DNA from: Syntrophomonadaceae bacterium
GTDB lineage: Bacteria; Bacillota; Dethiobacteria; DTU022
Assembly (NCBI GenBank): GCA_003567725.1
Contig: PWYU01000077.1
Coordinates: 1 to 64,000 of the forward strand
Length of the DNA stretch: 64,000 bases
Direction: 5' to 3'
Part shown: positions 1-64,000 of the stretch, in pieces
Layout of the letters: the number at the start of each line of letters is the position of its first letter
Numbering within the stretch: position 1 is the stretch's first letter
The notes under the pieces: generated by a model
Seen by the model: the letters and a program-made list of their open reading frames with translations, nothing else
What the model was told of the DNA's origin: nothing
Databases searched by the model: none
Translations under genes and position numbers: made by a program

Positions 1-101
1 GCCGGGGCCAGGTGAAACTGGCACCCGGCGGTTTCGCCGCACTATAGAACAGGGAAACCACATTCGTGTTACGACACGATGAAAGCGACTACCCGTCGCA
101 C

Positions 102-126
102 AAAAAAGCTGCCCCTTTCGGGGCAG
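102..126 (-). terminator. Rho-independent terminator downstream of the encapsulin shell gene
   Basis: On the minus strand this reads ctgcccc-gaaa-ggggcag followed by TTTTTT, a GC hairpin plus T-run directly after the stop at 137. Confidence 0.6.
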
Positions 127-136
127 TCTTGCGGCT

Positions 137-928
137 TTAAAGAGTAAATTTAACTATCAGGGCCGGATCGAGAACCCTGAAAGTGAAAGATTCGGCGATA
201 TACAGCATGACATTCTTACTATCATGGTACTGATAACCGATCGAAAAATCAATACCCAGGTTTAATTCCAGGTCTTCGTGGTCATATGGGAGCAACAAGG
301 CGCCTTCTAAAGCAGGCGAGAACAGGATATCACCTTCAATTAATTCCTTGATTTGCCTGAATAGAGGGTAAGCCCCGGCTTCATGGTTGATTTGGTGCCA
401 GACTTTTTCCCCGGCAACCAGGATGAGAGGCGTGGAAGCAAAGTTGTCCTGGAGGGTAAGAACACCGTCTGTAACGGCATCCATTATTGAAGAAGCATCC
501 TGTCCGAACTCCAGGGTCTTATTGGCTGCCTGATTGAGGCCTTCAATATGGCCTTTTGAATAACCATTGAAAATAGCGTTCTCTTCAAACAGGGCTGCCT
601 TTCGGGCTGCTTCTTCCAGCGGCCCTAAGTCTACATCCCGGGCACCCCTGGTTAAATTGTCCATTTCCCAGCGATTCAAGGTAAATTCTGTCCTGGTTTC
701 AACTAAAGGTTTGACTTTATAAAGCCCTGTACTGACCTTCTCCGGGTTTTCTTCCAGAATTGAAAGTCTGCCTTCGGGTATTGCCGTATGGTTTAATCCA
801 CTGGGGCCGTCTACATGTACGATTTTACGGGCCGTAAGAACACTTTTCAAAATTTCCGTTGCTCTTTCATCTATTCCATCCCAGGCCTCTTCTGTTAAAG
901 GTGCCAGATGGCGTTTAAGAAAATCCAT
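137..928 (-). CDS. Family-1 encapsulin shell protein (HK97 fold, linocin M18-like)
   Basis: 263 aa. N-terminus MDFLKRHLAPLTEEAWDGIDERA and C-terminus ...SIGYQYHDSKNVMLYIAESFTFRVLDPALIVKF align closely, from memory, with the Thermotoga maritima encapsulin ([23 protein letters not shown] ... FTFQVVNPEALILLKF). It lies immediately downstream of a cargo gene. Confidence 0.85.
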   Translation of the reverse strand: MDFLKRHLAPLTEEAWDGIDERATEILKSVLTARKIVHVDGPSGLNHTAIPEGRLSILEENPEKVSTGLYKVKPLVETRTEFTLNRWEMDNLTRGARDVDLGPLEEAARKAALFEENAIFNGYSKGHIEGLNQAANKTLEFGQDASSIMDAVTDGVLTLQDNFASTPLILVAGEKVWHQINHEAGAYPLFRQIKELIEGDILFSPALEGALLLPYDHEDLELNLGIDFSIGYQYHDSKNVMLYIAESFTFRVLDPALIVKFTL

Positions 929-942
929 AGCTATCCCTCCTG

Positions 943-1296
943 CTATTTTTTCATACTGCCCAGGTTCAGGCCACCCGGGGTATTAGGGTTATTTCCATGG
1001 TCCGCATTGCCTTCTTCCGCATGACCGATGAAACCTTCTGTAAACAGGTTCGCTCGCAGCTCTTCATCCCAGCCGGGCATATTTCTCCTAAGCCATTCCA
1101 AAACCATGCAGGCATGCTCAATCTCTTCATCACGGTTATGTTTTAGAACTTCTTTTAGGGCATCATCATCAGAGACATCTATCCTCTGATGATACCAGAT
1201 CACCGCTTCCACTTCTTCCATGAGGCTCTGGAGAGCGCGGACGGAATCTTTTGCTTCAGTACTAAGCTGATCCGTTGGTTCTATATAATTTGACAC
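943..1296 (-). CDS. Encapsulated ferritin-like cargo protein (EncFtn) with C-terminal encapsulin targeting peptide
   Basis: 117 aa with a GTG start preceded by AGGAGG and a 7-nt spacer. The core WYHQRID...HNRDEEIEHACMVLEWLRRN...LFTEGFI matches the EncFtn E-x-x-H di-iron motif family. The C-terminus PGGLNLGSMKK fits the family-1 cargo-loading peptide pattern G-S/x-L-x-I/L-G-S-L/M-K. A 14-nt gap separates it from the shell gene. Confidence 0.8.
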   Translation of the reverse strand: MSNYIEPTDQLSTEAKDSVRALQSLMEEVEAVIWYHQRIDVSDDDALKEVLKHNRDEEIEHACMVLEWLRRNMPGWDEELRANLFTEGFIGHAEEGNADHGNNPNTPGGLNLGSMKK

Positions 1297-1337
1297 TTGG
1301 CTACCTCCTAACTTAAGTGATTTATACTCATAATAAA

Positions 1338-1366
1338 AGTATATAACAGCAGCTTTTTCCGGTCAA
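1338..1366 (-). promoter_or_regulatory. Sigma-A type promoter for the EncFtn-encapsulin operon
   Basis: Minus strand has TTGACC (rc at 1361-1366), a 17-nt spacer, and TATACT (rc at 1338-1343), about 40 nt upstream of the EncFtn RBS. Confidence 0.5.
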
Positions 1367-1613
1367 GGCAAAAACCAGAAAATATAAAATAGCGCGAGTT
1401 TGGGGCAAGTCTTGAATTGTTACTTATTCCGACGCTTTGGCCGGGCCAGGAGCATTCTTAAAAAGCAACCGGAACTTTAAACCTCCTCTATTCATTGGTA
1501 GTGCAGGTCAGACACAAATTCTATTGGATGACATTCTCCTTAATTATTGTACGTTTTGAATTTCTTGCCATCATTACTTAAGTATACTTTGTAACCTGCC
1601 AAAAACTGTACAC

Positions 1614-1651
1614 AAAAAGGTCTTAGGGTTTGTTGCCAACCCCAAGACCTT
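1614..1651 (-). terminator. Rho-independent terminator after the tRNA-Arg gene
   Basis: Minus strand reads AAGGTCTTGGGGTT-GGCAACAA-ACCCTAAGACCTT followed by TTTT. Confidence 0.55.
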
Positions 1652-1660
1652 TGTATTTAC

Positions 1661-1738
1661 TGGTGCGCCCGGCAGGATTTGAACCTGCGGCCTCCTGATT
1701 CGTAGTCAGTTACTCTATCCGGGCTGAGCTACGGGCGC
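1661..1738 (-). tRNA. tRNA-Arg (anticodon ACG)
   Basis: Reverse complement reads GCGCCCGTAGCTCAGCCCGGATAGAGTAACTGACTACGAATCAGGAGGCCGCAGGTTCAAATCCTGCCGGGCGCACCA. It has a 7-bp acceptor stem, GTTCAAATC T-loop, anticodon loop CU-ACG-AA and an encoded CCA. Confidence 0.85.
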
Positions 1739-1741
1739 ATA

Positions 1742-1835
1742 TGGCGGAGAGAGAGGGATTCGAACCCTCGAAGCGGGGTTTTACCCGCTTAATCGCTTAG
1801 CAGGCGACCGCCTTCGACCTCTCGGCCATCTCTCC
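1742..1835 (-). tRNA. tRNA-Ser (anticodon GCU), class II with long variable arm
   Basis: Reverse complement reads GGAGAGATGGCCGAGAGGTCGAAGGCGGTCGCCTGCTAAGCGAT...GGGTTCGAATCCCTCTCTCTCCGCCA. Anticodon loop is CU-GCT-AA. It has a long extra arm and a 7-bp acceptor stem (GGAGAGA/TCTCTCC) plus CCA. Confidence 0.85.
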
Positions 1836-1845
1836 ACGTTTCCCC

Positions 1846-1933
1846 TGGCGGAGGGGGTGGGATTCGAACCCACGGCCCTTTTCGGGTCACTGGTTTTCAA
1901 GACCAGCTCCTTAAACCACTCGGACACCCCTCC
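1846..1933 (-). tRNA. tRNA-Ser (anticodon UGA), class II
   Basis: Reverse complement reads GGAGGGGTGTCCGAGTGGTTTAAGGAGCTGGTCTTGAAAACCAGTGACCCGAAAAGGGCCGTGGGTTCGAATCCCACCCCCTCCGCCA. Anticodon loop is CT-TGA-AA. It has a long variable arm and CCA. Confidence 0.85.
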
Positions 1934-1956
1934 AGAAGGGTTAAATTGCATTATAA

Positions 1957-1985
1957 AGTATAGCAAAGCTGATAGTTTGTGTCAA
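1957..1985 (-). promoter_or_regulatory. Sigma-A promoter for the tRNA-Ser/Ser/Arg cluster
   Basis: Minus strand has TTGACA (rc 1980-1985), a 17-nt spacer, and TATACT (rc 1957-1962), about 25 nt upstream of the first tRNA 5' end. Confidence 0.55.
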
Positions 1986-2177
1986 TTGAGTTTTTTGAGC
2001 CCTGTGGTTTGACCCCATAAGCTCCATCATAGCTAATAGGGGTTCTCACCCTGTTCTTACTATATTAAAGTTATTTCTCGTTATCTATGATTCAGAATTA
2101 AACTTGCTCTTAAGCTAAAGACCATCGTTGCTTCATTAGCAATCCAGTATAAAAATCCTTGACAACAATTCTATTAA

Positions 2178-3458
2178 TCAGGAATCTGCTTTTATTATCT
2201 CCTGCCCGTTAAAGTAGGGGCGCAGGACTTTCGGTATAATCACGCTGCCGTCTTTCTGCTGGTAATTCTCAAGAATAGCGGCAACTGTTCTACCAATAGC
2301 TACCCCGGACCCGTTTAAGGTATGCACAAACTGGGCTTTTTTGCCACTTTCGGGGCGGTATCTAATACCTGCCCGACGAGCCTGAAAATCAGTAAAGTTG
2401 CTGCAGGAGGATATTTCGCGATAAGTCCCGGCAGCCGCCAGCCACACTTCCAGGTCATATTTTTTGGCAGGGGCAAAGCCAAGATCTCCGCTGCACATTA
2501 GCATAACCCGATAAGGCAGCTCCAAGAGCTGCAGGACTTTTTCTGCATCACGGGTCAATGATTCCAGCTCGTCCATTGAATCATTTGGGCGGACAAATTT
2601 GACCAGTTCCACTTTGTTAAACTGATGCTGGCGGATCAAACCCCGGGTATCGCGGCCATGGGCCCCGGCTTCTGCTCTAAAGCAGGCACTGTAGGCACAG
2701 TAATAGAGAGGAAGCTGATCGTCTTCCAAAATCTCATCGCGATGTAAGTTGGTAACAGGAACTTCTGCGGTGGGGATCAAGTACAAATCGGTCCCTTTAA
2801 CCCGAAAAGCATCTTCAGCAAATTTGGGAAGCTGACCGGTTCCGGTCATACTTGCCTCGTTGACAAGGAAAGGTGGGAAAACTTCACGGTAGCCATGCTC
2901 CGTTGTATGCAGATCAAGCATAAAATTAAATAAGGACCGTTCAAGCCTGGCACCGGCTCCGTAATAAAGAGCAAAACGACTTCCGGTTATTTTACCGGCT
3001 CTTGGAAAATCGATGATATCTAAGTTAGTACCGATGTCCCAGTGGGGGAGGGGCTCAAAATCAAATTCGGGCTGTTTTCCCCATACACGAACTTCTACAT
3101 TATCCGCTTCATCGCTACCTTGTGGGACTACAGAATCGGGCAGGTTAGGAAGGTTTAACAATAATTGCTCTATATTATTATCCAGCTGACGCAGCTGCTC
3201 ATCAAGATCTTTAATTTTCGCCGAGACTTCTCGCATTTCAGTTTTTTTATTTTCGGCAGCTTCACTTTTCCCACCAGATTGGCCAATTTCCTTGGAAACG
3301 CGATTGCGGATCTGTTTGAGCTCTTCTACTTCTTTGAGCAGCCTGCGACGATTATTATCTTGAGCCAGCAGGCCGTCAAGATCACCTTCTTCTCCTTTGA
3401 GATGCATAGCCTGACGAACAAGTTCCGGATTTTCCCGGACAAATTTTAAATCCAGCAT
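2178..3458 (-). CDS. serS: Seryl-tRNA synthetase
   Basis: 426 aa. It has an N-terminal coiled-coil tRNA-binding arm and a class-II aaRS core (…[25 protein letters not shown]…). It sits 30 nt downstream of argS. Confidence 0.95.
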
Positions 3459-3487
3459 AATAATTACACCTCCTTTTACTGTTACTG

Positions 3488-5197
3488 TTACATCTCTTCT
3501 GGCGCCACAATGCCAAGCAAGCTCAGCCCATTCGTCAATATCTGTCTGGTCGCATTAATCAATAGCAACCTGGCCTTTTTTATTTCCGGATCGCTGGTCA
3601 GAACAGGGCAGTTGTGATAAAAACGATTAAATTCCCTGGCTACGTCAATCAGGTAGCGAGCCAATATGGAAGGTTTGAGACTTTCAGCTGAATCTATTAT
3701 TTTTTCTGGCAGCATGGCCAGTGTTTTAATCAAAGTAATCTCTTCCTCTTTTTCCAGCAAAGCAATAACTTTGTCATCCCATGATAGTAAATCAGGTCCA
3801 GCTTTCCTGATAATACTACAAATCCTGGCATGAGCATACTGAATATACGCAGCAGTTTCACCTGAAAAGTCTAAAACTTTTTCCCAGTCAAATTCAATAT
3901 TTTTTACCCGGTCATTGCTTAAATCACCAAACCGCACCGCTCCTAAGCCGACCGCTTCGGCAGCGCCGTCCTTATCCTGCAGATCAGGGTTTTTTTCCTC
4001 TATTATGGCACGGGCCATCTCTACGGCTCGATCTAAAACTTCTTCCAGCAATACAATTTTACCAGCCCGGGTAGACATGCGCCCTTCTTTAAAACGAATC
4101 ATACCAAAAGGTACATGGACGCAATTAGCAGCCCAGGTGAAGCCAAGCAGCTCCAGTAATTTAAACAGCTGCTGAAAATGCAATGTTTGTTCAGCTCCAA
4201 CCACATAAAGAGAACGGGCAAAATTGAAGGTTTCTTTTCGGTAAATAGCCGCTGCCAGATCCCTGGTTATGTAAAGGGTGGCACCATCTTTTTTACGCAA
4301 CATAACTGGAGGCAGATTATAAGGCTCCAGTTCAATGATCAGAGCGCCTTCGCTTTCTTTCGCAATACCTTTTTCTTGAACAAGATTAACAACCTGATCA
4401 AGCATCTGATTATAATGGCTTTCCCCATGGTAGTGCTCGAATCCTATGCCCAGCCTGTCATAAATTTCAGCATAAGCTTCCAAGCTAAGCCTTTTAAAGT
4501 GTTCCCAGTAGGAAACGGCTTCCTTATCGCCGCTTTCCAGCTTTTTAAACCAGGAGCGGGCATCATCATCTAATTCTGGTTTATCATCAGCTTCCTGATG
4601 AAATTTCACATAAAGGCGGTATAGATAATCCACCGGATCATCTTTTAGTTTGCTTTCTTCACCCCATAGCTTGAAGGCAACAATTAACTTGCCAAATTGA
4701 GTTCCCCAGTCGCCAAGATGATTTATGCCTATGCTGTTATAACCAAGAGCCCGAAAAATGAGATATAGCGAATGGCCAATCACAGTGGAACGAATATGGC
4801 CAACCCCAAAAGGTTTGGCAATGTTAGGAGAGGAATAATCGATAGTTACATTTGCGCCCTCGCCAAGATTAGTATGGCCAAACTTATCCTGTTCTTCCCA
4901 TACTTTCTTTAAAACCTCTGTACTGTATGTTTCAGGGGCAATATAAAAGTTTAGATAAGGCCCTCTGGGCTCAGTATTTTTCCAGTACAAACCCTGTTTA
5001 CCGGCCAGTTTATTACCTAAATCCTCCGCTATAGCGGCTGGTGATTTTTTCATTTTTTTAGCCAATGTAAAGCAAGGGAAAGCAATATCTCCATAATCCG
5101 GTTCAGGGGGCACTTCCAAAAGATCTAATACCAACTTCTCCTCCATTTCAACAAGAGGAGCTAATACTACTCCTATTTCTTCTTTAAGTTTCTGCAT
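3488..5197 (-). CDS. argS: Arginyl-tRNA synthetase
   Basis: 569 aa, class-I ArgRS (…[20 protein letters not shown]…, a HIGH-like motif; C-terminal DALR anticodon-binding region). RBS GGAGA. Confidence 0.95.
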
Positions 5198-5225
5198 GTG
5201 TTATCTCCTTGATACTTTATCCTTT

Positions 5226-5254
5226 ATTTTAGATCAATGAGTCTTAATTGACAA
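5226..5254 (-). promoter_or_regulatory. Putative sigma-A promoter for argS-serS
   Basis: Minus strand has TTGTCA (rc 5249-5254), a 17-nt spacer, and TAAAAT (rc 5226-5231) inside the 114-nt gap upstream of argS. Confidence 0.45.
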
Positions 5255-5311
5255 ATTGATGATTACTACAACAAACAGGCTTGCAGGGAATTACTGTAAT
5301 TACTCTCTTTT

Positions 5312-7354
5312 CTATTGTTCCGGGTTTATAAAATAGGGACGATGATGAAAACGGCCCAAAGAAGGATAACCAACGGGCGGCTCCCACCTTTCACCTTCGA
5401 CAAGCACCTCTACTCTCTGAGCCCTGCTATTTTCAAATACAGTCATAAATAGAGCATCCAATATTAATTCCGCCTGCAGTTTTTCTTGAGCCTCAACTTT
5501 CTCCGGAAAAACACTCTGAAAAGGTTGATTTAAGTTAATTTGGATCTGTTCTCTAGATATTCTTAAATCTATTAATTCCAGGTTTGAAGGAACAAAAGGA
5601 AGCGATCGGCAGGCCTTTAAGGTTTGTTCAACCAGATACTGCAATTCCAGATCATTATTTCCTGCATCCGCTTCTCTTAATTTTAAATAATAACGGTTCC
5701 CACTCATCACCGGAATATAAAGTGGTTTATTCCACTTATAAGGGTTTAGAGGTTGATCAAGGGCTAAATCTTCACCAAAAAACTCCAATGGTTCATCATC
5801 AAGCGTTAGGACAACATCTTCAACTTCTGAAAAAGAGCTAATAGTCAATAAAAGTGAATCCAGGGCAGTGGCACTCTGCGCAGCACCGCTTATTTCCGTC
5901 CATTCTAAAGAAAGCTCCAACCACAGCTGCCCTTCTTCTTCAGAATAGGAGATATCAAAAGAAGCGTCTTTTTGAGGTATCGTCCGGTAGAGAGCGCTGC
6001 CTCGAGCCGGTCCGCGGACCAATTCTTCAATAGCAACCTGAATGGGATCGTCTGCATCGCCTATAGATCTGGTCACTGGAATAAGATTAGAGTTTTCATC
6101 AATAAAATAAATTGTAACCTTTTTTTCATCAGGCCTTTGTTCAGTTGAAACCGGGTTATAAATGGGGACAGTGGCCACATCATTTTCAGTCTCAGATAAA
6201 AGGGGTTCAAGGTTAATCAAGTCTATATAACCATCTTCGCCACCAACTACTACAAGATATGGATGTCCTGATTTAACTAATTTTTCTACCCTCATAGCTA
6301 CTTCCCAGCTGTTTACTTCTTCACCCTGACGATCAAAAATTATCATCTGCGTATAATCTTCCCGATAGTGGCGCCATGAGCTGCTAAGCAGGTACTGACC
6401 ATCTGCAGTAAAAGAAAATAGCGAGCCGTCCGCAACCCGCTTTTTCCAAAGTAAGCCATCATTTAAATCATAATAGTAGAGGTTTTCATCTGCACCTTCT
6501 TGATTTCCATATACCAGCAAACGGTTATAGTTTTGAGGATTAAACATTACCGTGTTGGGCTCAAAAGGCAGCTGGATATCCCATAAAGTCTGACCCTGCG
6601 AATCATAAACCCTCAGATTATTGTCTTCCTTAGCCGCCATCCGGCTGCCATGCCTTGAAACAGCCGCTAGATATTTCCCTTCATAAGACCACAATTCTTC
6701 ACCATCAATATCAACTGCTGTAAAAACCGGTTGATCGTCCTGCAGGTGGGTGTAAATAATACTGGCCTGATCAAGATATTCACTGGTCAGGTAAAGGTTT
6801 TTTACCAACCCGCATTCGAGAACCCATTTTTTCTCTCCATCTCTGCTAAAAAATTCAATCTGGCTTATTGGTTCATCTTCATGGTGCCGTGCCGCAGCTA
6901 ACCAGTTGGCGTTGGGGGAAATAGCCACTTTGCCTACAGGCAGTCCTTCTTTTTCCCAGTAGTGATTTTGATCGGTAGATGTAAAAAAAAGCAGTCCACC
7001 CTCAGTTCCAGTTAGGACATAATTACCACAGGTAGAAATTTTTGCTTCTTTGGGAGCAGTTGCAAAACTTCTATCCCAACGCAGCTTCCGTTCTTGATCC
7101 AAAAGGCTGACCATTTTATTGTCAGTACTAAACAGGATCCCTGTTAAGTTATGGTCAACATTAAGATCGTATATTGCAGCACTAGAAAACCAGAGATCAT
7201 ACAGGGCTCCTCCTTGATCAGGATCCTGGGGATCTATAGTAACACCGGTATGTTCTGGTTCAGGAATTAACTGGATAGTGAAGAGGTATATACCGGCAAC
7301 GACAAAGATGCCTGCTATAATGATCATGTAATAGAAAGGTTGTGCTTTTTTCAT
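5312..7354 (-). CDS. Membrane-anchored beta-propeller + tandem GerMN-domain protein (LpqB-like two-component accessory protein)
   Basis: ATG at 7354 is preceded by AGGAGGTG with a 6-nt spacer; the ORF-track start at 7363 is a GTG overlapping that RBS. It has an N-terminal TM helix (MKKAQPFYYMIIIAGIFVVAGIYLF). A long repeat-rich beta-propeller-like region follows (YVLTGTEGG, DGQYLLSSS, YLVVVGGEDGY). The C-terminus carries two GerMN-like segments (KKVTIYFIDENSNLIPVTRSIG...; RYYLKLREADAGNNDLELQYLVEQTLKA...). It lies directly downstream of the HK/RR pair. Confidence 0.6.
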   Translation of the reverse strand: MKKAQPFYYMIIIAGIFVVAGIYLFTIQLIPEPEHTGVTIDPQDPDQGGALYDLWFSSAAIYDLNVDHNLTGILFSTDNKMVSLLDQERKLRWDRSFATAPKEAKISTCGNYVLTGTEGGLLFFTSTDQNHYWEKEGLPVGKVAISPNANWLAAARHHEDEPISQIEFFSRDGEKKWVLECGLVKNLYLTSEYLDQASIIYTHLQDDQPVFTAVDIDGEELWSYEGKYLAAVSRHGSRMAAKEDNNLRVYDSQGQTLWDIQLPFEPNTVMFNPQNYNRLLVYGNQEGADENLYYYDLNDGLLWKKRVADGSLFSFTADGQYLLSSSWRHYREDYTQMIIFDRQGEEVNSWEVAMRVEKLVKSGHPYLVVVGGEDGYIDLINLEPLLSETENDVATVPIYNPVSTEQRPDEKKVTIYFIDENSNLIPVTRSIGDADDPIQVAIEELVRGPARGSALYRTIPQKDASFDISYSEEEGQLWLELSLEWTEISGAAQSATALDSLLLTISSFSEVEDVVLTLDDEPLEFFGEDLALDQPLNPYKWNKPLYIPVMSGNRYYLKLREADAGNNDLELQYLVEQTLKACRSLPFVPSNLELIDLRISREQIQINLNQPFQSVFPEKVEAQEKLQAELILDALFMTVFENSRAQRVEVLVEGERWEPPVGYPSLGRFHHRPYFINPEQ

Positions 7355-7472
7355 TGTAAACACCTCCTGGCGTTACAACCAGAGTGTAGAATATTTTATC
7401 ATAACTTGAGGCTCAAACTAAAAGATAAATTCTTTAAAGTTTCTTGAATAAAGATTAATAAACCATAACATT

Positions 7473-8885
7473 TTATTCATTGGCTGCCTGAAGGGCAAAA
7501 TAAAAACTGCTACCTTTACCTTGCTCACTTTCAACCCAAACCCGTCCATTATGCTTGGCAATTATTTCACTTACTATTGCTAAACCTAACCCTGTTCCTC
7601 CACCTTCTCTGGACCGGGCCTGATCAACCCTGTAAAAACGTTCAAAAATGAAATCTTGGTCTTTTTTGGGAACACCATTTCCGGTGTCCTCTACTTTGGT
7701 TATTATTTCACCATCTTCTCTGTACAGGATCAGGGAAACTGATCCGCCGGATGGAGTATAATTCAAAGCATTATCAAGCAAATTTAACACCACCTGTCGC
7801 AACTGCATGGGGACAGCATATACTTTCATGATCTCATCAGGTATGAAATCATAAAATTCAAGGTTGGACTTGCTAAATCTGTACTTGTTTTCTCTAACCA
7901 TATCTTTAAGGAAAAAATTCATGGTGATTTCTTCATATTCCACCTGGTTTTTTTCTAGTTTAGATAGTTCAAGCAAATCATTGACCAATTGTACCAGCCG
8001 ATCCAATTCATTATCAAGATCATCAACAAATTCTTTTTGTTGTTGGGGTTCCATCTCATGCTCTTTTAGAGCTTTCGTCAGAAGACTCATGGTGGTTAAA
8101 GGTGTCCGCACTTCGTGAGCGACATCAGCAGCAAACTTTTTTAAATTGTTGGTATAATAGTTCAATTTTTTAGCCATAATGTTAAACTGATCGGCCAGGC
8201 GTCCAATTTCGTCACCGGAAGTAAATTCAATGTGTTGATCAAGTTTACCCTCAGACATTTTACGCGCAGCATTGGTTAACTCTTCCAAAGGGCCGGTGAA
8301 GCGGCGGGCTAAAGCTATAGAACCCCCTCCTACAACAGCCATGGCCAGCACCGTTGAAAGAAATAAAAACATTCTTATATCAGCCAGGGTTTGGTAAACG
8401 TCTTCTAGCGAAGTAGAAAGGAATATTACCCCGATTACTCCTTCGTTTTCTTCCCGCACGGGAATAGCCATTTGCTTGATCTCATGACCTATCCGCTCGC
8501 TGTAAGTGACGCTATTGCTTACTTCACCATCAAGAGCTGCCGTGACATCCTCCTGTTCAAGTTTCTGGTTCAGAAGGCCACCCACTCTAACAGAATCGCC
8601 TATAACCATACCTTGCTCATCAATAAATACAACTCTTGCCCCAGCCTGGCGGCTGATATTTTCAGCAAGCGAACTCAAGCGGACAGTATCTATTTGACCC
8701 CGCAGGTGCCCTACCAGGAACTCAGAGGCTAAAAAACCAGTTCTCTGAAGGTGATCCAATAAATTGTTCAGGTGATAACGCTCTAACGTAGAATATAAAA
8801 ACAGACTGATGATGATCATCACAGCGAGGATAATTGCCAAAAAAACAGCTGTGAGGCGGAAACGGATGCTATAAAACTTTACCAT
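7473..8885 (-). CDS. Two-component sensor histidine kinase (WalK/MtrB-like: 2 TM, periplasmic sensor, HAMP, HisKA, HATPase_c)
   Basis: 470 aa. HisKA H-box reads AADVAHEVRTPLTTM. N, G1 and G2 boxes read NLLDNALNYT, VEDTGNGV and GGTGLGLAIV. The start overlaps the RR stop as TAATG. Confidence 0.9.
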   Translation of the reverse strand: MVKFYSIRFRLTAVFLAIILAVMIIISLFLYSTLERYHLNNLLDHLQRTGFLASEFLVGHLRGQIDTVRLSSLAENISRQAGARVVFIDEQGMVIGDSVRVGGLLNQKLEQEDVTAALDGEVSNSVTYSERIGHEIKQMAIPVREENEGVIGVIFLSTSLEDVYQTLADIRMFLFLSTVLAMAVVGGGSIALARRFTGPLEELTNAARKMSEGKLDQHIEFTSGDEIGRLADQFNIMAKKLNYYTNNLKKFAADVAHEVRTPLTTMSLLTKALKEHEMEPQQQKEFVDDLDNELDRLVQLVNDLLELSKLEKNQVEYEEITMNFFLKDMVRENKYRFSKSNLEFYDFIPDEIMKVYAVPMQLRQVVLNLLDNALNYTPSGGSVSLILYREDGEIITKVEDTGNGVPKKDQDFIFERFYRVDQARSREGGGTGLGLAIVSEIIAKHNGRVWVESEQGKGSSFYFALQAANE

Positions 8886-9577
8886 TAAAGATCCTCCCTG
8901 AGTTTATAGCCCGTTCCCCATACTGTAATTATAAACTCTGGATTTGCCGAATCTGATTCTATTTTTTCTCTCAAATGCCTTATGTGCACATCCACAGTCC
9001 GGACATCACCATAGTAATCATAGCCCCAAACCTGGGCCAGGAGTTGTTCTCTTGAGTATACATTACCGGCATTAATCGCTAAGTAACTCAACAAGGCAAA
9101 TTCTTTTGAAGTTAAACTGATCTCCTTTTCCCCAATGCGAACTCGATGCTGTAATAAATCAATCTCCAATTTGCCAATTTGAATCTTTTTTTTCGATCCT
9201 TCCTCTGATAAAGTCGTACGTCTCAATACTGCTTTTATTCGAGCTACCAGTTCTCGTGAATTAAAAGGCTTGGTTAAATAATCATCGGCTCCGAGCTCCA
9301 AGCCTAAAACCTTGTCAATATCTTCGCTGCGGGCTGTTAACATAATTATCGGTACTTCTAACTTTTTACGTATCCTTCTGCATACTTCAAAACCATCAAC
9401 TTCCGGAAGCATTAAATCAAGCACTACCACATCAGGCTTCAAGGAAAAGACCTTATCCAGAGCCTCTTCTCCATCATAGGCCACCTCAACCCTAAAGCCT
9501 TCTTTCTCCAGGTTAAAGGTAAGCGCTTTTACCAGTGTTTTTTCATCATCAACCACCAGAACCAATTCATTACTCAT
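8885..9577 (-). CDS. OmpR-family response regulator (WalR/MtrA-like)
   Basis: The REC domain carries LVVDDE…D…K motifs. The winged-helix C-terminus reads REQLLAQVWGYDYYGDVRTVDVHIRHLREKIE. The start is taken at M6 (MSNELVLVV), which has GGAGGGG 8 nt upstream; the ORF-track M1 has no RBS and would overlap the UDG gene. Confidence 0.9.
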   Translation of the reverse strand: MSNELVLVVDDEKTLVKALTFNLEKEGFRVEVAYDGEEALDKVFSLKPDVVVLDLMLPEVDGFEVCRRIRKKLEVPIIMLTARSEDIDKVLGLELGADDYLTKPFNSRELVARIKAVLRRTTLSEEGSKKKIQIGKLEIDLLQHRVRIGEKEISLTSKEFALLSYLAINAGNVYSREQLLAQVWGYDYYGDVRTVDVHIRHLREKIESDSANPEFIITVWGTGYKLREDL

Positions 9578-10259
9578 TAGCCACCCCTCCATTACCAGGT
9601 TTATGGTAAACCTTTACAACTTCTTGTATGTCTTGCCACACAAATTTTTTTTTGCCCGGATCTCTTAATAGCGCAGCAGGATGAAAAGTAGCCATGAAAA
9701 GCCTTTTCCCAATTCTGCGCCAGCTTCCACGAAACCTGGTAATAGAAGCATGTTTATCTATTAATGATTTTGTAGCAAGCGAACCAAGGCAAACTATGAT
9801 ATCCGGATCTATTAAGTCTATTTGTTTCAGAAGATAGGGCATACAAGCTTCTATTTCCGATTGGACTGGCAACCTGTTATTAGGAGGGCGGCATTTTACA
9901 ACATTTGTTATGTAAACTTCTTCCCGACTAATTTCTGCTGCCTTCAATATTTTATTGAGAAGCTGCCCGGCTCGGCCAACAAAGGGCTCTCCCTGCCTGT
10001 CTTCGTCTCCGCCCGGACCTTCTCCTATAAACATTAAACGGGTATTGTGATTACCTGTACCAAAAACCACCTGCTGGCGCCCTTCTTTTAGCGGGCAATT
10101 TCTGCAGGCCAAGGCTGTTTCCTTCAACCGGCCCAGTTCATTAGCAGCAGCTTCGCTACTGGCAATTTGGGGATTGTTATCCTGCATCTCTGGTGAGCTG
10201 GTATGGCTGTTTATAATATCCATGAGGGATTTTTGTTGCTCTTCTTTAATTGCATTCAC
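9570..10259 (-). CDS. Family-4 uracil-DNA glycosylase (4Fe-4S UDG)
   Basis: Motifs are CRNCPL…GEGPGGDEDRQGEPFVGRAGQLL…ITNVVKCRPPNNR…FHPAALLR. The ORF start is GTG with a weak RBS, so the true start may be an internal Met. The stop is 5 nt from the RR start codon. Confidence 0.8.
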   Translation of the reverse strand: MNAIKEEQQKSLMDIINSHTSSPEMQDNNPQIASSEAAANELGRLKETALACRNCPLKEGRQQVVFGTGNHNTRLMFIGEGPGGDEDRQGEPFVGRAGQLLNKILKAAEISREEVYITNVVKCRPPNNRLPVQSEIEACMPYLLKQIDLIDPDIIVCLGSLATKSLIDKHASITRFRGSWRRIGKRLFMATFHPAALLRDPGKKKFVWQDIQEVVKVYHKPGNGGVANE

Positions 10260-10321
10260 CCCGCTTTATGGTGGATTCCGGTCTATTAACCAGGCATGCC
10301 CAATCCAATTCCCTGTAGAGT

Positions 10322-11428
10322 TTACTCAGGAGGTGAAACCATTAAACTATTCCGGCGTTGAAAACGCTCCTCAGCCAATTCCAATAATCTGCTGACAAGA
10401 TGATTATAATTTAATCCACTAGCTTCCCACAATTTTGGATACATACTTATGCTGGTGAACCCGGGAATGGTATTAATCTCAATTAAGGTAACACTTTCAA
10501 CCAGGGGATTCACAAAAAAGTCTACCCGAGCCAGGCCGCTGGCTTCAACTGCCTGAAAAGCCAGGGCAGAATATGTTCTCACTGTGCTCTCCAGTTTATC
10601 ACCCAGCTCTACAGGTATGACCAGCTCGGAGCGATCATCAATATATTTGGCCCGGTAATCATAAAATTCATTGCATGGAATAATTTCTCCCGGACGTGAA
10701 GTATGGATCTTCACATCACCAAGAACACTGCATTCTATTTCTCTTCCTTCCAAAAAGCTTTCTATTATCACTTTTTCATCATAAAGTAGCGCCTCTTCAA
10801 TTGCTGCAACCAGTTTATCTTCAGTACTAACTTTTGAGATTCCAACACTGGATCCCAGGTTGGCAGGCTTGACAAAACAAGGAAAGCCCAGTTTATTGGC
10901 AATATCTCCTATCCATTTGTTTTCGCTGCCAGTCCATTCCCAGCGGAAAAAGTATAAAAAAGGTGCTACCGGCAATCCTTTTTCTTTAAATAAGGTTTTC
11001 ATAACTACCTTGTCCATAGCCGTGCTGGAAGCTAATACTCCCGAACCCACATATGGAAGGCCAGCCATTTCAAATAATCCTTGAATGGTTCCGTCTTCGC
11101 CATAAGTACCATGCAGAACAGGAAATACTATGTCGACAGGTTGGTAACGCCACTCAGAAAGAGATTCTGATGCTTTTACAAGTAAACCCGGGCGAGCAGG
11201 ATCAGTCATTATAACGGCGGTTGTGGCTTCTCTTGGCAGGCGATTTTCCCACAACGCCAACCAGGCGTCAGGCCCGGTAAGCCAGGCCCCTGCTCGTGTA
11301 ATCCCAACAGGAATAATATCAAACCGCTCTTTATCAATCGCTTCCATAATTGAAGCAGCTGAACGAAGGGAAACAACATGCTCCCCGGAGCGTCCGCCAA
11401 AGATTACCGCCACTTTTTTACGTTCCAT
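10322..11428 (-). CDS. ddl: D-alanine--D-alanine ligase
   Basis: 368 aa with an ATP-grasp fold. N-terminus is KVAVIFGGRSGEHVVSLRSA and C-terminus is ARVDFFV…EINTIPGFT. Confidence 0.9.
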   Translation of the reverse strand: MERKKVAVIFGGRSGEHVVSLRSAASIMEAIDKERFDIIPVGITRAGAWLTGPDAWLALWENRLPREATTAVIMTDPARPGLLVKASESLSEWRYQPVDIVFPVLHGTYGEDGTIQGLFEMAGLPYVGSGVLASSTAMDKVVMKTLFKEKGLPVAPFLYFFRWEWTGSENKWIGDIANKLGFPCFVKPANLGSSVGISKVSTEDKLVAAIEEALLYDEKVIIESFLEGREIECSVLGDVKIHTSRPGEIIPCNEFYDYRAKYIDDRSELVIPVELGDKLESTVRTYSALAFQAVEASGLARVDFFVNPLVESVTLIEINTIPGFTSISMYPKLWEASGLNYNHLVSRLLELAEERFQRRNSLMVSPPE

Positions 11429-11653
11429 AACAACAACTCCTCAGAGTGGAAACAGTTTGCCTGATAATTTATTCATTATGATTATATCATACCTAAAAAA
11501 TCTAAGAAGAGGTCAAAATATAAAGCTTTTAGGGCAGTTCATGAACAGGTACGTTATAATAATATTTGAGCAGTATAATCATGTTGTGAAAATTTTTATT
11601 GATTAAAACTATATAATGCTCCGCTATTAAGAAAGTGAGGACAGACAATACAA

Positions 11654-12853
11654 ATGCAGACCCCTGTAGTGATGTTAGGAGCAAACTTTTATACTGCATT
11701 AGGCGCTATCCGAACGCTGGGCCGTAGAAGGGTGCCGGTTTATGCCCTGGATTACCATTTTCCAAGTGCCTATGCTCTAGCCTCACGTTATGTTACTAAA
11801 AGCATCCTGTGCCCAAATATTAATACCAGCGAGAAAGAACTATCTGAATTTTTGATTAATATGGGTCAAAGCTTTGAGAAAAAGCCGGTATTAATGGCGA
11901 GCGCCGACAGTTATGCCCTGTTAATTTCACGTTATGCTAACGTTTTAACCGATTACTATCTTTTTCCTGATAACCCCGATGATTTGCTGGAACAGATCAT
12001 TGCAAAAGACGGTTTAAATAGATTAGCAGCAAAACATGAAATGTTAACCCCTAAAACTATTACCGTGGATTACAAATCTGATATTAATCAGGTAGCAGAG
12101 AACATACCTTACCCTTGTATTATTAAACCGGCTTTGTCGCATGAGTTTGTAAAAGTGTTTCGACAGAAGTGCCTTTTTGCAGAAAACAGGGCAATACTGC
12201 TGAAAACTTTAGAATCAGCCCTTTCCAGCGGACTTGAAGTTATGGTTCAAGAAATAGTGCCCGGCTTCGATGATCAAATGTACGTTTTTGATTTCTATGT
12301 TGATCAAAAAGGCCATATTACACATACTTTAACGGCTCAAAAATTACGTCAGTTTCCAATTAATTTCGGTTCATCAACGCTTACTCATCATATGCATAAT
12401 CAGGACCTGGTAGAGCTGGGCAAAGATTATATTAAACGTTTGGGATTTCGTGGATATGGTGAAATAGAATTTAAACAACACCCTGATAACGGTGCCTATT
12501 ATTTAATCGAAATTAACGCTCGCTTAAGCACTTTGAATGTGCTATTCGACAAGTGCGGACTGGAATTTACTTACGTAATGTACCGAGATCTTATTGGTGA
12601 ATCTCTACCAGATTTTCATCTCAACGAAACTAAACCATGGGCATTCTGGCATGCTTATGAAGATATGATTAGTATTTCTGCTTACCTTAAAACTAAACAA
12701 CTAACTTTAACCCAGGTTATCCGCCCCTGGTTAACTCATCACAAAGCTCATGCCATCTGGGCTGCAGACGATATAAAGCCTCTATTATCTTTTGCCAGGC
12801 TTATCTTCACTAAAATCTATAATAAGTTACGCCAAACCCTGAGCAGAAAATAA
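11654..12853 (+). CDS. ATP-grasp superfamily enzyme of unknown specificity (COG3919-like)
   Basis: 399 aa. A pre-ATP-grasp N-terminal domain is followed by an ATP-grasp core (…PYPCIIKPALSHEF…MVQEIVPG…YYLIEINARLS). It is divergent from ddl across a 225-nt AT-rich region. Confidence 0.7.
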   Translation: MQTPVVMLGANFYTALGAIRTLGRRRVPVYALDYHFPSAYALASRYVTKSILCPNINTSEKELSEFLINMGQSFEKKPVLMASADSYALLISRYANVLTDYYLFPDNPDDLLEQIIAKDGLNRLAAKHEMLTPKTITVDYKSDINQVAENIPYPCIIKPALSHEFVKVFRQKCLFAENRAILLKTLESALSSGLEVMVQEIVPGFDDQMYVFDFYVDQKGHITHTLTAQKLRQFPINFGSSTLTHHMHNQDLVELGKDYIKRLGFRGYGEIEFKQHPDNGAYYLIEINARLSTLNVLFDKCGLEFTYVMYRDLIGESLPDFHLNETKPWAFWHAYEDMISISAYLKTKQLTLTQVIRPWLTHHKAHAIWAADDIKPLLSFARLIFTKIYNKLRQTLSRK

Positions 12854-12987
12854 TTACAGTAAAAGCAAAAAGACGGCTTTTTAAGGCCGCCTTGTTGTAG
12901 CTTATAACATGATTAGTACTCATATAATTTTAGTGTATCGCTGTTTTAGCTGGATTGCTTTGCAATCCTTCTTAAAACAAAACCCGT

Positions 12988-15075
12988 TTAGGCTTCTTCT
13001 TCTTTTTCTACCTGCGCTGCAGCAACAATCTGTTCTGCCACATTATGAGGCACCTCTTCGTAATGTGAAAAATCCATACTAAAAAAGCCACGGCCCTGGG
13101 TCATGGAGCGTAAATCTATGGAATACTTAAACATTTCGGCCATCGGAACCTGGGCCCTAATTTTTTGCATATTATCTTCCGGCTCCATCCCCTGGATTCG
13201 TCCCCGCTTACTGTTCAAATCTCCCATAATATCACCCATGAAAGTTTCGGGAACAAGGACTTCTACGTTCATAATTGGTTCAAGTAATATAGCTCCAGCC
13301 TGATCCACGCCTTTACGGAATGCTTGAGAGCCGGCAATTTTGAAAGCCATTTCGGAAGAGTCAACTGTATGATAGGAACCGTCAACCAGCCTGACCATTA
13401 CATCTACAACCGGGTAGCCGGCTACCACACCTTCTTCCATCGCTTCAAGGATGCCCTTCTCCACTGCAGGAACATATTGTTTTGGAACTGACCCGCCAAA
13501 TATTTTATTTTCAAATACAAGCCCATCACCAGGTTCAGCCGGTTCAAGCTCAATATAGACATGGCCAAATTGCCCGCGGCCACCAGATTGCTTTTTATGT
13601 TTTCCTTCCACTTTAGCCTGGCCTTTAATTGTTTCTTTATAAGGAACCTTGGGGGTTGACAGCTCCACATCTACTCCAAATTTTTGAGAAAGGCGGTTCA
13701 CGATAATATCCAGATGGAGCTCTCCCATTCCGGAAATAACTGTTTGTTTAGTTTCAACTTTTCTTTCTCCCCTAAAAGTTGGATCTTCTTCTAGAAAACG
13801 TGTAAGGCCGCTACCTACTTTATCTTCATCACCTTTGGTTTTAGGTTCAACTGCAAAGGAGATAACCGGTTTAGGAAAGTCAAGGGCCGGAAAAACAATT
13901 GGATTGCTCTTATCACAAAGAGTATCGCCTGTAATTGTATTCTGTAATTTGGCAACACAGGCAATATCTCCGGCAACCACCCCTTCCATGGAAATCTGGT
14001 TTTTACCGCGCATGGAGAAGACCTGCCCGAAACGTTCAGTTAAATCCTGGGTAGAGTTATATACCTGACTGTCAGGTTGAATGTTGCCTGAAAATACCCT
14101 AAAATAATTGATTCGTCCAACATAAGGATCGGCCAAAGTTTTGAAAACAAAGGTAGACATTGGCTCTTCATTGCTGAGGTTACGGGTAACTACATCCTTG
14201 CTTCCCGGTATATATCCCTTAACTTCTTCCTGATCAAAGGGTGTGGGAAGATAGCGCTTGATTAAGTCCAATAGAGGTTGAATCCCATAGTTTTTTGTTG
14301 CAGCACAGCAAAGAACAGGGATAGTTTTACCGGTGAGAACCCCTTTGCGCAGGCCTTCATTAATTTCCTCATCGGTTAACTCTTCACCTTCCAGGTATTT
14401 CTCAAGCAGGCTGTCATCGGTTTCGGCAATGGTTTCCACAAGCTTTTCCCTTAAATCTTGAGCCTGATCCTGATAATCACCCGGAATATCTTCTTCGGTA
14501 ACCTTCATGCCTTCTTCAGAAAACATAATCGCTTTTTGTTTGATCAGATCTACTACGCCTTTAAAGTCTGCTTCCTGTCCTATTGGCATTTGAACTGGCG
14601 CCACATTATGACCAAAGTTAGCCCTGAGCTGCTCCAGGGTGCCTTCAAAGTCAGCATTTTCACGATCAAGTTTGTTGATTACCACCAGGCGAGGCAGGTT
14701 ATAATCATCCGCATAGCCCCATACCTTTTCGGTTCCAACTTCTACACCCGACACAGCGCAAACTACCGCTACTACACTGTCAGCCGCCCGTAGAGCTCCT
14801 AAAACGTCGCCAATAAAATCAAAGTAGCCTGGAGTATCAAGCAAGTTAACTTTGATATCATCCCATTCCAGAGGAGCCAGGCCAACGTTTATGGTTACCT
14901 GCTTTTTTGTTTCATCGGGATCGTAGTCAGTAGTAGTGTTGCCCGCTTCAATTTTCCCAAGGCGGTTAATTGTCCCCGAAGTAAAAAGCAGCGCTTCGGT
15001 GAGAGAGGTTTTCCCGGCACTGCCATGGGATATTAACGCTACATTGCGAATATTTTCGCTGTTATACTTCTTCAT
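12988..15075 (-). CDS. Elongation factor G paralog (EF-G2-like translational GTPase)
   Basis: 695 aa with all five EF-G domains. The G1 motif is divergent (ISHGSAGKTS rather than AHIDAGKTT) and the G3 motif is DTPGYFDF. RBS GAGGAGG. Confidence 0.8.
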   Translation of the reverse strand: MKKYNSENIRNVALISHGSAGKTSLTEALLFTSGTINRLGKIEAGNTTTDYDPDETKKQVTINVGLAPLEWDDIKVNLLDTPGYFDFIGDVLGALRAADSVVAVVCAVSGVEVGTEKVWGYADDYNLPRLVVINKLDRENADFEGTLEQLRANFGHNVAPVQMPIGQEADFKGVVDLIKQKAIMFSEEGMKVTEEDIPGDYQDQAQDLREKLVETIAETDDSLLEKYLEGEELTDEEINEGLRKGVLTGKTIPVLCCAATKNYGIQPLLDLIKRYLPTPFDQEEVKGYIPGSKDVVTRNLSNEEPMSTFVFKTLADPYVGRINYFRVFSGNIQPDSQVYNSTQDLTERFGQVFSMRGKNQISMEGVVAGDIACVAKLQNTITGDTLCDKSNPIVFPALDFPKPVISFAVEPKTKGDEDKVGSGLTRFLEEDPTFRGERKVETKQTVISGMGELHLDIIVNRLSQKFGVDVELSTPKVPYKETIKGQAKVEGKHKKQSGGRGQFGHVYIELEPAEPGDGLVFENKIFGGSVPKQYVPAVEKGILEAMEEGVVAGYPVVDVMVRLVDGSYHTVDSSEMAFKIAGSQAFRKGVDQAGAILLEPIMNVEVLVPETFMGDIMGDLNSKRGRIQGMEPEDNMQKIRAQVPMAEMFKYSIDLRSMTQGRGFFSMDFSHYEEVPHNVAEQIVAAAQVEKEEEA

Positions 15076-15197
15076 GTATAGGCCTCCTCAAATCTCCCTG
15101 CTTTTAAAGCCGGGCAGATATAATATTAACGCTTTTTCAATGTATACACCCTATCATTATCGCAAAAAAAAAGCAACTTTAAAAGCGCTTTGTTTTA

Positions 15198-15704
15198 TTA
15201 TTTCAAATCATTAATTCTTGATTTTACGTATTCAACTAGCCCTCCGCGGTTGATTATATCCTGCATAAAAGGGGGAAAAGGTTCTGCTTTATAAATCTTA
15301 CCTGTTCTTAAATGGGTAACAAGGCCCTGTTCGAGATCCACCTTAAGTAAATCTGATCCGTTGTTCAGATCTGACAATTCTTCTTGACATTCCAGGATAG
15401 GCAGGCCGATATTAATTGCATTACGATAAAAAATACGAGCAAAGCTGCGGGCGACAACACAGGACACTCCAGCTCCTTTTATGGCCAGCGGAGCATGCTC
15501 GCGTGAACTGCCACAACCAAAGTTTTCTCCTCCTACCAGGATATCGCCGGCACTAACCTGAGACGGAAAATCTGGCCTTATATCTTCCATTAAATAATTC
15601 GCCAATTCTTTTGGATCAGTGGTGCTTAAGTAACGAGCCGCGATGATTGCATCCGTATCGATGTTGTCACCAAAAAGCCATGCTTTTCCTTCAAATATCA
15701 TCAT
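15198..15704 (-). CDS. leuD: 3-isopropylmalate dehydratase small subunit (aconitase-family swivel domain)
   Basis: 168 aa. The start overlaps the leuC stop by 4 nt. It has a [10 protein letters not shown] motif. Confidence 0.8.
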
Positions 15705-16987
15705 AGAACCTCCTCAGGATGAACTATCTTACCGGCGACAGCTGAGGCTGCCGCTACTGCCGGGCCGGACAAATAAACTTCACTTTCAGGATGGCCCATG
15801 CGGCCTACAAAATTACGGTTAGTCGTTGCTAACGCCCTTTCACCTTTAGCAAGAATACCCATGTGCCCGCCAAGACAGGGGCCACAGGTAGGAGTGCTAA
15901 CTACAGCTTCAGCATCGATAAAAGCCGTCAGCAAGCCTTCTTCCAGGGCTTGGCGATATATTTGCTGAGTTGCAGGTATAACCAGAAGCCTGACCCGTGG
16001 ATCAACCCGCTTATTCTTTATTACAGAAGCTGCCACCCTTAAGTCTTCAATTCTTCCATTGGTACAAGATCCGATCACAACCTGTTGGATTTGCGTGCCT
16101 TTGGCCTTACTTACCGGAAAAACATTGTCAGGTGAAGGTGGAAAAGCAATTTGCGGCTCCAGGTTTGTAATATCATACCTGTAAACCTGCTCATAGGCAG
16201 CATTTAAATCACTGTAAACCGGTTCGTACGGAACTGAAACCCGACCCTTGAGATAATCAAAAGTAACCTGATCCGGTTGAATATAACCACATTTCCCTCC
16301 AGCCTCAATAGCCATATTAGTCATGGTTAAGCGGCCGTCCATAGATAAAGCCGCGATAGCAGGACCGGCAAATTCCATAGCCCTGTACCTGGCTCCGCTT
16401 ACTCCAATCTGGCCAATAGTATATAAAATTAAGTCTTTTCCGCCCAGCCATTTAGGCAGCGAGCCTTCATATTCAAAGCGCAACGTTGAAGGAACTTTGA
16501 ACCAGGCTTCACCTATTACCATAGCTGCAGCCAGATCTGTACTGCCCACTCCGGTTGCAAAAGCGCCCAGCGCACCATAAGTACAGGTATGCGAATCGGC
16601 ACCAATAATAACTTCGCCGGGACGTACAAGGCCCTGTTCAGGTAGAAGGGCATGCTCTATACCCATCCGCCCTATTTCAAAATAATGTTTAATCTTATAT
16701 TTTTCAGCAAAGCGCCTGAGCAAAAGGGCTTGTTCTGCAGAGGCAATATCTTTATTAGGAGTAAAATGATCTGGCACTAAAACAATTTTTTCAGGATCAA
16801 AAACTTTATCAATACCAAATCTTTCAAATTCTTTAATGGCTACCGGCGCTGTAATGTCATTACCCAGAGCTAAATCAATTTTGGTATTAACCAGGTTTCC
16901 GGGGACCACCTTATCTTTGCCTGCTTTTACAGCCAAGATCTTTTCAACCATTGTTGAACCATAGTCAGTCCTGTTATCATTATCCAT
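15701..16987 (-). CDS. leuC: 3-isopropylmalate dehydratase large subunit (short aconitase-family LeuC)
   Basis: 428 aa with aconitase-family Cys ligands (…SCTNGR…, …TPTCGPCLGGHMG…). It sits in an operon with ilv genes. Confidence 0.8.
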   Translation of the reverse strand: MDNDNRTDYGSTMVEKILAVKAGKDKVVPGNLVNTKIDLALGNDITAPVAIKEFERFGIDKVFDPEKIVLVPDHFTPNKDIASAEQALLLRRFAEKYKIKHYFEIGRMGIEHALLPEQGLVRPGEVIIGADSHTCTYGALGAFATGVGSTDLAAAMVIGEAWFKVPSTLRFEYEGSLPKWLGGKDLILYTIGQIGVSGARYRAMEFAGPAIAALSMDGRLTMTNMAIEAGGKCGYIQPDQVTFDYLKGRVSVPYEPVYSDLNAAYEQVYRYDITNLEPQIAFPPSPDNVFPVSKAKGTQIQQVVIGSCTNGRIEDLRVAASVIKNKRVDPRVRLLVIPATQQIYRQALEEGLLTAFIDAEAVVSTPTCGPCLGGHMGILAKGERALATTNRNFVGRMGHPESEVYLSGPAVAAASAVAGKIVHPEEVL

Positions 16988-17017
16988 TACTCATTGCTCG
17001 CCTTCTTTCCTTAGTTA

Positions 17018-17512
17018 TTAGCCCTCCCTGGTAATTTTAGAGCCTCGAAGTAAAGCAACCTTTCCTGTCCTGACAATTTCTTTTAATCCAAAATGCTGCA
17101 GCAGCATTTTTATAGCTTCCATTTTTTCTTCATTCCCGGTTACTTCAATGATCATAGTATCCGGAGAAACATCTACAACCTTACCCCTGAAGGTTTCTAC
17201 AATTTGCTGGATATCACTGCGGCTGCCAACTTCTGCACTAACCTTAATCAGCATCAATTCACGCATTACAGATGGTTCTTCAGAAAGGTTGCTAACTTTT
17301 ATAACATTGACCAGCTTATGAAGTTGTTTAACAACCTGTTCCACTATCGTTTCACTGCCTTCAACGGTAATGGTCATCCGTGAAATGCCGGGAGAAACCG
17401 TTTCACCCACAGCTATATTATCAATATTAAAACCACGCCTGCTAAACAAACCGGCCACCCTTGTCAATACACCCGGCTTATCTTCAACAAGAACAGCAAG
17501 GACATGTTTCAA
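17018..17512 (-). CDS. ilvN: Acetolactate synthase small (regulatory, ACT-domain) subunit
   Basis: 164 aa with N-terminus MKHVLAVLVEDKPGVLTRVAGLFSRRGFNI. It overlaps ilvB by 4 nt. Confidence 0.85.
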   Translation of the reverse strand: MKHVLAVLVEDKPGVLTRVAGLFSRRGFNIDNIAVGETVSPGISRMTITVEGSETIVEQVVKQLHKLVNVIKVSNLSEEPSVMRELMLIKVSAEVGSRSDIQQIVETFRGKVVDVSPDTMIIEVTGNEEKMEAIKMLLQHFGLKEIVRTGKVALLRGSKITREG

Positions 17513-19203
17513 GATCGATCCCCCCCAATAATAATATCATTAATAGCCCGGTTTGGAGCAACCATAGGGTAAACATTTTCCTCCGGTTCAACTACAAAAT
17601 CTATTACAACCGGGCCTTTTTGCTGCATGGCCTGTTCTATCACTGCCGTTGCTTCATGTTCATCTTTGGCGCGCATTCCGGTAGCACCATATGCTTCAGC
17701 CAGCTTAACAAAATCTGGGTTTCCTTCCAGCAGGGTATGAGAATAACGCTTATCATAAAATATATCTTGCCATTGCCGTACCATTCCCAGATAACTATTG
17801 TTTATAATGGCAATGATAATATCCAGCCTGTTGTAAACAGCCGTCGCCAGTTCCTGGCTGTTCATTTGAAAGCTGCCGTCTCCGGTAATACAGATCACTC
17901 TTTTTTCTGGTGCAGCGAGCTTGGCTCCGATGGAAGCCGGAAAACCGTAACCCATAGTACCCAGGCCCCCAGAAGTTAAAAATGCCTGGGGACGTCGCAC
18001 AATAAAATGTTGGGCCGTCCACATTTGATGCTGCCCCACATCCGTAGCAACAATGGTATGATCATCGCTTAACCTGCTTAGCTCCTTGATTACAAATTGC
18101 GGTTTCAGAGCGCTGCCGGTTTTTTTTAGCCCACCTGGCATAGGGTTTTGTTTTTGCCAGTTATCAATCTGTTTTAACCACCCTGCGGTATCTCCAGGCT
18201 GTAATTTTTTCAGGATAGCTTCCAGCACTATTTTTACATCTCCGACAATAGGGACATCAATTTTAACATTTTTACCAATTTCAGCAGGATCTATATCAAT
18301 ATGAACAATTTTCGCATTGCGAGCGAAAGAATCCAGCTTCCCGGTTACCCGATCATCAAAGCGCACTCCTGTAGCGATAATCAGATCAGCTTCACTCAGT
18401 GCATAATTGGCGGTAATACTGCCGTGCATCCCGGGCATACCAAGGAATAACTCCCTGTCTCCCGGGTAAGCACCCAATCCCATCAAAGACAAAATAATCG
18501 GAATCTGAGCTTTGTCAGCCAAATCTTGTAAAGCTGTTGAGGCTCCAGAACGGATTAAACCACCTCCGCCAAAAATCACCGGCCTTTTGGCATCCCTGAT
18601 TGCTTTTACAGCCCGGCTTATTTGGCCTACATGACCATCATAGGTAGGGTTGTAGCCGGGTATTTCGCACTCTACATTATATTCAAAAGGAGCTTCCTGA
18701 TCAAAAACATCTTTGGGAACATCTAATAACACCGGCCCTCTCCGCCCGGTTGAAGCCAGATAAAAAGCTTCGGACAAGATTTCCGGTAATTGCTTAGCAT
18801 TTTTTACCAGGTAGTTATGCTTGGTTACAGGAAGAGTAATGCCGGTTATATCTGCCTCCTGAAAAGCATCGGTGCCAATAAATCCGCTTGGAACCTGGCC
18901 GGTAACCAGCACAAGCGGTACAGAATCCATATAAGCATTGGCGATACCGGTAACCAAATTGGTAGCCCCGGGCCCGGAGGTGGCAAAAACTACTCCCGGC
19001 TTTCCAGTAACCCGGGCATACCCATCGGCGGCATGAACAGCTGCCTGCTCATGCCTGACCAGTAAATGTTTTAACTCAGAATCATAAAGGCTATCATACA
19101 GCGGAAGAACCGCACCACCCGGATAGCCAAATATTATTTCAACCCCTTCTTTTTGCATTGCCGAAATAATCATTGCCGAGCCTTTTGCCATCTTTTTCTT
19201 CAT
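17509..19203 (-). CDS. ilvB: Acetolactate synthase large subunit (ThDP/FAD)
   Basis: 564 aa. It has the ThDP-binding motif GDGSFQMN and N-terminal GAE…GYPGGA. Confidence 0.9.
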   Translation of the reverse strand: MKKKMAKGSAMIISAMQKEGVEIIFGYPGGAVLPLYDSLYDSELKHLLVRHEQAAVHAADGYARVTGKPGVVFATSGPGATNLVTGIANAYMDSVPLVLVTGQVPSGFIGTDAFQEADITGITLPVTKHNYLVKNAKQLPEILSEAFYLASTGRRGPVLLDVPKDVFDQEAPFEYNVECEIPGYNPTYDGHVGQISRAVKAIRDAKRPVIFGGGGLIRSGASTALQDLADKAQIPIILSLMGLGAYPGDRELFLGMPGMHGSITANYALSEADLIIATGVRFDDRVTGKLDSFARNAKIVHIDIDPAEIGKNVKIDVPIVGDVKIVLEAILKKLQPGDTAGWLKQIDNWQKQNPMPGGLKKTGSALKPQFVIKELSRLSDDHTIVATDVGQHQMWTAQHFIVRRPQAFLTSGGLGTMGYGFPASIGAKLAAPEKRVICITGDGSFQMNSQELATAVYNRLDIIIAIINNSYLGMVRQWQDIFYDKRYSHTLLEGNPDFVKLAEAYGATGMRAKDEHEATAVIEQAMQQKGPVVIDFVVEPEENVYPMVAPNRAINDIIIGGDRS

Positions 19204-19205
19204 AA

Positions 19206-20891
19206 TTAATCACCTGTCTTTTGATTTGGAACTTCGCTCAGTACTGCACCTAAACTGGCTGAAGAGACCATTGAGGCATAACGTTTTAGATAACCGTGCT
19301 TTATTTTCGGCTCCGGCTTTTGCCATTTATCTCGCCGTTCGCTTAGCTGTTCCTCGGTGATTTTCAGATCCAATTTACGTCCGGGTAAGTCTATTAATAT
19401 CGTATCACCATCTTGAACTAAGGCTATCGGTCCTCCAACAGCTGCTTCCGGTGAAACATGACCGATTGACGAACCTCTGGTTGCACCCGAAAAACGCCCA
19501 TCTGTAATGAGGGCTACCTTATCGTCAAGACCCATTCCGGCCAAAACAGAAGTAGGTGCTAACATTTCGCGCATAGCGGGCCCACCACGAGGCCCCTCAT
19601 AACGGATGATTACCACATTTCCAGCTTTGATTTCATTATTGTTAATAGCTAGTACCGCACTTTCTTCACTATCAAAAACCCTGGCTGTTCCTTCAAAACG
19701 CTGCATCGAAGCTAAAACTGCTCCTTGTTTAACTACTGATCCTCCAGGAGCAAGGTTCCCAAATAAAACAGCCAGGCCGCCCTGGTCCCTGTAAGGCTCT
19801 TTGACACTATGGATTATTGAATAATCATTGTTACGCGCATCTGAGATATTAAAAGCCAGAGTTTTACCGGTTACAGTAAGCAAGTCTTCATGCAACAAAT
19901 TCGCATTAGCCAATTCTTTCATCACTGCCGGCACTCCGCCGGCCCGGGCTAAATCTTCAATGTGGTTGGGCCCTGCCGGGCTCAGCAGGCATAGCTGGGG
20001 TGTTCTTTCGCTGATTATATTTACCTGATTCAGATCAAGTATAATATCGCATTCATAGGCCAGTGCTGTTAAATGTAAAAGAGTATTAGTCGAACAACCC
20101 AGGGCCATATCTACTGCAAGGGCATTTTCAAAAGCTTTTGGGCCTAAAATCTGTTTAATCGGAATATCTTCATGCAATAGATCCATAATCCGCATCCCTG
20201 CTTCTTTAGCCAGCCTGATTCTGGCAGAGCTGACAGATGGTATGGTCCCATTTCCTGGCAAAGCAATACCAAGCGCTTCCGCCATGCAGTTCATAGAATT
20301 GGCGGTAAACATGCCGGCACATGAACCGCATCCCGGACAAGCGCAGGCAGCCATTTCTTCTAATTCCCCTTCAGACATCCGGCCGGCCCTCACTGCTCCA
20401 ACACCTTCAAACATTTTGCTTAAATCAATCTTTTTACCGTCATACTCTCCGGACAACATGGGCCCTCCACTAACGATAATAGCCGGTAAATCAAGCCTTG
20501 CCGCCGCCATCATCATGCCGGGTGTTATCTTGTCACAGTTAGTGATAAATACCAGGGCATCGAAACAGTGCGCTTCTACCATTAATTCAACACTGTCTGC
20601 TACCACTTCACGGCTGGCCAGTGAATAATGCATGCCGGCATGATTCATGGCAATACCATCACAAATAGCAATGGTAGAAAATTCAAGAGGAGTGCCGCCG
20701 CCCATTCTAATGCCTGCTTTGACAGCATCGGCAATATCATGTAAATGGATATGGCCGGGGACTATTTCATTGGCCGAATTTACAACGCCAATTAAAGGCT
20801 GCTCCAGTTCACGCGGATGAAAACCTGCCGCGCTGAAAAGGGATCGATGCGGGGCCCGGTCAAGGCCCCGGGTAACTTTATGACTGCGCAT
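19206..20891 (-). CDS. ilvD: Dihydroxy-acid dehydratase
   Basis: 561 aa with the ILVD/EDD signature (…CDKITPG…, …GPMLSGE…, [20 protein letters not shown] Fe-S ligands). Confidence 0.9.
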
Positions 20892-21011
20892 ATTTTTCCT
20901 CCCATCAAATGTTTAAGGTTATAATTCCAGGCATAAGATGCTTTACTGATAATTATAAACCCTTTATTAAAATAGCTTCCTTTTTAGCACAAAATAAAGG
21001 CTGCTGAAATA

Positions 21012-21887
21012 TTATTCCAGGGGGACTCCCTCTTTCAAAGTCAAAGCCCGGAACAATTCCATCAAACGCCTGGTATAGGGGCCGGGTTTTCCACTGCCAA
21101 TAATTCTTTTATCTACTTCAGTAACCGGTATTACTTCAGCGGCTGTCCCGGTCAGGAAGCATTCATCAGCTACGTAAAGATCATGGCGGGTAAAAGGTTC
21201 CTCTTTTATTTCGATACCTTCGCTTTTTGCCAGCTGGATAATGACATCCCTGGTGATTCCTTCTAGTATACCAAGATAAGCTGGTGGAGTGATTAGCTTG
21301 CCTTTGCGATAGATGAAGATGTTATCTCCGGAGCCTTCGCAAATATAGCCCTGAGCAGTCATCGTAATCGCCTCTAAAACCCCGGCCCGGTTAGCTTCAA
21401 GCTTAACCAGGATATTGTTAAGATAATTCAAAGACTTGATCTTTGGATCAAGAGCATCGGCATTATTACGACGGGTAGCTACTGTTACGACGTTTAGGCC
21501 CTGACTATAAAGTTCTTCCGGGAAAAGACTAATTTTATCGGCAATGATTACCACCTGAGAGTTTTTACATTTTTGTGGATCCAAACCTAAATCTCCAACG
21601 CCACGAGAAACAACCACCCTGATATATGCATCCTTAAGGTTATTGGCATTAACAGTTTCAACAACCGCTTTGACCATCTGATGATGCTCATAGGGGATGG
21701 GCAGCAAAATTGAATGCGCTGATTCAAACAGTCTTTGGATATGTTCTTCTAATTTAAAAATACGACCTTTATAGGCTCTAATTCCCTCAAAAACTCCGTC
21801 ACCATAAAGAAAAGCATGATCAAAAACAGAAACCACTGCTTCTTTTTCCGGCACCAGCTGGCCGTTAATGTAAATTATACGGTTCAT
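21012..21887 (-). CDS. ilvE: Branched-chain amino acid aminotransferase (class IV PLP)
   Basis: The start is taken at the second in-frame ATG, which has AAGGGG 8 nt upstream. It carries class-IV aminotransferase motifs (…DHAFLYGDGVFEGIRAY…, …EGSGDNIF…). Confidence 0.8.
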   Translation of the reverse strand: MNRIIYINGQLVPEKEAVVSVFDHAFLYGDGVFEGIRAYKGRIFKLEEHIQRLFESAHSILLPIPYEHHQMVKAVVETVNANNLKDAYIRVVVSRGVGDLGLDPQKCKNSQVVIIADKISLFPEELYSQGLNVVTVATRRNNADALDPKIKSLNYLNNILVKLEANRAGVLEAITMTAQGYICEGSGDNIFIYRKGKLITPPAYLGILEGITRDVIIQLAKSEGIEIKEEPFTRHDLYVADECFLTGTAAEVIPVTEVDKRIIGSGKPGPYTRRLMELFRALTLKEGVPLE

Positions 21888-21924
21888 AAACATTGCCCCT
21901 TATTTAGAATTGTGGTGAGAATAT

Positions 21925-22182
21925 AAAAAACCCTCCGCCCAAAGGGGCGAAGGGGCTTCCTCCGCGGTACCACCCTTTTCATATCTGACCTTAACAATAG
22001 TTCAAGGTGTTTCTCAACGATTTTGATAACGGTATCACCCCGGCCCGGCTTACTATTAATTCAGCCAGGCGGCTCCAGACCGACATTCAACATCACCCTT
22101 TACCGGTTTCCAGCAAATCCGGCTCTCTGTAAAAAGAATAATGCTTACTCCTGTCTTTCACAGCATTTAAAGTAAAAGATTG
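21925..22182 (-). promoter_or_regulatory. T-box riboswitch leader controlling ilvE-ilvD-ilvBN-leuCD
   Basis: Minus strand carries the conserved T-box sequence AAAGGGTGGTACCGCGG (rc of 21962-21978). Directly after it is the terminator hairpin CCCTTCGCCC-CTTTG-GGCGGAGGG + TTTTTT (rc of 21925-21957). The 5' portion contains an AGAGAG stem-I element. The specifier codon is not resolved by eye. Confidence 0.7.
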
Positions 22183-22188
22183 TTTAAT

Positions 22189-22217
22189 ATTATAGCCCGC
22201 TAGATAGCTGGTGTCAA
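22189..22217 (-). promoter_or_regulatory. Consensus sigma-A promoter driving the T-box leader
   Basis: Minus strand has TTGACA (rc 22212-22217), a 17-nt spacer, and TATAAT (rc 22189-22194). Confidence 0.6.
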
Positions 22218-22310
22218 CAATTTTGGCGTTTTTCTTTTTTATCTTTTGTCCCAATTATCCCAATATCTTCACTTCTGTTGCAGAGAGAAGAGGTTTTTAA
22301 ATGCCTGTTT

Positions 22311-23822
22311 TTAATTTACCGGATAAACAAAATTTAAATCGTCACTCCAAAAAAGGCTTTCATCAACCTGATATATGTTGTCAAAATTGATATTATTGGT
22401 TTTGTTATCGTCTTTAGACACCTCATCTTTATTTGCATAGTTGCTGCAGGTGTCCTTCAAGTTTAAAGGCGGCAGCTCCCCTTTACGCCTTTTAAAGAAA
22501 TCCAGGGCCACATTGGGGAAGATGATATAAGAGAGCACATCTTCTTCCTGCTCAATATAGTCAGCAATTTCAGTTCTCGCTTTATCCAATTGCGGTTCCA
22601 GTAAATCAGCAGGACGGCCTGTAATGGGAGACTCATCTTTAAGGACAATCTTTTGCAGTTCGCTGCTGGTTTCTCCAGGAGGTTTTCCATAAAGGCCGCG
22701 CATGTAATTCTTAACTTCGGTTAAGACCATCTTGTAACGCTCACCAGTTAGTACATTAACTACAGCCTGAGTGCCTACAATCTGGCTGCTGGGAGTAACC
22801 AGGGGCGGATATCCAAGATCTGCCCTGACTTTAGGAACTTCGGCAAGCACATCTTTAAGAAGATGAGTAGCCTTAGATTCCGCCAGCTGTGATGCCAGGT
22901 TAGAGATCATGCCACCTGGTATTTGATAATTCAAAACATTTGTATCCACACCCATTACATTTCTAGGGATTTCATAATCACAGCTTATTTCAGTGAAATA
23001 ATCGCTTACTTTTGTTAAAAGATCCAGATCCAGACCAGTATCATAGGGGCTATCTTTTAAGGCTGCAACCAGGGTGTCTGTAGCCGGTTGGCTGGTTCCC
23101 ATCGACAGGGGCGCGGTAGCGGTATCAATTACATCGACACCGGCTTCAATAGCTTTTATATAGGCCATCGAAGCCATCCCGCTCGTATAATGGCAGTGCA
23201 GCTGGACCGGTAATCCCACTTCCTCTTTAAGGCGTTTTACCAGTTCAAATGAGTTAAAAGGGGATATCAAACCGGCCATATCTTTTATACACAACGAATC
23301 CGCTCCCATATCTTTCAAATCAGATCCGATTTTTATAAAATAATCATTATCGTGAAAGGGGCTGATGGTATAACTGATTGTGCCCTGAGCATGGGCCCCT
23401 TCTTCTTTAGTTGCATAGATCGCTTTTTCCATATTACGTAAATCATTTAAGGCATCAAATATCCTGATGATATCAATACCATTGGCTACAGCTTTTTTAA
23501 TAAATTCAACAAGAACATCGTCCGGGTAATGACGATAACCAACAATATTTTGGCCGCGCAAAAGCATTTGCAGTTTGGTATTCTTTAAACCTTTACGTAA
23601 TTGGCGAAGGCGCTCCCATGGATCTTCATCCAGGTAACGCATGCAGGAATCAAATGTTGCTCCTCCCCAAACTTCGAGAGAATGATAACCCACCTGTTCC
23701 ATTAACTCAAGAACTGGCAACATTTCTACCAGGCGCATTCTGGTAGCCAGGAGTGATTGATGTGCATCACGTAATGATGTATCGGTAATCTTCACTTTAT
23801 TTTTTGCATTCAAAAACAACAC
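22311..23822 (-). CDS. Carboxyltransferase 5S-type subunit (HMGL-like pyruvate/oxaloacetate carboxyltransferase domain) lacking a biotinyl domain
   Basis: 503 aa. The N-terminus KITDTSLRDAHQSL… and the conserved carboxylase domain resemble PycB/OadA-alpha and the transcarboxylase 5S subunit. The C-terminus has no AMKM biotin-attachment motif. It lies 33 nt downstream of gyrA. Confidence 0.75.
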   Translation of the reverse strand: MLFLNAKNKVKITDTSLRDAHQSLLATRMRLVEMLPVLELMEQVGYHSLEVWGGATFDSCMRYLDEDPWERLRQLRKGLKNTKLQMLLRGQNIVGYRHYPDDVLVEFIKKAVANGIDIIRIFDALNDLRNMEKAIYATKEEGAHAQGTISYTISPFHDNDYFIKIGSDLKDMGADSLCIKDMAGLISPFNSFELVKRLKEEVGLPVQLHCHYTSGMASMAYIKAIEAGVDVIDTATAPLSMGTSQPATDTLVAALKDSPYDTGLDLDLLTKVSDYFTEISCDYEIPRNVMGVDTNVLNYQIPGGMISNLASQLAESKATHLLKDVLAEVPKVRADLGYPPLVTPSSQIVGTQAVVNVLTGERYKMVLTEVKNYMRGLYGKPPGETSSELQKIVLKDESPITGRPADLLEPQLDKARTEIADYIEQEEDVLSYIIFPNVALDFFKRRKGELPPLNLKDTCSNYANKDEVSKDDNKTNNINFDNIYQVDESLFWSDDLNFVYPVN

Positions 23823-23855
23823 CCTTTCCTGCTTATATTGATAGTATGAGAATGA

Positions 23856-26273
23856 TTAATCCAACCCGATCAAGTTAACCAGGCGATCGTCTTTATCCAA
23901 CCGGATTAGGGTCACACCTCGGGCATATCGTTTCATAAGCGAAACTTCTTCTACTTTTTGGCGGTTAATAACCCCCCGGGCAGTAACGATCATAAATTCT
24001 TCTGCTTCTCCGTTTAAAACCATAAATACCGCCAGCGGTCCACTCTTCCTGGTTGTTTTCATGCCGATATTTCCCTTGCCACCGCGTCGCTGCGCGTTGA
24101 ATTCTTTGACCAGGACTCGTTTTCCGTACCCCTTTGCGGAAGCGATTAAAAGCTGATCGTCACCAGTTACCAGATCTGCTCCGATTATTCTATCTTCAGG
24201 CCCCAGGGTGACTGCTTTAACTCCCCTGGCGGCCCGGCCCATAGCCCGCACTTCCCCTTCAGAGAAACGGACGAATAAACCGGCGCTTGTACCGACAATC
24301 ACTTCTTTTTGGCCGTCTGTCAACCTAACGGCCATAAGCTCATCTTCAGGTGACAGGTTTAAGGCAGTAAGGCCGGTTTTTCTGGTATTCCTGTATTCTT
24401 TTAATGAAGTTTTCTTGATCATGCCCCGTACTGTAACCATAAGCAAAAATCGATCCTCGCTGAACTGATCAATAGGCAGAGTGGCAGTAATATGCTCTTT
24501 CTCCTCCAGGGGCAGCAAATTAACTAAAGCTGTTCCCCTGGACTGTCTGCCAGACTCCGGTACTTCATGAATTTGCAGTAAATAAACCTTACCGCGGTTG
24601 CTAAAACACAGCAATTTATCATGAGTCGATGCCACATGGCATTGTTCTACACAATCATTTTCCCGGGTCTGCATACCTAAAACACCACGGCCACCCCGAT
24701 GCTGACTTCGATAAGTAGTTAAAGGCAGCCGCTTGATATAACCCCGATCGGTTAGCGTTACGACAACATCTTCTTGAAAAATTAAATCGGTTAGCACTAC
24801 TTCACTAATATCAGCGACAACCTGGGTTCTTCTTTCATCGGCATGTTTATTCTGAACTACAGCCAGCTCATCGCTGATTATTCCCATTACCAGGTTATCG
24901 TCTTCCAAAACCTGCTTCAAATATGCTATTTTATCGATTAACTGCTGCTGCTCTTCTGTCAGTTTTGATATCTCGAGCTGGGTTAGCCGCTGCAAGCGCA
25001 TATCCAGAATAGCTTGAGACTGCTTTTCAGTAATGCTTAGTAAATCCATCAGGCCTTGCCGGGCAGTAACCACATCCTTGGAAGCCCTGATCAAGGCTAT
25101 AACCTCATCAAGGCGATCAAGGGCTGCCAGCAATCCTTCAACAATATGCAATCTTTCTTCAGCTTTTCTTAAGTCAAAAAGGGACCGGCGCCTGATTACA
25201 TCTTTCTGGTGCTCAAGGTAACAGACAAGCATCTGCTTAAGATCTAAAACCTGTGGCTGTCCGTCAACTAAGGCCAGCATTATAATACCGTAAGTCTGCT
25301 GCAGAGAAGTATACTGATAAAGCTGATTAATGATTACCTGGGGGTCGTAATCTTTCTTGACTTCTATAACTATGCGGACACCTGAACGATCGGATTCATC
25401 ACGCAGATCGGTTATGCCTTCCATCTTCCGTTCCTTTACAATTTCCGCAATCTTTTCAACCAGCCTGGCTTTATTTTGCTGATAGGGCAATTCGCTAATG
25501 ACAAGCTGATTGCGGCCTTTATCCTTCTTTTCAACTTGAACCAGGCCCCTGATTTTTATAATTCCTCGGCCGGTAGTGTAAGCAGAGTTAATACCTTCAT
25601 GGCCCACTATAATGCCACCGGTTGGAAAATCGGGGCCTTTGATAAATTGCAGCAGATCCCGCACCGATGCTTCAGGATTTGCAATGAGGAGTTTAATGGC
25701 CTCGATTAATTCATTAAGATTGTGAGGAGGGATGTTGGTAGCCATACCCACGGCAATACCTGAAGAACCGTTTGCCAAAAGGTTTGGAAAACGGGAAGGT
25801 AAAACAACCGGTTCTTCAAGGCTCTCATCAAAATTAGGCCTAAAATCCACAGTTTCTTTATGCAAGTCCGTTAACATCTCGCTGGCAATAGTAGACAGGC
25901 GCGCCTCTGTGTAGCGCATTGCCGCAGCAGAATCTCCATCCTGCGAACCAAAATTACCATGACCGTCAACCAGGGGATAGCGAGTCGTAAATACCTGGGC
26001 CAGGCGGACCAGGGCATCATATAAGGCTACATCACCGTGCGGGTGATATTTCCCCAGCACTTCACCAACAATTCTAGCTGATTTCCGGTAAGGCTTATCA
26101 TGTGTAGAACCCATTTCTGACATAGCATAAAGAATACGTCTGTGCACAGGCTTAAGGCCGTCTTTAACATCAGGCAGGGCTCTGCTTACAATAACGCTCA
26201 TAGCATAATCAAGGAAAGAAACCTTGACTTCATCATAAATATTAACGGGAACTATATTTTCTCTTTCGGCCAT
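23856..26273 (-). CDS. gyrA: DNA gyrase subunit A
   Basis: 805 aa with N-terminus …[20 protein letters not shown]… (active-site Tyr region) and C-terminal beta-pinwheel repeats. Confidence 0.95.
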
Positions 26274-26414
26274 TTCTTCTCCTTAAAATATGGATTGAGG
26301 AAGTAGTACATTAATATAAGTTTACCATATTATATTAGAACAGAAAAGATATGCAGCGACCATTTCAGAAACCAGGTTGCAACATAACAAGCAAAATATA
26401 AATCCAGGCTTTTA

Positions 26415-26933
26415 TTATGGAATAGAGACAAATATCTTTAACAGGATGGGTTCGCTTGCATAGTCTGTCAGATCGTACTCTTGATCATGGATATAAAGTC
26501 GATCTTTAGTTAAAGGAGCTACAAACAAACCAATATCCTGTCTTGGTTTTTCTTCATGGTAGACAACAAAATTACCATTAGCTATTTCAACTTTAACTGA
26601 CCCATCTAAATCTGGAAGCCCTGGTCCAAATGAATCAAAAAAAGTAGCAAGGGGTTTAATCCGGCCTGAGTCAGTAATTTTAAACTCACCTGAAACATCT
26701 TGTTTGCTCACAGAGTGCTGATATGATAACTGAAATACATCACCCTTAACTACCGGTATGGCATAAATAACTTCTTCATGCTCCTGGGCTTCTATAATCA
26801 ATTGCCACTGCTGCCGGGGTAAGACTATAAATATATAGAAAACTAGAGCAAGCACGCCCAAGAATAAAAGCAGATAAAAAATCCACCTTTTCTTAATTCC
26901 TGATCGTGCCTGCTTATGATTTAAATTAATCAT
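26415..26933 (-). CDS. DUF1850-family protein associated with TAXI-TRAP transporters
   Basis: The start is taken at M42 (MINLNHK…), which has AGGTG 8 nt upstream; the longer ORF would overlap the permease gene by 86 nt. It has a single N-terminal TM and then a beta-rich domain. Confidence 0.65.
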   Translation of the reverse strand: MINLNHKQARSGIKKRWIFYLLLFLGVLALVFYIFIVLPRQQWQLIIEAQEHEEVIYAIPVVKGDVFQLSYQHSVSKQDVSGEFKITDSGRIKPLATFFDSFGPGLPDLDGSVKVEIANGNFVVYHEEKPRQDIGLFVAPLTKDRLYIHDQEYDLTDYASEPILLKIFVSIP

Positions 26934-26970
26934 TTTAAAACACCTGCCCGCCCAGCTAAAACTTTTATGA

Positions 26971-29019
26971 TCAAGCAGGTGAAATGCCTTTTGCATCTTC
27001 AAAAGCTTTCCGTCGCCGCTGGTGCAAATAGATAAAAACAAAAACACTGACTCCAATTATATCTGTAAGGATAGTCGGCCAGATCATTGAGACAGCAATA
27101 GCAAGCAAAATGGCCTGTTCATAAATCCTGAGCTTTGTAAACAGCCAGCGCTGAATTACTGCACTAAAACAATACATGCCAAAAAGAGAAGTTAAGGAAA
27201 CCAGGACGGCTTTATCCCAGGTTGTATCGATCAAAAGAAACTCAGTATTGTAGATAAACATGAACGGCAGCAAAAAAGCGGCCATATCAACCTTGAAGCC
27301 CTGGATCCCGGTTCTGATCGGCTCCGACTTGGCTACAGCTGCAGCCGAATAAGCCGCTACCCCAACCGGAGGTGTGTCATCGGCCAGGATGGCATAGTAA
27401 AGAATAAAAAGGTGGATGCCAACTACCGGCAGATCCGGCTCAACAAAAAGCACCGCCGGGGCAACCAGGGTAGCCATGATCACGTATTTGGCAGTTGTGG
27501 GAAGGCCCATGCCAAGGATAATTGACATTATCGCAGAGATAACCAGTAATAAAAAAAGACTGTCTCCGGCAAGGACCGAGAAAAAGATCGTCATCCTCAG
27601 GCCCAGGCCAGTCAGGCTGATAACACCAACAATTAAGCCGGCGCAGGCACAGGCAACGCCAATTCCGGCCATGCTTTTAGCTGAAGCATCCAGGCCGTCA
27701 ATAAACTCTTTACCCATGGTTTTAACAGACTGCGCAAAGGCCTCTGATAACTCCATCGTTCCGGAGCGCACAGCTTTAAAACCTTGCAAAACTTTAACAG
27801 CAAAACTTACTACGAGCATTGCCATAATCCCGTAAAAACCTGCTGTTAGGGGAGTAACCCGCAGGATCAAGAGGTAGTAAATAAGAATTATCACCGGTAT
27901 CCAAAAATGAATTCCCGCTATAAAAGTAGAAATAAAGGGCGGGATTTCTTCCCGGGGAAGCGCCTTTATGCCGGTTTTTGCCGCTTCCAGGTCAACCATG
28001 ATCAACAAGGCCACATAACTCATTACCGCCGGCAGCGCCGCGTGTATGCAAATCTGGTAATAGGGGATACCGGTAAATTCAGCCATGATAAAAGCGGCTG
28101 CACCCATGATTGGAGGTAAAAACTGACCGTTAGTTGAGGCGGCAGTTTCAATCCCCCCGGCTACCTCCGGTTTAAAACCGGCTCGTTTCATCATAGGAAT
28201 AGTCATCGAACCGGTGACCACCGTGTTTGCCACGGAACTTCCGACAATACTGCCCATAAATCCGCTGCCCACTACGGCAGCTTTGGCCGGCCCCCCCCTC
28301 GTTCTTCCCAGCATGGCATTAGCCAGCTGAACCAGGTATGCTCCGGCTCCTGAAGCCTGAAAAAAGCAGCCGAACATGACAAATACAAAAACAAAGGAGG
28401 CCGCTACACCCACGGGAATGCCGAACATGCCCTCGCCTGTTAAATAGAGGTGATCAATTACTCGTCTCAAGCCGTAACCCCGGTGGGCGATCAGATCCGG
28501 CAGATAAGGGCCCAGGTAAGTATAAGACAGGAAAACGATTGTCACCACCGGCAGGACAAAACCAAAAGCGCGCCTGGCCGTTTCCAGGATCATTAGCACA
28601 GCTGCGGCCCCAAAAATCAGATCTATCGGAAGCGGGCTGCCAACCCGGTGGGCCAGGTCTTCGTAAAAGATAAAAACATAAAAAACAGAAGCAAAGCTGA
28701 CCAGGGCTAGTAAAATATCGTAAAAAGGAAGCTTATGATATTGCTCTTTTATTTTTTTGTTTAATGGAAAATACAAGAAACAAAGAACAAGGGCTACTGA
28801 CAGGTGAGCTGAACGTTGCAAGCTGGCTGTAAGCTGTCCTGCTCCCGCTGTATAAAGGTGGAATAGAGCCCATAATGCTCCGATCGCAAATATGATAAGT
28901 CCCGCTTTGCCGGCTAATTGCCTCGTCATGCCTTCTTCCGTAAACTTTTTCAATTCTTCTGGAAGTTCAGGGGTTCCAATATTATTGTCAGCCTGCACAA
29001 AAATCCACCTCTCTAGCAA
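26971..29019 (-). CDS. TAXI-type TRAP transporter fused 4TM/12TM permease
   Basis: 682 aa and polytopic. The ORF begins with TTG; an alternative ATG at 28929 (M31) is possible. Confidence 0.85.
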   Translation of the reverse strand: MLERWIFVQADNNIGTPELPEELKKFTEEGMTRQLAGKAGLIIFAIGALWALFHLYTAGAGQLTASLQRSAHLSVALVLCFLYFPLNKKIKEQYHKLPFYDILLALVSFASVFYVFIFYEDLAHRVGSPLPIDLIFGAAAVLMILETARRAFGFVLPVVTIVFLSYTYLGPYLPDLIAHRGYGLRRVIDHLYLTGEGMFGIPVGVAASFVFVFVMFGCFFQASGAGAYLVQLANAMLGRTRGGPAKAAVVGSGFMGSIVGSSVANTVVTGSMTIPMMKRAGFKPEVAGGIETAASTNGQFLPPIMGAAAFIMAEFTGIPYYQICIHAALPAVMSYVALLIMVDLEAAKTGIKALPREEIPPFISTFIAGIHFWIPVIILIYYLLILRVTPLTAGFYGIMAMLVVSFAVKVLQGFKAVRSGTMELSEAFAQSVKTMGKEFIDGLDASAKSMAGIGVACACAGLIVGVISLTGLGLRMTIFFSVLAGDSLFLLLVISAIMSIILGMGLPTTAKYVIMATLVAPAVLFVEPDLPVVGIHLFILYYAILADDTPPVGVAAYSAAAVAKSEPIRTGIQGFKVDMAAFLLPFMFIYNTEFLLIDTTWDKAVLVSLTSLFGMYCFSAVIQRWLFTKLRIYEQAILLAIAVSMIWPTILTDIIGVSVFVFIYLHQRRRKAFEDAKGISPA

Positions 29020-29034
29020 CCATTATTTCAAAGT

Positions 29035-29068
29035 AGAGTGCAGGGCTTTATTAAAAGCCCTGCACTCT
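29035..29068. terminator. Perfect 15-bp hairpin between the TAXI receptor and permease genes (putative intra-operon attenuator)
   Basis: agagtgcagggcttt-atta-aaagccctgcactct, 15 bp with no mismatches. It lies 17 nt after the receptor stop and 16 nt before the permease start. Confidence 0.6.
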
Positions 29069-29085
29069 GAGTAATAATGGTTGCT

Positions 29086-30087
29086 TTATTCAACCAGTCC
29101 CTGCTCCTGGTAATATTTTTCTGCACCAGGATGAAGCTCAATAGGCATTCCCTCAAGAGCAGTATCCAAAGTGATCAGGGTTCCCCTTTCGTGGGCACCA
29201 TGAATAGTATCTATATTTTCAAAAAGCATGCTGGTAAATTCATAAGCCAGATCTTCGGAAAGATCTGCATGCCCTACCACCATGGCCAGCACGGCTACAG
29301 TGGTAGCTTCCGGAACTCCGCTGTAGGTTTCGGCCGGGATTACTTCTTTGGAATAATAAGGATAGGTCTCGAGCAACCAGTCGATTTTATCATCTTCTAT
29401 GTCAACCATTATTACATCTTTTACAATGGCTACTTCTTCGATAGCGGCAGCACCCAGTCCCGTAGTAAAGAAAGCGGCATCAATACGATCGTCACGTAAA
29501 AAGTCAGCCGCTTCACTGGCGGTTAAACGCTCAACAGAACCAAGGTCATCAAAAGTCAGGTCGTAGGCTTCCAGGATCTGCACGGCATTGGCTTCAGTTC
29601 CGCTGCCTAGGGGGCCTACAGCAACAGCTTTGCCAGCCAGATCTCCGGCGTTTTCAATGCCGGAATCGGCGCTGGCTACAATCTGGCAGTGCTCGGGGTA
29701 AAGGGTAAAGAAGCCCCTCATTTCCGGAACCCCTTCGTCTTCAAACATTTGAACACCGTTGTAAGCATAATAGGCAATGTCGTTCTGAAGTATAGCGAGC
29801 TCGGCATCTTTTGTGCCGATCAGGCGGGCATTGGCTACTGATGCGCCGGAAGATTCAGCAGTTAAACTAATATTATCCATATTCTCATAAGCAACACGGG
29901 ACATGGCCCCGGAAACAGGATAATAAACACCGGCAACCCAACCTGAAGCGATAGTCCAGCGCACCGGGCCATCAACTTCTTCTTCCGGCTCAGGGCCTGC
30001 AGCCTCTTCCTCACAACCAACAACCATTACTAAAGTTACCATAAAAATCAAAACAAGCACCAAACTTAAAACTTTTCTAAAGTCCAT
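29086..30087 (-). CDS. TAXI-family TRAP transporter solute-binding receptor (lipoprotein-like signal peptide)
   Basis: 333 aa. The N-terminus MDFRKVLSLVLVLIFMVTLVMVVGC has a lipobox-like Cys. A TAXI/Imp periplasmic-binding fold region follows (…WTIASGWVAGVYYPVSGAMSRV…LQNDIAYYAYNG…). Confidence 0.8.
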   Translation of the reverse strand: MDFRKVLSLVLVLIFMVTLVMVVGCEEEAAGPEPEEEVDGPVRWTIASGWVAGVYYPVSGAMSRVAYENMDNISLTAESSGASVANARLIGTKDAELAILQNDIAYYAYNGVQMFEDEGVPEMRGFFTLYPEHCQIVASADSGIENAGDLAGKAVAVGPLGSGTEANAVQILEAYDLTFDDLGSVERLTASEAADFLRDDRIDAAFFTTGLGAAAIEEVAIVKDVIMVDIEDDKIDWLLETYPYYSKEVIPAETYSGVPEATTVAVLAMVVGHADLSEDLAYEFTSMLFENIDTIHGAHERGTLITLDTALEGMPIELHPGAEKYYQEQGLVE

Positions 30088-30418
30088 TATTAATTTTTAA
30101 CCTCCTCAAATTTAGTTCTTTTTGTGAATCCGGTACCCGATCAAGTTTATTGCATCACCCCCTGTTTAATAATCTTTCTATTCTGCTGAGTGAAAATCTT
30201 TTTGGATTCTATAAGCTTATACATCTACTTGAAACTTATTTAATTTTCTATGAACACATTTTTTATCCTGCAAATAAAATGTTAAATTATCTTAAAATGT
30301 CAGGAATAGTAAAGCTGAAATTCATAACTCTCCAGCAATCTATGAAAGCTGCTTAGTAAAGAAAAGAAGAATCCTAAATATAAATATTTCTGCACTATAT
30401 CTCAGTAAAGAGCATTAT

Positions 30419-31765
30419 TTAATTGATTTTCTCTCCGACCTTATCAAGAGTAAGGCTTAGGAGCTGAACTAACAAGTCCATTTCTTCTTCATTTATGGTA
30501 AATGGGGGGGCGATCAGCAAATAGTCCCTGGGTGTTACATCTGCTGTCCTACCAACGCCGGTATAGAGCATTAAGCCATGATCCAGATCATTCATGGCAA
30601 TTTCTCGGGCTTTCTCAGCAATATTTTTTGCTGCCGGGAATGATTCTTTCGAGGCTTTATCTTTTACCAGCTCTAAACCTAAGAGTAAGCCAAGCCCTCG
30701 AACATCACCTACGATTGCATTTTTTTCAGCAATCTGGTGCAGCTTTTCTTTTAGATAGCGTCCTTTACTTTCGACCCGTTGGAACAGATTATGGTCTTTT
30801 AAGTAGCGGTTAACAGCCACGCCTGCGGCGCAACTAACAGGATTTCCTTGATAAGTGTAACCATGGATGAATTTACGGGCATTGCGATTGAAGGTATCAT
30901 ATACTTTATCTGTCATTAACACAGCAGCGAGCGGAGTATATCCACCACCAAGGCCTTTGCCAAGCGTGACCAGATCAGCACTGGCGTCAAAATGATCCAA
31001 AGCCAGGTAACGCCCGCTGCGACCATAACCACAGATCACTTCATCGGTAATCATCAGCACATCATAACGATTGCATATTTCGCGGACTATGGAAAAATAT
31101 TCTTTAGGAGGAACGCTTGCTGCAGCAGAAGTGCCGATAATTGGCTCAAGTATAAATGCAGCTACGTTTTCCGGACCTTCTGAAAGAATGGTATTCTCTA
31201 ATTCATAGGCGCAGCTTACTCCACATTCAGGATAAGTAGCATTGCAGTAACAACGATAACAGTGCGGAGCAGGCACTAGGGGGAAAGGCATTACCAGAGG
31301 CGAGTACATTCGGCGTCTCTGGATATTGCCGGCAGCAGATAGCGTCGCAAATGAACTGCCGTGATAACTAAGGCGCCTGCCAATAATTTTCCATTTAGAG
31401 GGATTATTGTTTTGGCGGTGATATTGAAGAGCTATACTAAAAGCAGTTTCATTGGCTTCTGTACCGCCTGAAACAAAGTAAACATAATCCATTCCACCAG
31501 GAGCATCTTCTGTTATTAGACGTGCTAATTCTTCCTGCGGTTTACTTGTAAATACAGAGCCATGTGAAAAACCGGTTTGCCGGGCTTCCTGGTATAATGC
31601 TTCAGCAACCGATTCTACACCGTATCCGATATTGGTTACGACACAACCTGAAGCGCCATCTAAATATTTTCTCCCCTGGTTATCCCAAACATAAACACCC
31701 GTTCCTTTCTCTATGACAGGATATTTTGTTTCTAAAGAACGATAAAAAACATTTGATTCTGCCAA
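30419..31765 (-). CDS. Class-III (omega) PLP aminotransferase with a Cys-rich insertion
   Basis: 448 aa with class-III AT motifs (…FVSGGTEANETA…, …DEVICGYGRSGRY…, TLGKGLGGGY, PLP-Lys region). An unusual five-Cys segment reads HCYRCYCNATYPECGVSC. Confidence 0.85.
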   Translation of the reverse strand: MAESNVFYRSLETKYPVIEKGTGVYVWDNQGRKYLDGASGCVVTNIGYGVESVAEALYQEARQTGFSHGSVFTSKPQEELARLITEDAPGGMDYVYFVSGGTEANETAFSIALQYHRQNNNPSKWKIIGRRLSYHGSSFATLSAAGNIQRRRMYSPLVMPFPLVPAPHCYRCYCNATYPECGVSCAYELENTILSEGPENVAAFILEPIIGTSAAASVPPKEYFSIVREICNRYDVLMITDEVICGYGRSGRYLALDHFDASADLVTLGKGLGGGYTPLAAVLMTDKVYDTFNRNARKFIHGYTYQGNPVSCAAGVAVNRYLKDHNLFQRVESKGRYLKEKLHQIAEKNAIVGDVRGLGLLLGLELVKDKASKESFPAAKNIAEKAREIAMNDLDHGLMLYTGVGRTADVTPRDYLLIAPPFTINEEEMDLLVQLLSLTLDKVGEKIN

Positions 31766-31865
31766 GTTCTGCTCACCTCGTTATCCTATAATTTAATATC
31801 CAATCAATGCCTGAATGAATAGCAAAACCAGCTAAGCCTTAAATTTTACTTAACAAAAAGAGTTT

Positions 31866-33782
<1,917 letters not shown>

Positions 33783-33872
33783 TCACCTCTTGTCTTTAGC
33801 TTAAAAATATTTAACCACTTAAACTATTATATCATTTTTTACCCTTAACTGTAGAAATTCAAAGCTAGCTTT

Positions 33873-34112
33873 TCATGCAGAAGAATTATGCCGCCTGGAA
33901 AGGGTAAGGGGAGATATTGGGGAAATATAAACTTCTTTATCGGTTACAACAAAAGATTTTGAGTGATCATTGCCAAAAACTTTATATAAAGCATCATCAG
34001 ACGCAATATCAAGAAGCTGCGCATTATTTTTTCTGGCCGGAGGAGTTATGTTAAAGATACCTATTAAGTCACTACAAAAAATTATCTTTGAATTGCCTAT
34101 GTGAATAAACAT
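33873..34112 (-). CDS. remB: DUF370 / RemB (YaaB)-like small protein
   Basis: 79 aa beginning MFIHIGNSKIIFCSDLIGIFN…KSFVVTDKEVYIS. This is the conserved position between recF and gyrB seen in Bacillus (yaaB). Confidence 0.6.
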   Translation of the reverse strand: MFIHIGNSKIIFCSDLIGIFNITPPARKNNAQLLDIASDDALYKVFGNDHSKSFVVTDKEVYISPISPLTLSRRHNSSA

Positions 34113-34221
34113 ATCAGCTCTCCTTGTACTGAATTCATATTGATTAATAACTGCTATGTTAATGATCTAATCTTTAAATTTTAACTTACTTTACTTTGTT
34201 ATTATTTAAATAAAGATATTC

Positions 34222-34524
34222 TTATTCCTTCTTTTCAAAATCACCAATTTTAAAATAAATATCATTTACCACCTTGCTGCCCACATGATTATTTAATTTT
34301 TTTATTAATTGTGGTTTCAGCAACGAAAGATGGTAAGACCACACGGAGTCTTTAACCAAAACTTGCAACAGGCCGTTTGATATTTTCACCGCCTTAGTAA
34401 CTGTGGATAACTCCGATCCTACTATTTCAGGCCACTTTTCAATAATCAGATACTGCTGATAACCAGACCAAAGATTATTACGACGGAGAATACTCTCAAT
34501 CACCGGTCCCAACCGTTTCATCAA
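34222..34524 (-). CDS. DUF721 (DciA-like) protein
   Basis: 100 aa. The W-x-x-IVG…L…G-L-V-V-x-S-x-W…EL pattern (…EKWPEIVGSELSTVTKAVKISNGLLQVLVKDSVWSYHLSLLKPQL…) is typical of DUF721. It sits between recF and gyrB as in many non-Firmicute bacteria. Confidence 0.6.
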   Translation of the reverse strand: MMKRLGPVIESILRRNNLWSGYQQYLIIEKWPEIVGSELSTVTKAVKISNGLLQVLVKDSVWSYHLSLLKPQLIKKLNNHVGSKVVNDIYFKIGDFEKKE

Positions 34525-35650
34525 TAATACTCCCCTGCTTAATAATTATTTTCTTATAGCTTTTATTAAGATAGTTCACCATAGTATCCAAGTCAACCGC
34601 GGAAGTCAAAAAACATTGCCCTGAATAATTTCTTAAAAAACTCAGCAGGTGTTGTTTCCTATCAGCATCAAATTCAGAAAAAACATCGTCTAACAATAAA
34701 ATGGGGGGTATAGAATTTTGCTTCATATAGAGACCAACTTCCCCCATTCTCAAAGCAAGAGCTGCTGTTCTTTTTTGCCCTTGCGAGGCAAAAACCCTGG
34801 TACTATTACCATTTATCTTTATATTCAAATCATCCAGGTGCGGGCCGAGGAGGGTTGAATAGCGTTTTAATTCTTGCTCGCGATTATTCAGCAAATCATT
34901 ATAAAACTGTTCTTCCATTTCCTCAGGTTCATCAAAATAACGGATTGTGCTTTCATATTCAAGAGAAAGCTCTTCTTCTGTATCACTTAATTGATTAAAA
35001 ATTACCTTTGCTTCCTTTTGAAGGGCTTTGATCATTTCAACCCGCGAACGGATAAGCTTTACTCCAAGATTAGTAAGTGAACGATCCCAGGGGGATAGAT
35101 AATCATTGATTTTGTTTATATTACTTTTTTGCTTTAACACTTTATTGCGCTGATTAAGGACTCTCTGATAATCCCTAAGATCTTTTAAATATGTAATATC
35201 TAAGCGGGAAGCTTCCAGGTTTAAAAACCGTCTGCGAATAGAAGGACCCTCACTAACTATTTTTAGATCCTCGGGACTAAAGACAATGGTAGGAAAAGCA
35301 GGCATACAGTCATAGCGATTAACTTGATCATTGTTTGCTTTAATGGACAAGCGAGAATTATGACGATAGTTGATTTGAATTGCATGTTTAAAGCAGTCCT
35401 TAATATAATTCCCTTTTAAAGAAAAACCATCACCCTTAAAATTAACCAACTCTTGTTCTTTTCTGGTCCTAAAAGATCGATTAACTGATATAAAAAAAAT
35501 AGATTCCAATAAATTTGTTTTACCCTGAGCATTTGCTCCACAAATAATGTTCAGCTTGGGGTTAAAAGAAAATAATTGACTGCCATAATTACGGAAACCC
35601 TCCATGGACAAATGATCGAGATAAAACAAACAATTCCCTCCAAAAATCAA
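34496..35650 (-). CDS. recF: DNA replication/repair protein RecF
   Basis: 384 aa. Walker A is GANAQGKTN. It has the …FRNY… N-terminus and an SMC-like signature. The start overlaps the dnaN stop (ATGA). Confidence 0.9.
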   Translation of the reverse strand: MIFGGNCLFYLDHLSMEGFRNYGSQLFSFNPKLNIICGANAQGKTNLLESIFFISVNRSFRTRKEQELVNFKGDGFSLKGNYIKDCFKHAIQINYRHNSRLSIKANNDQVNRYDCMPAFPTIVFSPEDLKIVSEGPSIRRRFLNLEASRLDITYLKDLRDYQRVLNQRNKVLKQKSNINKINDYLSPWDRSLTNLGVKLIRSRVEMIKALQKEAKVIFNQLSDTEEELSLEYESTIRYFDEPEEMEEQFYNDLLNNREQELKRYSTLLGPHLDDLNIKINGNSTRVFASQGQKRTAALALRMGEVGLYMKQNSIPPILLLDDVFSEFDADRKQHLLSFLRNYSGQCFLTSAVDLDTMVNYLNKSYKKIIIKQGSIIDETVGTGD

Positions 35651-36765
35651 TTAATTCTTTTTATTGGTAAGACTAAATAAAGATAGCTCTGATCATCAAC
35701 TAACTTGAATATTATAGGCCCGTCATTTCCATGAAAATCAATGATCATTTCCTTTTCATCAAGCACCCTTAATATGTCCAAAATAAATCTAGTGTTTACA
35801 TGCAAATTAATATCTTCTCCATCCTGTTCAACGGGCATTATTTCCTCCATGTTTCCTTCCTGGCCGGTAACCCTTGCTTCTAGTTGATTACTTTTTAAAA
35901 TCAGGTTAACAGCCTGATTTTTCCCTTCAGCTAATAAAGCAGCCCGGCTTATAACTTCTTCAAGTTTTTTTCGACTAATTATTATTCTTGTTTTATAAGA
36001 ACCGGGAATAACTCCCCTCACATCTGGATATTTTTCTTCAAGCAACCTGGAGGATAGGGTTATTCCATTAAAATTAAAGCCTATAGTTTTATTGTCAAAT
36101 CCCAGAAAAAGCTTTTCGTTACCTCCTTCTATTATTCGTAAAAATTCTCTCAAAACTCGAGCAGGAACAAGGCATTTGTGATTATCAAAAGACCAGTCAT
36201 TATCACTAATCTCCTTAATAACCAGGCGGTAAGTATCTGAAGCGGTAATTATAATTTTATGCTCTTCAAAAGAAAAAAGGACTCCATTAAAAGCCGGCCT
36301 GGTTTCTTCTGCTGAAGCTGCAAAAATAACCGCCTTTAGTATTTTCTTAAACAGCTCTTGTTCAATACTAAAACTGCTCTCATAATTTGATTGAAAAAGA
36401 TTCGGTGCCGGATAATCCTGAGCATCAGCACCATTAAGATTAAAAAGAGCTGAGCCGCCGGATATATTAATGCCGTAATTATCCCAATTTATGGATATCT
36501 TTGCTTCCGGAACCGGAAAATAGCGCAGAATATCAACTATTTTGGGAGGCAGCAAAATTTTACCTGTTCCTGGATCATTTTTCTCCATACTTACTGTAAT
36601 AGCCATTTCCAGATTAGTCGCTAAGAATGTCAGTTTCTCTTCAGTAATATCAAGCATAATACTATTGATTACCGGTACAGTTGAACGAACAGGTAAGGCT
36701 TTTTCCGTGATTTCCAAGCAATTGTAAATTTGTCCTGAATTAACATTAAACTCCATATCATACAA
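35647..36765 (-). CDS. dnaN: DNA polymerase III beta sliding clamp
   Basis: 372 aa with three-domain clamp architecture, immediately downstream of dnaA. Confidence 0.9.
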   Translation of the reverse strand: MYDMEFNVNSGQIYNCLEITEKALPVRSTVPVINSIMLDITEEKLTFLATNLEMAITVSMEKNDPGTGKILLPPKIVDILRYFPVPEAKISINWDNYGINISGGSALFNLNGADAQDYPAPNLFQSNYESSFSIEQELFKKILKAVIFAASAEETRPAFNGVLFSFEEHKIIITASDTYRLVIKEISDNDWSFDNHKCLVPARVLREFLRIIEGGNEKLFLGFDNKTIGFNFNGITLSSRLLEEKYPDVRGVIPGSYKTRIIISRKKLEEVISRAALLAEGKNQAVNLILKSNQLEARVTGQEGNMEEIMPVEQDGEDINLHVNTRFILDILRVLDEKEMIIDFHGNDGPIIFKLVDDQSYLYLVLPIKRIN

Positions 36766-37024
36766 GCCTCCACTCCGTTATACACATTTTTATCTACCTG
36801 ATTAATAATATATTAGATATAAAAAAAGATAGTAATAACAGTAATAGCTGTGCAATCTGTTGATAAGAAAAAATATGTTTAATAAAAGCTTATTAATCAA
36901 CTTAAAATAATTATATCATTAAAATATTAGGTGTGGATAAGGTTATAAAAGATTGTTTAAAAATCGGTATCAGGTGGTGATAAAAAAACCAGGTCTAGAT
37001 AAGCACAGCTTATCTACAATTTAT
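36766..37024. promoter_or_regulatory. oriC segment (dnaA-dnaN intergenic): DnaA boxes plus an AT-rich candidate unwinding element
   Basis: A perfect DnaA box TGTGGATAA (rc of TTATCCACA) is at 36932-36940 and a near-box TTATACACA at about 36778. The surrounding sequence is very AT-rich. Confidence 0.5.
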
Positions 37025-38446
37025 TCAGGAATTATTCAGGATATTATTTTTAATAAGCTCGATTCGATGTTTAAAATCATTGTCGTTAGAAATCATTTGT
37101 TCAATTTTTTTAAAAGCATGAAGTACAGTAGTATGGTCTCTGCCGCCAAACTCTTCTCCAATTTTTGGTAAAGACAAATCGGTCAGCATGCGGCACAAAT
37201 ACATAGCAACTTGTCTGGTCAAAGCAATATCTTGAGTTCTTTTTTTTGACTTAATTTCTTCCGGTTTAATATTAAAAGCTTCTGCGGTTACCTCTGTCAC
37301 ATAATTAATAGTAATATTTTTCTGGCGGGAAAAAATGATATCTTGTAAAGCTGCTTCAGTAAGATCCAGGGTAATAGGTGATTCAGATAAAGATGCGTAA
37401 GCGACAATCCTAATTAAAGCCCCTTCTAACTCTCTAATATTTGTAACAATTTTTTCAGCTATATATTGAATAACCTGATCGGGTATATCAATACCATCAG
37501 AAAGAGATTTTTTCTTAAGGATAGCTGTTCTGGTTTCCAGATCGGGAGGTTGCAGATCGGTAATTAAGCCCCATTCAAATCTGGAACGCAAGCGGTCTTC
37601 AAGGGTGGGTATCTCTTTAGGGGGGCGATCACTTGAAATAATTAGTTGCCGGTTGTTGTCATGAAGGGCGTTAAAGGTGTGGAAAAATTCTTCCTGGGTT
37701 TGTTCCTTACCTGCTAGAAATTGGACATCGTCAATTAAAAGAATATCCATATTTCTATATTTATTCCTAAAATCAAGAGTTTTGTTGTCTCGGATAGCAT
37801 TGATAAATTCATTGGTAAACTTTTCAGAGGAAAAGTAAAACACTCGGGAAAAGCCGTGTTTAATTAAAGTATACTGACCAATGGCGTGTAAAAGGTGGGT
37901 TTTACCAAGGCCTACACCACCATAAATAAAAAGAGGGTTATAAGCTCTTGCCGGGCTTTCTGCAACTGCCTGTGAAGCGGCATGAGAAAGACGGTTACAG
38001 GAGCCGACAACAAAAGTGTCAAAGGTATAACGGGGGTTGAAGCTGGAAATATGCTTGTTTTTGATGTGATCTTCTTCAGGAAGATTTTCATACTGTTCTA
38101 ATGGAGAACCTTGTTTTATAGAAAAAGATAAATTATTTTCATGTGAAAAATTTAAATGATCACTTGTTATATCAATCTGACTTTTATCTTCCAACTCAGA
38201 GGCAATAACAAATGTAACAGTATAATTATCGTTAGTTACTATTTTCAAAGCTTTAATAATTTGATCTCTGTATCGCGTTTCAAACCACTCTTTAGTAAAA
38301 TCGTTTGGAACTTCAATAATAAGGCAATTGTTGTCAATTGATACAGGCTTTGTCAGGTTAAACCAGGTTTCAAAACTGGGTTTATTTAAATCTTTGCTCA
38401 ATTCGGAAAGGATTAATTGCCAGGTTTCATTTAAATAGCTGTTCAC
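37025..38446 (-). CDS. dnaA: Chromosomal replication initiator DnaA
   Basis: 473 aa. The AAA+ Walker A is GGVGLGKTHL. The N-terminal domain I and C-terminal DnaA-box-binding helix-turn-helix are present. Confidence 0.95.
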   Translation of the reverse strand: MNSYLNETWQLILSELSKDLNKPSFETWFNLTKPVSIDNNCLIIEVPNDFTKEWFETRYRDQIIKALKIVTNDNYTVTFVIASELEDKSQIDITSDHLNFSHENNLSFSIKQGSPLEQYENLPEEDHIKNKHISSFNPRYTFDTFVVGSCNRLSHAASQAVAESPARAYNPLFIYGGVGLGKTHLLHAIGQYTLIKHGFSRVFYFSSEKFTNEFINAIRDNKTLDFRNKYRNMDILLIDDVQFLAGKEQTQEEFFHTFNALHDNNRQLIISSDRPPKEIPTLEDRLRSRFEWGLITDLQPPDLETRTAILKKKSLSDGIDIPDQVIQYIAEKIVTNIRELEGALIRIVAYASLSESPITLDLTEAALQDIIFSRQKNITINYVTEVTAEAFNIKPEEIKSKKRTQDIALTRQVAMYLCRMLTDLSLPKIGEEFGGRDHTTVLHAFKKIEQMISNDNDFKHRIELIKNNILNNS

Positions 38447-38687
38447 AGAAAAACCTCCTAAGTAATCGAAAGAACAAAAAGTTATTCACAAAATAATAGG
38501 TTGTTAACAAAAGCTGTGGATAAACATATATTCGCAAAGATAAATAGCATTGATTTAAGGTCATATTAACAGATATCCACAGCAACTGCAAAGGTGATAT
38601 CCTGCTCATAAATTAAGATATTAACACTAATATTAGGGCAAATCTTTAAAAAAGGCCTAGCCTGGTTAATAAAAGACAGATGTTACC
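38447..38687. promoter_or_regulatory. oriC segment upstream of dnaA: DnaA-box cluster
   Basis: Boxes are TTATTCACA (38482-38490), TGTGGATAA (38515-38523, a perfect reverse box) and ATATCCACA (38573-38581). Confidence 0.6.
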
Positions 38688-38717
38688 TTGACACTAACGC
38701 TTTAATTACTGTATAAT
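38688..38717 (+). promoter_or_regulatory. Sigma-A promoter for rpmH-rnpA-yidD-yidC-jag
   Basis: TTGACA (38688-38693), an 18-nt spacer, TATAAT (38712-38717), 40 nt before rpmH. Confidence 0.6.
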
Positions 38718-38756
38718 TTCCTTTGATTTAGTATTAAATAAGAAAGGATTATAGCA

Positions 38757-38891
38757 ATGAAAAGAACATATCAGCCAAAAAAGAAAAAAAGAAAGCGGGT
38801 ACATGGATTTTTAAAACGAATGAGGACTCAAGCCGGGCGACAAGTAATTAGAAGAAGAAGAAAAAAAATGAGAAAAAAGATAAGCGCTTGA
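38757..38891 (+). CDS. rpmH: 50S ribosomal protein L34
   Basis: 44 aa, [44 protein letters not shown]. It is absent from the ORF track because it is shorter than 60 aa. Confidence 0.85.
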
Positions 38892-39247
38892 AAGGTTTAG
38901 ATCAATCTTTGCGGTTAAAAAAAAATTGGGAATTTAGGCGAGTTTACCGAAAAGGCAGGACGGTGGTATCAAAGAATATCGTCCTTTATTACTGTAATAA
39001 TGGAACAAATTACAACCGCATCGGATTTACGATAAGCAAAAAAGTGGGAAAAAGCGTTACTAGAAACAAAATTAAAAGAATATACAGAGAAGCTTTTTAT
39101 AAAATCGAAGATAATTTAAAAAAAGGTTTTGATCTGGTTTTGATTGCAAGAAAACCGGCAGTAGATGTTAATTTTCATGATGCCTGTAAGGAGTTGTTTA
39201 ATCTATGCCGGAAGGGAAGGTTAATAGAAAAGATATATTTAGAATAG
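38888..39247 (+). CDS. rnpA: Ribonuclease P protein component
   Basis: 119 aa with a TTG start overlapping the rpmH stop. It carries the RNR-like basic motif …[20 protein letters not shown]…. Confidence 0.85.
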
Positions 39248-39468
39248 CAGAGCGCCCGGCAACATTTATTTGTCTGGCGCTGATCAGGTTTTACAGGTTA
39301 TTTATTTCTCCTATAAAGCCTCGGGTCTGCAGATTCTATCCCTCATGTTCTCAGTACACTTACGAAGCAATATATAAATATGGGTTTTTAAAAGGATTTT
39401 GGATGGGCCTCAAGCGAATTTTAAGTTGTCACCCCTTTAATCCAGGTGGTTATCATCCAGTAGATTAA
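39205..39468 (+). CDS. yidD: Membrane protein insertion efficiency factor YidD
   Basis: 87 aa with …[35 protein letters not shown]…[16 protein letters not shown], the DUF37 signature. Confidence 0.75.
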
Positions 39469-39489
39469 AGCAAACAAGGAGGAGAATTA

Positions 39490-40407
39490 ATGATAGATTC
39501 TATAGCTGAGGTATTCAGCGTTGTAATAACATTTATTTATAACTATGTTCCCAACTTTGGGGCCGCCATCATAATCCTCACTATAATTGTAAAAGTGGTT
39601 ACTTTTCCTTTAAACAATAAACAAATACAGTCAACAAGAAGAATGCAAAAATTACAGCCTGAATTGAAAAAAATACAGCAAAAATACAAGGACGATAAAC
39701 AAAAACAAAATCAGGCTGTAAGTGAATTCATGAAAGAGAATAAAATGAATCCAGTAGCCGGATGTTTGCCTTTGTTGGTACAATTTCCCATTTTAATTGG
39801 CATCTTTCGAATTTTAAGAGAGCCCGATCAATTCCTTGATATGAGCGAAATTAACAGATATTTATTTCAGGGAGCGGAATTTATTGATTTAATGGCAGTG
39901 CCAAATATAGGGTTGGATAACTTTCTAAGCCAAATTAGTATATATTATATTTTTCCCCTAATAGCTGGTGGGACAACTTATTTGTATTCAAAAATGTCAA
40001 TGCCTGCTGACAGCAGTCAAAAAATGATGATGTATTTAATGCCGGGCATGATTACAGTTTTTAGCTTCAGCTTTCCAGTGGGACTAGTAATTTACTGGAC
40101 TATGAATAACATCTTTTCCATAGGGCAGCATAAATTAATTAACTTTTTAGATAGCAAGAAAACAGATCCGGAGGTAGTTGTAAAAGATAAGGGAAGCAGC
40201 GGCAAAAAGGAAAAAGATCGTAAAGATCAGGCAAAACCGGATTCAGAAAAAGGAACCCCTAAAAAGAAAGCAAGGAAAGAAGACACCGACGAATTTTTTA
40301 AAGTGGGCTCTGAGAAAGAACAGGCTAATAAACCGGAAAAAGAAATAAACGAGGATAAGGCTACACAGGATATCAAAAGGAAAAAAAAGAGAAAAGGGAA
40401 GGGTTAA
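39490..40407 (+). CDS. yidC: Membrane protein insertase YidC/SpoIIIJ with Lys-rich C-terminal tail
   Basis: 305 aa. It has a Firmicute-type YidC core (…PLNNKQIQSTRRMQKLQPELKKIQQKYKDD…) and a polybasic C-terminus. Confidence 0.9.
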   Translation: MIDSIAEVFSVVITFIYNYVPNFGAAIIILTIIVKVVTFPLNNKQIQSTRRMQKLQPELKKIQQKYKDDKQKQNQAVSEFMKENKMNPVAGCLPLLVQFPILIGIFRILREPDQFLDMSEINRYLFQGAEFIDLMAVPNIGLDNFLSQISIYYIFPLIAGGTTYLYSKMSMPADSSQKMMMYLMPGMITVFSFSFPVGLVIYWTMNNIFSIGQHKLINFLDSKKTDPEVVVKDKGSSGKKEKDRKDQAKPDSEKGTPKKKARKEDTDEFFKVGSEKEQANKPEKEINEDKATQDIKRKKKRKGKG

Positions 40408-40408
40408 T

Positions 40409-41029
40409 ATGAAAGAGTTTGAAGGAACTGGAAAAACTCTGGATGAAGCAATAGAAAAAGCTATCAGAAATCTTGGCATTAAAAGAGAAAACGCTGAAAT
40501 TGAAGTAAAAGAGTCTCCAAACCAGGGTATATTGGGACTGCTTGGCACTAAAGATGCCAGGGTTATGGTTAAGCCGAAAAAGAGTCCCGCAACTTTTATA
40601 AAGGATTATTTAGAAGAGCTTCTTAAATATATGAAGATAGAAGGAAACATTAAAGCAGTAGAGGACGAGGAAAAGTTAAATATTGAGATTTATGGACCGG
40701 ATGTAGGAAGCTTAATTGGGAGAAGAGGTAAAACGCTCAGCGATTTACAATATTTGCTAAGTGTAATAGTTAGGCGGCAATTTGCTGAATTAGGCAAAAT
40801 GGTTGTATTAGACGTGGAAAACTACAGGGAGAGAAGAGAAAAGACATTAATTCAATTAGCAAAAAGTATGGCCAGGAAAGTTAAAGAAGAAAATGTGGAA
40901 ACAGCACTGGAACCAATGACCCCCCAGGAAAGAAGAATTATACACTTAGCTTTGCAAGATTATCCGGACATTACGACAATTAGTAATGGGGAGGAGCCAA
41001 ATCGTAAAGTGGTAATTGTTCCACGTTAA
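40409..41029 (+). CDS. jag: Jag/KhpB (KH + R3H RNA-binding) protein
   Basis: 206 aa with a Jag_N domain, a KH region and an R3H C-terminus (…QERRIIHLALQDYPDITTISNGEEPNRKVVI). Confidence 0.85.
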   Translation: MKEFEGTGKTLDEAIEKAIRNLGIKRENAEIEVKESPNQGILGLLGTKDARVMVKPKKSPATFIKDYLEELLKYMKIEGNIKAVEDEEKLNIEIYGPDVGSLIGRRGKTLSDLQYLLSVIVRRQFAELGKMVVLDVENYRERREKTLIQLAKSMARKVKEENVETALEPMTPQERRIIHLALQDYPDITTISNGEEPNRKVVIVPR

Positions 41030-41043
41030 ACATTTCTGCAGCT

Positions 41044-41066
41044 GCCCCCTTAAGGGGCTTTTTTTT
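41044..41066 (+). terminator. Rho-independent terminator after jag
   Basis: gcccc-cttaa-ggggc followed by TTTTTTTT. Confidence 0.65.
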
Positions 41067-41113
41067 ATTTTAAAAATTATCTTTATTGGAATCGAGAGCG
41101 GTGGTGAAAAAGT

Positions 41114-42505
41114 TTGATTGAAAATGATACCATTGCAGCAATTAGCACTCCACTTGGAGAAGGTGGTATAGGTATAGTCCGATTAAGTGGCCCGGAATCA
41201 TTTAATATTGCCAGCAAAATATTTGAAATATCATCTAAAAAAGCTTCGGGTTTTCCTGTTGATCGTTTCCTTTATCATGGTTTTATAAAAGATTTTCAAA
41301 ATAATATTGTTGATGAAGTCCTGGTAGCCTATATGTCCGCACCGCATACCTATACACGGGAAGATATAGTAGAAATAAATTGTCACAGTGGCATATTTAC
41401 ATTACGCACAATACAAAAACTGGTTTTAGAAGCAGGAGCAAGCTTAGCAGAGCCGGGTGAATTTACAAAAAGAGCCTTTATCAATGGCAGGATTGATTTA
41501 AGCCAGGCTGAAGCAGTAATGAATATGGTGCGCGCTCGCTCAGAACAAGCTGTTAAAATTGCCGCCCGGGGGTTGCAAGGAGAAGTAACAAGTAAGGTAG
41601 AGAAAGTAAGGGAAAGCATTATAGCCATGAGGGCTCCACTAGAAGCTTTATTTGATTATCCTGAAGAATTTCCTGAAGAAGAACTTTCAGTTATTTCACT
41701 AACAGTCCATATAGAGGATTTAATTGGCTATTTAAAAGAAATGCTAAAAGGAACGGAAAGAAATAGAGCTTATCAAGAAGGAGTATCAGTAGCTATTATC
41801 GGTAAACCTAATGTTGGCAAATCGTCCTTATTAAACATATTATTACAACAACAGAGAGCGATTGTACATGAGCTTCCGGGGACGACAAGAGATGTCCTGG
41901 AAGGCTATTTAAACCTGGGCGGTTACCCAATCAGGCTAATTGATACAGCAGGCATTCAAGGTACCATTGATCCGGTTGAAAAACAGGGGATAGACTTATC
42001 ACGTTCTGCAGCAGGGCAAGCAAAATTAATAATAATGGTTCTAGATGGATCTGAAAATTGGTCTGAGGAAGATCAAGAGATCTTAAATCTGAGGCAGCAA
42101 GATCAGGGGTTTATTATAGTTATAAATAAATCAGATCTGAAAAGAAAACTAAAACCTGACATATTTAGTAAGTACTTGCCTGATGTTAATATAGTAGAAG
42201 CTTCAGCTTTGGAAGGTACAGGCATAAAAGAGCTAGAAGAAGCAGTCGTTAATCAGCTGGATAGAAAATATCAGGCTGAAAAGTTCGGCGAAAGCCCGAT
42301 CATAGTAACAATTAGACATGAAGAGAGCATCAAGCATGCTGTTGAGCATCTTGAAAAGGCTAAAGAGATAACAACAGAACAACCATTAGAATTAGTCAGC
42401 CTGGAACTGCAAAATGCCTGGGATAAACTGGGCGAAATAACCGGTGATACTATTAATGAAGACCTCCTAGATAAAATATTTAAAGAATTTTGCTTGGGTA
42501 AATAG
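41114..42505 (+). CDS. mnmE: tRNA modification GTPase MnmE
   Basis: 463 aa with a TTG start and RBS GGTGGTGA. It has N-terminus DTIAAISTPLGEGGIGIVRLSG, the G-domain GKPNVGKSSLLN…DTAG, and the C-terminal CxGK motif (FCLGK). Confidence 0.9.
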   Translation: MIENDTIAAISTPLGEGGIGIVRLSGPESFNIASKIFEISSKKASGFPVDRFLYHGFIKDFQNNIVDEVLVAYMSAPHTYTREDIVEINCHSGIFTLRTIQKLVLEAGASLAEPGEFTKRAFINGRIDLSQAEAVMNMVRARSEQAVKIAARGLQGEVTSKVEKVRESIIAMRAPLEALFDYPEEFPEEELSVISLTVHIEDLIGYLKEMLKGTERNRAYQEGVSVAIIGKPNVGKSSLLNILLQQQRAIVHELPGTTRDVLEGYLNLGGYPIRLIDTAGIQGTIDPVEKQGIDLSRSAAGQAKLIIMVLDGSENWSEEDQEILNLRQQDQGFIIVINKSDLKRKLKPDIFSKYLPDVNIVEASALEGTGIKELEEAVVNQLDRKYQAEKFGESPIIVTIRHEESIKHAVEHLEKAKEITTEQPLELVSLELQNAWDKLGEITGDTINEDLLDKIFKEFCLGK

Positions 42506-42534
42506 TTGTAAGAATTGAGAGATCAAATATAATT

Positions 42535-43263
42535 ATGACATCAAAACATATTGATCAAATGATTGAAGACATGCTGGAAGCGCTTGAGTTAAAAACTGCT
42601 TCTAGCAGTAAAAAGGAACAATTAAGGCAATATGTAATATTACTGTTAAGTGGTTTAAAAAAGACAAGATTGACCGGTGAAAAGACAGCGGAAGGGATTA
42701 TCAAAAAACAAATCTATGATTCTTTGTCAATATTAAAGTTTTTTAATTTCAATCCTGGAACAGAGGTAGTTGACTTAGGTAGTGGGGGTGGGCTACCCGG
42801 ATTACCGGTAAAAATATGTAAACCGGATATTAAAGTATACTTTATGGACGCTAACCGAAAGAAAGCGTTATTCCTAACAGAAGCTATTACAAATCTAAAT
42901 ATAAATCAAGCAGAGGTGCTTTGTGGTAGGGCAGAAGATTACGGGCAAAGCGCAGAACACCGTGCAAGATATGATTTAATACTCTGTAAGGCGGTAGCAA
43001 AAACAGCAGTGCTGGCAGAATTGGCATTGCCACTGGTAAAAATGGGGGGAAGCGTTGCTTTATATAAAGGACCGCTGGGAGCTATGGAAATTCAAGAAGC
43101 TGAAAATGCAATTGCTGTTTGCGGGGGACAGCAGGAAAATAGCTGGCACTATAAGCTGCAAAACGGAGAAGAAAGAACCCTTTATTTAATTAAAAAAAAT
43201 AATGTTACTCCATCTAAATATCCCCGGCGGGCTGGCAAGCCTTCAAATAATCCAATAAAATGA
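42535..43263 (+). CDS. rsmG: 16S rRNA (guanine527-N7)-methyltransferase RsmG
   Basis: 242 aa with a SAM-binding motif VVDLGSGGGLPGLP. It follows mnmE after only a 29-nt gap, with no mnmG. Confidence 0.85.
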   Translation: MTSKHIDQMIEDMLEALELKTASSSKKEQLRQYVILLLSGLKKTRLTGEKTAEGIIKKQIYDSLSILKFFNFNPGTEVVDLGSGGGLPGLPVKICKPDIKVYFMDANRKKALFLTEAITNLNINQAEVLCGRAEDYGQSAEHRARYDLILCKAVAKTAVLAELALPLVKMGGSVALYKGPLGAMEIQEAENAIAVCGGQQENSWHYKLQNGEERTLYLIKKNNVTPSKYPRRAGKPSNNPIK

Positions 43264-43302
43264 TTCAATGTAACTCTACAGTTAAGGTATAATGAGAATC
43301 AA

Positions 43303-44232
43303 GTGAAAAGTGGAAGGAAAGCAGTAGCGTCTGTCAAAATGAATCTAAAGAAGAATTACAAAAAGGATGCTGGTATAATGACCGAACCCCTGAATAATCA
43401 AAGATTGACTACTGAAATGGAACCATCAACCGATAAGGTTTTGGCAATCGATATAGAGCGCATTAAGCCAAACCCCTTTCAACCAAGAAAAGAGATAGCA
43501 AAGGATAAAGTTGACGAATTAGCGCAATCAATACAGGCTTCTGGTTTAATACAGCCAATAGTAGTGAGAAGATTTGAAAATGGTTACCAGCTGGTTGTTG
43601 GAGAAAGGCGATATCTTGCCTGTAAACAGCTTGGCTGGAAAAAAATATCTGCAGCGGTTAAAATTATATCTGATAATGATATGGCCACCACAGCTTTAAT
43701 AGAAAACCTGCAAAGGGAAAACTTAAATATGATAGAGGAAGCAAATGGTTATGTCAGTTTAATGAAGAATTTTAATCTAACGCAGGAAGTATTAGCGCAG
43801 CGATTGGGTAAAAGCCAATCAACAATAGCTAATAAAATCAGGTTGTTAAAGCTTCCCCATGAAGTGCGCGTTAAAATACAAGAGCATAATTTGACCGAAA
43901 GACATGCACGCGCTCTTCTAAAATTGGATACCAAAGAAAAGCAATTGCAGATGATTGAAGAGGTTGTGCATAGAGGCCTTACGGTAAGCCAGGCAGAAAA
44001 ACGGATAGATAAATTAAGCGGGGACTCTGAACATGGGAAAAGGCTAAAGAAATCAAAACCGGTAATAAGAGATATGCGTATTGTATTAAATACAATTAGA
44101 GAAGCAGTTGCTGTAATGCATGATTCAGGTTTATATCCTGAAGTTGATGAAACGGTAGAAGAAGACTATATTGAAATTAATATTAGGTTAACCAAGGAAA
44201 TGCTTAAAAAACATAAAATAATCAGTAAATAG
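43303..44232 (+). CDS. noc: ParB-family nucleoid occlusion protein (Noc-like)
   Basis: The ParB N-terminal domain reads …KPNPFQPRKEI… and …IQPIVVRR…GYQLVVGERRYLA…. An HTH is present. The start is uncertain among GTG 43303 and ATG 43339, 43378 and 43417. Confidence 0.75.
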   Translation: MKSGRKAVASVKMNLKKNYKKDAGIMTEPLNNQRLTTEMEPSTDKVLAIDIERIKPNPFQPRKEIAKDKVDELAQSIQASGLIQPIVVRRFENGYQLVVGERRYLACKQLGWKKISAAVKIISDNDMATTALIENLQRENLNMIEEANGYVSLMKNFNLTQEVLAQRLGKSQSTIANKIRLLKLPHEVRVKIQEHNLTERHARALLKLDTKEKQLQMIEEVVHRGLTVSQAEKRIDKLSGDSEHGKRLKKSKPVIRDMRIVLNTIREAVAVMHDSGLYPEVDETVEEDYIEINIRLTKEMLKKHKIISK

Positions 44233-44270
44233 TAAATGAAAAAAACAGAGACTGCTAAGGAGAGATTTAA

Positions 44271-45050
44271 ATGGCAAGAGTAATAGCCCTGGCTAATCAA
44301 AAGGGTGGTGTGGGAAAAACAACTACCGCTATAAATTTAAGTGCTTCACTGGCAAAAATGGGTGAAAAAGTGCTGCTTGTTGATATAGATCCCCAGGGCA
44401 ACGCAACCAGCGGTGTAGGTTTAGCCAGTCAAGATTTAAATATCTGTATTTATAATGTGTTAATAGATGATCTACCACTAAATAAAATAATTCTTCAAAC
44501 CAGCTGGGACAACTTTTATCTTGCTCCTGCAACGATTCAATTAGCTGGTGCTGAAATAGAGCTTGTGCCAATGGTTTCACGAGAAGAAAAATTGAAACGA
44601 TCCTTAGAGCCGTTGTTAGACGAATATGATTTTATTGTCATCGATTGCCCCCCATCGTTAGGCTTGCTTACCCTAAATGCCCTTAATGCTGCACACGGAA
44701 TAATGATTCCAATTCAATGTGAATATTATGCCTTGGAAGGGCTGGGACAGTTAATGAATACAATCAGCATTGTGCGAAAACACTTAAACGAAAACTTAAA
44801 CATAGAAGGCGTTCTTTTGACTATGTATGATACCAGGACTAATCTTTCAGAACAAGTTGCTGAAGAGGTTAGAAATTACTTCAAGCAATATGTTTATAAA
44901 ACAATTATTCCACGCAATATCCGCCTAAGTGAAGCGCCCAGTTATGGTCAACACATTTTAGAATATGATCCACGCAGCAAAGGGGCCTCACTTCATCTTT
45001 CGTTAGCTCGGGAGGTTTTAGAAAATGACAGAAAAGAAACGTTTGGGTAG
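44271..45050 (+). CDS. soj: Chromosome partitioning ATPase ParA/Soj
   Basis: 259 aa with the deviant Walker A KGGVGKTT. Confidence 0.9.
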
Positions 45051-45897
45051 AGGTCTTGGGGCATTAATCCCTGAAGTTATGGATGATACAGCAGAAACGA
45101 ATGAAATATTACTGGAAAGTATTAAACCAAACCCTTATCAGCCCCGCAGAGATTTTGATCAAGTAAAAATTCAAGAGTTGGCAGAGTCGATTAAAGAGCA
45201 TGGTATATTACAGCCTGTTGTAGTATCGCCTGGGGATGATGAGAAAAACTATATTTTAGTGGCAGGAGAAAGGCGTTGCCGGGCAGCGAAGCTGGCTGGA
45301 TTAAAAACAATACCGGCATTGATTAAAGTGGTCGATAAGAAGACCATGTTGGAAATAGCTTTAATTGAAAACCTGCAAAGGGAAAACCTTAATCCAGTAG
45401 ACGAGGCTTTAGCCTATAGAAGGTTAATGCAAGAATATAGCTACACCCAGGAAGAATTGGCCGGCAGATTGGGAAGAAGCCGTTCATCAATTGCTAACAG
45501 CGTAAGATTGCTAGGTTTGCCGGAGGAAATTTTGGAGTTGGTAACAAAAAACGAGATGACACCGGGACAAGTTCGCCCCCTATTGGCGGTCTCCGACCAG
45601 GAGCAGCAAAAAAAGGCAGCTGCCTTAATCGCTAAAGATGGACTTTCTGCCCGGCAGGCCGAAAAACTAGTTTCTAAACTTAATTACAATAGAATGAAAA
45701 GAAATGGGAACAAGGTTGACCAAAAAGGTCCGCAGGACCCGATGCAAGACGAACTGCAATCACATATGCAAAGATATTTAGGCACAAAGGTTAAGATTAA
45801 GCCGGAAAAAGATGGTGGTACAATAGAAATATATTACTATGGAGACGAGGATCTAGAGCGCCTGGTGGAAAAATTATTGCCCGAAGGATTATCATAG
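45025..45897 (+). CDS. spo0J: Chromosome partitioning protein ParB/Spo0J
   Basis: 290 aa with …[11 protein letters not shown]…, GERRCRAA, and an HTH. Confidence 0.9.
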
Positions 45898-45910
45898 AAA
45901 AGCACAAGAA

Positions 45911-45926
45911 TGTTTCACGTGAAACA
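45911..45926. promoter_or_regulatory. parS centromere site (perfect palindrome)
   Basis: TGTTTCACGTGAAACA matches the Firmicute parS consensus tGTTNCACGTGAAACa. It is embedded in a 28-bp palindrome (45905-45932) 14 nt after the spo0J stop. Confidence 0.75.
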
Positions 45927-46156
45927 TTCTTGAAACAGAAGAGGTGCTTTATTTTTGCCCTGCTCTCTGATTAAAGTATACAGTTCTTCAACTTCTGAAA
46001 AAGAGAATATATGGTTTGTCCGTTCTTGAAGAGATATGTTATACTGATCAAGTGAATTGGTCGGGGAGAATGCCAGGTTTGGTATTAAAGAAACCCGATT
46101 TTTTTAACTTAATGAACAGTCTTAATAATGTTTTTCTCAAGGAGTAGCTAAGGGTT

Positions 46157-47143
46157 ATGTCATCTAAAAAAGAAAAACGCTGTTTCACTATCATGATAGT
46201 GCCTCATTCAGAGGAAGCTACTTTTAGCTTGAAAATCCCTCTCTTTTTAGTTCAGTTAGCAATAGGGCTCCTGGTTTTAGGGGTCGTTGGTTTTAGTGTA
46301 CTTGGTTATGCATATTTAAGGGCTGCTTCTGAGGCTCAGGAGGCAGAGGCGCTAAGGCAGTTGAACCGGGCACAGCAGGAAGAAATAGATTCACTGGCTA
46401 TCGAAACTGAAAAAATGATGGAACAGCTTCGAGGTGTTGATGAGCTGGTAGAATTTGTTACAGAAAAACTGGAGTTAGAGAAAGAGGAAATGGAAGATCT
46501 AAATGATGAAATAGAGAATCAATCACAATCCAATCCATCACAGCAAGCAACTTATAATTACGCAGGCAATGAAAGCTCTTATTATTTTAATAGTATCGGT
46601 CCCCTGATTTATGATCGTCCTGATGAACAACTGTCGCCAGGAAGAGATTTGTTTGATCGCACTGCCGGCAATATTGAAGTGCTTAAAAAAATAGTCCCTG
46701 AGAGATCCGGTACGCTTGATTTACTTGGTGAATATGCTGAAAAAGCCAGGGCAAAACCTTCAATTTGGCCTGCCAGGGGTCGCGTTTCTTCAGGCTTCGG
46801 AATGAGATCTATCCCTTATAGCGGAGGCTATCAATTCCATACCGGGGTAGATATAAACGGCTCACGAGGTTCACCTATCTGGGCTACAGCTAGCGGCAAG
46901 GCAACTTTTTCTGGATACAGGGGTAGCCTGGGTAATTTGCTAATACTAGATCATGGTTATGGTTATGAAACCTATTATGCACATCTCTCCGGCTTTGCCG
47001 TTAAAGCAGGTGACGAAGTGGAAAGAGGGGAAACTATTGGTTATATGGGCGCATCAGGAAGAACCACAGGGGTTCATCTGCACTACGAGGTTCATAAAGA
47101 AGGTTCGCCTGTAAACCCAGAACGATATTTAGGTCAAAGATAA
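46157..47143 (+). CDS. Membrane-anchored M23 (LytM-family) metallopeptidase with coiled-coil linker
   Basis: 328 aa with an N-terminal TM, a Glu-rich coiled coil, and an M23 domain (HTGVDINGSRGSPIWATASG…HLHYEVH). Confidence 0.85.
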   Translation: MSSKKEKRCFTIMIVPHSEEATFSLKIPLFLVQLAIGLLVLGVVGFSVLGYAYLRAASEAQEAEALRQLNRAQQEEIDSLAIETEKMMEQLRGVDELVEFVTEKLELEKEEMEDLNDEIENQSQSNPSQQATYNYAGNESSYYFNSIGPLIYDRPDEQLSPGRDLFDRTAGNIEVLKKIVPERSGTLDLLGEYAEKARAKPSIWPARGRVSSGFGMRSIPYSGGYQFHTGVDINGSRGSPIWATASGKATFSGYRGSLGNLLILDHGYGYETYYAHLSGFAVKAGDEVERGETIGYMGASGRTTGVHLHYEVHKEGSPVNPERYLGQR

Positions 47144-47175
47144 TAATTAAGACTATTACTAAGGAGGAAAAACGG

Positions 47176-47652
47176 ATGTTTAAAAAGGATAATCTTGAAG
47201 TGCCGTCTGATAAAGTGAATACAATCATTGGAAAAGATACTCATTTTAACGGAACGATAAATGGTAAAGGTTTAATCAGGATCGACGGAGAAGCAGAAGG
47301 CATTATCAACAACCAGGGTGATGTTGTTGTTGGCGAAAGCGGCCGGGTTTCAGTGGAAATGAAAGCGAGAAATATAACCATAGCCGGTAAGTATGAAGGT
47401 GCTCTGGAAGCAGAAGGTAAGCTGGAATTAAAAAGAACTGGACGGGCCATCGGTACTTTCAAAGCTAACGCCCTGTTAGTTGAAGAAGGGGCGGTGCTTT
47501 CAGGTAAAATGGAAATGCAACAACAAGAAGGTGAAGTAGAAGGTCAGGTCAAAAAAGAAAAGGTATATGGGCCATTTGATTCAGACCGATCAGATCAAAG
47601 CAAAAACAAAGGGCCTTTAGGGGATAAATCTTCAAAAGAAAAAGCTTTGTAA
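47176..47652 (+). CDS. Bactofilin (DUF583 polymer-forming cytoskeletal protein)
   Basis: 158 aa. The beta-helical repeat core reads …TIIGKDTHFNGTINGKGLIRIDGEAEGII…VVVGESGRVSVEMKARNITIAGKYEGALEA…. RBS AAGGAGG. Confidence 0.85.
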   Translation: MFKKDNLEVPSDKVNTIIGKDTHFNGTINGKGLIRIDGEAEGIINNQGDVVVGESGRVSVEMKARNITIAGKYEGALEAEGKLELKRTGRAIGTFKANALLVEEGAVLSGKMEMQQQEGEVEGQVKKEKVYGPFDSDRSDQSKNKGPLGDKSSKEKAL

Positions 47653-47695
47653 TTGAAAGAATGAGCATGATGTTTTATTAATGAGCAGATCGTTG

Positions 47696-47730
47696 ACAGG
47701 AAGCAGTGTAATTCGCTTCCTGTTTTCTAT
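47696..47730 (+). terminator. Putative rho-independent terminator after the bactofilin gene
   Basis: acaggaagc-(10-nt loop)-gcttcctgt followed by TTTTCTATTT. Confidence 0.55.
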
Positions 47731-47857
47731 TTATTATTATTGGCTTTAATAATTTTATACCTCGATGGCAGGAATTATAATTATAAAGTAGAATTTTATT
47801 TATTTGTATACTTAATAAAGAAATTAATCTTTTTTATCTGAAAAGCGAGGTGTTAAA

Positions 47858-48505
47858 ATGTTGATTATCCTTTTAGGTCCGCCAGGAGCAGGTAAAGGGA
47901 CACAAGCTGATAGGATTGTCAAAAACTTTAATTTGGCATATATATCAACAGGTGATATATTGAGAAAGGCGGTAAAAGAAGAGTCTGCACTTGGCCGTAA
48001 GGCACGAGAATATATGGATCAAGGGCAGCTTGTTCCAGACAACCTGGTGGTTGAGATCGTACGGGAACGGCTGGTTGAGCCAGATTGCGCTAATGGAGCG
48101 CTTTTGGATGGCTTTCCCAGAACGGTGGATCAAGCGGTATTTTTGGAAAAGGTTTTGCCCGAAACCAAAGCAACTATTGATCGAGTTTTATTAATAGAAG
48201 TAGAAGAAAATGAGTTAATTGAACGTCTTACAGGAAGAAGGGTCTGTTGTGATTGCGGCGCAAACTATCATGTCAAATATAAATCTCCAAAAGTCCGTAA
48301 TGTCTGTGATCAATGTGGAGGCGATCTCTATCAAAGAGACGACGATTCTCTGGCCACAGTAACAGAACGGCTTGAGGTTTATAAAAAGCAAACCGAACCA
48401 TTAATTAAATTCTACCAGGAAAGAGATTTGCTTTATACCATAGATGGAAACAAGGACATTGAAGATGTTTATGAACAAATCAATGATGTCTTAAAAGAGC
48501 TTTAA
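47858..48505 (+). CDS. adk: Adenylate kinase (long form with Zn-binding LID)
   Basis: 215 aa with the P-loop GPPGAGKGTQ and LID cysteines C-x2-C…C-x2-C (CCDCG…CDQCG). Confidence 0.9.
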   Translation: MLIILLGPPGAGKGTQADRIVKNFNLAYISTGDILRKAVKEESALGRKAREYMDQGQLVPDNLVVEIVRERLVEPDCANGALLDGFPRTVDQAVFLEKVLPETKATIDRVLLIEVEENELIERLTGRRVCCDCGANYHVKYKSPKVRNVCDQCGGDLYQRDDDSLATVTERLEVYKKQTEPLIKFYQERDLLYTIDGNKDIEDVYEQINDVLKEL

Positions 48506-48516
48506 AGGAATGGTGT

Positions 48517-48738
48517 TTGATAAAAATGGCTGATTATTTTGTTGGCCAATTAGTGGAAATGAAAAAAGGGCATCCCTGTGGGTCTAATTGTTGGCGGATA
48601 ATCAGGGTGGGGATGGATTTTCGGATAAAATGTGAAAAATGTGGCCGTAGCGTTTTAATGCCCCGTTCCCGATTTGAACGCCGCATAAAAAAGATCTTTC
48701 ATGAACCTGTATCTGGCCAAGAACCTGAATCGAGCTAA
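48517..48738 (+). CDS. DUF951-family small protein
   Basis: 73 aa with Cys/His pairs (HPCGSNCW…CEKCGR). It sits immediately upstream of ychF, as commonly seen in Firmicutes. Confidence 0.6.
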   Translation: MIKMADYFVGQLVEMKKGHPCGSNCWRIIRVGMDFRIKCEKCGRSVLMPRSRFERRIKKIFHEPVSGQEPESS

Positions 48739-48756
48739 GCAGGGAGGTTTTACTGT

Positions 48757-49818
48757 ATGGCTTGGAGCTGCGGTATTGTCGGGTTACCTAATGCAGGAAA
48801 ATCTACGATGTTTAAAGCTTTGACAGCTCTTGATGTGACCATAGAGAACTATCCTTTTTCCACTATAGATCCCAACAAAGCAGTAGTAGCGCTTCCTGAT
48901 CAAAGATTGATCTCTCTTGCTGAATTAAGCAAACCCCAAAAAGTAACAGCGGCCACAATTGAAGTAATTGATGTAGCCGGTCTTGTAAAAGGGGCAAGTA
49001 GAGGAGAAGGCCTTGGTAATCAATTTCTCGGCCATTTAAGAGATGTTGATCTTTTAATACATGTTGTAGCTGGATTTGATTTAAAGGTAGGTAGCCAGGA
49101 AGTTCTTTTATCCAGAATTGAAACGGTCAATTTAGAGCTATGTTTGGCTGATCTTGACATGATTAATAGAAGAAGGCAAAAGGTGGAGCCAAAACTAAAA
49201 AGTGGGGACAAAACAGCTCATCAGGAACTGGCAATGCTTAACCGTATGGAAGAACATCTCAATCAGGGCAGGTTCCTTAAAGGATTTGAAATGTCAAAAA
49301 GCGAACAGGGCCTAGCCGAACAACTCGCATTGCTGACCTTAAAAGAAATGATATATGTCTATAATTTAAATGAAGATCAACTTTTAGATCATGATCTTAC
49401 CCTTTTCCCTTCCTCTGACCCGGTAGTGTCACTTTGCGCTAACCTTGAAGCAGAACTTGTTGAACTTTCTACTGAAGATAAATTGGCCCTTTTAGAAGCT
49501 TATGGCTTAAAGGAAAGCCAGTCTAAAGTACTGCTGAAAGAATGCTATAATCTTTTAGGTTTATCTACTTTTTATACCATTAAAGGTGATGAAGCTAAGG
49601 CCTGGGTAGTTCCTTCCGGGCTTTCTGCAGAGAAGGCTGCTGGTAAAATTCATACTGATATAGAGCGTGGTTTTATTAAAGTGGAAGTAATTGCCTGGGA
49701 CATACTGCTTAGAGAGGGCAGTTTAGGGCAGGCACGCGAGAAAGGTTTGGTCCGGGTAGAAGGTCGTGATTACCCCGTTGTAGATGGTGATGTTTTGTTC
49801 TTTAGGTTTCGCCAATAA
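48757..49818 (+). CDS. ychF: Ribosome-binding ATPase YchF (Obg-family)
   Basis: 353 aa with G1 GLPNAGKSTMF and a TGS-like C-terminus …DGDVLFFRF. Confidence 0.9.
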   Translation: MAWSCGIVGLPNAGKSTMFKALTALDVTIENYPFSTIDPNKAVVALPDQRLISLAELSKPQKVTAATIEVIDVAGLVKGASRGEGLGNQFLGHLRDVDLLIHVVAGFDLKVGSQEVLLSRIETVNLELCLADLDMINRRRQKVEPKLKSGDKTAHQELAMLNRMEEHLNQGRFLKGFEMSKSEQGLAEQLALLTLKEMIYVYNLNEDQLLDHDLTLFPSSDPVVSLCANLEAELVELSTEDKLALLEAYGLKESQSKVLLKECYNLLGLSTFYTIKGDEAKAWVVPSGLSAEKAAGKIHTDIERGFIKVEVIAWDILLREGSLGQAREKGLVRVEGRDYPVVDGDVLFFRFRQ

Positions 49819-49839
49819 ATTTGATAAGGTAAACTGAGA

Positions 49840-50880
49840 ATGAGCGCTGATGATAACCTATGGAGATATACTCTTCGGCTAATAACTTTATTATTAGTCC
49901 TTAGTGGTGCCGTTTTATTAGCCTATAGTATTACCTGGCTGATTGGTCTTCTGTTGATTAGCACCTTAATCGTTTATATTTTATATCCCCTTCTTACATA
50001 TTTAAAGACAAAATTTAAAATTAAACATGGCTTTGCAACGGTATTGGTATTTCTAACTTTCATCTTGTTTTGTGTTTTTATAGTCAGCTTATTAATTCCG
50101 GTTATTTACTTTGAAGCTACGTCGCTAATTGAGAGTTTTCCCCAGCATCTGGCTCGCTTTCAAGATTATATGTCCTGGTTGTCTCAACAAATCATTTTGT
50201 TTGAAATGGAAGATGAGCTAAGAACATATCTTATGGGTATTACTGATAATTTATATCAGGGGCTCGAGTATGTTGCAGAGGCATCATTTCAGCTTATAAT
50301 TGGCGCAGTAGACTTCTTTTTGATTCTTTTCCTGGTTTTTTATTTATTGTACGATTTTCATTTAATCAGGGAACAACTTATTGCAGTTATACCTGTAAAA
50401 AACAGGCCTCTTATTAAGGAGCTTATCGGAATAGTAGATACTAACTTAGGTATTTTTATTCGTGGTTCTTTGATTCGTTGTTTGGCAGTTGGTGTTTTAA
50501 CCAGCATTGTTCTTTTAATAATAGGTATGCCTTATGCGGTGCTGCTGGGTTTAATTGCCGCTGTTTTTAATTTTATTCTTTATATAGGCCCGTATATTGC
50601 CGCTGTTCCGGCTTTATTGCTTAGCTTTTCTCCATTGACTCCTTCGCCTTTATTAATATTACTTGTTTATGTAGGTATTCAGATTGTTGATGGGATGTTT
50701 TTGTCACCAGTCGTCCTGGGAAAAATAATCAAACTGCGCCCTATTACAATCATCGTGGCTATTCTTGCCGGTGGGAGCCTGGCGGGCATACTAGGCATGA
50801 TCTTCGCTGTTCCTGTAGCCGGCATGCTCAAAGGTGCCCTGGAAATAATAAAAAGAGGCCCTGCCTACCAGGATAATTGA
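49840..50880 (+). CDS. AI-2E family (PerM/YtvI-like) membrane transporter
   Basis: 346 aa with about 8 TM helices and the typical AI-2E layout. Confidence 0.8.
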   Translation: MSADDNLWRYTLRLITLLLVLSGAVLLAYSITWLIGLLLISTLIVYILYPLLTYLKTKFKIKHGFATVLVFLTFILFCVFIVSLLIPVIYFEATSLIESFPQHLARFQDYMSWLSQQIILFEMEDELRTYLMGITDNLYQGLEYVAEASFQLIIGAVDFFLILFLVFYLLYDFHLIREQLIAVIPVKNRPLIKELIGIVDTNLGIFIRGSLIRCLAVGVLTSIVLLIIGMPYAVLLGLIAAVFNFILYIGPYIAAVPALLLSFSPLTPSPLLILLVYVGIQIVDGMFLSPVVLGKIIKLRPITIIVAILAGGSLAGILGMIFAVPVAGMLKGALEIIKRGPAYQDN

Positions 50881-51071
50881 TGAGATATAGAGGTAATAGT
50901 TAAGTTTTAGTATAAACTCAGCCCTATTTAGTTGCGGTTGCCTGCTAAAAAAAACTGCGTTCGCTAATTTTTCAGCTGGAGTTGCACAAAGTTCATTGCG
51001 GGCAATTTAATCAACAGCCCTGTAGTAACTGTGCAGAAACGATTATTCCTTATCATTTTGCTTACGCTAGC

Positions 51072-51100
51072 TTGCCTTAGAATATTTCTTATGCTATGAT
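51072..51100 (+). promoter_or_regulatory. Putative sigma-A promoter for rpsF-ssb-rpsR
   Basis: TTGCCT (51072-51077), a 17-nt spacer, TATGAT (51095-51100). A 60-nt structured leader with a CCCT…AGGG hairpin precedes the RBS GGAGGGAGG. Confidence 0.5.
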
Positions 51101-51159
51101 GTTTCAGGTAATTCCCTGCTCCTTTAAGGGGCCGTAAGTCCAGAGGGAGGTGATAATTG

Positions 51160-51606
51160 ATGGGACTATATGAAATTATGTTCATTATCCGTCCTGAACT
51201 AGAAGCGGAAGAACATGAAGAAGTGTTAAAAGAATTAGAAAGCACCATCTCCGGTAATGGTGGGACCACTGATAAACTAGTAGACTGGCGAAAGCGTCGA
51301 CTCGCTTACGAAATAAATAAAGGTACTGAAGGTCACTATTATCTGCTTTACTTCAAAGGGCACGGCACTATTATTCCAGAAATTGAGCATTTTTTTAAAG
51401 TTAATGATGCTGTAATCAGATTTTTAATCGCCAGCGTTGAAGATGATTACTATGAATCAGCTACTGTTGAAGAGCCGGCAGCTGAAAGTGAACCTGTAGA
51501 TTCTTCAGCTGCTGAGGAGGCTGATGAACTGCCTCAGGCTAATGAAGAGGATAAGAAAGATCCGGTTTCTGAAACCTCAGAAGAAGCTTCAGCTTCTTCT
51601 GAATAA
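51160..51606 (+). CDS. rpsF: 30S ribosomal protein S6 with acidic C-terminal tail
   Basis: It starts at ATG 51160 (MGLYEIMFIIRP…); the ORF-track start is a TTG one codon upstream. The tail is Glu/Asp-rich. Confidence 0.9.
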   Translation: MGLYEIMFIIRPELEAEEHEEVLKELESTISGNGGTTDKLVDWRKRRLAYEINKGTEGHYYLLYFKGHGTIIPEIEHFFKVNDAVIRFLIASVEDDYYESATVEEPAAESEPVDSSAAEEADELPQANEEDKKDPVSETSEEASASSE

Positions 51607-51650
51607 CTGGAAACACCTGATTGGCTTCATAATGAATAAAAGGGGGAATA

Positions 51651-52067
51651 TTGTCTAAAATGTTAAACCAGGTTGTGCTGATTGGTCGTTTAACCCATGA
51701 TCCAGAATTGCGTTACACGGCCGGTAGCGGTGTGCCGGTCACTACTTTTTCGCTAGCTGTTGAGCGTCCTTTTACCAATCAACAGGGCGAAAGAGAAGCA
51801 GATTTTATAAAAATTGTGACCTGGCGCAAGCAGGCCGAAAATTGTGCCAACTACTTAAAAAAGGGCAGCCTTTGTGCCGTAAATGGTCGGCTCCAGATCC
51901 GTTCTTTTGATGATAGTCAGGGTGTAAGGCGCAAGGTTGCAGAAGTAGTTGCTAATGATGTACGGTTTCTAGAACGCCCGCGTGATTCCGGGGATTCGAA
52001 TATTGGCGAAACACCTGGTGATGCGGAAGATGACCTTGGTATCAGCGGAGATGATGTTCCCTTTTAG
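51651..52067 (+). CDS. ssb: Single-stranded DNA-binding protein
   Basis: It has an OB fold (…[16 protein letters not shown]…) and the C-terminal acidic tip DDVPF. The start is TTG 51651 or ATG 51660. Confidence 0.9.
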
Positions 52068-52084
52068 TGGAAGGATGGTGTTGA

Positions 52085-52315
52085 ATGAGACGAGATCGGG
52101 GAAGAAAGCCCAAAAAAAAGATTTGCAGTTTTTGTGTGGATAAAGTTGAAAGCATAGATTATAAGCAATATGATAAATTAAAGCGCTTCATGACAGAGAG
52201 AGGTAAAGTGCTTCCGCGGCGTATTTCTGGCAACTGTGCAAAACATCAGCGTCAGTTAACGCGGGCAATAAAGAGGGCCAGGATCATGGCCTTGCTTCCT
52301 TACACAACAGAATAA
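52085..52315 (+). CDS. rpsR: 30S ribosomal protein S18
   Basis: 76 aa with …[45 protein letters not shown]…. Confidence 0.9.
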
Positions 52316-52335
52316 TTATATTTAAAAGCATTTTG

Positions 52336-52370
52336 ACGGTGTCGGGTTTTAAACCGGGCACCGTTTTTAT
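52336..52370 (+). terminator. Imperfect hairpin + T-run after rpsR
   Basis: gacggtgtcggg-ttttaaa-ccgggcaccgt followed by TTTTTATTTTTAT. Confidence 0.5.
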
Positions 52371-52531
52371 TTTTATATAATAATGCAGGAGTAATGAAAA
52401 GAGAATAGAATTAATTAGCGAGGTTAACACAACAGTCAATGATTAAAATTTAACCATATTTCCCGATACCAAGGTATTTTTATAAAACAGAATAAAGCTA
52501 TTTGAAGATAATATGGAAGGAGTGTTTAATA

Positions 52532-52978
52532 ATGCAAATCATCTTGCAGCAAGATGTCCCTAATTTAGGCAAAAAAGGTGAACTTAAAGATGTTGCTCCA
52601 GGCTATGCCCGTAACTTGCTTTTTCCTAAAGGAATGGCGTTAGAGGCAACCCCTCAGCGGATTCGGGAATGGAAGAAGAGGCAGGAAAAAGAAGAAATGG
52701 TAAACCGTCAGAAGGAAGAAGAAGCCCGTGAAAAAGCTAACAAGCTTAAAGAAATAGAATTGCTCATTGAAATGCCAGCCGGAGATGGTGGCCGCCTGTT
52801 TGGGTCAGTTACGCCTGCTGATATTGCTGCAAAGCTCAATGAAAAAGGCTTTGCTATCGATAAAAAAGACATAGAAGCGGAAGGCCCTATAAAAAGTATT
52901 GGTAATCATACTGTATCAGTGAAGTTGTATCCAGGTATTAAAGCCGCAGTGTCTATTTCTGTCCAGCAGGAAGCATAA
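52532..52978 (+). CDS. rplI: 50S ribosomal protein L9
   Basis: It starts at MQIILQQDVPNLGKKGELKDVAPGYARNLLFPKG…; the ORF-track start is 10 codons earlier. Confidence 0.9.
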   Translation: MQIILQQDVPNLGKKGELKDVAPGYARNLLFPKGMALEATPQRIREWKKRQEKEEMVNRQKEEEAREKANKLKEIELLIEMPAGDGGRLFGSVTPADIAAKLNEKGFAIDKKDIEAEGPIKSIGNHTVSVKLYPGIKAAVSISVQQEA

Positions 52979-53002
52979 CTGCTAATAAAGGAGGCAGCCC
53001 GT

Positions 53003-54361
53003 TTGGCCGTTATCAGCGATAGAGTTCCCCCTCAAAGCAAGGAAGCTGAACAGTCAGTCCTTGGTTCTATGGTCCTCGACAAAGAGGCAATTTTTGCTGC
53101 TGCCGAAGTATTAACAGAAAATGATTTTTACAGTACTGCTCATCAAAAAATATTTTCTGCCATTATCTCTTTAAGCGAAAAAGGAGAACCTGTAGATCTG
53201 GTTACACTTTCTGAAGAATTACAGCGCAACCAGTGTCTTGAAGTAGTCGGAGGCCGTACTTACCTGGTCACAATTGCTAATGCGGTTCCTACAGCGGCCA
53301 ATGTGCAGTATCATTCTCAAATTGTTAGAGAAAAATCTATTTTAAGGTCTTTGATTCAAGCAGCAACGGGAATTGTTACCCGAAGCTTTGATTCTCCCCA
53401 TAATATTGATGAATTTTTGGATGAAGCAGAAAGATTGATCTTCGAAATAGGGAGTCGTGGTAAACACCAGGGTTTTGCGCCCCTCAAAGATGTCCTGGTT
53501 CAAACTTTTGACCGTATCGAAAAAATGTATGATGAAAAAAAAGGGGTAACTGGTTTGCCAACAGGTTTTGCTGATCTGGATCGGATGTGTTATGGTCTGC
53601 AGGGCTCCGATTTGATTATAGTTGCAGCCAGACCTAGTATGGGTAAAACGACCTTAGCTTTGAATATGGCTCAACAAATAGCTGTTAAAGAAAAAAAACC
53701 AACTGCTTTTTTTAGCATGGAAATGTCAAGAGAGCAGCTGGCTCAGCGCCTGCTATGTGCTGAATCACAGGTTGATGCCCAAAATATGCGCCGGGGGTTT
53801 TTATCTCAGGAAGAATGGCAAAAACTTACAAAAGCAGTAGGCCCGCTTAGTGAGTCTCCCCTTTATATCGATGATAGTGCTACGCTTTCTGTAATGGAAG
53901 TCAGGGCAAAAGCTCGAAGGTTAAAGGCGGAAAAAGGATTGGAAGCCATTTTTGTAGACTATTTGCAGTTAATGCGCGGCTTCAGTCGCTCAGAAAGTCG
54001 TCAGCAGGAGCTTTCTGAAATATCAAGAGCTCTTAAGGCTTTGGCTAAAGAGCTTGATGTTCCGGTTTTGGCTTTATCCCAGTTAAGCCGGGCTGTAGAA
54101 AAAAGGCCTGATCGGAGGCCGATCCTCAGTGATTTGATGGAATCTGGCGGCATTGAAGCAAACGCTGATGTGGTTATGTTTATTTATCGAGAAGCTTACT
54201 ATCATAAAGATTCTGAAAAAGGCAATATTGCCGAGATTAGTATAGCGAAGCAACGAAATGGGCCAACAGGCCTTGTGGAATTATATTTTCTCGATCGGTA
54301 CACTAAGTTTGCTAATATTGCCAGAGAACCCTCTAACCAAGAAGGATCACAAGAAGGGTGA
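53003..54361 (+). CDS. dnaB: Replicative DNA helicase DnaB (DnaC in B. subtilis nomenclature)
   Basis: It has a TTG start with AAAGGAGG 8 nt upstream. The N-terminal domain reads PPQSKEAEQSVLGSMV. Walker A is ARPSMGKTT. The RecA-like C-terminus is present. Confidence 0.9.
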   Translation: MAVISDRVPPQSKEAEQSVLGSMVLDKEAIFAAAEVLTENDFYSTAHQKIFSAIISLSEKGEPVDLVTLSEELQRNQCLEVVGGRTYLVTIANAVPTAANVQYHSQIVREKSILRSLIQAATGIVTRSFDSPHNIDEFLDEAERLIFEIGSRGKHQGFAPLKDVLVQTFDRIEKMYDEKKGVTGLPTGFADLDRMCYGLQGSDLIIVAARPSMGKTTLALNMAQQIAVKEKKPTAFFSMEMSREQLAQRLLCAESQVDAQNMRRGFLSQEEWQKLTKAVGPLSESPLYIDDSATLSVMEVRAKARRLKAEKGLEAIFVDYLQLMRGFSRSESRQQELSEISRALKALAKELDVPVLALSQLSRAVEKRPDRRPILSDLMESGGIEANADVVMFIYREAYYHKDSEKGNIAEISIAKQRNGPTGLVELYFLDRYTKFANIAREPSNQEGSQEG

Positions 54362-54365
54362 CAAG

Positions 54366-55766
54366 ATGAATGTAAATGTTAAATATGACGTTATTATTGT
54401 AGGTGCCGGCCCTGCCGGCATATTTGCTGCTATGGAGATAGTATCACGGAGCAAAGCTAATGTTTTGATGATTGATAAAGGTTCTCCTCTGGAAAAACGT
54501 AAATGTAAAACGCAAAAAGAATACGGCCGCTGTTTGCGATGTGAACCGTGCGCTGTTACTTGCGGTTGGGGCGGTGCGGGAGCGTTTAGCGATGGTAAAC
54601 TAACGTTAACATCAGCTTTTGGGGGGTTGCTGGGAGAATATGTTAGCCATGAAGTGGTGGAAGGACTAATATCTGAGGTAGATCAGAGATACTTATCATT
54701 TGGCGCGACTGATGAAATATACGGTACAGATACTGAATCTATAAAAAATATTGAACGTTTATCTGCTTCAGCCGGGTTAAGCTTAATTCCGGCAAAAATC
54801 AGGCATCTTGGAACAGAGAATTGTTATACAGTGCTTGAAAAAATGTATGACTCCCTTAAAAACAAAATTGATATTTTAATGAATTCTACAGTTGAAGAAT
54901 TAATGTGCCAGGATGGATCTGTTAATGGCGTAAGATTGGCTTCCGGAGAAGTATACCAGGCGGAGTTTGTAATTTGCGGTCCGGGCAGAGTAGGGGCCGA
55001 TTGGATCTATGAGCAGGCAAAGAAGCTCGGTTTAAAAGGAACAAATAATCCCGTTGATATCGGAGTCAGAGTAGAAGTCCCTGCTGTGATTATGGAAGAA
55101 TTAACAGCAAAAATATATGAGTCAAAACTGGTATATTTTACGAGCAAGTTTGATGACCGCATCCGGACTTTTTGCATGAATCCTTACGGAGTGGTAGTAA
55201 CAGAAAACAATGAGGGGCTTCTAACTGTTAATGGGCATAGCTATGCTTCCACTAGAACGGCTAATACCAATTTTGCTTTACTGGTCAGTAAAACTTTTAC
55301 TGAACCTTTTTCAGAACCAATCCGGTATGGTCGTTATATCGCCAGCCTGGCTAACATGCTTGGAGATGGAGTGATTATTCAGCGCCTTGGTGATCTTCTT
55401 ACAGGCAGAAGATCAACTCATGACCGTATAAAAAGAGGATTGGTTCAGCCTACCTTACAAGAAGCAACGCCCGGTGATTTAAGTTTAGTCCTGCCATACC
55501 GTTACTTGCTTGGTATAATCGAAATGCTCGAAGCTCTGGATAAATTGGCGCCCGGAGTGAATTCCAGGCATACTCTTCTTTATGGTGTTGAAGTAAAGTT
55601 TTACTCTTTTAGGCTTAACTTAAGCCCTCAGCTGGAAACAAATATAAAAAACCTCTTTGCAGTAGGCGATGGTGCCGGTGTTACCAGGGGTTTAGTCCAG
55701 GCCTCTGCAACGGGTATGCTTGCGGCGCGTGAAGTGATTGGGAGGTTTGCCTCCCGATCTTCATAA
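54366..55766 (+). CDS. FAD-dependent protein of the COG2509 family (predicted oxidoreductase with Cys cluster)
   Basis: The start is taken at MNVNVKYDVIIVGAGPAGIFAA, which has AGGGTGA upstream; the longer ORF overlaps dnaB by about 100 nt. It has a Rossmann GxGxxG and a Cys motif CLRCEPCAVTCGWGGAGAFSDGKL. Confidence 0.7.
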   Translation: MNVNVKYDVIIVGAGPAGIFAAMEIVSRSKANVLMIDKGSPLEKRKCKTQKEYGRCLRCEPCAVTCGWGGAGAFSDGKLTLTSAFGGLLGEYVSHEVVEGLISEVDQRYLSFGATDEIYGTDTESIKNIERLSASAGLSLIPAKIRHLGTENCYTVLEKMYDSLKNKIDILMNSTVEELMCQDGSVNGVRLASGEVYQAEFVICGPGRVGADWIYEQAKKLGLKGTNNPVDIGVRVEVPAVIMEELTAKIYESKLVYFTSKFDDRIRTFCMNPYGVVVTENNEGLLTVNGHSYASTRTANTNFALLVSKTFTEPFSEPIRYGRYIASLANMLGDGVIIQRLGDLLTGRRSTHDRIKRGLVQPTLQEATPGDLSLVLPYRYLLGIIEMLEALDKLAPGVNSRHTLLYGVEVKFYSFRLNLSPQLETNIKNLFAVGDGAGVTRGLVQASATGMLAAREVIGRFASRSS

Positions 55767-56055
55767 CTTCTTTAATAATATTAAGATAGCTAAAAAGCTA
55801 TAAAAGTTGAAATTATAATAACCTTAAGGCCCAAATACATGGTTGATAAAGCCTTCCTCACCCGGGTAAAGATTATGATGATAACAATAATACCGGACGA
55901 CCCCATATTTTTTAATCCTAATATATAATCATCTTTTAATTATGCCCCAGTTTAAGGTCAAATCATTATCCATAAGTAAGGTTCAGTTTCATCTTATTCC
56001 AAAAGGGTTTTTTTAAGTTATAGCGAATTTTATGTAAATAAATGAGGTGGTTGAT

Positions 56056-56751
56056 ATGGTTGGAAAAATATTAGTAGTTGATGATGAAAAGCCAATTGTA
56101 GACATTCTGCAGTATAACCTGGAAAAGGAAGGCTACACAGTGGTAACCGCTTACGATGGTGAAGAAGCGCTCAATCTGGTTACTACAGAGCGCCCCCATC
56201 TGATTATTTTGGATATTATGCTTCCGAAGAAAGATGGCTTTGCCGTTTGCCGTGAAATTCGCTCAAAGTGGGATATTCCTATACTTATGTTAACTGCAAA
56301 AGAGATGGAAATGGATAAAGTGTTAGGTCTTGAGCTTGGGGCTGATGATTATGTAACAAAACCATTTAGTGCCCGAGAAATTTCTGCCCGCGTCAAAGCT
56401 CTATTGCGCCGTAGCGGACTTGCAGGGCGGCAAGCGGTAAATGGAAAAACAAGAATTGAAGCTGGTTCTATTTCTGTAGATCAAAATGAGATGCAAGTTT
56501 ATAATTTAGGTAAACCAATAGAATTAACTTTACGCGAATATAATCTCCTATTATTCTTGATCATGAAACCTGGTTTTGTTTTTAGTAGAGAGCAGCTTTT
56601 GGATCAAGTGTGGGGTTATGATTATATTGGAGATGATCGGACAGTTGATGTGACGGTCAGGAGGCTTCGAGAAAAATTGGAGCAGGATCCTGCTCAGCCT
56701 GAATATATAAAAACAAAAAGGGGCGTCGGTTATTATTTTAAGCCGATTTAA
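56056..56751 (+). CDS. walR: OmpR-family response regulator WalR (YycF)-like
   Basis: ATG 56056 has AGGTGG 5 nt upstream. It reads MVGKILVVDDEKPIVD…. The winged helix reads …REQLLDQVWGYDYIGDDRTVDVTVRRLREKLE…. Confidence 0.85.
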   Translation: MVGKILVVDDEKPIVDILQYNLEKEGYTVVTAYDGEEALNLVTTERPHLIILDIMLPKKDGFAVCREIRSKWDIPILMLTAKEMEMDKVLGLELGADDYVTKPFSAREISARVKALLRRSGLAGRQAVNGKTRIEAGSISVDQNEMQVYNLGKPIELTLREYNLLLFLIMKPGFVFSREQLLDQVWGYDYIGDDRTVDVTVRRLREKLEQDPAQPEYIKTKRGVGYYFKPI

Positions 56752-56794
56752 TTTTTTTAATAGCCTGCAATGGAAAATTATTTTTATATATCTT

Positions 56795-58549
56795 ATGCTG
56801 ATTTTATTTTCTCTCCAGCTGATCAGTGTATATTTAGTCCAATCCCTGGAACAATATTACCTTGGAAATTACAAGGAAAACCTTGAAAATCAAGCCAGAC
56901 TACTCTCAGCTTTTATAAAGCCAGGTTTTGGAGAGCGAGAAGAATGGGCGGAAGATACTGTCACCCTGGCTAGAGAATTTAGAGACTTACAGGGTATGGA
57001 AATCATTGTCCTGGATAATTATGCCCAGGTTGTTGGCAGTTCCGGAAGCCAGGCTTATGTTGGGCGCCGCTTAATCCGGGATGAGATCACAAGGGCCCTG
57101 GCTGGAAACCTTAGTGATAATATGCGGTATGATCCTGTTAATGATGAAAGACGTTACTATATGGCTTATCCAATTGAAAATAATCAGAGGACTGTAGGGG
57201 TAATATATCTCAGCGGTTCTTTGAAAGTGGTTGATGACACTCTAAATGAAGTTAAAACGATTCTTTTAAGTGGAGTTGCCCTGGCTCTTGCTATTAGCTT
57301 TTTACTGGGTATTATTTTAACAAGAACAATAACTTTACCGATCATGGAAGTAACGGATCAGGCCCACGAAATGGCTGGTGGTGACTATTCTAGAAAAATA
57401 GCAGTGCAAACTTCAGATGAAATTGGAGAACTGGGAGAAACTTTTAATTATCTTGCAGAGCGTCTAAGTCACACTATTGATGAAATGTCCTCTGAAAAAA
57501 GCAAGGTAGAGGCTATAATCAACAATATGAGTGATGGAGTTGCTGCTCTTAACGGAAAAGGGCATTTGATTCAAATCAATCCTTCTGCTCGACGCTTAAT
57601 CAGAAATCTTAACTTAAAAGTTCCAACATTGAACTATTCAGGATTTGGTTTGCTAAGAAGCTTAATCGGTTCAGAGGCGATTCGCCGCTTTGTCCGAAAA
57701 CAAGAACCTCTAACTGCCGAAATATCAAACCATAATCCTGATTGCACCATGCAGGTAAAAATTGCCCCGTTCAAGGTTGATAAAGGAAAGCTGGATGGCA
57801 CTTTAATAGTTTTACATGATATTACGAGGGAAAGGGAGCTCACAAAACGCCAGGAAGAGTTTGTTGCTGATGTATCCCATGAATTAAGGACACCTTTATC
57901 AACGGTAAAAAGTTATGTAGAAACGCTTCTTGATGGAGCTGCAGAAGAACCGGAAGCAAGAACTCGTTTTTTGAAGGTCCTGGCTAAAGAAACTGAGAGA
58001 ATGGTAAGTATGGTCAAAGACCTTCTGGTCCTTTCCCAAATGGATTCAAATCGTATGGATTGGCAGAAAGATGAGGTGGAGTTAAAAAGCTTGGCCCTGG
58101 AAGCTATTGGCCAGGCCAGGCAAAAACTGAGCAAGCAGCTTCCGCCAATTCATGTTGATATTGATCAAAGCTGTTCAAAGGTTTTTGTAGATCGTGATAA
58201 AATAATGCGAGTATTTATCAATATTCTCAATAATGCTTTAAAATATACTCCTGCTACAGGCGAAATAAAGCTAAGTGCTTCCCGGCAGGAGCGTTATATA
58301 AAAGTTATTATTGAGGATAATGGTAGTGGAATAAATGAGGAGGAGCTTCCCAGAATTTTTGAAAGGTTCTATAGGGTTGAAAAGACTCGCAGCAGAGATT
58401 TTGGCGGTACGGGCCTGGGTTTGTCTATTGCCCGGAAAATTGTTGAAGCTCACGGAGGGATAATCTGGATAGATAGCTCTCCTGGAGTGGGAACGAAAGT
58501 TATTTTTACCCTGCCGGCTGGACCAGAAAAGGGGGATCTTGATGCTTGA
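56795..58549 (+). CDS. walK: Sensor histidine kinase WalK (YycG)-like (TM, extracellular Cache-like sensor, HAMP, PAS, HisKA, HATPase_c)
   Basis: 584 aa. The H-box is FVADVSHELRTPLSTV and the G-boxes are EDNGSGI…GGTGLGLSIA. The N-terminus aligns with B. subtilis WalK TM1 but is about 20 aa shorter, and no RBS was seen. Confidence 0.85.
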   Translation: MLILFSLQLISVYLVQSLEQYYLGNYKENLENQARLLSAFIKPGFGEREEWAEDTVTLAREFRDLQGMEIIVLDNYAQVVGSSGSQAYVGRRLIRDEITRALAGNLSDNMRYDPVNDERRYYMAYPIENNQRTVGVIYLSGSLKVVDDTLNEVKTILLSGVALALAISFLLGIILTRTITLPIMEVTDQAHEMAGGDYSRKIAVQTSDEIGELGETFNYLAERLSHTIDEMSSEKSKVEAIINNMSDGVAALNGKGHLIQINPSARRLIRNLNLKVPTLNYSGFGLLRSLIGSEAIRRFVRKQEPLTAEISNHNPDCTMQVKIAPFKVDKGKLDGTLIVLHDITRERELTKRQEEFVADVSHELRTPLSTVKSYVETLLDGAAEEPEARTRFLKVLAKETERMVSMVKDLLVLSQMDSNRMDWQKDEVELKSLALEAIGQARQKLSKQLPPIHVDIDQSCSKVFVDRDKIMRVFINILNNALKYTPATGEIKLSASRQERYIKVIIEDNGSGINEEELPRIFERFYRVEKTRSRDFGGTGLGLSIARKIVEAHGGIIWIDSSPGVGTKVIFTLPAGPEKGDLDA

Positions 58550-59918
58550 AAAAATAAAAACCCTTTTACTGCTCGTATTAATCGGTTCAAGCTTGTTTTT
58601 AACCTATCAATTGTGGTATGGGCATAAACCAACCGAATTAACTGTTGAAGATGTATATGAGCAGGTAGATGCTGAAAATCCTCGCCTAATTGAAGATGCG
58701 ATCACACCTTACAGGATTGTAGTTAATCAGAATGACGACTATTACTTGTTAAGACAGGATGAGGTGCTTTTCGCACGTTACTGGAGATACTTGTCCGATT
58801 TGCTCAGTACTCTTGAAACTAACTATTCTTCCGGGGAACCACCTGAACTGGAAGGGGAAGTATTAGCTTGCCTTAAATGCTATTTTGATCCTCTTCTTCC
58901 AACAGGTGATGAAATGCCCTGGCTTACTGGTGTTTCTGGTGAAGGATTAGACATGCTTAAAATATATTGTTATGAAGATGAGGTTTGGCTGGTTCTTAAT
59001 CAACCCGGCGCAGAGGGAACAAAGCACTTGTTCTTAGATCAAGCCGAATCTTTACAGATTAAAAACTTTATTAGCTATATGATAATCGATCATGAAAAAA
59101 CTTACAGTTTGTTGACCCCTGAGCTGGCTAATGAGAAGTTCGGCTTGGACATTGATGTTCACCCTTCCATTTATGTCCCCCAGGATGAGGTGGTCATGAC
59201 TAGTTTTTTATTAAATAAAGAAGTATTAGATGAAGAATTATTGTTAAAAACTTTTTTTGTTGATTATAATCTGGCCAGGGTAATAGAGGAAAGAGATGGT
59301 GGGTTGCTTTATACAGATGGTGAAAAAGGCTTACGTCTAGCAGATTATAGTTTTGAGTATTCCTATCCAAGGTTGGAAGAAGGATCCACGAGTGCGACAT
59401 ATGAAGAGGCATTGCGAAGCAGTATAAACCTTGTAAACTATCATGGAGGCTGGCCTGAACATTTGCGCCTTGAAAATATTGAGCTGCAAAGCCGCAGGGG
59501 AAAATTTTTCTATAATGCAGAATGGAAAATGTATTACAACGGTTATCCAATTCTAACCGCTCAATCAACAAAGGCTTCGTTTAATGATTTAGGGCTTTTT
59601 CACTTTTCCAGAATGTTATTCAAGCCTGAAGATGATCCTGAGTTTGCTAATGCGGACTCTTCCTCTGTTGAAAAGATTTATCAGGTCAGCATTACTGACT
59701 GGACTGAAGCTGTTATGAAAGCAATCGATCAATTTGATGATTATTTAATGATCTCCGGTGCCAGTATTAGATTGGGGAAAGTTGACCTGGGCTATGCTGC
59801 GCTTGGCTCTGAAGGTTTGCCTAGAGCAGTGCCGGTCTGGATTATCTCAATAAACGGGGAAACAATTTTATTAAAAGCTGATGATTTAGAAACTATCCGT
59901 AAGGAGGATTTATTTTGA
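58539..59918 (+). CDS. yycH: WalK regulator YycH-like
   Basis: 459 aa with an N-terminal TM (MLEKIKTLLLLVLIGSSLFLTYQLW) resembling B. subtilis YycH. It overlaps the walK stop. Confidence 0.7.
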   Translation: MMLEKIKTLLLLVLIGSSLFLTYQLWYGHKPTELTVEDVYEQVDAENPRLIEDAITPYRIVVNQNDDYYLLRQDEVLFARYWRYLSDLLSTLETNYSSGEPPELEGEVLACLKCYFDPLLPTGDEMPWLTGVSGEGLDMLKIYCYEDEVWLVLNQPGAEGTKHLFLDQAESLQIKNFISYMIIDHEKTYSLLTPELANEKFGLDIDVHPSIYVPQDEVVMTSFLLNKEVLDEELLLKTFFVDYNLARVIEERDGGLLYTDGEKGLRLADYSFEYSYPRLEEGSTSATYEEALRSSINLVNYHGGWPEHLRLENIELQSRRGKFFYNAEWKMYYNGYPILTAQSTKASFNDLGLFHFSRMLFKPEDDPEFANADSSSVEKIYQVSITDWTEAVMKAIDQFDDYLMISGASIRLGKVDLGYAALGSEGLPRAVPVWIISINGETILLKADDLETIRKEDLF

Positions 59919-60799
59919 ATCTGGGCCAGGCCAAATTAATATTAATTATTGCCTTTACAGGATTAAATGTCTTTCTTGGTTATCAACTTTTTTGGCCTGA
60001 TTTTGGCAGGCTGACAGAGGTAGCGGTTACTACTGAGCAGCTGAGGGAAACTGAGCAAAAAATGGAAGAAAACAACTATATTTTAGAAACTCAGATTAAT
60101 CGCTCTCAGTTAACCAGTGATTTTATCACTGTAACACCATCCTGGGAAATCAGGCAGGAATTCTTGTACCAACTGATTAAAAGCGGTGTACAGATAGAAA
60201 GAATTGAGCATATGACTTATTACCATGCTGACGATATGCTGGCAATTATTCATACCAGTGGCCTAATACAGCTGTTTTACCATAAAGGAATATCTCTGGA
60301 AGACGAGATTGTGGAACTTGATGAAAATGATTTGGCAGAAAGTGTGAAAAGCTATTTGGCAGTAAACAATCTCCTCCCAGAGAACATTACTTTTGACTAC
60401 ATGGAGAAGATAAGCGAAGGGCGCTTAGCATTAAAATATCATCAACACTTAGATGATGTTCCGATCTTCTCAGGACAGGTAAAAGTTATTCTGGAGGATA
60501 AAAAAATTAATGCTGTAGAAATATACTGGCTTGATCCCTCTGAGCGGTCTCCAAAAAGAGAAATGGAAGTTATCTCTTCTGCGGAAGCGTTAAATAATCT
60601 TGTTTCTGAATTAGGCCCAAGCGCAGTTAAACGCCATATAACAAAGATAGATTTAGGCTATTATAGTGGAGAGTATGATGCTGAAAAATGGGAAGTTCCT
60701 CCTGTCTGGCGCATAGTATTTGATAATAAACAGTACTATTATATTAATGCTTTTACAGGCAACCTGGAAAAAGACATAGTTATTCCGGATCAGCTCTAA
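59915..60799 (+). CDS. yycI: WalK regulator YycI-like
   Basis: 294 aa with an N-terminal TM (KLILIIAFTGLNVFLGYQLFW). It overlaps yycH by 4 nt. Confidence 0.7.
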   Translation: MNLGQAKLILIIAFTGLNVFLGYQLFWPDFGRLTEVAVTTEQLRETEQKMEENNYILETQINRSQLTSDFITVTPSWEIRQEFLYQLIKSGVQIERIEHMTYYHADDMLAIIHTSGLIQLFYHKGISLEDEIVELDENDLAESVKSYLAVNNLLPENITFDYMEKISEGRLALKYHQHLDDVPIFSGQVKVILEDKKINAVEIYWLDPSERSPKREMEVISSAEALNNLVSELGPSAVKRHITKIDLGYYSGEYDAEKWEVPPVWRIVFDNKQYYYINAFTGNLEKDIVIPDQL

Positions 60800-60850
60800 A
60801 TTTGTTTTTTATAAGTGGGATTTAATGTTATAATTGAAGCGGAGGTAAAT

Positions 60851-62140
60851 ATGGAAAGTTTTAAAGTTAAAGGTAATGCTAACTTGAAAGGAAACGTAAT
60901 TATTAGCGGTTCTAAAAATGCCGCTGTTGCAGTATTACCGGCTGTGGTACTAACAAAAGAAACTGTACGCCTGGATAATATTCCTGATATCACCGATGTT
61001 CGTACTATGATCAAAATCCTTGAAAATCTTGGAGTATCAATTCGCAGGCGGGGTAGAAATGCTTTAGATTTAACTCCAAACCATCTGGCCGCTATTGATC
61101 CATCTTACGATCTGGTAAAAAAAATGAGAGCTTCTTACTATTTTATGGGCAGTCTCTTGGCGCGTTTTGGGCAGGCGAGAGTGCCAATCCCCGGAGGTTG
61201 TGATCTGGGCCCTCGTCCAATAGATCAACATCTAAAGGGCTTTTCTGCTTTAGGGGCAGACATTAATATCGAGCACGGGATGATTAATCTTTCTGCAAAA
61301 AGACTGGTTGGTACAAATATCTATCTTGATGTGGTCAGTATTGGGGCAACTATAAACCTGATGTTAGCAGCCTCATCTGCTGAAGGAAGAACAGTTTTGG
61401 AAAATGTTGCCAAAGAGCCGGAAATTGTTGACCTGGCAAACTTTTTAAATGCTATGGGAGCGAAAATTAGGGGAGCCGGTACAGATGTTATCAGGATTGA
61501 CGGTGTAAAAGAATATAGAGGAGTGGCTCACACTGTTATTCCGGATAGAATTGAAGCAGGGACTTTTATGCTGGCAGCAGCAGCAACCGGCGGCTCAGTA
61601 GCAGTAGAAGAGATTATACCAAAACACCTTGAAGCTATAACTGCTAAGCTGCGTGAAGCTGGAGCACATGTGGTAGTGGAACCCGAAAAAATAAATATTG
61701 CAGCTCCCGATCCCCTTCTGCCTTCTGATCTTAAAACCTTTCCCTATCCAGGCTTTCCCACAGATCTTCAACCGCAAGGCATGGTTTTATTGACTGCGGC
61801 AAAGGGGCTTAGTGTTATTACTGAAAATGTTTTTGATGGCCGCTTTAATCAAGTCGATGAGCTGAAAAGAATGGGAGCTAAAATTAAAGTGGAAGGACGG
61901 ACAGCATTGATTGAAGGAGGAACTCGATTATCTGGAGCTCCTGTTACAGCTCATGATCTACGATCAGGCGCGGCTTTGTTAATAGCTGCCCTAATGGCGG
62001 ATGGAGAGAGTCAAATCAGTGCTATTAAACATATTGATCGGGGCTATGAAAACTTTGAACAAAAACTTATCAATCTTGGCGCGTCTATCCAAAGGGTTAG
62101 TGATGATAATTATGAGCAATTATCAAGTAGCCTTGATTGA
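60851..62140 (+). CDS. murA: UDP-N-acetylglucosamine 1-carboxyvinyltransferase
   Basis: It starts MESFKVKGNANLKGNVIISGSKNAAV with RBS GGAGGT. The active-site Cys region reads …PGGCDLGPRPIDQH…. Confidence 0.9.
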   Translation: MESFKVKGNANLKGNVIISGSKNAAVAVLPAVVLTKETVRLDNIPDITDVRTMIKILENLGVSIRRRGRNALDLTPNHLAAIDPSYDLVKKMRASYYFMGSLLARFGQARVPIPGGCDLGPRPIDQHLKGFSALGADINIEHGMINLSAKRLVGTNIYLDVVSIGATINLMLAASSAEGRTVLENVAKEPEIVDLANFLNAMGAKIRGAGTDVIRIDGVKEYRGVAHTVIPDRIEAGTFMLAAAATGGSVAVEEIIPKHLEAITAKLREAGAHVVVEPEKINIAAPDPLLPSDLKTFPYPGFPTDLQPQGMVLLTAAKGLSVITENVFDGRFNQVDELKRMGAKIKVEGRTALIEGGTRLSGAPVTAHDLRSGAALLIAALMADGESQISAIKHIDRGYENFEQKLINLGASIQRVSDDNYEQLSSSLD

Positions 62141-62348
62141 CAGTGGCCCCTGGTCTTTGAACTCTCCTCTTTACGATTAAAGTTTCATTCTGTAAACTAT
62201 ATACACAACTGATTGTAGTCAATAAAAGTAACGGTCAGCCGAGCAGTTAATGAAATATTATAATAGGCAACCTATCTCCTCTTCTAGATTCTGACCTAAT
62301 TACAATTCCAAACAACAATTCGGCTGAAATTAAGGAGGTATTTAAATA

Positions 62349-63632
62349 GTGGAACGGCAACATAATTTTAACAGTAATTCAAGCCGGAATAAAGCCTGGG
62401 CTTTAATTGGATATTTTTCTTTTGGGATCCTGGGTATGCTTTTAGGGGCAGCATTAGTTTATGGAGTATTTTACTTTTTCCTGGTCCCTCATGCTGAAGA
62501 AGTAGTTCCCGATGAGGTAGCTGTAGAGGAGGAAAATGATGTTCGGGGCGAAGCCTCTCCACCAACACCAGGTAGGGATATAGATAGAGATCTGGTCGCA
62601 GTAGTGGATCAGGTCATGCCAGCTGTTGTAGGTGTAAGCAGTCACTTTGATTTTACCGAGTTTGGTGGCCAGCAATTTGAACAAACCGAGTCCGCATCTG
62701 GAGTTGTTATTTCACCTGATGGATATATTATTACTAACCATCATGTCATACAAAATGCCGAGCAAATTAAAGTGATCATGCCTGAAAAAGGAGTTTTTGA
62801 TGCTGAACTGGTTGGCTCTGATCCTATGACCGACTTAGCTCTGATTCGCATAGATGAAAGTAACCTTACCTATGCCCCACTGGCAGACTCTGGTCAAGCC
62901 AGGGTTGGAGAAACTGTTTTAGCCATAGGAAATCCTCTGGGGCTTCAACAAACAGTAACTGCCGGCATTATTAGCGCAGTAGAACGCCAGGTAATGATTC
63001 CCGGTACTGACTATGCCTACACTTTTATCCAGACAGATGCAGTGGTTAATCCTGGCAACAGCGGAGGACCACTGGTTAATCTCGAAGGTGAAATAGTGGG
63101 TATTAATACAGCCAAGATTGCCCTCCCAGGGGTTGAAGGTATCGGATTTTCCGTGCCCAGTAATACCGTAGACAGGGTAACCAGGGACTTTTTGGAATAC
63201 CGGAAAGTGCTAAGACCACATATGGGAGTATTGATTGAAGATTGGCTTAATTATGAAGATCCTGAACCCGATATGGGCATACGCTTGATTGAAATTGTTC
63301 CTGAAAGCCCTGCTGATGAAGCTGGATTGGTTGTAGGGGATATAATTGTCGCTATAGACGATCAAAAGATAGATTTTTTAGCTCAACTATTTGATATTAT
63401 GCTTTATTACTACCCTGGTGATACGGTTACGATTACTTTTTACAGGAATGGAGAAGAAAAACAAACAAGGTTGACCTTTGATGAGCGGCCGGACAACTTA
63501 TTTGAAGAACCTTTTGATCCTGAACCTTTTGATCCTGAACCTTTTGATCCTGAAGATTTTGAAGATGAAGATCTGGAAGATGAAGGCTTAAATGAAGAAG
63601 AAGATGCCGGGGAAGATGAACTGGAAGATTGA
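62349..63632 (+). CDS. htrA: Membrane-anchored HtrA/DegP-family serine protease with one PDZ domain and an acidic repeat tail
   Basis: It has a GTG start with AAGGAGG 11 nt upstream, a TM anchor, and a trypsin domain (H…D…GNSGGPLVN). PDZ reads …GDIIVAIDDQKI…. The C-terminus has EPFDPEPFDPEPFDPEDFEDEDLEDE…. Confidence 0.85.
   Translation: MERQHNFNSNSSRNKAWALIGYFSFGILGMLLGAALVYGVFYFFLVPHAEEVVPDEVAVEEENDVRGEASPPTPGRDIDRDLVAVVDQVMPAVVGVSSHFDFTEFGGQQFEQTESASGVVISPDGYIITNHHVIQNAEQIKVIMPEKGVFDAELVGSDPMTDLALIRIDESNLTYAPLADSGQARVGETVLAIGNPLGLQQTVTAGIISAVERQVMIPGTDYAYTFIQTDAVVNPGNSGGPLVNLEGEIVGINTAKIALPGVEGIGFSVPSNTVDRVTRDFLEYRKVLRPHMGVLIEDWLNYEDPEPDMGIRLIEIVPESPADEAGLVVGDIIVAIDDQKIDFLAQLFDIMLYYYPGDTVTITFYRNGEEKQTRLTFDERPDNLFEEPFDPEPFDPEPFDPEDFEDEDLEDEGLNEEEDAGEDELED
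63508..63560 (+). repeat. Perfect 15-nt tandem repeat (3.5 copies) inside htrA encoding (EPFDP)n
   Basis: gaaccttttgatcct appears three times as perfect tandem copies, followed by a degenerate half copy. Confidence 0.8.
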
Positions 63633-63647
63633 GATGGAGGTCGATGT

Positions 63648-64000
63648 TTGCGTCTGTTATTTGTATTTATAGATGGTGTTGGCCTGGGAGAGCATAAGGA
63701 TAGTAATCCATTTGTCTATACCGATACGCCGGGATTGTCGAAGCTCTTAGGTGGAAATAATCTTGTCAGCTCGACGGTCAATTATCAGGACTCTAAAGTT
63801 TCAGTACTGGGATTGGATGCTAAACTGGGGATAATTGGTTTGCCCCAAAGCGCTACGGGTCAGACTACAATATTTACAGGCGAAAATGCTGCTGCTTTCC
63901 TGGGCCGTCATCTCAGAGGATTCCCAAACTTGTCTCTTAGGAACCTCATTGCCGAGAAAACGCTTTTTAAGCAGTTAAAAAATAAAGGATACAGGGTGGC
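63648..64000 (+). CDS. Metalloenzyme-superfamily protein (alkaline-phosphatase-like; cofactor-independent phosphoglycerate mutase / phosphopentomutase-like), 5' partial
   Basis: TTG start with GGAGG 7 nt upstream. The N-terminus LRLLFVFIDGVGLGEHKDSNPF… is typical of the metalloenzyme domain. It runs off the window end. Confidence 0.5.
   Translation, partial: MRLLFVFIDGVGLGEHKDSNPFVYTDTPGLSKLLGGNNLVSSTVNYQDSKVSVLGLDAKLGIIGLPQSATGQTTIFTGENAAAFLGRHLRGFPNLSLRNLIAEKTLFKQLKNKGYRV

What the first reader, a model, noticed from the sequence alone, without database searches (positions are those of the whole stretch)
102..1366. Compact EncFtn-encapsulin nanocompartment operon at the window edge
Two genes form a clean promoter-to-terminator unit. 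The first encodes an EncFtn-type ferritin-like cargo: a four-helix core with the E-x-x-H motif and the C-terminal peptide PGGLNLGSMKK, which fits the family-1 encapsulin loading signal. The second encodes a 263-aa HK97-fold shell protein very close to the Thermotoga maritima encapsulin at both termini. The unit sits next to a tRNA/aaRS locus. An iron-storage/oxidative-stress nanocompartment in what looks like an anaerobic Firmicute would be a notable organelle-like system. An imperfect 12-13-nt repeat (gccggggccagg at 1-13; gccgggccagg at 1442-1454) brackets the operon and could mark an insertion.
Basis: partly seen in the sequence, partly recalled or inferred. Interest (0 to 1): 0.7.

Follow-up and report, generated by a model that had tools for sequence, protein, structure and literature searches.

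The report
Ordinary ferritin-loaded encapsulin operon, relocating cassette
This is a genuine but typical two-gene bacterial "iron-storage nanocompartment" (a protein shell plus its ferritin-like cargo) from an uncultured anaerobic soda-lake bacterium; the one unexpected feature is that the two genes behave as a small self-contained cassette that sits in different genomic places in related species.

Summary
The operon is real. On the minus strand, a 117-aa EncFtn cargo (943-1296) and a 263-aa family-1 encapsulin shell (137-928) lie between a sigma-70-like promoter (1338-1366) and a terminator (109-126). Both proteins clear the curated family cut-offs. All ferroxidase ligands are kept. The C-terminal loading peptide fits the published consensus and is conserved in relatives while the linker drifts. 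The shell model superimposes on the T. maritima T=1 shell (TM 0.93, 39% identity) and keeps the flavin-stacking Trp87. The host is an uncultured Syntrophomonadaceae-like MAG from soda-lake sediment. Such systems are already known to be common in Firmicutes, so this is a new member of a known kind.

The proposed 12-nt bracketing repeat is not supported. It occurs by chance (67 of 500 shuffles). One copy is a hairpin arm inside the unit and the other lies in flanking DNA.

The insertion idea survives on other evidence. The promoter-to-tail cassette occupies at least 12 gene contexts in relatives. In four lineages it is flanked by ~47-nt copies of the tRNA-Arg(ACG) 3' half. The closest relative has an operon-free version of this exact site. 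No integrase was found, so the mechanism of movement is unproven.

The parts
1361..1366 (-). -35 box TTGACC of the operon promoter
   Evidence: Consensus scan, 10 of 12 matches. CTTGAC is invariant in 9 related loci.
1338..1343 (-). -10 box TATACT (TATGCT in most relatives), 17-nt spacer
   Evidence: This is a consensus match only; transcription was not shown.
1297..1337 (-). 5'UTR with the conserved motif ATGAGTATAAATCA (1318-1331) and the AGGAGG ribosome-binding site (1304-1309)
   Evidence: Conserved across 20+ loci. The role of the motif is unknown.
943..1296 (-). EncFtn (encapsulated ferritin-like) cargo gene, 117 aa, GTG start
   Evidence: PF22277 E=7.7e-39. TIGR04535 scores 144.5 bits against a cut-off of 125. 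Ungapped alignment to R. rubrum EncFtn 5DA5, E=9e-26.
1114..1125 (-). Codons for the E58-I-E-H61 motif (E-x-x-H), equivalent to R. rubrum Glu62/His65. Further ligand codons: E28 at 1213-1215, Y35 at 1192-1194
   Evidence: Offset-4 alignment to 5DA5. Invariant in 11 homologs. Ligand roles are taken from PMC11202242.
946..978 (-). Codons for the C-terminal targeting peptide PGGLNLGSMKK
   Evidence: Fits the consensus L(F)-X1-V(I)-X2X3-L(I) (PMC11202242). Conserved as SLxL/IGxM/LKK while the preceding ~12-aa linker varies.
137..928 (-). Family-1 encapsulin shell gene, 263 aa
   Evidence: PF04454 E=2.7e-79. NF041155 equivalog scores 262.7 bits against a cut-off of 100. 3DKT E=1.9e-55 over the full length. 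AF2 model pLDDT 92.2, TM 0.93 to 7KQ5/3DKT.
668..670 (-). Codon for Trp87, the flavin-stacking residue of the T. maritima shell
   Evidence: The alignment is ungapped up to residue 178. At least 90% conserved in 42 homologs. Role taken from PMC8086157 and PMC8610991.
99..126 (-). Intrinsic-terminator-like hairpin CTGCCCC-GAAA-GGGGCAG followed by a T-run
   Evidence: The hairpin is conserved in relatives.
1..98 (-). Structured 3' tail of the cassette.
   Evidence: Same-population contig L001. RNA fold z=-7.4. Shared with L002/13/14, L007/22 and L009. No Rfam family matched.
1384..1396 (.). Approximate upstream boundary of the relocating cassette
   Evidence: Homology to all relatives' cassettes begins at L001 9538-9561. 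Homology to the L014 operon-free site ends at L001 ~9530.
1397..1607 (.). Flank DNA (spacer) conserved with the operon-free site of relative L014.
   Evidence: 76% identity over 211 nt to L014 4409-4617.
1608..1660 (-). Terminator-like hairpin of the tRNA cluster
   Evidence: Inverted repeat I2. Conserved next to the tRNA-Arg fragments in relatives.
1661..1738 (-). tRNA-Arg(ACG). Its 3' ~47 nt (anticodon loop to CCA) is the sequence found as fragments flanking the cassette in relatives
   Evidence: ARAGORN and Rfam. nhmmer fragment hits with E=2e-7 to 3e-8.

Best explanation
This is a classical (family 1) encapsulin system with an EncFtn-type ferritin-like cargo.

Shown here:
- Both genes are intact, co-oriented, 14 nt apart and each has its own Shine-Dalgarno sequence. 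They lie between a consensus-like promoter and a terminator.
- The cargo keeps every ferroxidase-centre and secondary metal-site residue. It carries a disordered linker and then a conserved loading peptide.
- The shell is a full-length homolog of T=1 shells, at both sequence and fold level, and it has the flavin-stacking Trp87.
- Both genes are under purifying selection.

Inferred from the characterised T. maritima, R. rubrum and H. ochraceum systems:
- 60 shell subunits assemble into a ~24-nm T=1 icosahedron.
- EncFtn dimers form di-iron ferroxidase centres and assemble into D5 decamers. The C-terminal peptide tethers these to the cleft between the shell's N-terminal helix and P-domain.
- Fe(II) enters through the shell pores, is oxidised at the ferroxidase centres, and is deposited as a ferric mineral held by the shell lumen.
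- The compartment thus sequesters iron and protects against oxidative stress. In this anaerobe it probably acts during transient O2 or peroxide exposure near the sediment surface. A shell-bound flavin may serve as an electron conduit.

Secondary claim (about 0.5 that the cassette relocates as a unit; about 0.25-0.3 for the att mechanism specifically): the ~1.5-1.7-kb promoter-to-tail unit is a discrete cassette within a variable region downstream of tRNA-Arg(ACG). It was shaped by past site-specific integration and accretion events.
For: Identity:
- PF04454 2.7e-79 and PF22277 7.7e-39.
- NF041155 equivalog 262.7 bits and TIGR04535 144.5 bits, both above cut-off.
- PDB: shell vs 3DKT 1.9e-55 over the full length; cargo vs 5DA5 9.4e-26 without gaps.

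Ligands: E27, E28, E30, W34, Y35, E58 and H61 correspond to R. rubrum E31, E32, E34, W38, Y39, E62 and H65. All are invariant in 11 homologs (roles from PMC11202242).

Loading peptide: it fits the published consensus and is conserved while the linker varies. No other ORF in the window has such a tail.

Fold: pLDDT 92.2. The top 27 PDB hits are all T=1 family-1 shells at TM 0.86-0.93. The T=3/T=4 shells score 0.77-0.83.

Other: Trp87 is present (PMC8086157, PMC8610991). dN/dS is 0.07-0.14 for the shell and 0.09-0.41 for the cargo. The host is anaerobic soda-lake Syntrophomonadaceae (PMC6146748, PMC6704655).

Cassette behaviour:
- At least 12 contexts, reproducible across independent assemblies.
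- The upstream homology boundary is the same in all loci.
- tRNA-Arg 3' fragments flank the cassette in L002/13/14, L007/22, L009 and (degenerate) L001.
- L013/L014 show a tandem array.
- L014 has an operon-free site.
Against: No experiment was done, so assembly, cargo loading, ferroxidase activity and flavin binding are all inferred. X1 of the loading peptide is Asn rather than the usual Gly/Thr/Ser, and the last hydrophobic residue is Met rather than Leu/Ile. The promoter and terminator are consensus matches only.

Against the mobility claim:
- No tyrosine integrase was found in 30 flanking ORFs; only a truncated DDE transposase appeared in L013.
- The downstream tRNA-Arg fragment in this genome is degenerate (nhmmer E=0.05-0.08) and lies outside the window.
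- Five or more contexts show no fragments at all.
- All comparators are metagenome contigs or MAGs.
- General genome rearrangement at this level of divergence (SerRS 87% and ArgRS 79% amino-acid identity) was not measured as a baseline.
Confidence: 0.9

Rival explanations
1. The 12-nt imperfect direct repeats at 1-12 and 1440-1450 are target-site duplications or att sites marking a recent insertion of the operon.
For: Both sequences exist. Taken alone, a 12-mer match within one mismatch is rare in 64 kb (0.19 expected).
Against: The copies differ by an indel. When any pair across the two flanks is allowed, 67 of 500 shuffles do as well. Copy 1 is one arm of a hairpin inside the conserved cassette tail. 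Copy 2 lies 45-55 nt outside the cassette boundary, in flank DNA shared with the L014 operon-free site, where the sequence differs. Neither copy is at a junction, and copy 2 has no counterpart in relatives.
Confidence: 0.02
2. The variable position of the operon reflects ordinary genome rearrangement or metagenome mis-assembly, not any special mobility. The tRNA-Arg fragments belong to unrelated islands that happen to lie nearby.
For: No recombinase is associated with the cassette. Several contexts lack fragments. The lineages are fairly diverged: SerRS dS 1.6 and ArgRS dS 2.5 between L001 and L006. All data come from MAGs or metagenomes.
Against: The same contexts recur in independent samples (L003=L015, L006=L021, L007=L022). 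Neighbouring blocks keep their own synteny while the cassette shifts between them; L009 has the upstream genes of L002 and the downstream genes of L007. The homology boundary is sharp and identical, just upstream of the -35 box, in all loci. The fragments abut the cassette tail at the same relative position in four lineages.
Confidence: 0.4
3. The shell gene is a remnant HK97-type prophage capsid gene, or a 'linocin M18 bacteriocin', rather than a nanocompartment shell.
For: Encapsulins share the HK97 fold with phage capsids. Databases still label homologs 'bacteriocin'.
Against: The equivalog-level NCBIfam hit is to the family-1 encapsulin shell. A dedicated cargo with a loading peptide lies directly upstream. 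No portal, protease, terminase or other phage genes occur in any of ~30 loci. The best structural matches are encapsulins.
Confidence: 0.01
4. The operon is a decaying, non-functional relic.
For: It sits in a region with decayed tRNA fragments and, in a relative, a truncated transposase.
Against: Both ORFs are intact in more than 25 loci. dN/dS is 0.07-0.16 in most pairs. Ligands, loading peptide, promoter and ribosome-binding sites are all conserved.
Confidence: 0.03

Closest known systems
Thermotoga maritima encapsulin (TM_0785; PDB 3DKT, 7KQ5) with its ferritin-like cargo
   Same: Same operon order (cargo gene, then shell gene) and same shell length (263 vs 264-265 aa). Full-length colinear alignment; predicted fold TM 0.93, rmsd 2.2 A. 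The flavin-stacking Trp87 is conserved. The cargo has a C-terminal loading peptide. Both hosts are anaerobes.
   Different: Only ~40% shell identity. The loading peptide (SLNLGSMKK-type) resembles the R. rubrum/H. ochraceum SLGIGSLK type more than the T. maritima GGDLGIRKL type. The host is a mesophilic haloalkaliphilic Firmicute, not a hyperthermophile.
Rhodospirillum rubrum EncFtn (Rru_A0973; PDB 5DA5) and Haliangium ochraceum EncFtn (5N5F, 7OE2)
   Same: Ungapped alignment over residues 5-99. Identical ferroxidase-centre residues (Glu32/Glu62/His65, Tyr39) and entry-site residues. Disordered linker followed by an SLxIGSLK-like loading peptide.
   Different: X1 of the peptide is Asn and the terminal hydrophobic residue is Met. 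The linker is shorter (~20 aa). The oligomeric state was not tested here.
Family-1 Flp/EncFtn encapsulin operons of Clostridia (for example Alkaliphilus, Acetobacterium, Tindallia, Clostridiisalibacter)
   Same: 50-56% shell identity and the same length. Several are annotated as family 1 encapsulin shell protein. [quoted passage not shown]
   Different: This lineage (soda-lake Syntrophomonadaceae MAGs) forms its own cluster at 81% identity or more. The nearest other match is 69% and the nearest named species about 55%.
Cis-mobilizable elements (CIMEs) and tandem islands at tRNA/tmRNA genes (S. thermophilus ICESt1-related elements; Dehalococcoides ssrA islands, PMC3146451; review PMC5704250)
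   Same: Segments are delimited by direct repeats of the 3' part of a tRNA gene and arranged in tandem downstream of the intact gene. Some segments lack integration genes. The content of the array varies between lineages.
   Different: This segment is far smaller (1.5-1.7 kb, two genes). The repeats are decayed (3-6 mismatches in ~45 nt). No cognate integrase was identified. In this genome the cassette sits ~340 nt downstream of the tRNA rather than at the att position. Mobilisation was not shown.

Membership tests
Family 1 (classical) encapsulin | Shell protein of the HK97 fold that matches the family profile | tested here: met
   PF04454 266 bits; NF041155 equivalog 262.7 bits against a cut-off of 100. 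3DKT E=1.9e-55. AF2 model pLDDT 92, TM 0.93 to 7KQ5/3DKT.
Family 1 (classical) encapsulin | Stand-alone shell with no fused cargo, cNMP-binding domain or N-terminal extension (this separates it from fusion types and Family 2) | tested here: met
   263 aa, colinear with the 264-265-aa T. maritima shell from residue 1 to 259. It has a single Pfam domain covering residues 1-249.
Family 1 (classical) encapsulin | Primary cargo encoded directly upstream and carrying a C-terminal targeting peptide | tested here: met
   EncFtn ends 14 nt upstream of the shell ATG. LNLGSM fits L(F)X1V(I)X2X3L(I). The peptide is conserved against a variable linker.
Family 1 (classical) encapsulin | Self-assembly into an icosahedral shell (T=1 expected) with the cargo inside | not testable with these tools
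   Indirect evidence only. All 27 best structural matches are T=1 shells, and T=3/T=4 shells match less well.
EncFtn / Flp-TP encapsulated ferritin | Match to the EncFtn profiles above curated cut-offs | tested here: met
   PF22277 131.8 bits against 27. TIGR04535 144.5 bits against 125. The EncB_fam model is below its cut-off (64.9 against 90), so this is not the M. xanthus EncB type.
EncFtn / Flp-TP encapsulated ferritin | Di-iron ferroxidase-centre ligands (R. rubrum Glu32, Glu62, His65; E-x-x-H) and Tyr39 | tested here: met
   E28, E58, H61 and Y35, read from the ungapped alignment to 5DA5. All are invariant in 11 homologs.
EncFtn / Flp-TP encapsulated ferritin | Annular D5 decamer and ferroxidase activity that the shell enhances | not testable with these tools
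   Needs native mass spectrometry or cryo-EM and an Fe(II) oxidation assay.
Flavin-binding (TmEnc-type) encapsulin subgroup | Tryptophan at the position of T. maritima Trp87 (called W90 in PMC8610991) | tested here: met
   W87 lies in FTLNRWEMDNL, aligned to FTLDLWELDNL. It is at least 90% conserved among 42 homologs.
Flavin-binding (TmEnc-type) encapsulin subgroup | Bound flavin (yellow particles, absorbance at 360/450 nm) | not testable with these tools
   Needs purification and spectroscopy, with a W87E control.
tRNA-integrated island / cis-mobilizable element | Flanked by direct repeats (attL/attR) derived from the 3' part of the target tRNA gene | tested here: inconclusive
   Clear in relatives: L002/13/14 on both sides, and L007/22 and L009 downstream, with nhmmer E=2e-6 to 3e-8. 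In this genome there is an intact tRNA-Arg upstream, but the cassette starts ~340 nt after it. The downstream copy is degenerate (E=0.05-0.08; L001 11015-11047, outside the window). It is positionally orthologous to the L007 fragment.
tRNA-integrated island / cis-mobilizable element | No integration or transfer genes of its own | tested here: met
   The unit holds only the two encapsulin genes.
tRNA-integrated island / cis-mobilizable element | Presence/absence polymorphism with an empty site in relatives | tested here: met
   L014 4387-4616 and 4853-4973 match both flanks. They are separated by 235 nt instead of the 1.69-kb cassette.
tRNA-integrated island / cis-mobilizable element | Excision or integration by a cognate site-specific recombinase | not testable with these tools
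   No tyrosine or serine integrase was found among 30 flanking ORFs. The rest of the genome was not available.
HK97-type prophage capsid module | Linked portal, maturation protease, terminase and other morphogenesis genes | tested here: not met
   The neighbours are aaRS genes, tRNAs and metabolic or transport genes in every locus.

The most novel reading that the evidence does not exclude
The EncFtn-encapsulin operon is the sole payload of a miniature (~1.5-1.7 kb), integrase-less cassette bounded by tRNA-Arg-derived att sites. It would resemble a minimal cis-mobilizable element, excised and re-integrated in trans by a tRNA-Arg(ACG)-specific integrase encoded elsewhere or on an incoming island. 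That would give a concrete mechanism for the frequent horizontal transfer of encapsulin operons that has so far been inferred only from their phylogenetic distribution.
Probability: 0.25. Interest if true: 0.5.

Novelty: new member of a known kind. Interest (0 to 1): 0.3.

Why it matters
As a nanocompartment, it adds an unannotated member from an uncultured, abundant group of haloalkaliphilic anaerobes to a well-characterised family. It also fits two reported trends: Flp-type cargos are concentrated in Firmicutes, and the flavin-binding Trp87 shell variant tracks with anaerobes. This makes it a reasonable candidate for testing whether shell-bound flavin matters for iron handling without O2.

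The more useful lead is genomic. The operon behaves as a compact, self-contained promoter-to-terminator module whose position changes between close lineages, and it is associated with tRNA-Arg att-like repeats. If that reflects real mobilisation, it would explain how encapsulin systems spread between lineages, and it would identify a naturally portable two-gene organelle module.

Tried and rejected
2. A PerR- or Fur-type operator in the promoter was rejected. A PerR-box-like site at 1322-1336 has 2 mismatches, and the window holds 4 such hits against 1.2 expected. But relatives carry 4-5 mismatches there, and the best other hit sits at the gyrB start in the AT-rich origin region. The Fur box gave no hit in the promoter.
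3. An Rfam search of the 3' tail and spacer returned only sub-threshold chance hits. The long tail hairpin shows uncompensated mismatches in L002, so I do not claim a conserved RNA.
4. A Pfam search of 30 flanking ORFs for an integrase or transposase found only a truncated rve_3 fragment in L013.
5. A scan of all window ORFs for secondary cargo with a targeting-peptide-like C-terminus found none.
6. The test for recent transfer by synonymous divergence was inconclusive. Between L001 and L006 the cassette has pS 0.51-0.57, against 0.66-0.72 for the adjacent SerRS and ArgRS. That is lower, but all values are near saturation and codon bias could explain the difference.
7. The DNA left of window base 1 could not be recovered from the window's own 65,366-nt contig. 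The 99.945%-identical contig L001 supplied 415 nt more.
Full report
OBSERVATION. Both genes are on the minus strand. A 117-aa ORF at 943-1296 has a GTG start and an AGGAGG box 7 nt upstream. Fourteen nucleotides after it comes a 263-aa ORF at 137-928, with an ATG start and a GGAGGG box. A sigma-70-like TTGACC-17-TATACT lies at 1366-1338. A 7-bp GC-rich hairpin with a T-run lies at 126-109. tRNA-Arg(ACG), tRNA-Ser(GCU), tRNA-Ser(UGA), SerRS and ArgRS follow on the same strand at 1661-5197.

IDENTITY OF THE TWO PROTEINS. The shell matches Pfam Linocin_M18 (E=2.7e-79) and the NCBIfam equivalog 'family 1 encapsulin nanocompartment shell protein' (262.7 bits, cut-off 100). The cargo matches Pfam EncFtn-like (E=7.7e-39) and TIGR04535 'encapsulin-associated ferritin-like protein' (144.5 bits, cut-off 125). 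It falls below the cut-off of the M. xanthus EncB-type model.

Against solved structures, the shell aligns over its full length to the T. maritima encapsulin (3DKT, E=1.9e-55). The cargo aligns without gaps to R. rubrum EncFtn (5DA5, E=9.4e-26). With the constant offset of 4, R. rubrum Glu32, Glu62 and His65 (the ferroxidase centre), Tyr39, and Glu31, Glu34 and Trp38 correspond to E28, E58, H61, Y35, E27, E30 and W34 here. All are invariant in eleven homologs. Their roles are described in PMC11202242. That review also states that the monomer has two long helices and that the four-helix bundle with its di-iron site forms across a dimer.

LOADING PEPTIDE. The published FLP targeting-peptide consensus is L(F)-X1-V(I)-X2X3-L(I), with X1 = G/T/S and X2X3 = GS/GT. 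R. rubrum and H. ochraceum carry SLGIGSLK. The cargo here ends in GG-L-N-L-G-S-M-KK. The hydrophobic positions and the GS pair fit. Asn at X1 and Met at the last position are conservative departures. Across relatives the peptide is kept as S-L-(N/K/R/G)-(L/I)-G-(S/N/G)-(M/L)-K-K, while the ~12 residues before it vary freely. That is the pattern expected for a functional signal at the end of a disordered tether. No other ORF in the 64-kb window has such a tail.

SHELL STRUCTURE AND SUBTYPE. An AlphaFold2 model built from a 42-sequence alignment has mean pLDDT 92.2 and pTM 0.87. Its best PDB matches are T. maritima 7KQ5 and 3DKT (TM 0.93, rmsd 2.2 A, 39% identity). The top 27 hits are all T=1 family-1 shells. 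T=3 and T=4 shells (M. xanthus EncA, Q. thermotolerans, B. methanolicus) match at TM 0.77-0.83. I infer a T=1 particle, but this is not shown.

Identity to the T. maritima shell is 39.8% overall, 18/30 at the N-terminus and 12/30 at the C-terminus. This is homology, not 'very close'. The shell keeps Trp87, which stacks on the flavin in the T. maritima shell. Trp occurs at this position in only ~10% of Linocin_M18 sequences (PMC8086157). The same residue is called W90 in PMC8610991. That paper reports it in 35% of FLP-loaded encapsulins and says almost all of them come from anaerobes. Here W87 is at least 90% conserved among 42 homologs.

SELECTION. Pairwise dN/dS against ten relatives is 0.07-0.14 for the shell and 0.09-0.16 for the cargo. 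The cargo reaches 0.41 only in the closest, low-count pair. Both genes are maintained by purifying selection.

SOURCE ORGANISM AND HOW UNUSUAL THE SYSTEM IS. The exact proteins occur on two NCBI MAG contigs. One is 65,366 nt and is evidently the window's source. The other is SLJP01000057.1 of GCA_007135065.1 (locus L001), which is 99.945% identical to the window over 10,928 nt. Neither protein carries a name in any source. Relatives at 81-94% shell identity are 'Syntrophomonadaceae bacterium' or 'Bacillota bacterium' MAGs and soda-lake brine or sediment metagenome contigs. These Dethiobacter-related populations are abundant, and they are putatively acetogenic or syntrophic anaerobes. They live in sediment where oxygen vanishes within 2-4 mm (PMC6146748, PMC6704655). 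So 'anaerobic Firmicute' is right.

The system is not unusual there. [quoted passage not shown] Named homologs at 50-56% identity occur in Alkaliphilus, Acetobacterium, Tindallia, Clostridiisalibacter and others. This is a new member of a known kind.

THE PROPOSED BRACKETING REPEAT. GCCGGGGCCAGG is at 1-12 and GCCGGGCCAGG is at 1440-1450. The two differ by an indel. When any 11/12-mer pair across the two flanks is allowed, 67 of 500 dinucleotide shuffles give at least one equally good pair. L001 extends 415 nt beyond the window edge. It shows that bases 1-30 are a long hairpin (CCGCCGGGTGCCAG-TTTCAT-CTGGCCCCGGCGG on the operon strand) inside a structured 3' tail. The copy at 1440-1450 lies in spacer DNA that is not part of the unit conserved among relatives. 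The repeat does not mark an insertion.

WHAT THE COMPARISON WITH RELATIVES SHOWS INSTEAD. I collected 29 related loci. Four observations follow.

(1) Homology to the window's unit begins at the same point in all close relatives. That point is L001 9538-9561, or window ~1368-1391, just upstream of the -35 box. Homology runs through the terminator.

(2) The flanking genes fall into at least 12 different contexts. Independent assemblies from different samples give the same context within a lineage (L003=L015, L006=L021, L007=L022, L017~L018~L020). Neighbouring blocks keep their own synteny. For example, L009 combines the upstream genes of L002 with the downstream genes of L007. Only L006/L021 share the SerRS-ArgRS neighbourhood, and there the operon is inverted and no tRNAs lie between.

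(3) In L002/L013/L014, L007/L022 and L009 the cassette tail is followed directly by a ~47-nt copy of tRNA-Arg(ACG), from the anticodon loop to CCA (nhmmer E=2e-7 to 3e-8). L002/13/14 have a second copy upstream. L013 and L014 together read as follows: tRNA-Ser, tRNA-Ser, tRNA-Arg; then a 3.6-kb segment holding a truncated rve_3 transposase, a PGI-like gene and a Pyr_redox gene; then a fragment, the encapsulin cassette and a second fragment; then a 5.4-kb segment holding MFS, DUF308 and Sulf_transp genes; then a third fragment. This is the layout produced by serial site-specific integration at a tRNA gene, followed by decay. It has been described for tandem islands and cis-mobilizable elements (PMC5704250, PMC3146451). 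In the window's own lineage a degenerate copy (E=0.05-0.08) lies at L001 11015-11047. It is positionally orthologous to the L007 fragment. It sits about 90-120 nt beyond window base 1.

(4) L014 contains an operon-free version of this exact site. L014 4387-4616 matches the window's spacer (L001 9300-9530, 76% identity). L014 4853-4973 matches the far end of the L001 tail (L001 11223-11343, 91% identity). The two are separated by 235 nt of unrelated, internally repetitive sequence rather than by the 1.69-kb cassette. L014's own cassette lies 2.8 kb away between two fragments.

So the promoter-to-tail unit has changed position between the two closest lineages, and its boundaries are sharp.

LIMITS OF THE MOBILITY INFERENCE. 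No tyrosine or serine integrase was found among 30 flanking ORFs. Several contexts have no tRNA fragments. The fragments carry 3-6 mismatches. In this genome the cassette begins ~340 nt after the tRNA, not at the att position. All comparators are metagenomic, and I could not measure baseline rearrangement. Synonymous divergence of the cassette between L001 and L006 (pS 0.51-0.57) is lower than that of the adjacent SerRS and ArgRS (0.66-0.72), but all values are near saturation. Four lineages share the link between the cassette and the tRNA-Arg region, so whatever happened is not a recent insertion in this genome. I put about 0.5 on 'the cassette relocates as a unit' and about 0.25-0.3 on the specific att/CIME-like mechanism.

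MECHANISM. By homology with the T. maritima, R. rubrum and H. ochraceum systems, 60 shell subunits should form a ~24-nm T=1 shell. EncFtn decamers, whose di-iron ferroxidase centres form at dimer interfaces, should be tethered by the C-terminal peptide in the P-domain/N-helix cleft. Fe(II) entering through the pores should be oxidised and deposited as a mineral retained by the shell, since EncFtn alone cannot hold mineral (PMC8346489, PMC11202242). The presence of Trp87 predicts a shell-bound flavin, which PMC8610991 suggests may matter under anoxic conditions. All of these steps are inferred. None was tested here.

LEADS THAT FAILED. A PerR-like box at 1322-1336 is not conserved in relatives. 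No Fur box lies in the promoter. No Rfam family matches the tail. No second cargo is present in the window.

VERDICT. The finding is a correct identification of an ordinary family-1 EncFtn encapsulin operon. The repeat-based insertion argument is wrong. A better-supported and modestly interesting observation replaces it: the operon is a compact cassette that relocates within a tRNA-Arg-associated variable region.

Noticed in passing
L014 4387-4973 (homolog of window ~1399-1629 plus DNA beyond the window's left edge): An operon-free version of this locus. Both flanks are conserved (76% and 91% identity). 235 nt of unrelated sequence with short tandem duplications (caagacctgaccccaacttctt x2, gcaccataataaca x2) takes the place of the 1.69-kb cassette. 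A Sulf_transp (YeeE/YedE-like) gene follows.
   Followed up: yes
L013 1470-7113 and L014 95-7237: A tandem array downstream of tRNA-Ser/tRNA-Ser/tRNA-Arg. Three segments are delimited by ~47-nt tRNA-Arg(ACG) 3' fragments. The first segment begins with a truncated rve_3 (DDE transposase) ORF at L013 2025-2393.
   Followed up: partly
window 1318-1331 (minus strand): The 5'UTR motif ATGAGTATAAATCA, just downstream of the -10 box, is nearly invariant across 20+ related loci even though the sequence around it varies. It could be an operator half-site or a leader element. It does not match the PerR or Fur consensus in relatives.
   Followed up: partly
window 1-98 and L001 10830-10935: A strongly structured 3' tail follows the terminator (RNA fold z=-7.4). 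It includes a 13-bp GC-rich hairpin and is shared by four lineages. There is no Rfam match, and the mismatches in L002 are not compensated, so it may be a decaying recombination-site or terminator remnant.
   Followed up: partly
L006 1475-2002 and L021 (same context): A classical ferritin gene (PF00210, E=1.4e-25) lies directly upstream of the encapsulin operon in this lineage. At least some of these bacteria therefore carry both iron-storage systems side by side.
   Followed up: no
L007 4677-7695 and L009 6855-9858: An ABC transporter gene set lies immediately downstream of the cassette and its tRNA-Arg fragment in two lineages: a 385-aa putative binding protein, a 356-aa permease-like protein and a 253-aa ATPase with a Walker A motif. 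Judged by eye from the translations it resembles iron-siderophore/cobalamin-type transporters. No profile search was run.
   Followed up: no
window 31866-35650: gyrB (637 aa), a small DUF721-like ORF and recF lie here. The window is therefore close to the chromosomal replication origin, and the encapsulin cassette is about 30 kb from it.
   Followed up: no
window 21940-22170 (minus strand): A T-box leader (Rfam RF00230, 119 bits, E=9e-26). It is unrelated to the finding.
   Followed up: no
L001 cassette compared with L001 5732-8748 (window 137-1296 compared with 2178-5197): Between L001 and L006, synonymous divergence of the two encapsulin genes (pS 0.51-0.57) is lower than that of the adjacent SerRS and ArgRS (0.66-0.72). 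This could mean later exchange of the cassette between lineages, or stronger codon bias.
   Followed up: partly
L001 11343 (contig end): Contig L001 stops within ~0.55 kb downstream of the shell gene, and the window's source contig can extend at most ~1.4 kb beyond the window. Breaks this close to the operon in both assemblies suggest a repeat or population polymorphism just beyond the cassette.
   Followed up: no

Follow-up and report, generated by a model that had tools for sequence, protein, structure and literature searches.

A resident four-gene catabolic module appears to have entered the gap between the gyrase genes gyrB and gyrA in Dethiobacter-related soda-lake Bacillota, in the recent ancestor of a single shallow clade. 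We give this reading, together with the expression and function proposed below, a probability of about 0.7. The module would consist of a promoter-less aminotransferase gene (AT3) and a self-regulated operon for a TAXI-family solute-binding lipoprotein, a fused TRAP permease, and a DUF1850 protein. Some 5.6 kb of incoming DNA would have replaced about 200 nt of ancestral spacer, including whatever terminated gyrB, so as to abut the gyrB stop codon and leave the gyrA promoter intact. The locus lies in a 64,000-nt stretch of contig PWYU01000077.1, referred to here as the window, to which all coordinates apply.

Gene content of the gyrB-gyrA region

The minus strand reads, in order, gyrB (31866..33779, the left flank of the insertion), a 100-nt spacer (31766..31865), AT3 (30419..31765), a 331-nt AT-rich spacer (30088..30418), the TAXI gene (29086..30087), the permease gene (26971..28998), the DUF1850 gene (26415..26933), and, after a further 141 nt, gyrA (23856..26273, the right flank). 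A previous sequence-only reading had gene identities, order, and strand right, and strong profile matches place each gene at these positions. The flanking pair encodes DNA gyrase. In profile searches, gyrB scored 994.5 bits with TIGR01059 (cut-off, 882.4) and gyrA 1134.5 bits with TIGR01063 (cut-off, 877). Topoisomerase IV was rejected as an identity for the pair, with parE_Gpos (825.4 bits; cut-off, 899.95) and parC_Gpos (738.1 bits; cut-off, 813.25) both falling short.

Occupied and empty sites among relatives

AT3 follows gyrB in the window and in six other assemblies from different projects (L001, L081, L084, L102, L103, and L104), and the full arrangement through to gyrA is present in the window and L081, whose contigs are ~72-78% identical at the nucleotide level. 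The window, L104, L081, L084, and L001 make up clade A, which is shallow (gyrB at least 90% identical) and has the arrangement in common. Identity of gyrB drops to 87-89% in the sister clade, 83% in another relative, and 74% in the outgroup, where gyrB and gyrA are adjacent or nearly so: the two genes adjoin in clade B (L099 and L100) and the outgroup L002, and only a small DUF5673 gene separates them in L106. Bootstrap support in a four-gene tree, built like all our trees by neighbor joining only, was 94% for clade A, 98% for A plus B, and 100% for clade C. Homology of the window to L099 and L100 stops precisely with the gyrB stop codon (31867) and picks up again at 26284, where the ribosome-binding site of gyrA lies. 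The cassette is missing from the gap in the sister clade, the further relative, and the outgroup, so the arrangement is not conserved across the order, and the earlier proposal of an insertion stands. On these comparisons, the gyrB-cassette-gyrA order is a predicted derived state of clade A, an ordinary lineage-specific change of gene order.

To call a split gyrBA pair unusual, as had been done, was nevertheless too strong. Separation of gyrB and gyrA is common across bacteria: in a set of 66 informative gyrB loci sampled across diverse bacteria, gyrA lay within 500 nt in only 39, gaps of 0.7-5.8 kb held other cargo in 10, and the remaining 17 had no downstream gyrA.

Origin of the module

At least four genomic contexts contain the AT3-TAXI-permease-DUF1850 block, which bears out the view of aminotransferase and transporter as a functional unit. 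The same four genes follow an MFS transporter gene in L082 and occupy the syntenic site of L083; the L082 contig shares a MAG (GCA_003564435.1) with L099, a link made by the depositors' binning between lineages that tetranucleotide composition cannot separate. In L105 and L101, the gyrB-gyrA gap itself holds an inverted, longer related module of 9.2 kb, with a further 5.4 kb in L101, which indicates that this site has been used repeatedly. In L105 and L107, AT3 and TAXI-TRAP genes are also clustered with the gene for a 2-oxoglutarate-type oxidoreductase; among relatives, the pairing is joined by a 2-oxoglutarate-type ferredoxin oxidoreductase as well as by a glutaryl-CoA-dehydrogenase-like enzyme.

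The cassette has diverged as much as its flanks have. Nucleotide identity between the window and L099 is 71-76% in the flanks, and that between the window and L082 is 71-76% for AT3 and TAXI-permease and 64% over a segment of DUF1850. GC3 and codon usage fall inside the range of the window except for the permease GC3 (0.49 versus a maximum of 0.46). Presence of the cassette in a sister-binned contig, divergence equal to that of the flanks, and native composition together favor relocation of a resident module over arrival of foreign DNA, the sense in which the genes had earlier been termed cargo. That an unrelated donor recently supplied the cassette as a genomic island is highly improbable. 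The permease GC3 is indeed the highest in the window, and the cassette is richer in GC (0.44-0.48) than the dnaA-recF region (0.35), but gyrA and ilvD have similar GC, codon-usage distances (0.11-0.16) lie within those of other genes, and every one of the closest homologues belongs to this soda-lake clade, their identities tracking gyrB. Nor does the region look like a mobile genomic island, which we rejected: Pfam and NCBIfam searches of the four cassette and six neighboring genes found no integrase or transposase, the borders have no flanking direct or inverted repeats, and no tRNA lies closer than 24 kb. The metagenomic source of the data raises the prospect of chimeric junctions from assembly or binning, to which we give next to no credence, as different projects yielded seven assemblies in which gyrB is joined to AT3, and the complete gyrB-to-gyrA structure is present in two contigs as divergent as those described above.

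Alternatively, the common ancestor of all three clades (A, B, and C) would already have had the module in the gap, with later inversion or rearrangement in one lineage, a move to the MFS site in clade B, and loss from L106. This history accounts for the presence of TAXI-TRAP-DUF1850 and AT3 in the same gap in two of three clades. Vertical descent would likewise fit transporter identities that track species order (83-87% between the window and L082 and 77-78% between the window and L105). We nonetheless consider this history unlikely. It requires at least four events versus two or three for independent entries, and L106, L099, L100, and the outgroup L002 have no module in the gap. In addition, the modules of clades A and C are oriented differently and are unlike in gene order and content, and synteny at the MFS site extends over two diverged species. 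In the weakly supported AT3 tree (59-78%), the AT3 that clade C carries linked to the oxidoreductase falls, weakly, on another branch. Relocation of a resident module into the gap in the ancestor of clade A thus remains our preferred reading.

Predicted transcription of the locus

The gyrB-AT3 spacer was free of terminators in a terminator scan and folded no better than shuffled sequence (z -0.62), in agreement with the earlier remark that gyrB runs into AT3 with none intervening; terminator-like hairpins were likewise not found in the spacers after AT3 and DUF1850 (folding z +1.4 and 0.0). Comparison of clade A loci disclosed a single conserved element in the gyrB-AT3 spacer, the ribosome-binding site GAGGTGAGC, and no conserved promoter; one weak promoter-like match (9/12) lies at 31870-31843. 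In L082, AT3 starts 15 nt downstream of the MFS stop codon. AT3, predicted to lack a conserved promoter, probably rides on gyrB transcription and would be expressed by read-through.

The 331-nt spacer is predicted to be the promoter and operator region of the TAXI operon itself, much as the earlier designation of an AT-rich promoter region had it. GC is 0.31 (computed for 30000-30499), and a promoter-like TTAACA-16-AAAAAT is found at 30285-30258. Its -35-like hexamer, which is conserved, is overlapped by an operator-like inverted repeat (30279..30298; consensus, TTnTTAA-N5-TTAACAA), followed by a conserved GAAGGAAA. The repeat occurs as a single copy upstream of TAXI in L001, L081, L082, and L083, with one mismatch in the window copy, and is absent 5' of TAXI in L105. 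An Rfam search of 26200-31900 gave only chance-level hits below the gathering score for a riboswitch or leader RNA in this spacer, and RNAalifold on five orthologous leaders returned 0 pairs.

A very stable hairpin occupies the interval between the binding-protein and permease genes (29015..29085; core, 29035-29068; -43.7 kcal/mol; z -9.8) and includes a perfect 15-nt inverted repeat. It is conserved in seven loci, with an invariant core GTGCAGG/CCTGCAC, and 6 of its 14 pairs show compensatory changes. Both operator-like repeat and hairpin are kept across genomic contexts, and the repeat travels with the cassette. The transporter operon would fire from its own promoter under a putative repressor binding the inverted repeat, and the hairpin may raise the ratio of binding protein to permease.

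For gyrA, a promoter-like core of the extended -10 type, ATCTTTTCTG-N13-TGGTAAACT (26319..26350, ~45-75 nt 5' of the ATG), aligns across the empty-site L099, L100, and L002 and the occupied L081 and is intact in the window. Expression of gyrA had been said to need either its own promoter or read-through. In empty-site relatives, gyrB and gyrA are already 289-355 nt apart, and the conserved core is kept in the window. Hence no problem arises; gyrA is predicted to retain its own extended -10 promoter, from which it would be transcribed.

It is conceivable, but decidedly unlikely, that the first ~100 nt past the gyrB stop codon are a recurrent, selected landing site for the module in Dethiobacter-related soda-lake bacteria, entered independently two or three times. 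Transcription of gyrB responds to DNA relaxation in model bacteria, and AT3 behind gyrB is separated by 5-11 kb from that end of the window which carries dnaA and at which GC skew flips sign. Such placement of a promoter-less AT3 would couple its expression to gyrB transcription and origin-proximal dosage, thereby linking amino-acid catabolism to DNA topology or growth state.

Predicted transporter, substrate, and aminotransferase

By both sequence criteria, binding protein and fused permease, the module encodes a predicted TAXI-TRAP transporter. The TAXI protein matches TIGR02122 (332.9 bits; cut-off, 84.35) and PF16868 (E 6.5e-82) and has a signal peptide with the lipobox VVGC; its best solved structures are 8U79 and 1US4/1US5, the Thermus glutamate/glutamine-binding protein (E ~1e-70). 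The permease, with fused small and large subunits and a DUF3394 C-terminal region, matches TIGR02123 (664.1 bits; cut-off, 320.65), PF06808, and PF11874. Its open reading frame spans 26971-29019; the most likely start codon is the GTG at 28998, 6 nt past the ribosome-binding site GAGAGGTGG, which yields 675 aa, the length of the L081 homologue. Within the DUF1850 reading frame (26415-27056), the gene starts at the ATG at 26933, giving 172 aa, identical to the public gene call. The protein (PF08905, 49.5 bits; cut-off, 27) combines an N-terminal membrane helix with an all-beta domain and is encoded by the fourth gene in every version of the module. Its AF2 model was poor (pLDDT 63), a structural search gave no significant match, and no paper on it was found in the literature searched.

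The glutamate-specific TAXI site comprises S40, V44, Y45, Y46, S75, Q93, H/Y123, E125, G156, D/T157, Y200, M/T201, and G203 (PMC11574862). Eleven of these 13 positions, including Y45 and Q93, are as in the Thermus thermophilus protein TtGluBP; the exceptions, S40W and Y200F, are both conserved in 6/6 TAXI orthologues. This pattern points to a glutamate-like alpha-amino acid as the predicted ligand, with a site differing at two distal residues, and lends no support to the taurine or beta-alanine that had also been suggested.

AT3 (448 aa) has the predicted class-III aminotransferase fold (PF00202, 304 bits; cut-off, 30.5; E 1.7e-90) with a PLP-binding lysine, as read from the motifs TLGKGLGGG (Schiff-base lysine) and ITDEV. 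No NCBIfam equivalog model scored above its cut-off (best, PRK06917 with 481.2 bits versus 535), and the best solved-structure match, 3I4J, has no assigned function. Its neighbors, importers and an aldehyde:ferredoxin or 2-oxoacid:ferredoxin oxidoreductase, suggest a catabolic role on the imported amino acid. We propose that a glutamate-like amino acid is taken up through the binding protein, driven by protons or sodium, and is then transaminated by AT3; in relatives, the product would pass to a 2-oxoglutarate-type 2-oxoacid:ferredoxin oxidoreductase.

Discussion

This locus offers a clean, well-bounded example of a resident metabolic operon that apparently moved in between two essential conserved genes and left both undisturbed, with the insertion point upstream of a gyrA promoter predicted to be retained and a promoter-less gene putatively captured by gyrB transcription. 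The conserved, uncharacterized pairing of TAXI-TRAP transporter and class-III aminotransferase is a candidate route for the fermentation of amino acids by soda-lake Bacillota that are abundant and uncultured, and DUF1850 is invariably the fourth gene of such systems. Since, to our knowledge, very few TAXI ligands are known, the ligand of the W40/F200 binding-site variant is of interest. Current understanding of gyrase and TRAP transport is unchanged by these findings.

Among characterized transporters, the closest parallels are the glutamate/glutamine TAXI-TRAP systems represented by TtGluBP and Vibrio cholerae VcGluP-QM (8S4J; E 6e-49; PMC11574862), with which the module shares a fused permease with a DUF3394 C-terminal region. 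The TAXI protein equals its Thermus counterpart at the residues for the alpha-carboxylate and amino group (Y45, S75, Q93, E125, G156, and T201), whereas hydrophobic residues stand at positions 40 and 200, where glutamate binders have residues that organize the network of waters about the side-chain carboxylate. Unlike TtGluBP and VcGluP-QM, the TAXI protein is a predicted lipoprotein, and genetic linkage ties its system to DUF1850 and a class-III aminotransferase. The Proteus mirabilis 2-oxoglutarate system, a fused-permease TAXI transporter for a C5 dicarboxylate that is cited as proton-coupled in PMC11574862, recalls the present module, relatives of which adjoin a 2-oxoglutarate-type ferredoxin oxidoreductase. 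Retention of the amino-group ligands of glutamate binders would set our TAXI site apart from it.

AT3 has the PF00202 fold and PLP-lysine motif in common with class-III omega-aminotransferases such as the polyamine:pyruvate transaminase SpuC (9J4Z/6HX9), GABA transaminases, and 3I4J, and it matches several pyruvate-dependent amine transaminases at E ~1e-80; it differs from the named enzymes in reaching no equivalog model. Integration hotspots flanked by conserved core genes are a general concept of bacterial genome organization. As in such hotspots, the stretch past gyrB has received different DNA in relatives (5.6 kb in clade A and 9.2 kb in L105 and L101), and the gyrB-gyrA gap holds other cargo in other phyla. 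Unlike in typical hotspots, the site has no recombinase, attachment site, or mobile-element gene, and the incoming DNA apparently consists of resident metabolic genes.

Organization of the split gyrBA locus

The sequence-only reading of the split gyrBA pair was partly right: the block between gyrB and gyrA is a functional unit and a derived insertion, as it proposed, but one best read as a relocation of native genes, neither foreign cargo nor as unusual as stated, and one that would leave gyrA uncompromised. All components of the locus belong to known families.

The genes of the region are all encoded on the minus strand. In transcription order, dnaA (37025-38446) is followed by dnaN, recF, a DciA/DUF721 gene, remB and gyrB (31866-33779), and then by the cassette, which comprises the class-III aminotransferase AT3 (30419-31765), a TAXI solute-binding protein (29086-30087), a fused TRAP permease (ORF 26971-29019) and a DUF1850 protein (ORF 26415-27056). 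gyrA (23856-26273) comes next and precedes an oadA-like carboxyltransferase, a T-box leader, ilvE and ilvD. The six genes from gyrB to gyrA all scored well above curated cut-offs in profile searches, in which both gyr genes score as gyrase, not topoisomerase IV. Two starts are to be moved, that of the permease most likely to a GTG at 28998 preceded by the ribosome-binding site GAGAGGTGG, and that of DUF1850 to an ATG at 26933, where an identical public gene call also places it. The spacers from gyrB to gyrA measure 100, 331, 87, 37 and 141 nt, and a consensus scan and folding each detected no terminator-like hairpin 3' of gyrB, AT3 or DUF1850. The description of gene identities, order, strand and absent terminator after gyrB was therefore accurate. 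GC skew switches sign near 37-38.5 kb of the window, and the cassette, ~5-11 kb from dnaA, likely adjoins the replication origin.

The split is confirmed in other assemblies. A gyrB protein identical to that of the window occurs in GCA_007135065.1 and in one ENA assembly, in both with the same aminotransferase gene downstream. AT3 also follows gyrB in the homologous loci L104 (93% nucleotide identity), L081, L084 and L001, and L081 holds the complete series gyrB-AT3-TAXI-permease-DUF1850-gyrA-oadA-ilvE. The source genomes are MAGs of uncultured "Syntrophomonadaceae", relatives of Dethiobacter, from hypersaline soda-lake sediments (PMC6146748).

Outside the cassette, the oadA-like gene (5S-type, 22311-23822), whose first in-frame start overlaps the gyrA stop codon, lies directly 3' of gyrA in the window, L081, L099, L100 and L106, and a gene for an FAD-binding protein (L002 14690-16003) is inserted between the two in L002. 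The T-box leader upstream of ilvE (21931-22217, 119 bits) shows a perfect consensus promoter (22217-22189, TTGACA-17-TATAAT) as well as a strong terminator (21954-21931). Three tRNA genes stand in tandem on the minus strand at 1664-1933.

The insertion is derived

A neighbour-joining tree of dnaA, dnaN, recF and gyrB (1788 columns, 200 bootstraps) grouped the window with L104, L081, L084 and L001 as clade A (94%), joined by its sister clade B (L099 and L100, 100%; A+B, 98%), with L106, L105 and L101 as clade C (100%) and L002 as the outgroup. The cassette is present in all clade A loci. gyrB and gyrA are adjacent, 289-355 nt apart, in L099 (gyrB 89%), L100 (87%) and L002 (74%), and the sole gene in the gap of L106 (gyrB 83%) is a small DUF5673 gene; synteny with relatives thus bears out the proposed insertion as a derived state. 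Nucleotide homology between the window and L099/L100 runs through gyrB to 31867, is lost, and returns at 26284 before gyrA, such that ~5.6 kb of the window corresponds to ~280 nt in the sister clade. The gyrB-proximal part of the ancestral spacer, which in L002 has a clear terminator-like hairpin, is missing in the window. A resident cassette would have entered the gap in such a way that the gyrA-proximal spacer was kept and this other part lost. A recombination mosaic at the gyrB 3' or gyrA 5' end, which would point to transfer of the insertion between clades, was looked for and not found; identity ranking is uniform along both genes.

Probable relocation of a native module and repeated use of the gap

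The four cassette genes occur in the same order at another site in the contigs L082 and L083, 3' of an MFS transporter gene and adjoining a divergently oriented BKACE gene on the far side. The two contigs share their entire surroundings here (IclR, methyltransferase, dockerin protein, MFS, cassette, BKACE) at 65-74% amino acid identity, which marks this site as an old, stable location of the cassette. L082 is binned with L099, the clade B contig with an empty gap, in one MAG (GCA_003564435.1), a link that is the depositors' binning and on which tetranucleotide composition, which does not discriminate these lineages, provides no check. The donor-site genes MFS, BKACE and IclR are absent from the 64-kb window.

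Window and L082 share 71-76% identity over AT3 and TAXI-permease, the same as window and L099 in the flanks, and 64% over a DUF1850 segment. GC3 and codon usage of the cassette fall inside the range of the other 47 ORFs, the permease having marginally the highest GC3, and composition lends no support to a foreign origin. Neither border repeats nor target-site duplications were found at the cassette, profile searches detected no integrase or transposase among its genes or immediate neighbours, and close homologues of its genes all come from this clade. Flank-like identity, native codon usage, the lack of repeats and integrase and the clade-bound homologues together argue that the cassette is best read as relocation of a native resident module, against the foreign DNA implied by the earlier term "cargo".

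The gap is also occupied in clade C. In L105 (gyrB 85%), the occupant is a 9.2-kb module encoded on the other strand (L105 11915-21143), ordered TAXI, permease, DUF1850, ferredoxin, three 2-oxoacid:ferredoxin oxidoreductase subunits, AT3 and DUF3221, after which come DUF5673 and gyrA; here too, homology to the sister locus L106 is lost at the stop codon of gyrB. The clade C locus L101 (11917-21914) carries this module and another 5.4 kb at the same point (PEPCK, BrkB, small ORFs). Independent entry in clades A and C takes fewer events than one ancient entry with later loss, relocation and inversion, but the difference is small and the AT3 tree is weakly supported. The single-entry history is kept as a less likely rival. 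Beyond these clades, among 66 informative gyrB loci from diverse bacteria, gyrA lies within 500 nt downstream in only 39, a gap of 0.7-5.8 kb separates the two genes in 10, and no gyrA is found in the available downstream sequence of 17. Separation of gyrB from gyrA is thus no rarity, and the arrangement is less unusual than claimed. Cargo in the gaps of other bacteria includes a TraG-like ATPase, plsX with fabF, and thiamin pyrophosphokinase.

Predicted function of the cassette

The TAXI protein is a lipoprotein with a readable lipobox, VVGC. Its linker past the lipobox is short (EEEAAGPEPEEE); that of the L083 protein (8524-8712) is a long Glu/Pro-rich repeat. Its nearest match is the Thermus glutamate/glutamine-binding protein, followed by Vibrio VcGluP, for which 13 binding-site positions have been defined (PMC11574862). 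Eleven of these 13 match the Thermus protein, including the holders of the alpha-carboxylate and amino group. The two exceptions, S40 and Y200, normally order the water molecules round the side-chain carboxylate and are replaced by W and F in each of the six TAXI orthologues. The ligand is thus probably a glutamate-like alpha-amino acid whose distal end differs or is less polar.

AT3 attains no specific equivalog in profile searches, its best solved structure has no assigned function, and a metagenome scan yielded only four close loci. Gene neighbourhoods add some hints. The more distant homologous cluster L107 (1717-13137) encodes, in order, a sigma-54 activator, an acyl-CoA dehydrogenase (nearest to glutaryl-CoA dehydrogenase, with a score below the cut-off), a 2-oxoglutarate-type ferredoxin oxidoreductase, AT3, TAXI, permease and DUF1850, and may represent a fuller pathway. 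Sister AT3 branches (L085 1746-10158; L086 2-3254; L087) belong to another operon type, in which AT3 is preceded by a LIV-type ABC importer and followed by genes for aldehyde:ferredoxin oxidoreductase and DUF3870; this suggests an amine-to-aldehyde-to-acid route. For the BKACE gene next to the cassette in L082, the nearest match is the cleavage enzyme of lysine fermentation. Taken together, these features suggest that a C5-C6 acidic or lysine-derived amino acid is imported and transaminated to supply a ferredoxin-dependent fermentation, the substrate being a guess. Genes for 2-oxoacid oxidoreductase or acyl-CoA dehydrogenase are absent within the 64-kb window. Recurrence of the same block in other contexts upholds the view of AT3 and TAXI-TRAP as a functional unit.

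DUF1850 accompanies all versions of the TAXI-TRAP module examined. It is predicted (26415-26933) to be a single-pass membrane protein with an N-terminal helix and a beta-rich domain. A word-based search returned only three homologues, no solved structure matched in sequence, and the AF2 model is poor (pLDDT 63), its best Foldseek match (E 0.04, TM <0.3) being meaningless. A literature search retrieved no paper on DUF1850 and none on TAXI plus aminotransferase.

Control regions and transcription

The gyrA-proximal ancestral spacer is kept, with a core, ATCTTTTCTG-N13-TGnTA(A/G)(A/G)(C/A)T, that reads as an extended -10 promoter and aligns in occupied and empty sites ~45-75 nt upstream of the gyrA start. 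gyrA thereby appears to keep its own promoter, and the insertion would not compromise its expression. AT3 has no conserved promoter of its own, and in the 62-100-nt spacer after gyrB its ribosome-binding site is the only element conserved across clade A. Read-through from gyrB would be the simplest model for its transcription, since no terminator is present. AT3 begins 15 nt past the MFS stop codon in L082 and forms part of operons in L105 and L107.

The transporter operon would carry its own control region in the AT-rich spacer of 331 nt (30088-30418). An inverted repeat upstream of TAXI, TTnTTAA-N5-TTAACAA (30279-30298), whose right half doubles as a -35-like TTAACA, is followed by the conserved GAAGGAAA. 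This element occurs once upstream of TAXI in both the gap and the MFS contexts (L001 13331, L081 11461, L082 11574, L083 8283); it looks operator-like and seems to accompany the cassette from one genomic context to another. The cassette itself contains no regulator gene. Nothing in the spacer points to a riboswitch or leader, as no Rfam family reached its gathering score and no conserved fold was predicted; nor was a GG-N10-GC element of a sigma-54 promoter, sought on account of the activator in L107, visible by eye. A tiny upstream ORF after the conserved GGGGGTGA was rejected, with a ribosome-binding-site-to-ATG spacing of ~2 nt and no conservation in L082 and L083.

Between the TAXI and permease genes, an exceptionally stable hairpin (29015-29085, core 29035-29068; -43.7 kcal/mol, z -9.8) is kept in seven loci; its GTGCAGG/CCTGCAC core is invariant, and 6 of 14 pairs show compensatory changes. 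In some relatives a U-run follows it 3', so its probable role is that of a partial terminator or an mRNA stabiliser. Comparable intergenic hairpins are known from other binding-protein-dependent operons, and by analogy with these the hairpin probably raises expression of the binding protein relative to the permease.

Follow-up and report, generated by a model that had tools for sequence, protein, structure and literature searches.

A bicistronic M23 metallopeptidase–bactofilin locus, probably a BacA-LmdC-type morphogenetic module, beside the partition genes of an uncultured Firmicute

Downstream of the chromosome partition genes, the window (the whole 64,000-nt stretch of DNA analysed) carries two forward-strand genes, the first encoding a membrane-anchored M23 metallopeptidase and the second a bactofilin. 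Exactly 32 nt (47144-47175) separate the two ORFs, which are bracketed by a promoter and a terminator that are both conserved (Table 1). An initial annotation made from the letters alone had described this layout, and the 32-nt gap, the strong bactofilin ribosome-binding site (AAGGAGG) and the closing terminator are all present. It had also placed the pair after noc-soj-spo0J-parS, which our searches corroborate: soj and spo0J were confirmed by profile, noc scored 320.7 bits on TIGR04285 (slightly over the cut-off of 315), and the parS palindrome is the sole perfect match in the window, where 0.07 would be expected by chance. The genes 3′ of the pair are adk, DUF951 and ychF.

Table 1. Coordinates of the genes, protein segments and regulatory features at the M23–bactofilin locus
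Feature	Position	Strand	Details
parS palindrome TGTTTCACGTGAAACA, perfect	45911..45926	.	just 3′ of parB stop, about 100 nt 5′ of promoter
Predicted sigma-70-type promoter: TTGTCC, 18-nt spacer, TATACT, TG extended -10	46016..46045	+	9/12 consensus matches
Terminator-like hairpin in 5′ leader	46059..46105	+	RNA fold; candidate attenuator or expression damper
Ribosome-binding site AAGGAG of M23 gene	46140..46145	+	11 nt 5′ of ATG
LmdC-type M23 metallopeptidase gene	46157..47143	+	328 aa; profile, structure and homologue comparisons
Cytoplasmic tail, residues 1-28 (MSSKKEKRCFTIMIVPHSEEATFSLKIP)	46157..46240	+	predicted beta-hairpin, proposed bactofilin docking site
Transmembrane helix, residues 29-53, N-terminus predicted in cell	46241..46315	+	hydrophobic stretch LFLVQLAIGLLVLGVVGFSVLGYAY
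Extracytoplasmic stalk helix, residues 54-119, coiled-coil-like	46316..46513	+	continuous AlphaFold2 helix
Low-complexity linker, residues 120-162	46514..46642	+	predicted disordered
Two conserved helices before catalytic domain, residues 163-199	46643..46753	+	AlphaFold2: 163-179, 181-199
M23 (LytM) catalytic domain, residues 209-321	46781..47119	+	Pfam, invariant residues, AlphaFold2
Ribosome-binding site AAGGAGG of bactofilin gene	47161..47167	+	8 nt 5′ of ATG
Bactofilin gene	47176..47652	+	158 aa plus stop codon
Putative N-terminal membrane-targeting peptide MFKKDNLE	47176..47199	+	sequence-level fit to consensus
Bactofilin beta-helical polymerisation domain, residues 16-112	47221..47511	+	PF04519
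Charged low-complexity C-terminal tail, residues 113-158	47512..47649	+	outside Pfam domain
Intrinsic terminator after bactofilin gene	47695..47740	+	10-bp stem, 10-nt loop, U-rich tract

The Pfam Peptidase_M23 profile matched residues 226-321 of the first gene product over all 96 profile positions (E=2.5e-33; 114.6 bits against a cut-off of 28.7). The zinc-binding and catalytic set is complete, comprising H228 and D232 of an HxxxD motif, H276, and H307 and H309 of an HxH motif, and all five residues are invariant in alignments of 50 and of 79 homologues. AlphaFold2 modelled residues 209-319 with pLDDT above 92 throughout, and a Foldseek search of the protein against the PDB, in which the matches cover the M23 domain alone, returned probabilities of 1.00 for 3SLU, 6MUK, 5J1L, 6UE4 and LytM. 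The top solved-structure matches are active endopeptidases, namely 3SLU and 6MUK (43% identity, rmsd 2.4), 6JMX/6JMY, 5J1L and ShyA (6UE4); the ‘peptidoglycan peptidase’ of 6JMX/6JMY is presumably Campylobacter Pgp3. Overall, the domain is probably catalytically competent, with DD-endopeptidase specificity. The CAAGGAG upstream of the gene is invariant in the alignment of relatives.

The second gene product matched PF04519 over profile positions 1-97 of 98 (E=1.8e-24; 86.3 bits against a cut-off of 27.9), and the Pfam scan proposed in the initial annotation thereby confirms its bactofilin assignment. Sequence matches to solved structures include 6RIA (E=5.7e-14), which we take to be the Thermus thermophilus protein, and Bactofilin A (2N3D, E=2.8e-6). 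In a sequence-level comparison, the starting MFKK fits the membrane-targeting consensus MFSKKKK (F2 plus lysines) common to Bacillota bactofilins (PMC12448750). This (M)FKKDN is retained in relatives, even those with a non-ATG start codon, and the C-terminal tail varies among them. By analogy with BacA, the protein would polymerise and bind the membrane.

Ahead of its catalytic domain, the peptidase is built of several segments. A basic KKEKR just precedes the hydrophobic stretch at residues 29-53, in agreement with the earlier description of a transmembrane-anchored enzyme, and by the positive-inside rule the N-terminus would lie within the cell. AlphaFold2 places the transmembrane segment at the start of a helix spanning residues 29-119, in which the mean pLDDT of 10-residue blocks along the stalk stays at 86-98 as far as residue 100 and then drops to 70 (residues 101-110) and 48 (residues 111-120). 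The stalk contains a conserved LRQxNRAQQEEIDxLAxET block and may form a coiled coil. Confidence remains below a pLDDT of 50 across residues 115-162, and the linker is of variable length and gap-rich in the homologue alignment; R168, N172, L176, P181 and L187 of the two helices that follow are invariant.

Outside the catalytic domain, the most conserved part of the peptidase is its short cytoplasmic tail, where T11, P16 and H17 do not vary among 79 homologues with a mean column identity of 34%; of 128 database representatives 250-400 aa long, 92 contain a related tail motif. With this more diverse alignment, AlphaFold2 (mean pLDDT 82.9) predicted two tail strands, at residues 9-14 and 23-28, with pLDDT of about 92. 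This predicted hairpin is seen solely with the deeper alignment of 79 sequences; in the model from the shallow alignment of 50 homologues, residues 1-20 are low-confidence coil. Relatives also encode a second M23 protein that bears the same tail but has no bactofilin gene next to it, from which it follows that adjacency is not obligatory for tail-bearing enzymes, and some genomes possess two enzymes with the same tail per one bactofilin. Searches for bactofilin clients could make use of this widespread motif and its invariant T, P and H.

The predicted promoter is part of a block, TTTGTC...TGTGTTATAAT, kept in the alignment of close relatives, and nearly every origin-linked locus has a TRTGNTATAAT-like -10 element 5′ of the M23 gene; the M23–bactofilin pair has its own conserved, predicted promoter. 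The leader that follows can fold into a terminator-like hairpin with an outer stem (GGUCGGG/CCCGAUU), an inner stem (AAUGCCA/UGGUAUU) and then seven U. Twelve relatives share its outer stem and T-run, and more distant relatives possess a different hairpin plus T-run at the equivalent position. Consensus folding of the 12 leaders revealed no pair changed on both sides, so the structure is not proven by covariation, and an Rfam search of the leader gave chance-level matches and no family. At the distal end, direct folding identified the terminator stem-loop (47695-47724; centroid structure -14.8 kcal/mol), which the consensus terminator scan had missed because of its 8-nt loop limit. A custom scan of relatives found a hairpin plus T-run 3′ of the bactofilin gene in 16/22 loci examined, the window included.

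The initial annotation had named beforehand what would count against its reading, namely a failure of the two genes to be co-conserved. The bactofilin gene lies 3′ of the M23 gene in 24/24 close-relative loci with downstream DNA and in all seven more distant Firmicute lineages, including Thermosinus and Dehalobacterium, and the reading as a gene pair therefore withstands that test. Even in two loci where the pair is far from parB (L054 and L056), the M23 and bactofilin genes are still together, and the constant partner of the bactofilin is the M23 gene, not parB. One of the distant pairs is located near spore germination genes. Bactofilin–M23 pairs have been catalogued in 226 species, Firmicutes included (Pöhl et al. 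[quoted passage not shown] The pairing is thus already known across many bacterial phyla, and the find, while correct, is fairly ordinary. The remark that such pairs are poorly characterized in Firmicutes holds in that our literature search found no experimental study of an M23–bactofilin pair in any Firmicute, but the arrangement itself had already been listed (PMC10945521).

The closest characterized counterpart is BacA-LmdC of Hyphomonas neptunium and Rhodospirillum rubrum, where adjacent, co-oriented genes likewise encode a bactofilin and a single-pass M23 protein (PMC10945521). In LmdC, the cytoplasmic tail forms a beta-hairpin and is followed by a transmembrane helix, a coiled coil and the M23 domain; BacA binds the LmdC tail directly, and shape phenotypes were reported (PMC10945521). 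The peptidase described here is built alike: its short tail is predicted to form a beta-hairpin, a long helical stalk follows the transmembrane helix, and its M23 domain retains all zinc ligands. Both bactofilins possess an MF-x-K-K N-terminus. Several differences separate the two systems. The genes are spaced by 32 nt here and overlap in H. neptunium, the peptidase is 328 aa long versus at least 405 for H. neptunium LmdC, and the tail hairpin directly abuts the membrane helix, unlike that of LmdC. The host here is a Firmicute, assumed to have a single membrane, unlike the BacA-LmdC hosts. Comparison of the tail (FTIMIVPHSEEATFSLK) with R. rubrum LmdC residues 20-36 (RHFPDRHLMVRSDGAMR), a stretch of 17 residues rebuilt from published mutagenesis primers (PMC10945521), revealed no obvious similarity, and the shared feature is therefore the predicted hairpin rather than a recognisable motif.

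An M23 gene also adjoins a bactofilin gene in csd1-csd2-ccmA of Helicobacter pylori and beside Campylobacter Pgp3, as at the present locus. Both of these systems are helical-shape determinants. The Csd1-Csd2 dimer 5J1L was matched by sequence (chain A, E=3.8e-25) and by fold (chain C, 36% identity, rmsd 2.0), and the NCBIfam Pgp3 model was the second-best match to the peptidase at 84 bits, far under its 300-bit cut-off. In contrast to H. pylori, the locus has one M23 gene and lacks a Csd2-like inactive partner. CcmA is reported to connect with Csd1 indirectly, by way of other Csd membrane proteins; for the present pair we propose a direct contact between tail and bactofilin. A further point of comparison within the Firmicutes is offered by BacE and BacF of Bacillus subtilis, bactofilins with the same Pfam domain that are linked to flagellar function and encoded at a different locus, the yhbDEF operon. 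They are encoded with a DUF4004 regulator and not with an M23 peptidase (PMC13649987).

Taken together, we consider the locus a bicistronic BacA-LmdC-type morphogenetic module, with a probability of roughly three in four. The domain assignments, structure matches and AlphaFold2 results support the initial reading of a module for cell shape and wall remodelling, and with the two domains, the catalytic residues, the predicted architecture, the MFKK start, the pairing and the conserved promoter, hairpin and terminator sequences established directly, a mechanism can be proposed. The bactofilin would form nucleotide-independent polymers at the cytoplasmic membrane face, where many copies of the MFKK peptide would hold the polymer. 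The M23 protein, presumably single-pass with its N-terminus inside the cell, would dock on this polymer through its 28-residue cytoplasmic tail, folded as a beta-hairpin, while the stalk helix and flexible linker would extend the M23 domain, probably a DD-endopeptidase, into the cell wall. The bactofilin thus probably positions the enzyme, and with the endopeptidase docked on the filament, wall cross-links would be cut only where the filament lies. Such localised cutting would change wall growth and so adjust cell shape, be it curvature, width or pole form, and a cell-shape phenotype might be expected for the module. The operon would be read from its own housekeeping-type promoter, through the leader hairpin, to the terminator after the bactofilin gene, with the hairpin probably keeping expression of a dangerous hydrolase low.

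Bactofilin-guided wall hydrolases are emerging as a general means of sculpting bacterial shape, and to our knowledge every tested bactofilin–hydrolase case comes from a double-membraned (Gram-negative-type) bacterium. The present locus is a clean additional example, in which the tail is very conserved, and comes from a soda-lake lineage of uncultured Firmicutes. What is new is small, namely the second M23 copy without a bactofilin, the terminator-like hairpin in the leader and the parS directly upstream, and none of these points alters the picture of how bactofilin–M23 modules work.

The genomic setting suggests a different role, in which the bactofilin, with or without the peptidase, would anchor or position the ParB-parS origin complex at a pole or subpolar site, or ParB at parS would regulate the operon. 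In the window and all close relatives the pair directly follows parA-parB-parS, and it occupies the parB-downstream region in 5/7 distant lineages, a position that is conserved and widespread. parS is invariant in the aligned relatives, many relatives have two copies in the parB–M23 spacer, and in one locus (L055) the gap from parB to the M23 gene is only 54 nt and contains a parS, making co-transcription with parAB likely there. Bactofilins able to organise ParABS do exist, as BacNOP-PadC of Myxococcus xanthus demonstrates (Lin et al. 2017, PMC5703909). Nonetheless, a conserved promoter belonging to the window pair itself lies about 100 nt 3′ of parS, and the pairs of L054 and L056 are intact far from parB. 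Furthermore, a DUF4446 gene lies immediately 5′ of the M23 gene in three of the seven distant lineages, two of which have further genes between parB and the pair, and in Thermosinus DUF4446 is found two genes upstream of the M23 gene. No PadC-like or extra ParB-like adaptor was found beside the bactofilin among the locus genes scanned (noc, parA and parB; adk, DUF951 and ychF). Since the whole yidC-to-ssb origin block is syntenic among close relatives, the adjacency of the pair and parB may simply reflect a conserved backbone.

The M. xanthus comparison also weakens the partition role. There, bacM lies immediately 3′ of parAB, in the same parAB-downstream region of the chromosome as the bactofilin gene here, and BacM is the bactofilin without a partition role: it contributes to cell shape but does not act in positioning ParABS (Lin et al. 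2017, PMC5703909). That locus is described without mention of an M23 gene between parB and bacM (PMC5703909), and M. xanthus belongs to a different phylum. With the adaptor absent from the scanned genes and the pairing persisting away from parB, we rejected a PadC-type partition scaffold, and we regard the wider partition role as improbable. The connection with the pole, the division site or the forespore that had been drawn from map position is likewise not borne out, given the separate promoter, the loci away from parB, a SpoIIQ score of 62 against 250 bits and the BacM precedent. It is equally doubtful that, here and in numerous other Firmicute lineages, the module is tied to the partition complex at the origin, either through ParB loaded at the upstream parS controlling transcription of the operon or through a membrane-bound bactofilin patch tethering the ParB-parS origin region; if true, such coupling would connect the local remodelling of the wall with segregation of the origin, with the leader terminator and the second tail-bearing M23 copy as further control layers on one scaffold. 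We treat parS as context of the operon rather than as a demonstrated part of it.

The M23 domain could alternatively be an amidase activator like EnvC, NlpD or DipM, with the bactofilin serving only to localise it. Its NCBIfam and PDB matches do include NlpD, EnvC, ActS and DipM, yet the best sequence and fold matches are active endopeptidases, and the homologue LmdC of H. neptunium is a DD-endopeptidase in vitro (PMC10945521). Inactive M23 representatives have lost residues needed for metal-cofactor binding (PMC10945521), whereas the five zinc-binding and catalytic residues are invariant across the 79 homologues. An inactive LytM factor of the EnvC/NlpD type was rejected on the basis of this intact, non-degenerate zinc site, and we consider a non-catalytic role of the domain quite unlikely.

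Least probable of all is a sporulation device, in which a SpoIIQ-like or engulfment M23 protein would act at the forespore and the bactofilin would mark the septum or engulfing membrane: SpoIIQ is likewise an N-terminally anchored M23-domain protein, 3UZ0 and 3TUF are among the PDB matches and one distant locus has germination genes nearby, but the NCBIfam SpoIIQ model NF053738 gave a weak 62.3 bits, below its equivalog cut-off of 250 and outscored by the Pgp3, MepM and ShyA models of active endopeptidases, and the promoter, in a scan for a sigma-70-type consensus, fits that consensus with an extended -10. SpoIIQ identity was rejected on that score, far under the cut-off, and phyla that do not sporulate also have pairs built in the same way (PMC10945521).

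The two open reading frames that the initial annotation had proposed as an M23 endopeptidase and a bactofilin are present exactly as described, in the same orientation and separated by a 32-nt gap, with the strong AAGGAGG site preceding the second. Pfam profiles matched both products: residues 226-321 of the first span the full Peptidase_M23 profile (E=2.5e-33), and residues 16-112 of the second align to Bactofilin, PF04519 (E=1.8e-24). The terminator said to close the pair is also real. It was missed by our consensus terminator scan because of the loop limit of that scan, and a comparable hairpin with a T-run lies 3' of the bactofilin gene in 16 of the 22 loci examined, the window included.

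Features of the window, of the peptidase (residue numbers) and of related loci (L numbers)
Feature	Position	Strand	Basis or detail
Perfect parS	45911-45926		site match
Promoter, TTGTCC, 18 nt, TATACT, with TG element	5' of M23 gene	+	consensus match
Leader hairpin	46059-46100, to 46105 with seven U	+	terminator-like fold
M23 peptidase gene	46157-47143	+	ORF, 328 aa
Bactofilin ribosome-binding site, AAGGAGG	8 nt 5' of bactofilin ATG	+	sequence
Bactofilin gene	47176-47652	+	ORF, 158 aa
Intrinsic terminator	47695-47724, then U-rich tract	+	10-bp stem, 10-nt loop (folding)
Tail beta-hairpin	strands 9-14 and 23-28		AlphaFold2, pLDDT about 92
Single long helix directly after hairpin	29-119 (hydrophobic 29-53, then amphipathic stalk)		AlphaFold2
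Disordered linker, variable length	120-162		AlphaFold2
Two conserved helices	163-199		AlphaFold2
M23 domain	C-terminal to helices 163-199		AlphaFold2
DUF4446 gene 5' of pair	L051 4456-4980; L053 4495-4977; L057 4411-4905; L052 3124-3639
Second M23 gene	L016 940-1989; L019 8001-9050; L021 8001-9044; L022 793-1836; L025 8001-9035

Two alignments of the peptidase, one of 50 close homologues and one of 79 more diverse sequences (34% mean column identity), both placed the strongest constraint on the catalytic residues, H228 and D232 (HxxxD), H276 and H307/H309 (HxH), and on three residues of the cytoplasmic tail (residues 1-28), T11, P16 and H17, within (K/R)xFTIMIVPHSEExx(F/Y)SxRxP. An AlphaFold2 model built with the diverse alignment (mean pLDDT 82.9) predicts that the tail folds as a beta-hairpin. 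A first model, from a shallow alignment, did not resolve this element, and the hairpin therefore stands on a single good prediction. By sequence and fold, the M23 domain best matches active endopeptidases, namely 3SLU, 6MUK, the Csd1-Csd2 entry 5J1L, 6JMX and ShyA. Profile searching of 1.84 billion representative proteins returned 8261 matches at E<=1e-30; the best 150 of these are mostly 300-340 aa and aligned end to end, and the tail motif occurs in 92 of the 128 among them that measure 250-400 aa. The family is large and constant in architecture.

The bactofilin matches the solved structures 6RIA (E=5.7e-14) and 2N3D (E=2.8e-6), and beyond its core domain it ends in a charged C-terminal tail of variable sequence. 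Its N-terminus, MFKKDNLE, may be set beside MFSKQAKS, shown by experiment to target Caulobacter BacA to the membrane, and the global targeting consensus MFSKKKK, reported as common to Bacillota bactofilins (PMC12448750). The (M)FKKDN segment is retained in relatives although most appear to use a non-ATG start codon. Stop-to-stop translations of loci L001-L031 contain FKKDN in all, with L or V before it in most, and the starts mostly look non-ATG (e.g. L002 about 8650, L009 about 9026).

An identical gene pair occurs on contig SLJP01000103.1 of NCBI assembly GCA_007135065.1. The closest genomes are metagenome-assembled and labelled Syntrophomonadaceae bacterium or Bacillota bacterium by NCBI, with isolate names (T1Sed10, CSSed, B1Sed) that we take to denote soda-lake sediment samples; more distant homologues are labelled Dethiobacteria. 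The co-conservation on which the initial annotation had staked its proposal is found at both distances. A bactofilin gene, confirmed by profile search, lies immediately 3' of the origin-linked M23 gene, the copy near parAB and parS, in all 24 loci that retain downstream DNA (M23 identity to the window protein 54-78%), and one lies directly downstream in 7/7 more distant lineages sampled (30-52%). The profile search detected no bactofilin in 13 unrelated M23 loci of other phyla, nor in paralogue loci.

The module is of a known, already catalogued kind. Bactofilin-M23 gene pairs have been reported in 226 species from many phyla, and the Firmicutes listed include Paenibacillus, Desulfosporosinus, Desulfitobacterium, Pelosinus, Alkaliphilus, two Clostridium species, Bacillus cellulosilyticus, Natranaerobius thermophilus and Syntrophomonas wolfei (PMC10945521); that pair table names no Dethiobacter-type lineage. 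A paper of 2026 on Borrelia describes such pairs as conserved in evolution. The earlier remark that Firmicute pairs are poorly characterized holds in that our literature search found no experimental work on one in any Firmicute; as an arrangement, however, such pairs are already recognized there. [quoted passage not shown] Apart from the tail sequence, the window pair fits this BacA-LmdC module in every feature that sequence and prediction could assess. The two peptidases share a hairpin predicted ahead of the membrane helix, with no clear common motif in the residues compared: R. rubrum LmdC residues 20-36 (RHFPDRHLMVRSDGAMR), deduced from the mutagenesis primers of PMC10945521, lack clear similarity to the window tail, FTIMIVPHSEEATFSLK.

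The two domain assignments, the intact active site, the architecture predicted for the peptidase and the linkage of the genes, all shown here, agree with an M23 endopeptidase-bactofilin module, and this core interpretation was right. We put the probability of a BacA-LmdC-type, filament-guided wall-cutting function as a whole at about 75%. By analogy with LmdC and BacA in polymerization, membrane binding, tail-bactofilin contact, substrate specificity and phenotype, the bactofilin would polymerize at the inner face of the membrane via arrays of its MFKK peptide, and the tail hairpin of the peptidase would dock onto the polymer. Beyond the membrane, its long stalk and flexible linker would put the active M23 domain into the wall, so that cross-links would be cut along the filament only, with a local change in wall growth and cell shape.

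The placement beside the partition locus had been taken to suggest a link to the pole, division site or forespore. The genes yidC, jag, mnmE, rsmG, noc, parA and parB precede the pair, and adk, DUF951, ychF, an AI-2E transporter gene, rpsF and ssb follow it. The position itself is conserved: the yidC-to-ssb block is syntenic in all close relatives, and the pair occupies the parB-downstream region in five of the seven distant lineages, several of these pairs sitting behind a DUF4446 gene and before yyaC (DUF1256). By their published coordinates, the S. wolfei and N. thermophilus pairs lie ~10 kb from the chromosome end. A functional link to the partition locus would accord with the parS sites, often two perfect copies, in the parB-M23 spacer of many relatives (the window has one). 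At one related locus, L055 (4946-5001), the interval between parB and the start codon of the M23 gene is only 54 nt long and contains a perfect parS, which makes co-transcription with parAB likely at this locus. We nevertheless regard this link as improbable, and one to the pole as likewise unsupported, since the window pair is preceded by a predicted promoter of its own, with a -10 block conserved as TGTGTTATAAT in relatives, two lineages have the pair elsewhere, still paired, and no PadC-type adaptor was found among the locus genes scanned. The bacM gene of Myxococcus xanthus directly follows parAB, but its product acts in cell shape alone, and the ParABS scaffold there is made by bactofilins encoded elsewhere (PMC5703909). 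The suggested forespore role finds no support, the SpoIIQ model scoring 62 bits against a 250-bit cut-off and the promoter being a sigma-70-type consensus match.

DUF4446 is immediately 5' of the M23-bactofilin pair in three distant loci (gaps 20-95 nt), two genes from it in Thermosinus, and absent at this position in the window's lineage; the three genes may form a unit in more distant Firmicutes.

The leader hairpin with its U-run lies ~15 nt past the predicted -10 element and ~35 nt before the M23 ribosome-binding site. Its outer stem and U-run are kept in 12 relatives, with no compensatory change at any base pair. In more distant relatives another hairpin, also with a T-run, occupies this place; no Rfam family matched. 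It may be an attenuator, or a parAB terminator sited 3' of the next promoter. Either role would damp operon expression, in line with the apparent need, described for lmdC, to regulate the expression level precisely (PMC10945521).

In four relatives (L016, L019, L021, L022) the genome that has the origin-linked pair also encodes, on a different contig, a further M23 protein (51-53% identity, 350-370 aa); L025 is a fifth such locus, from whose genome the origin-linked copy was not recovered. The second copies share the cytoplasmic tail motif (RCFTI(L/M)VIPHSEEATFSLR), and the bactofilin profile found no bactofilin gene near them at the five loci. This arrangement suggests two client enzymes for one bactofilin scaffold.

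Within the surrounding block, noc (43303-44232) passes its NCBIfam model TIGR04285 narrowly (320.7 bits, cut-off 315), and its ORF as listed begins at a GTG ~40 codons before the first model-matching residues. A parS-like site with one mismatch (TGTTCCACGTTAAACA, 41017-41032) overlaps the 3' end of jag. In the window and all related loci mnmE is followed directly by rsmG (42505-42535), without mnmG (gidA) between them. The adenylate kinase gene (47858-48505; NF001380, 321 bits) lies between the bactofilin gene and DUF951, a position kept in relatives; adk is usually found in the ribosomal-protein cluster and not in the origin-proximal block.
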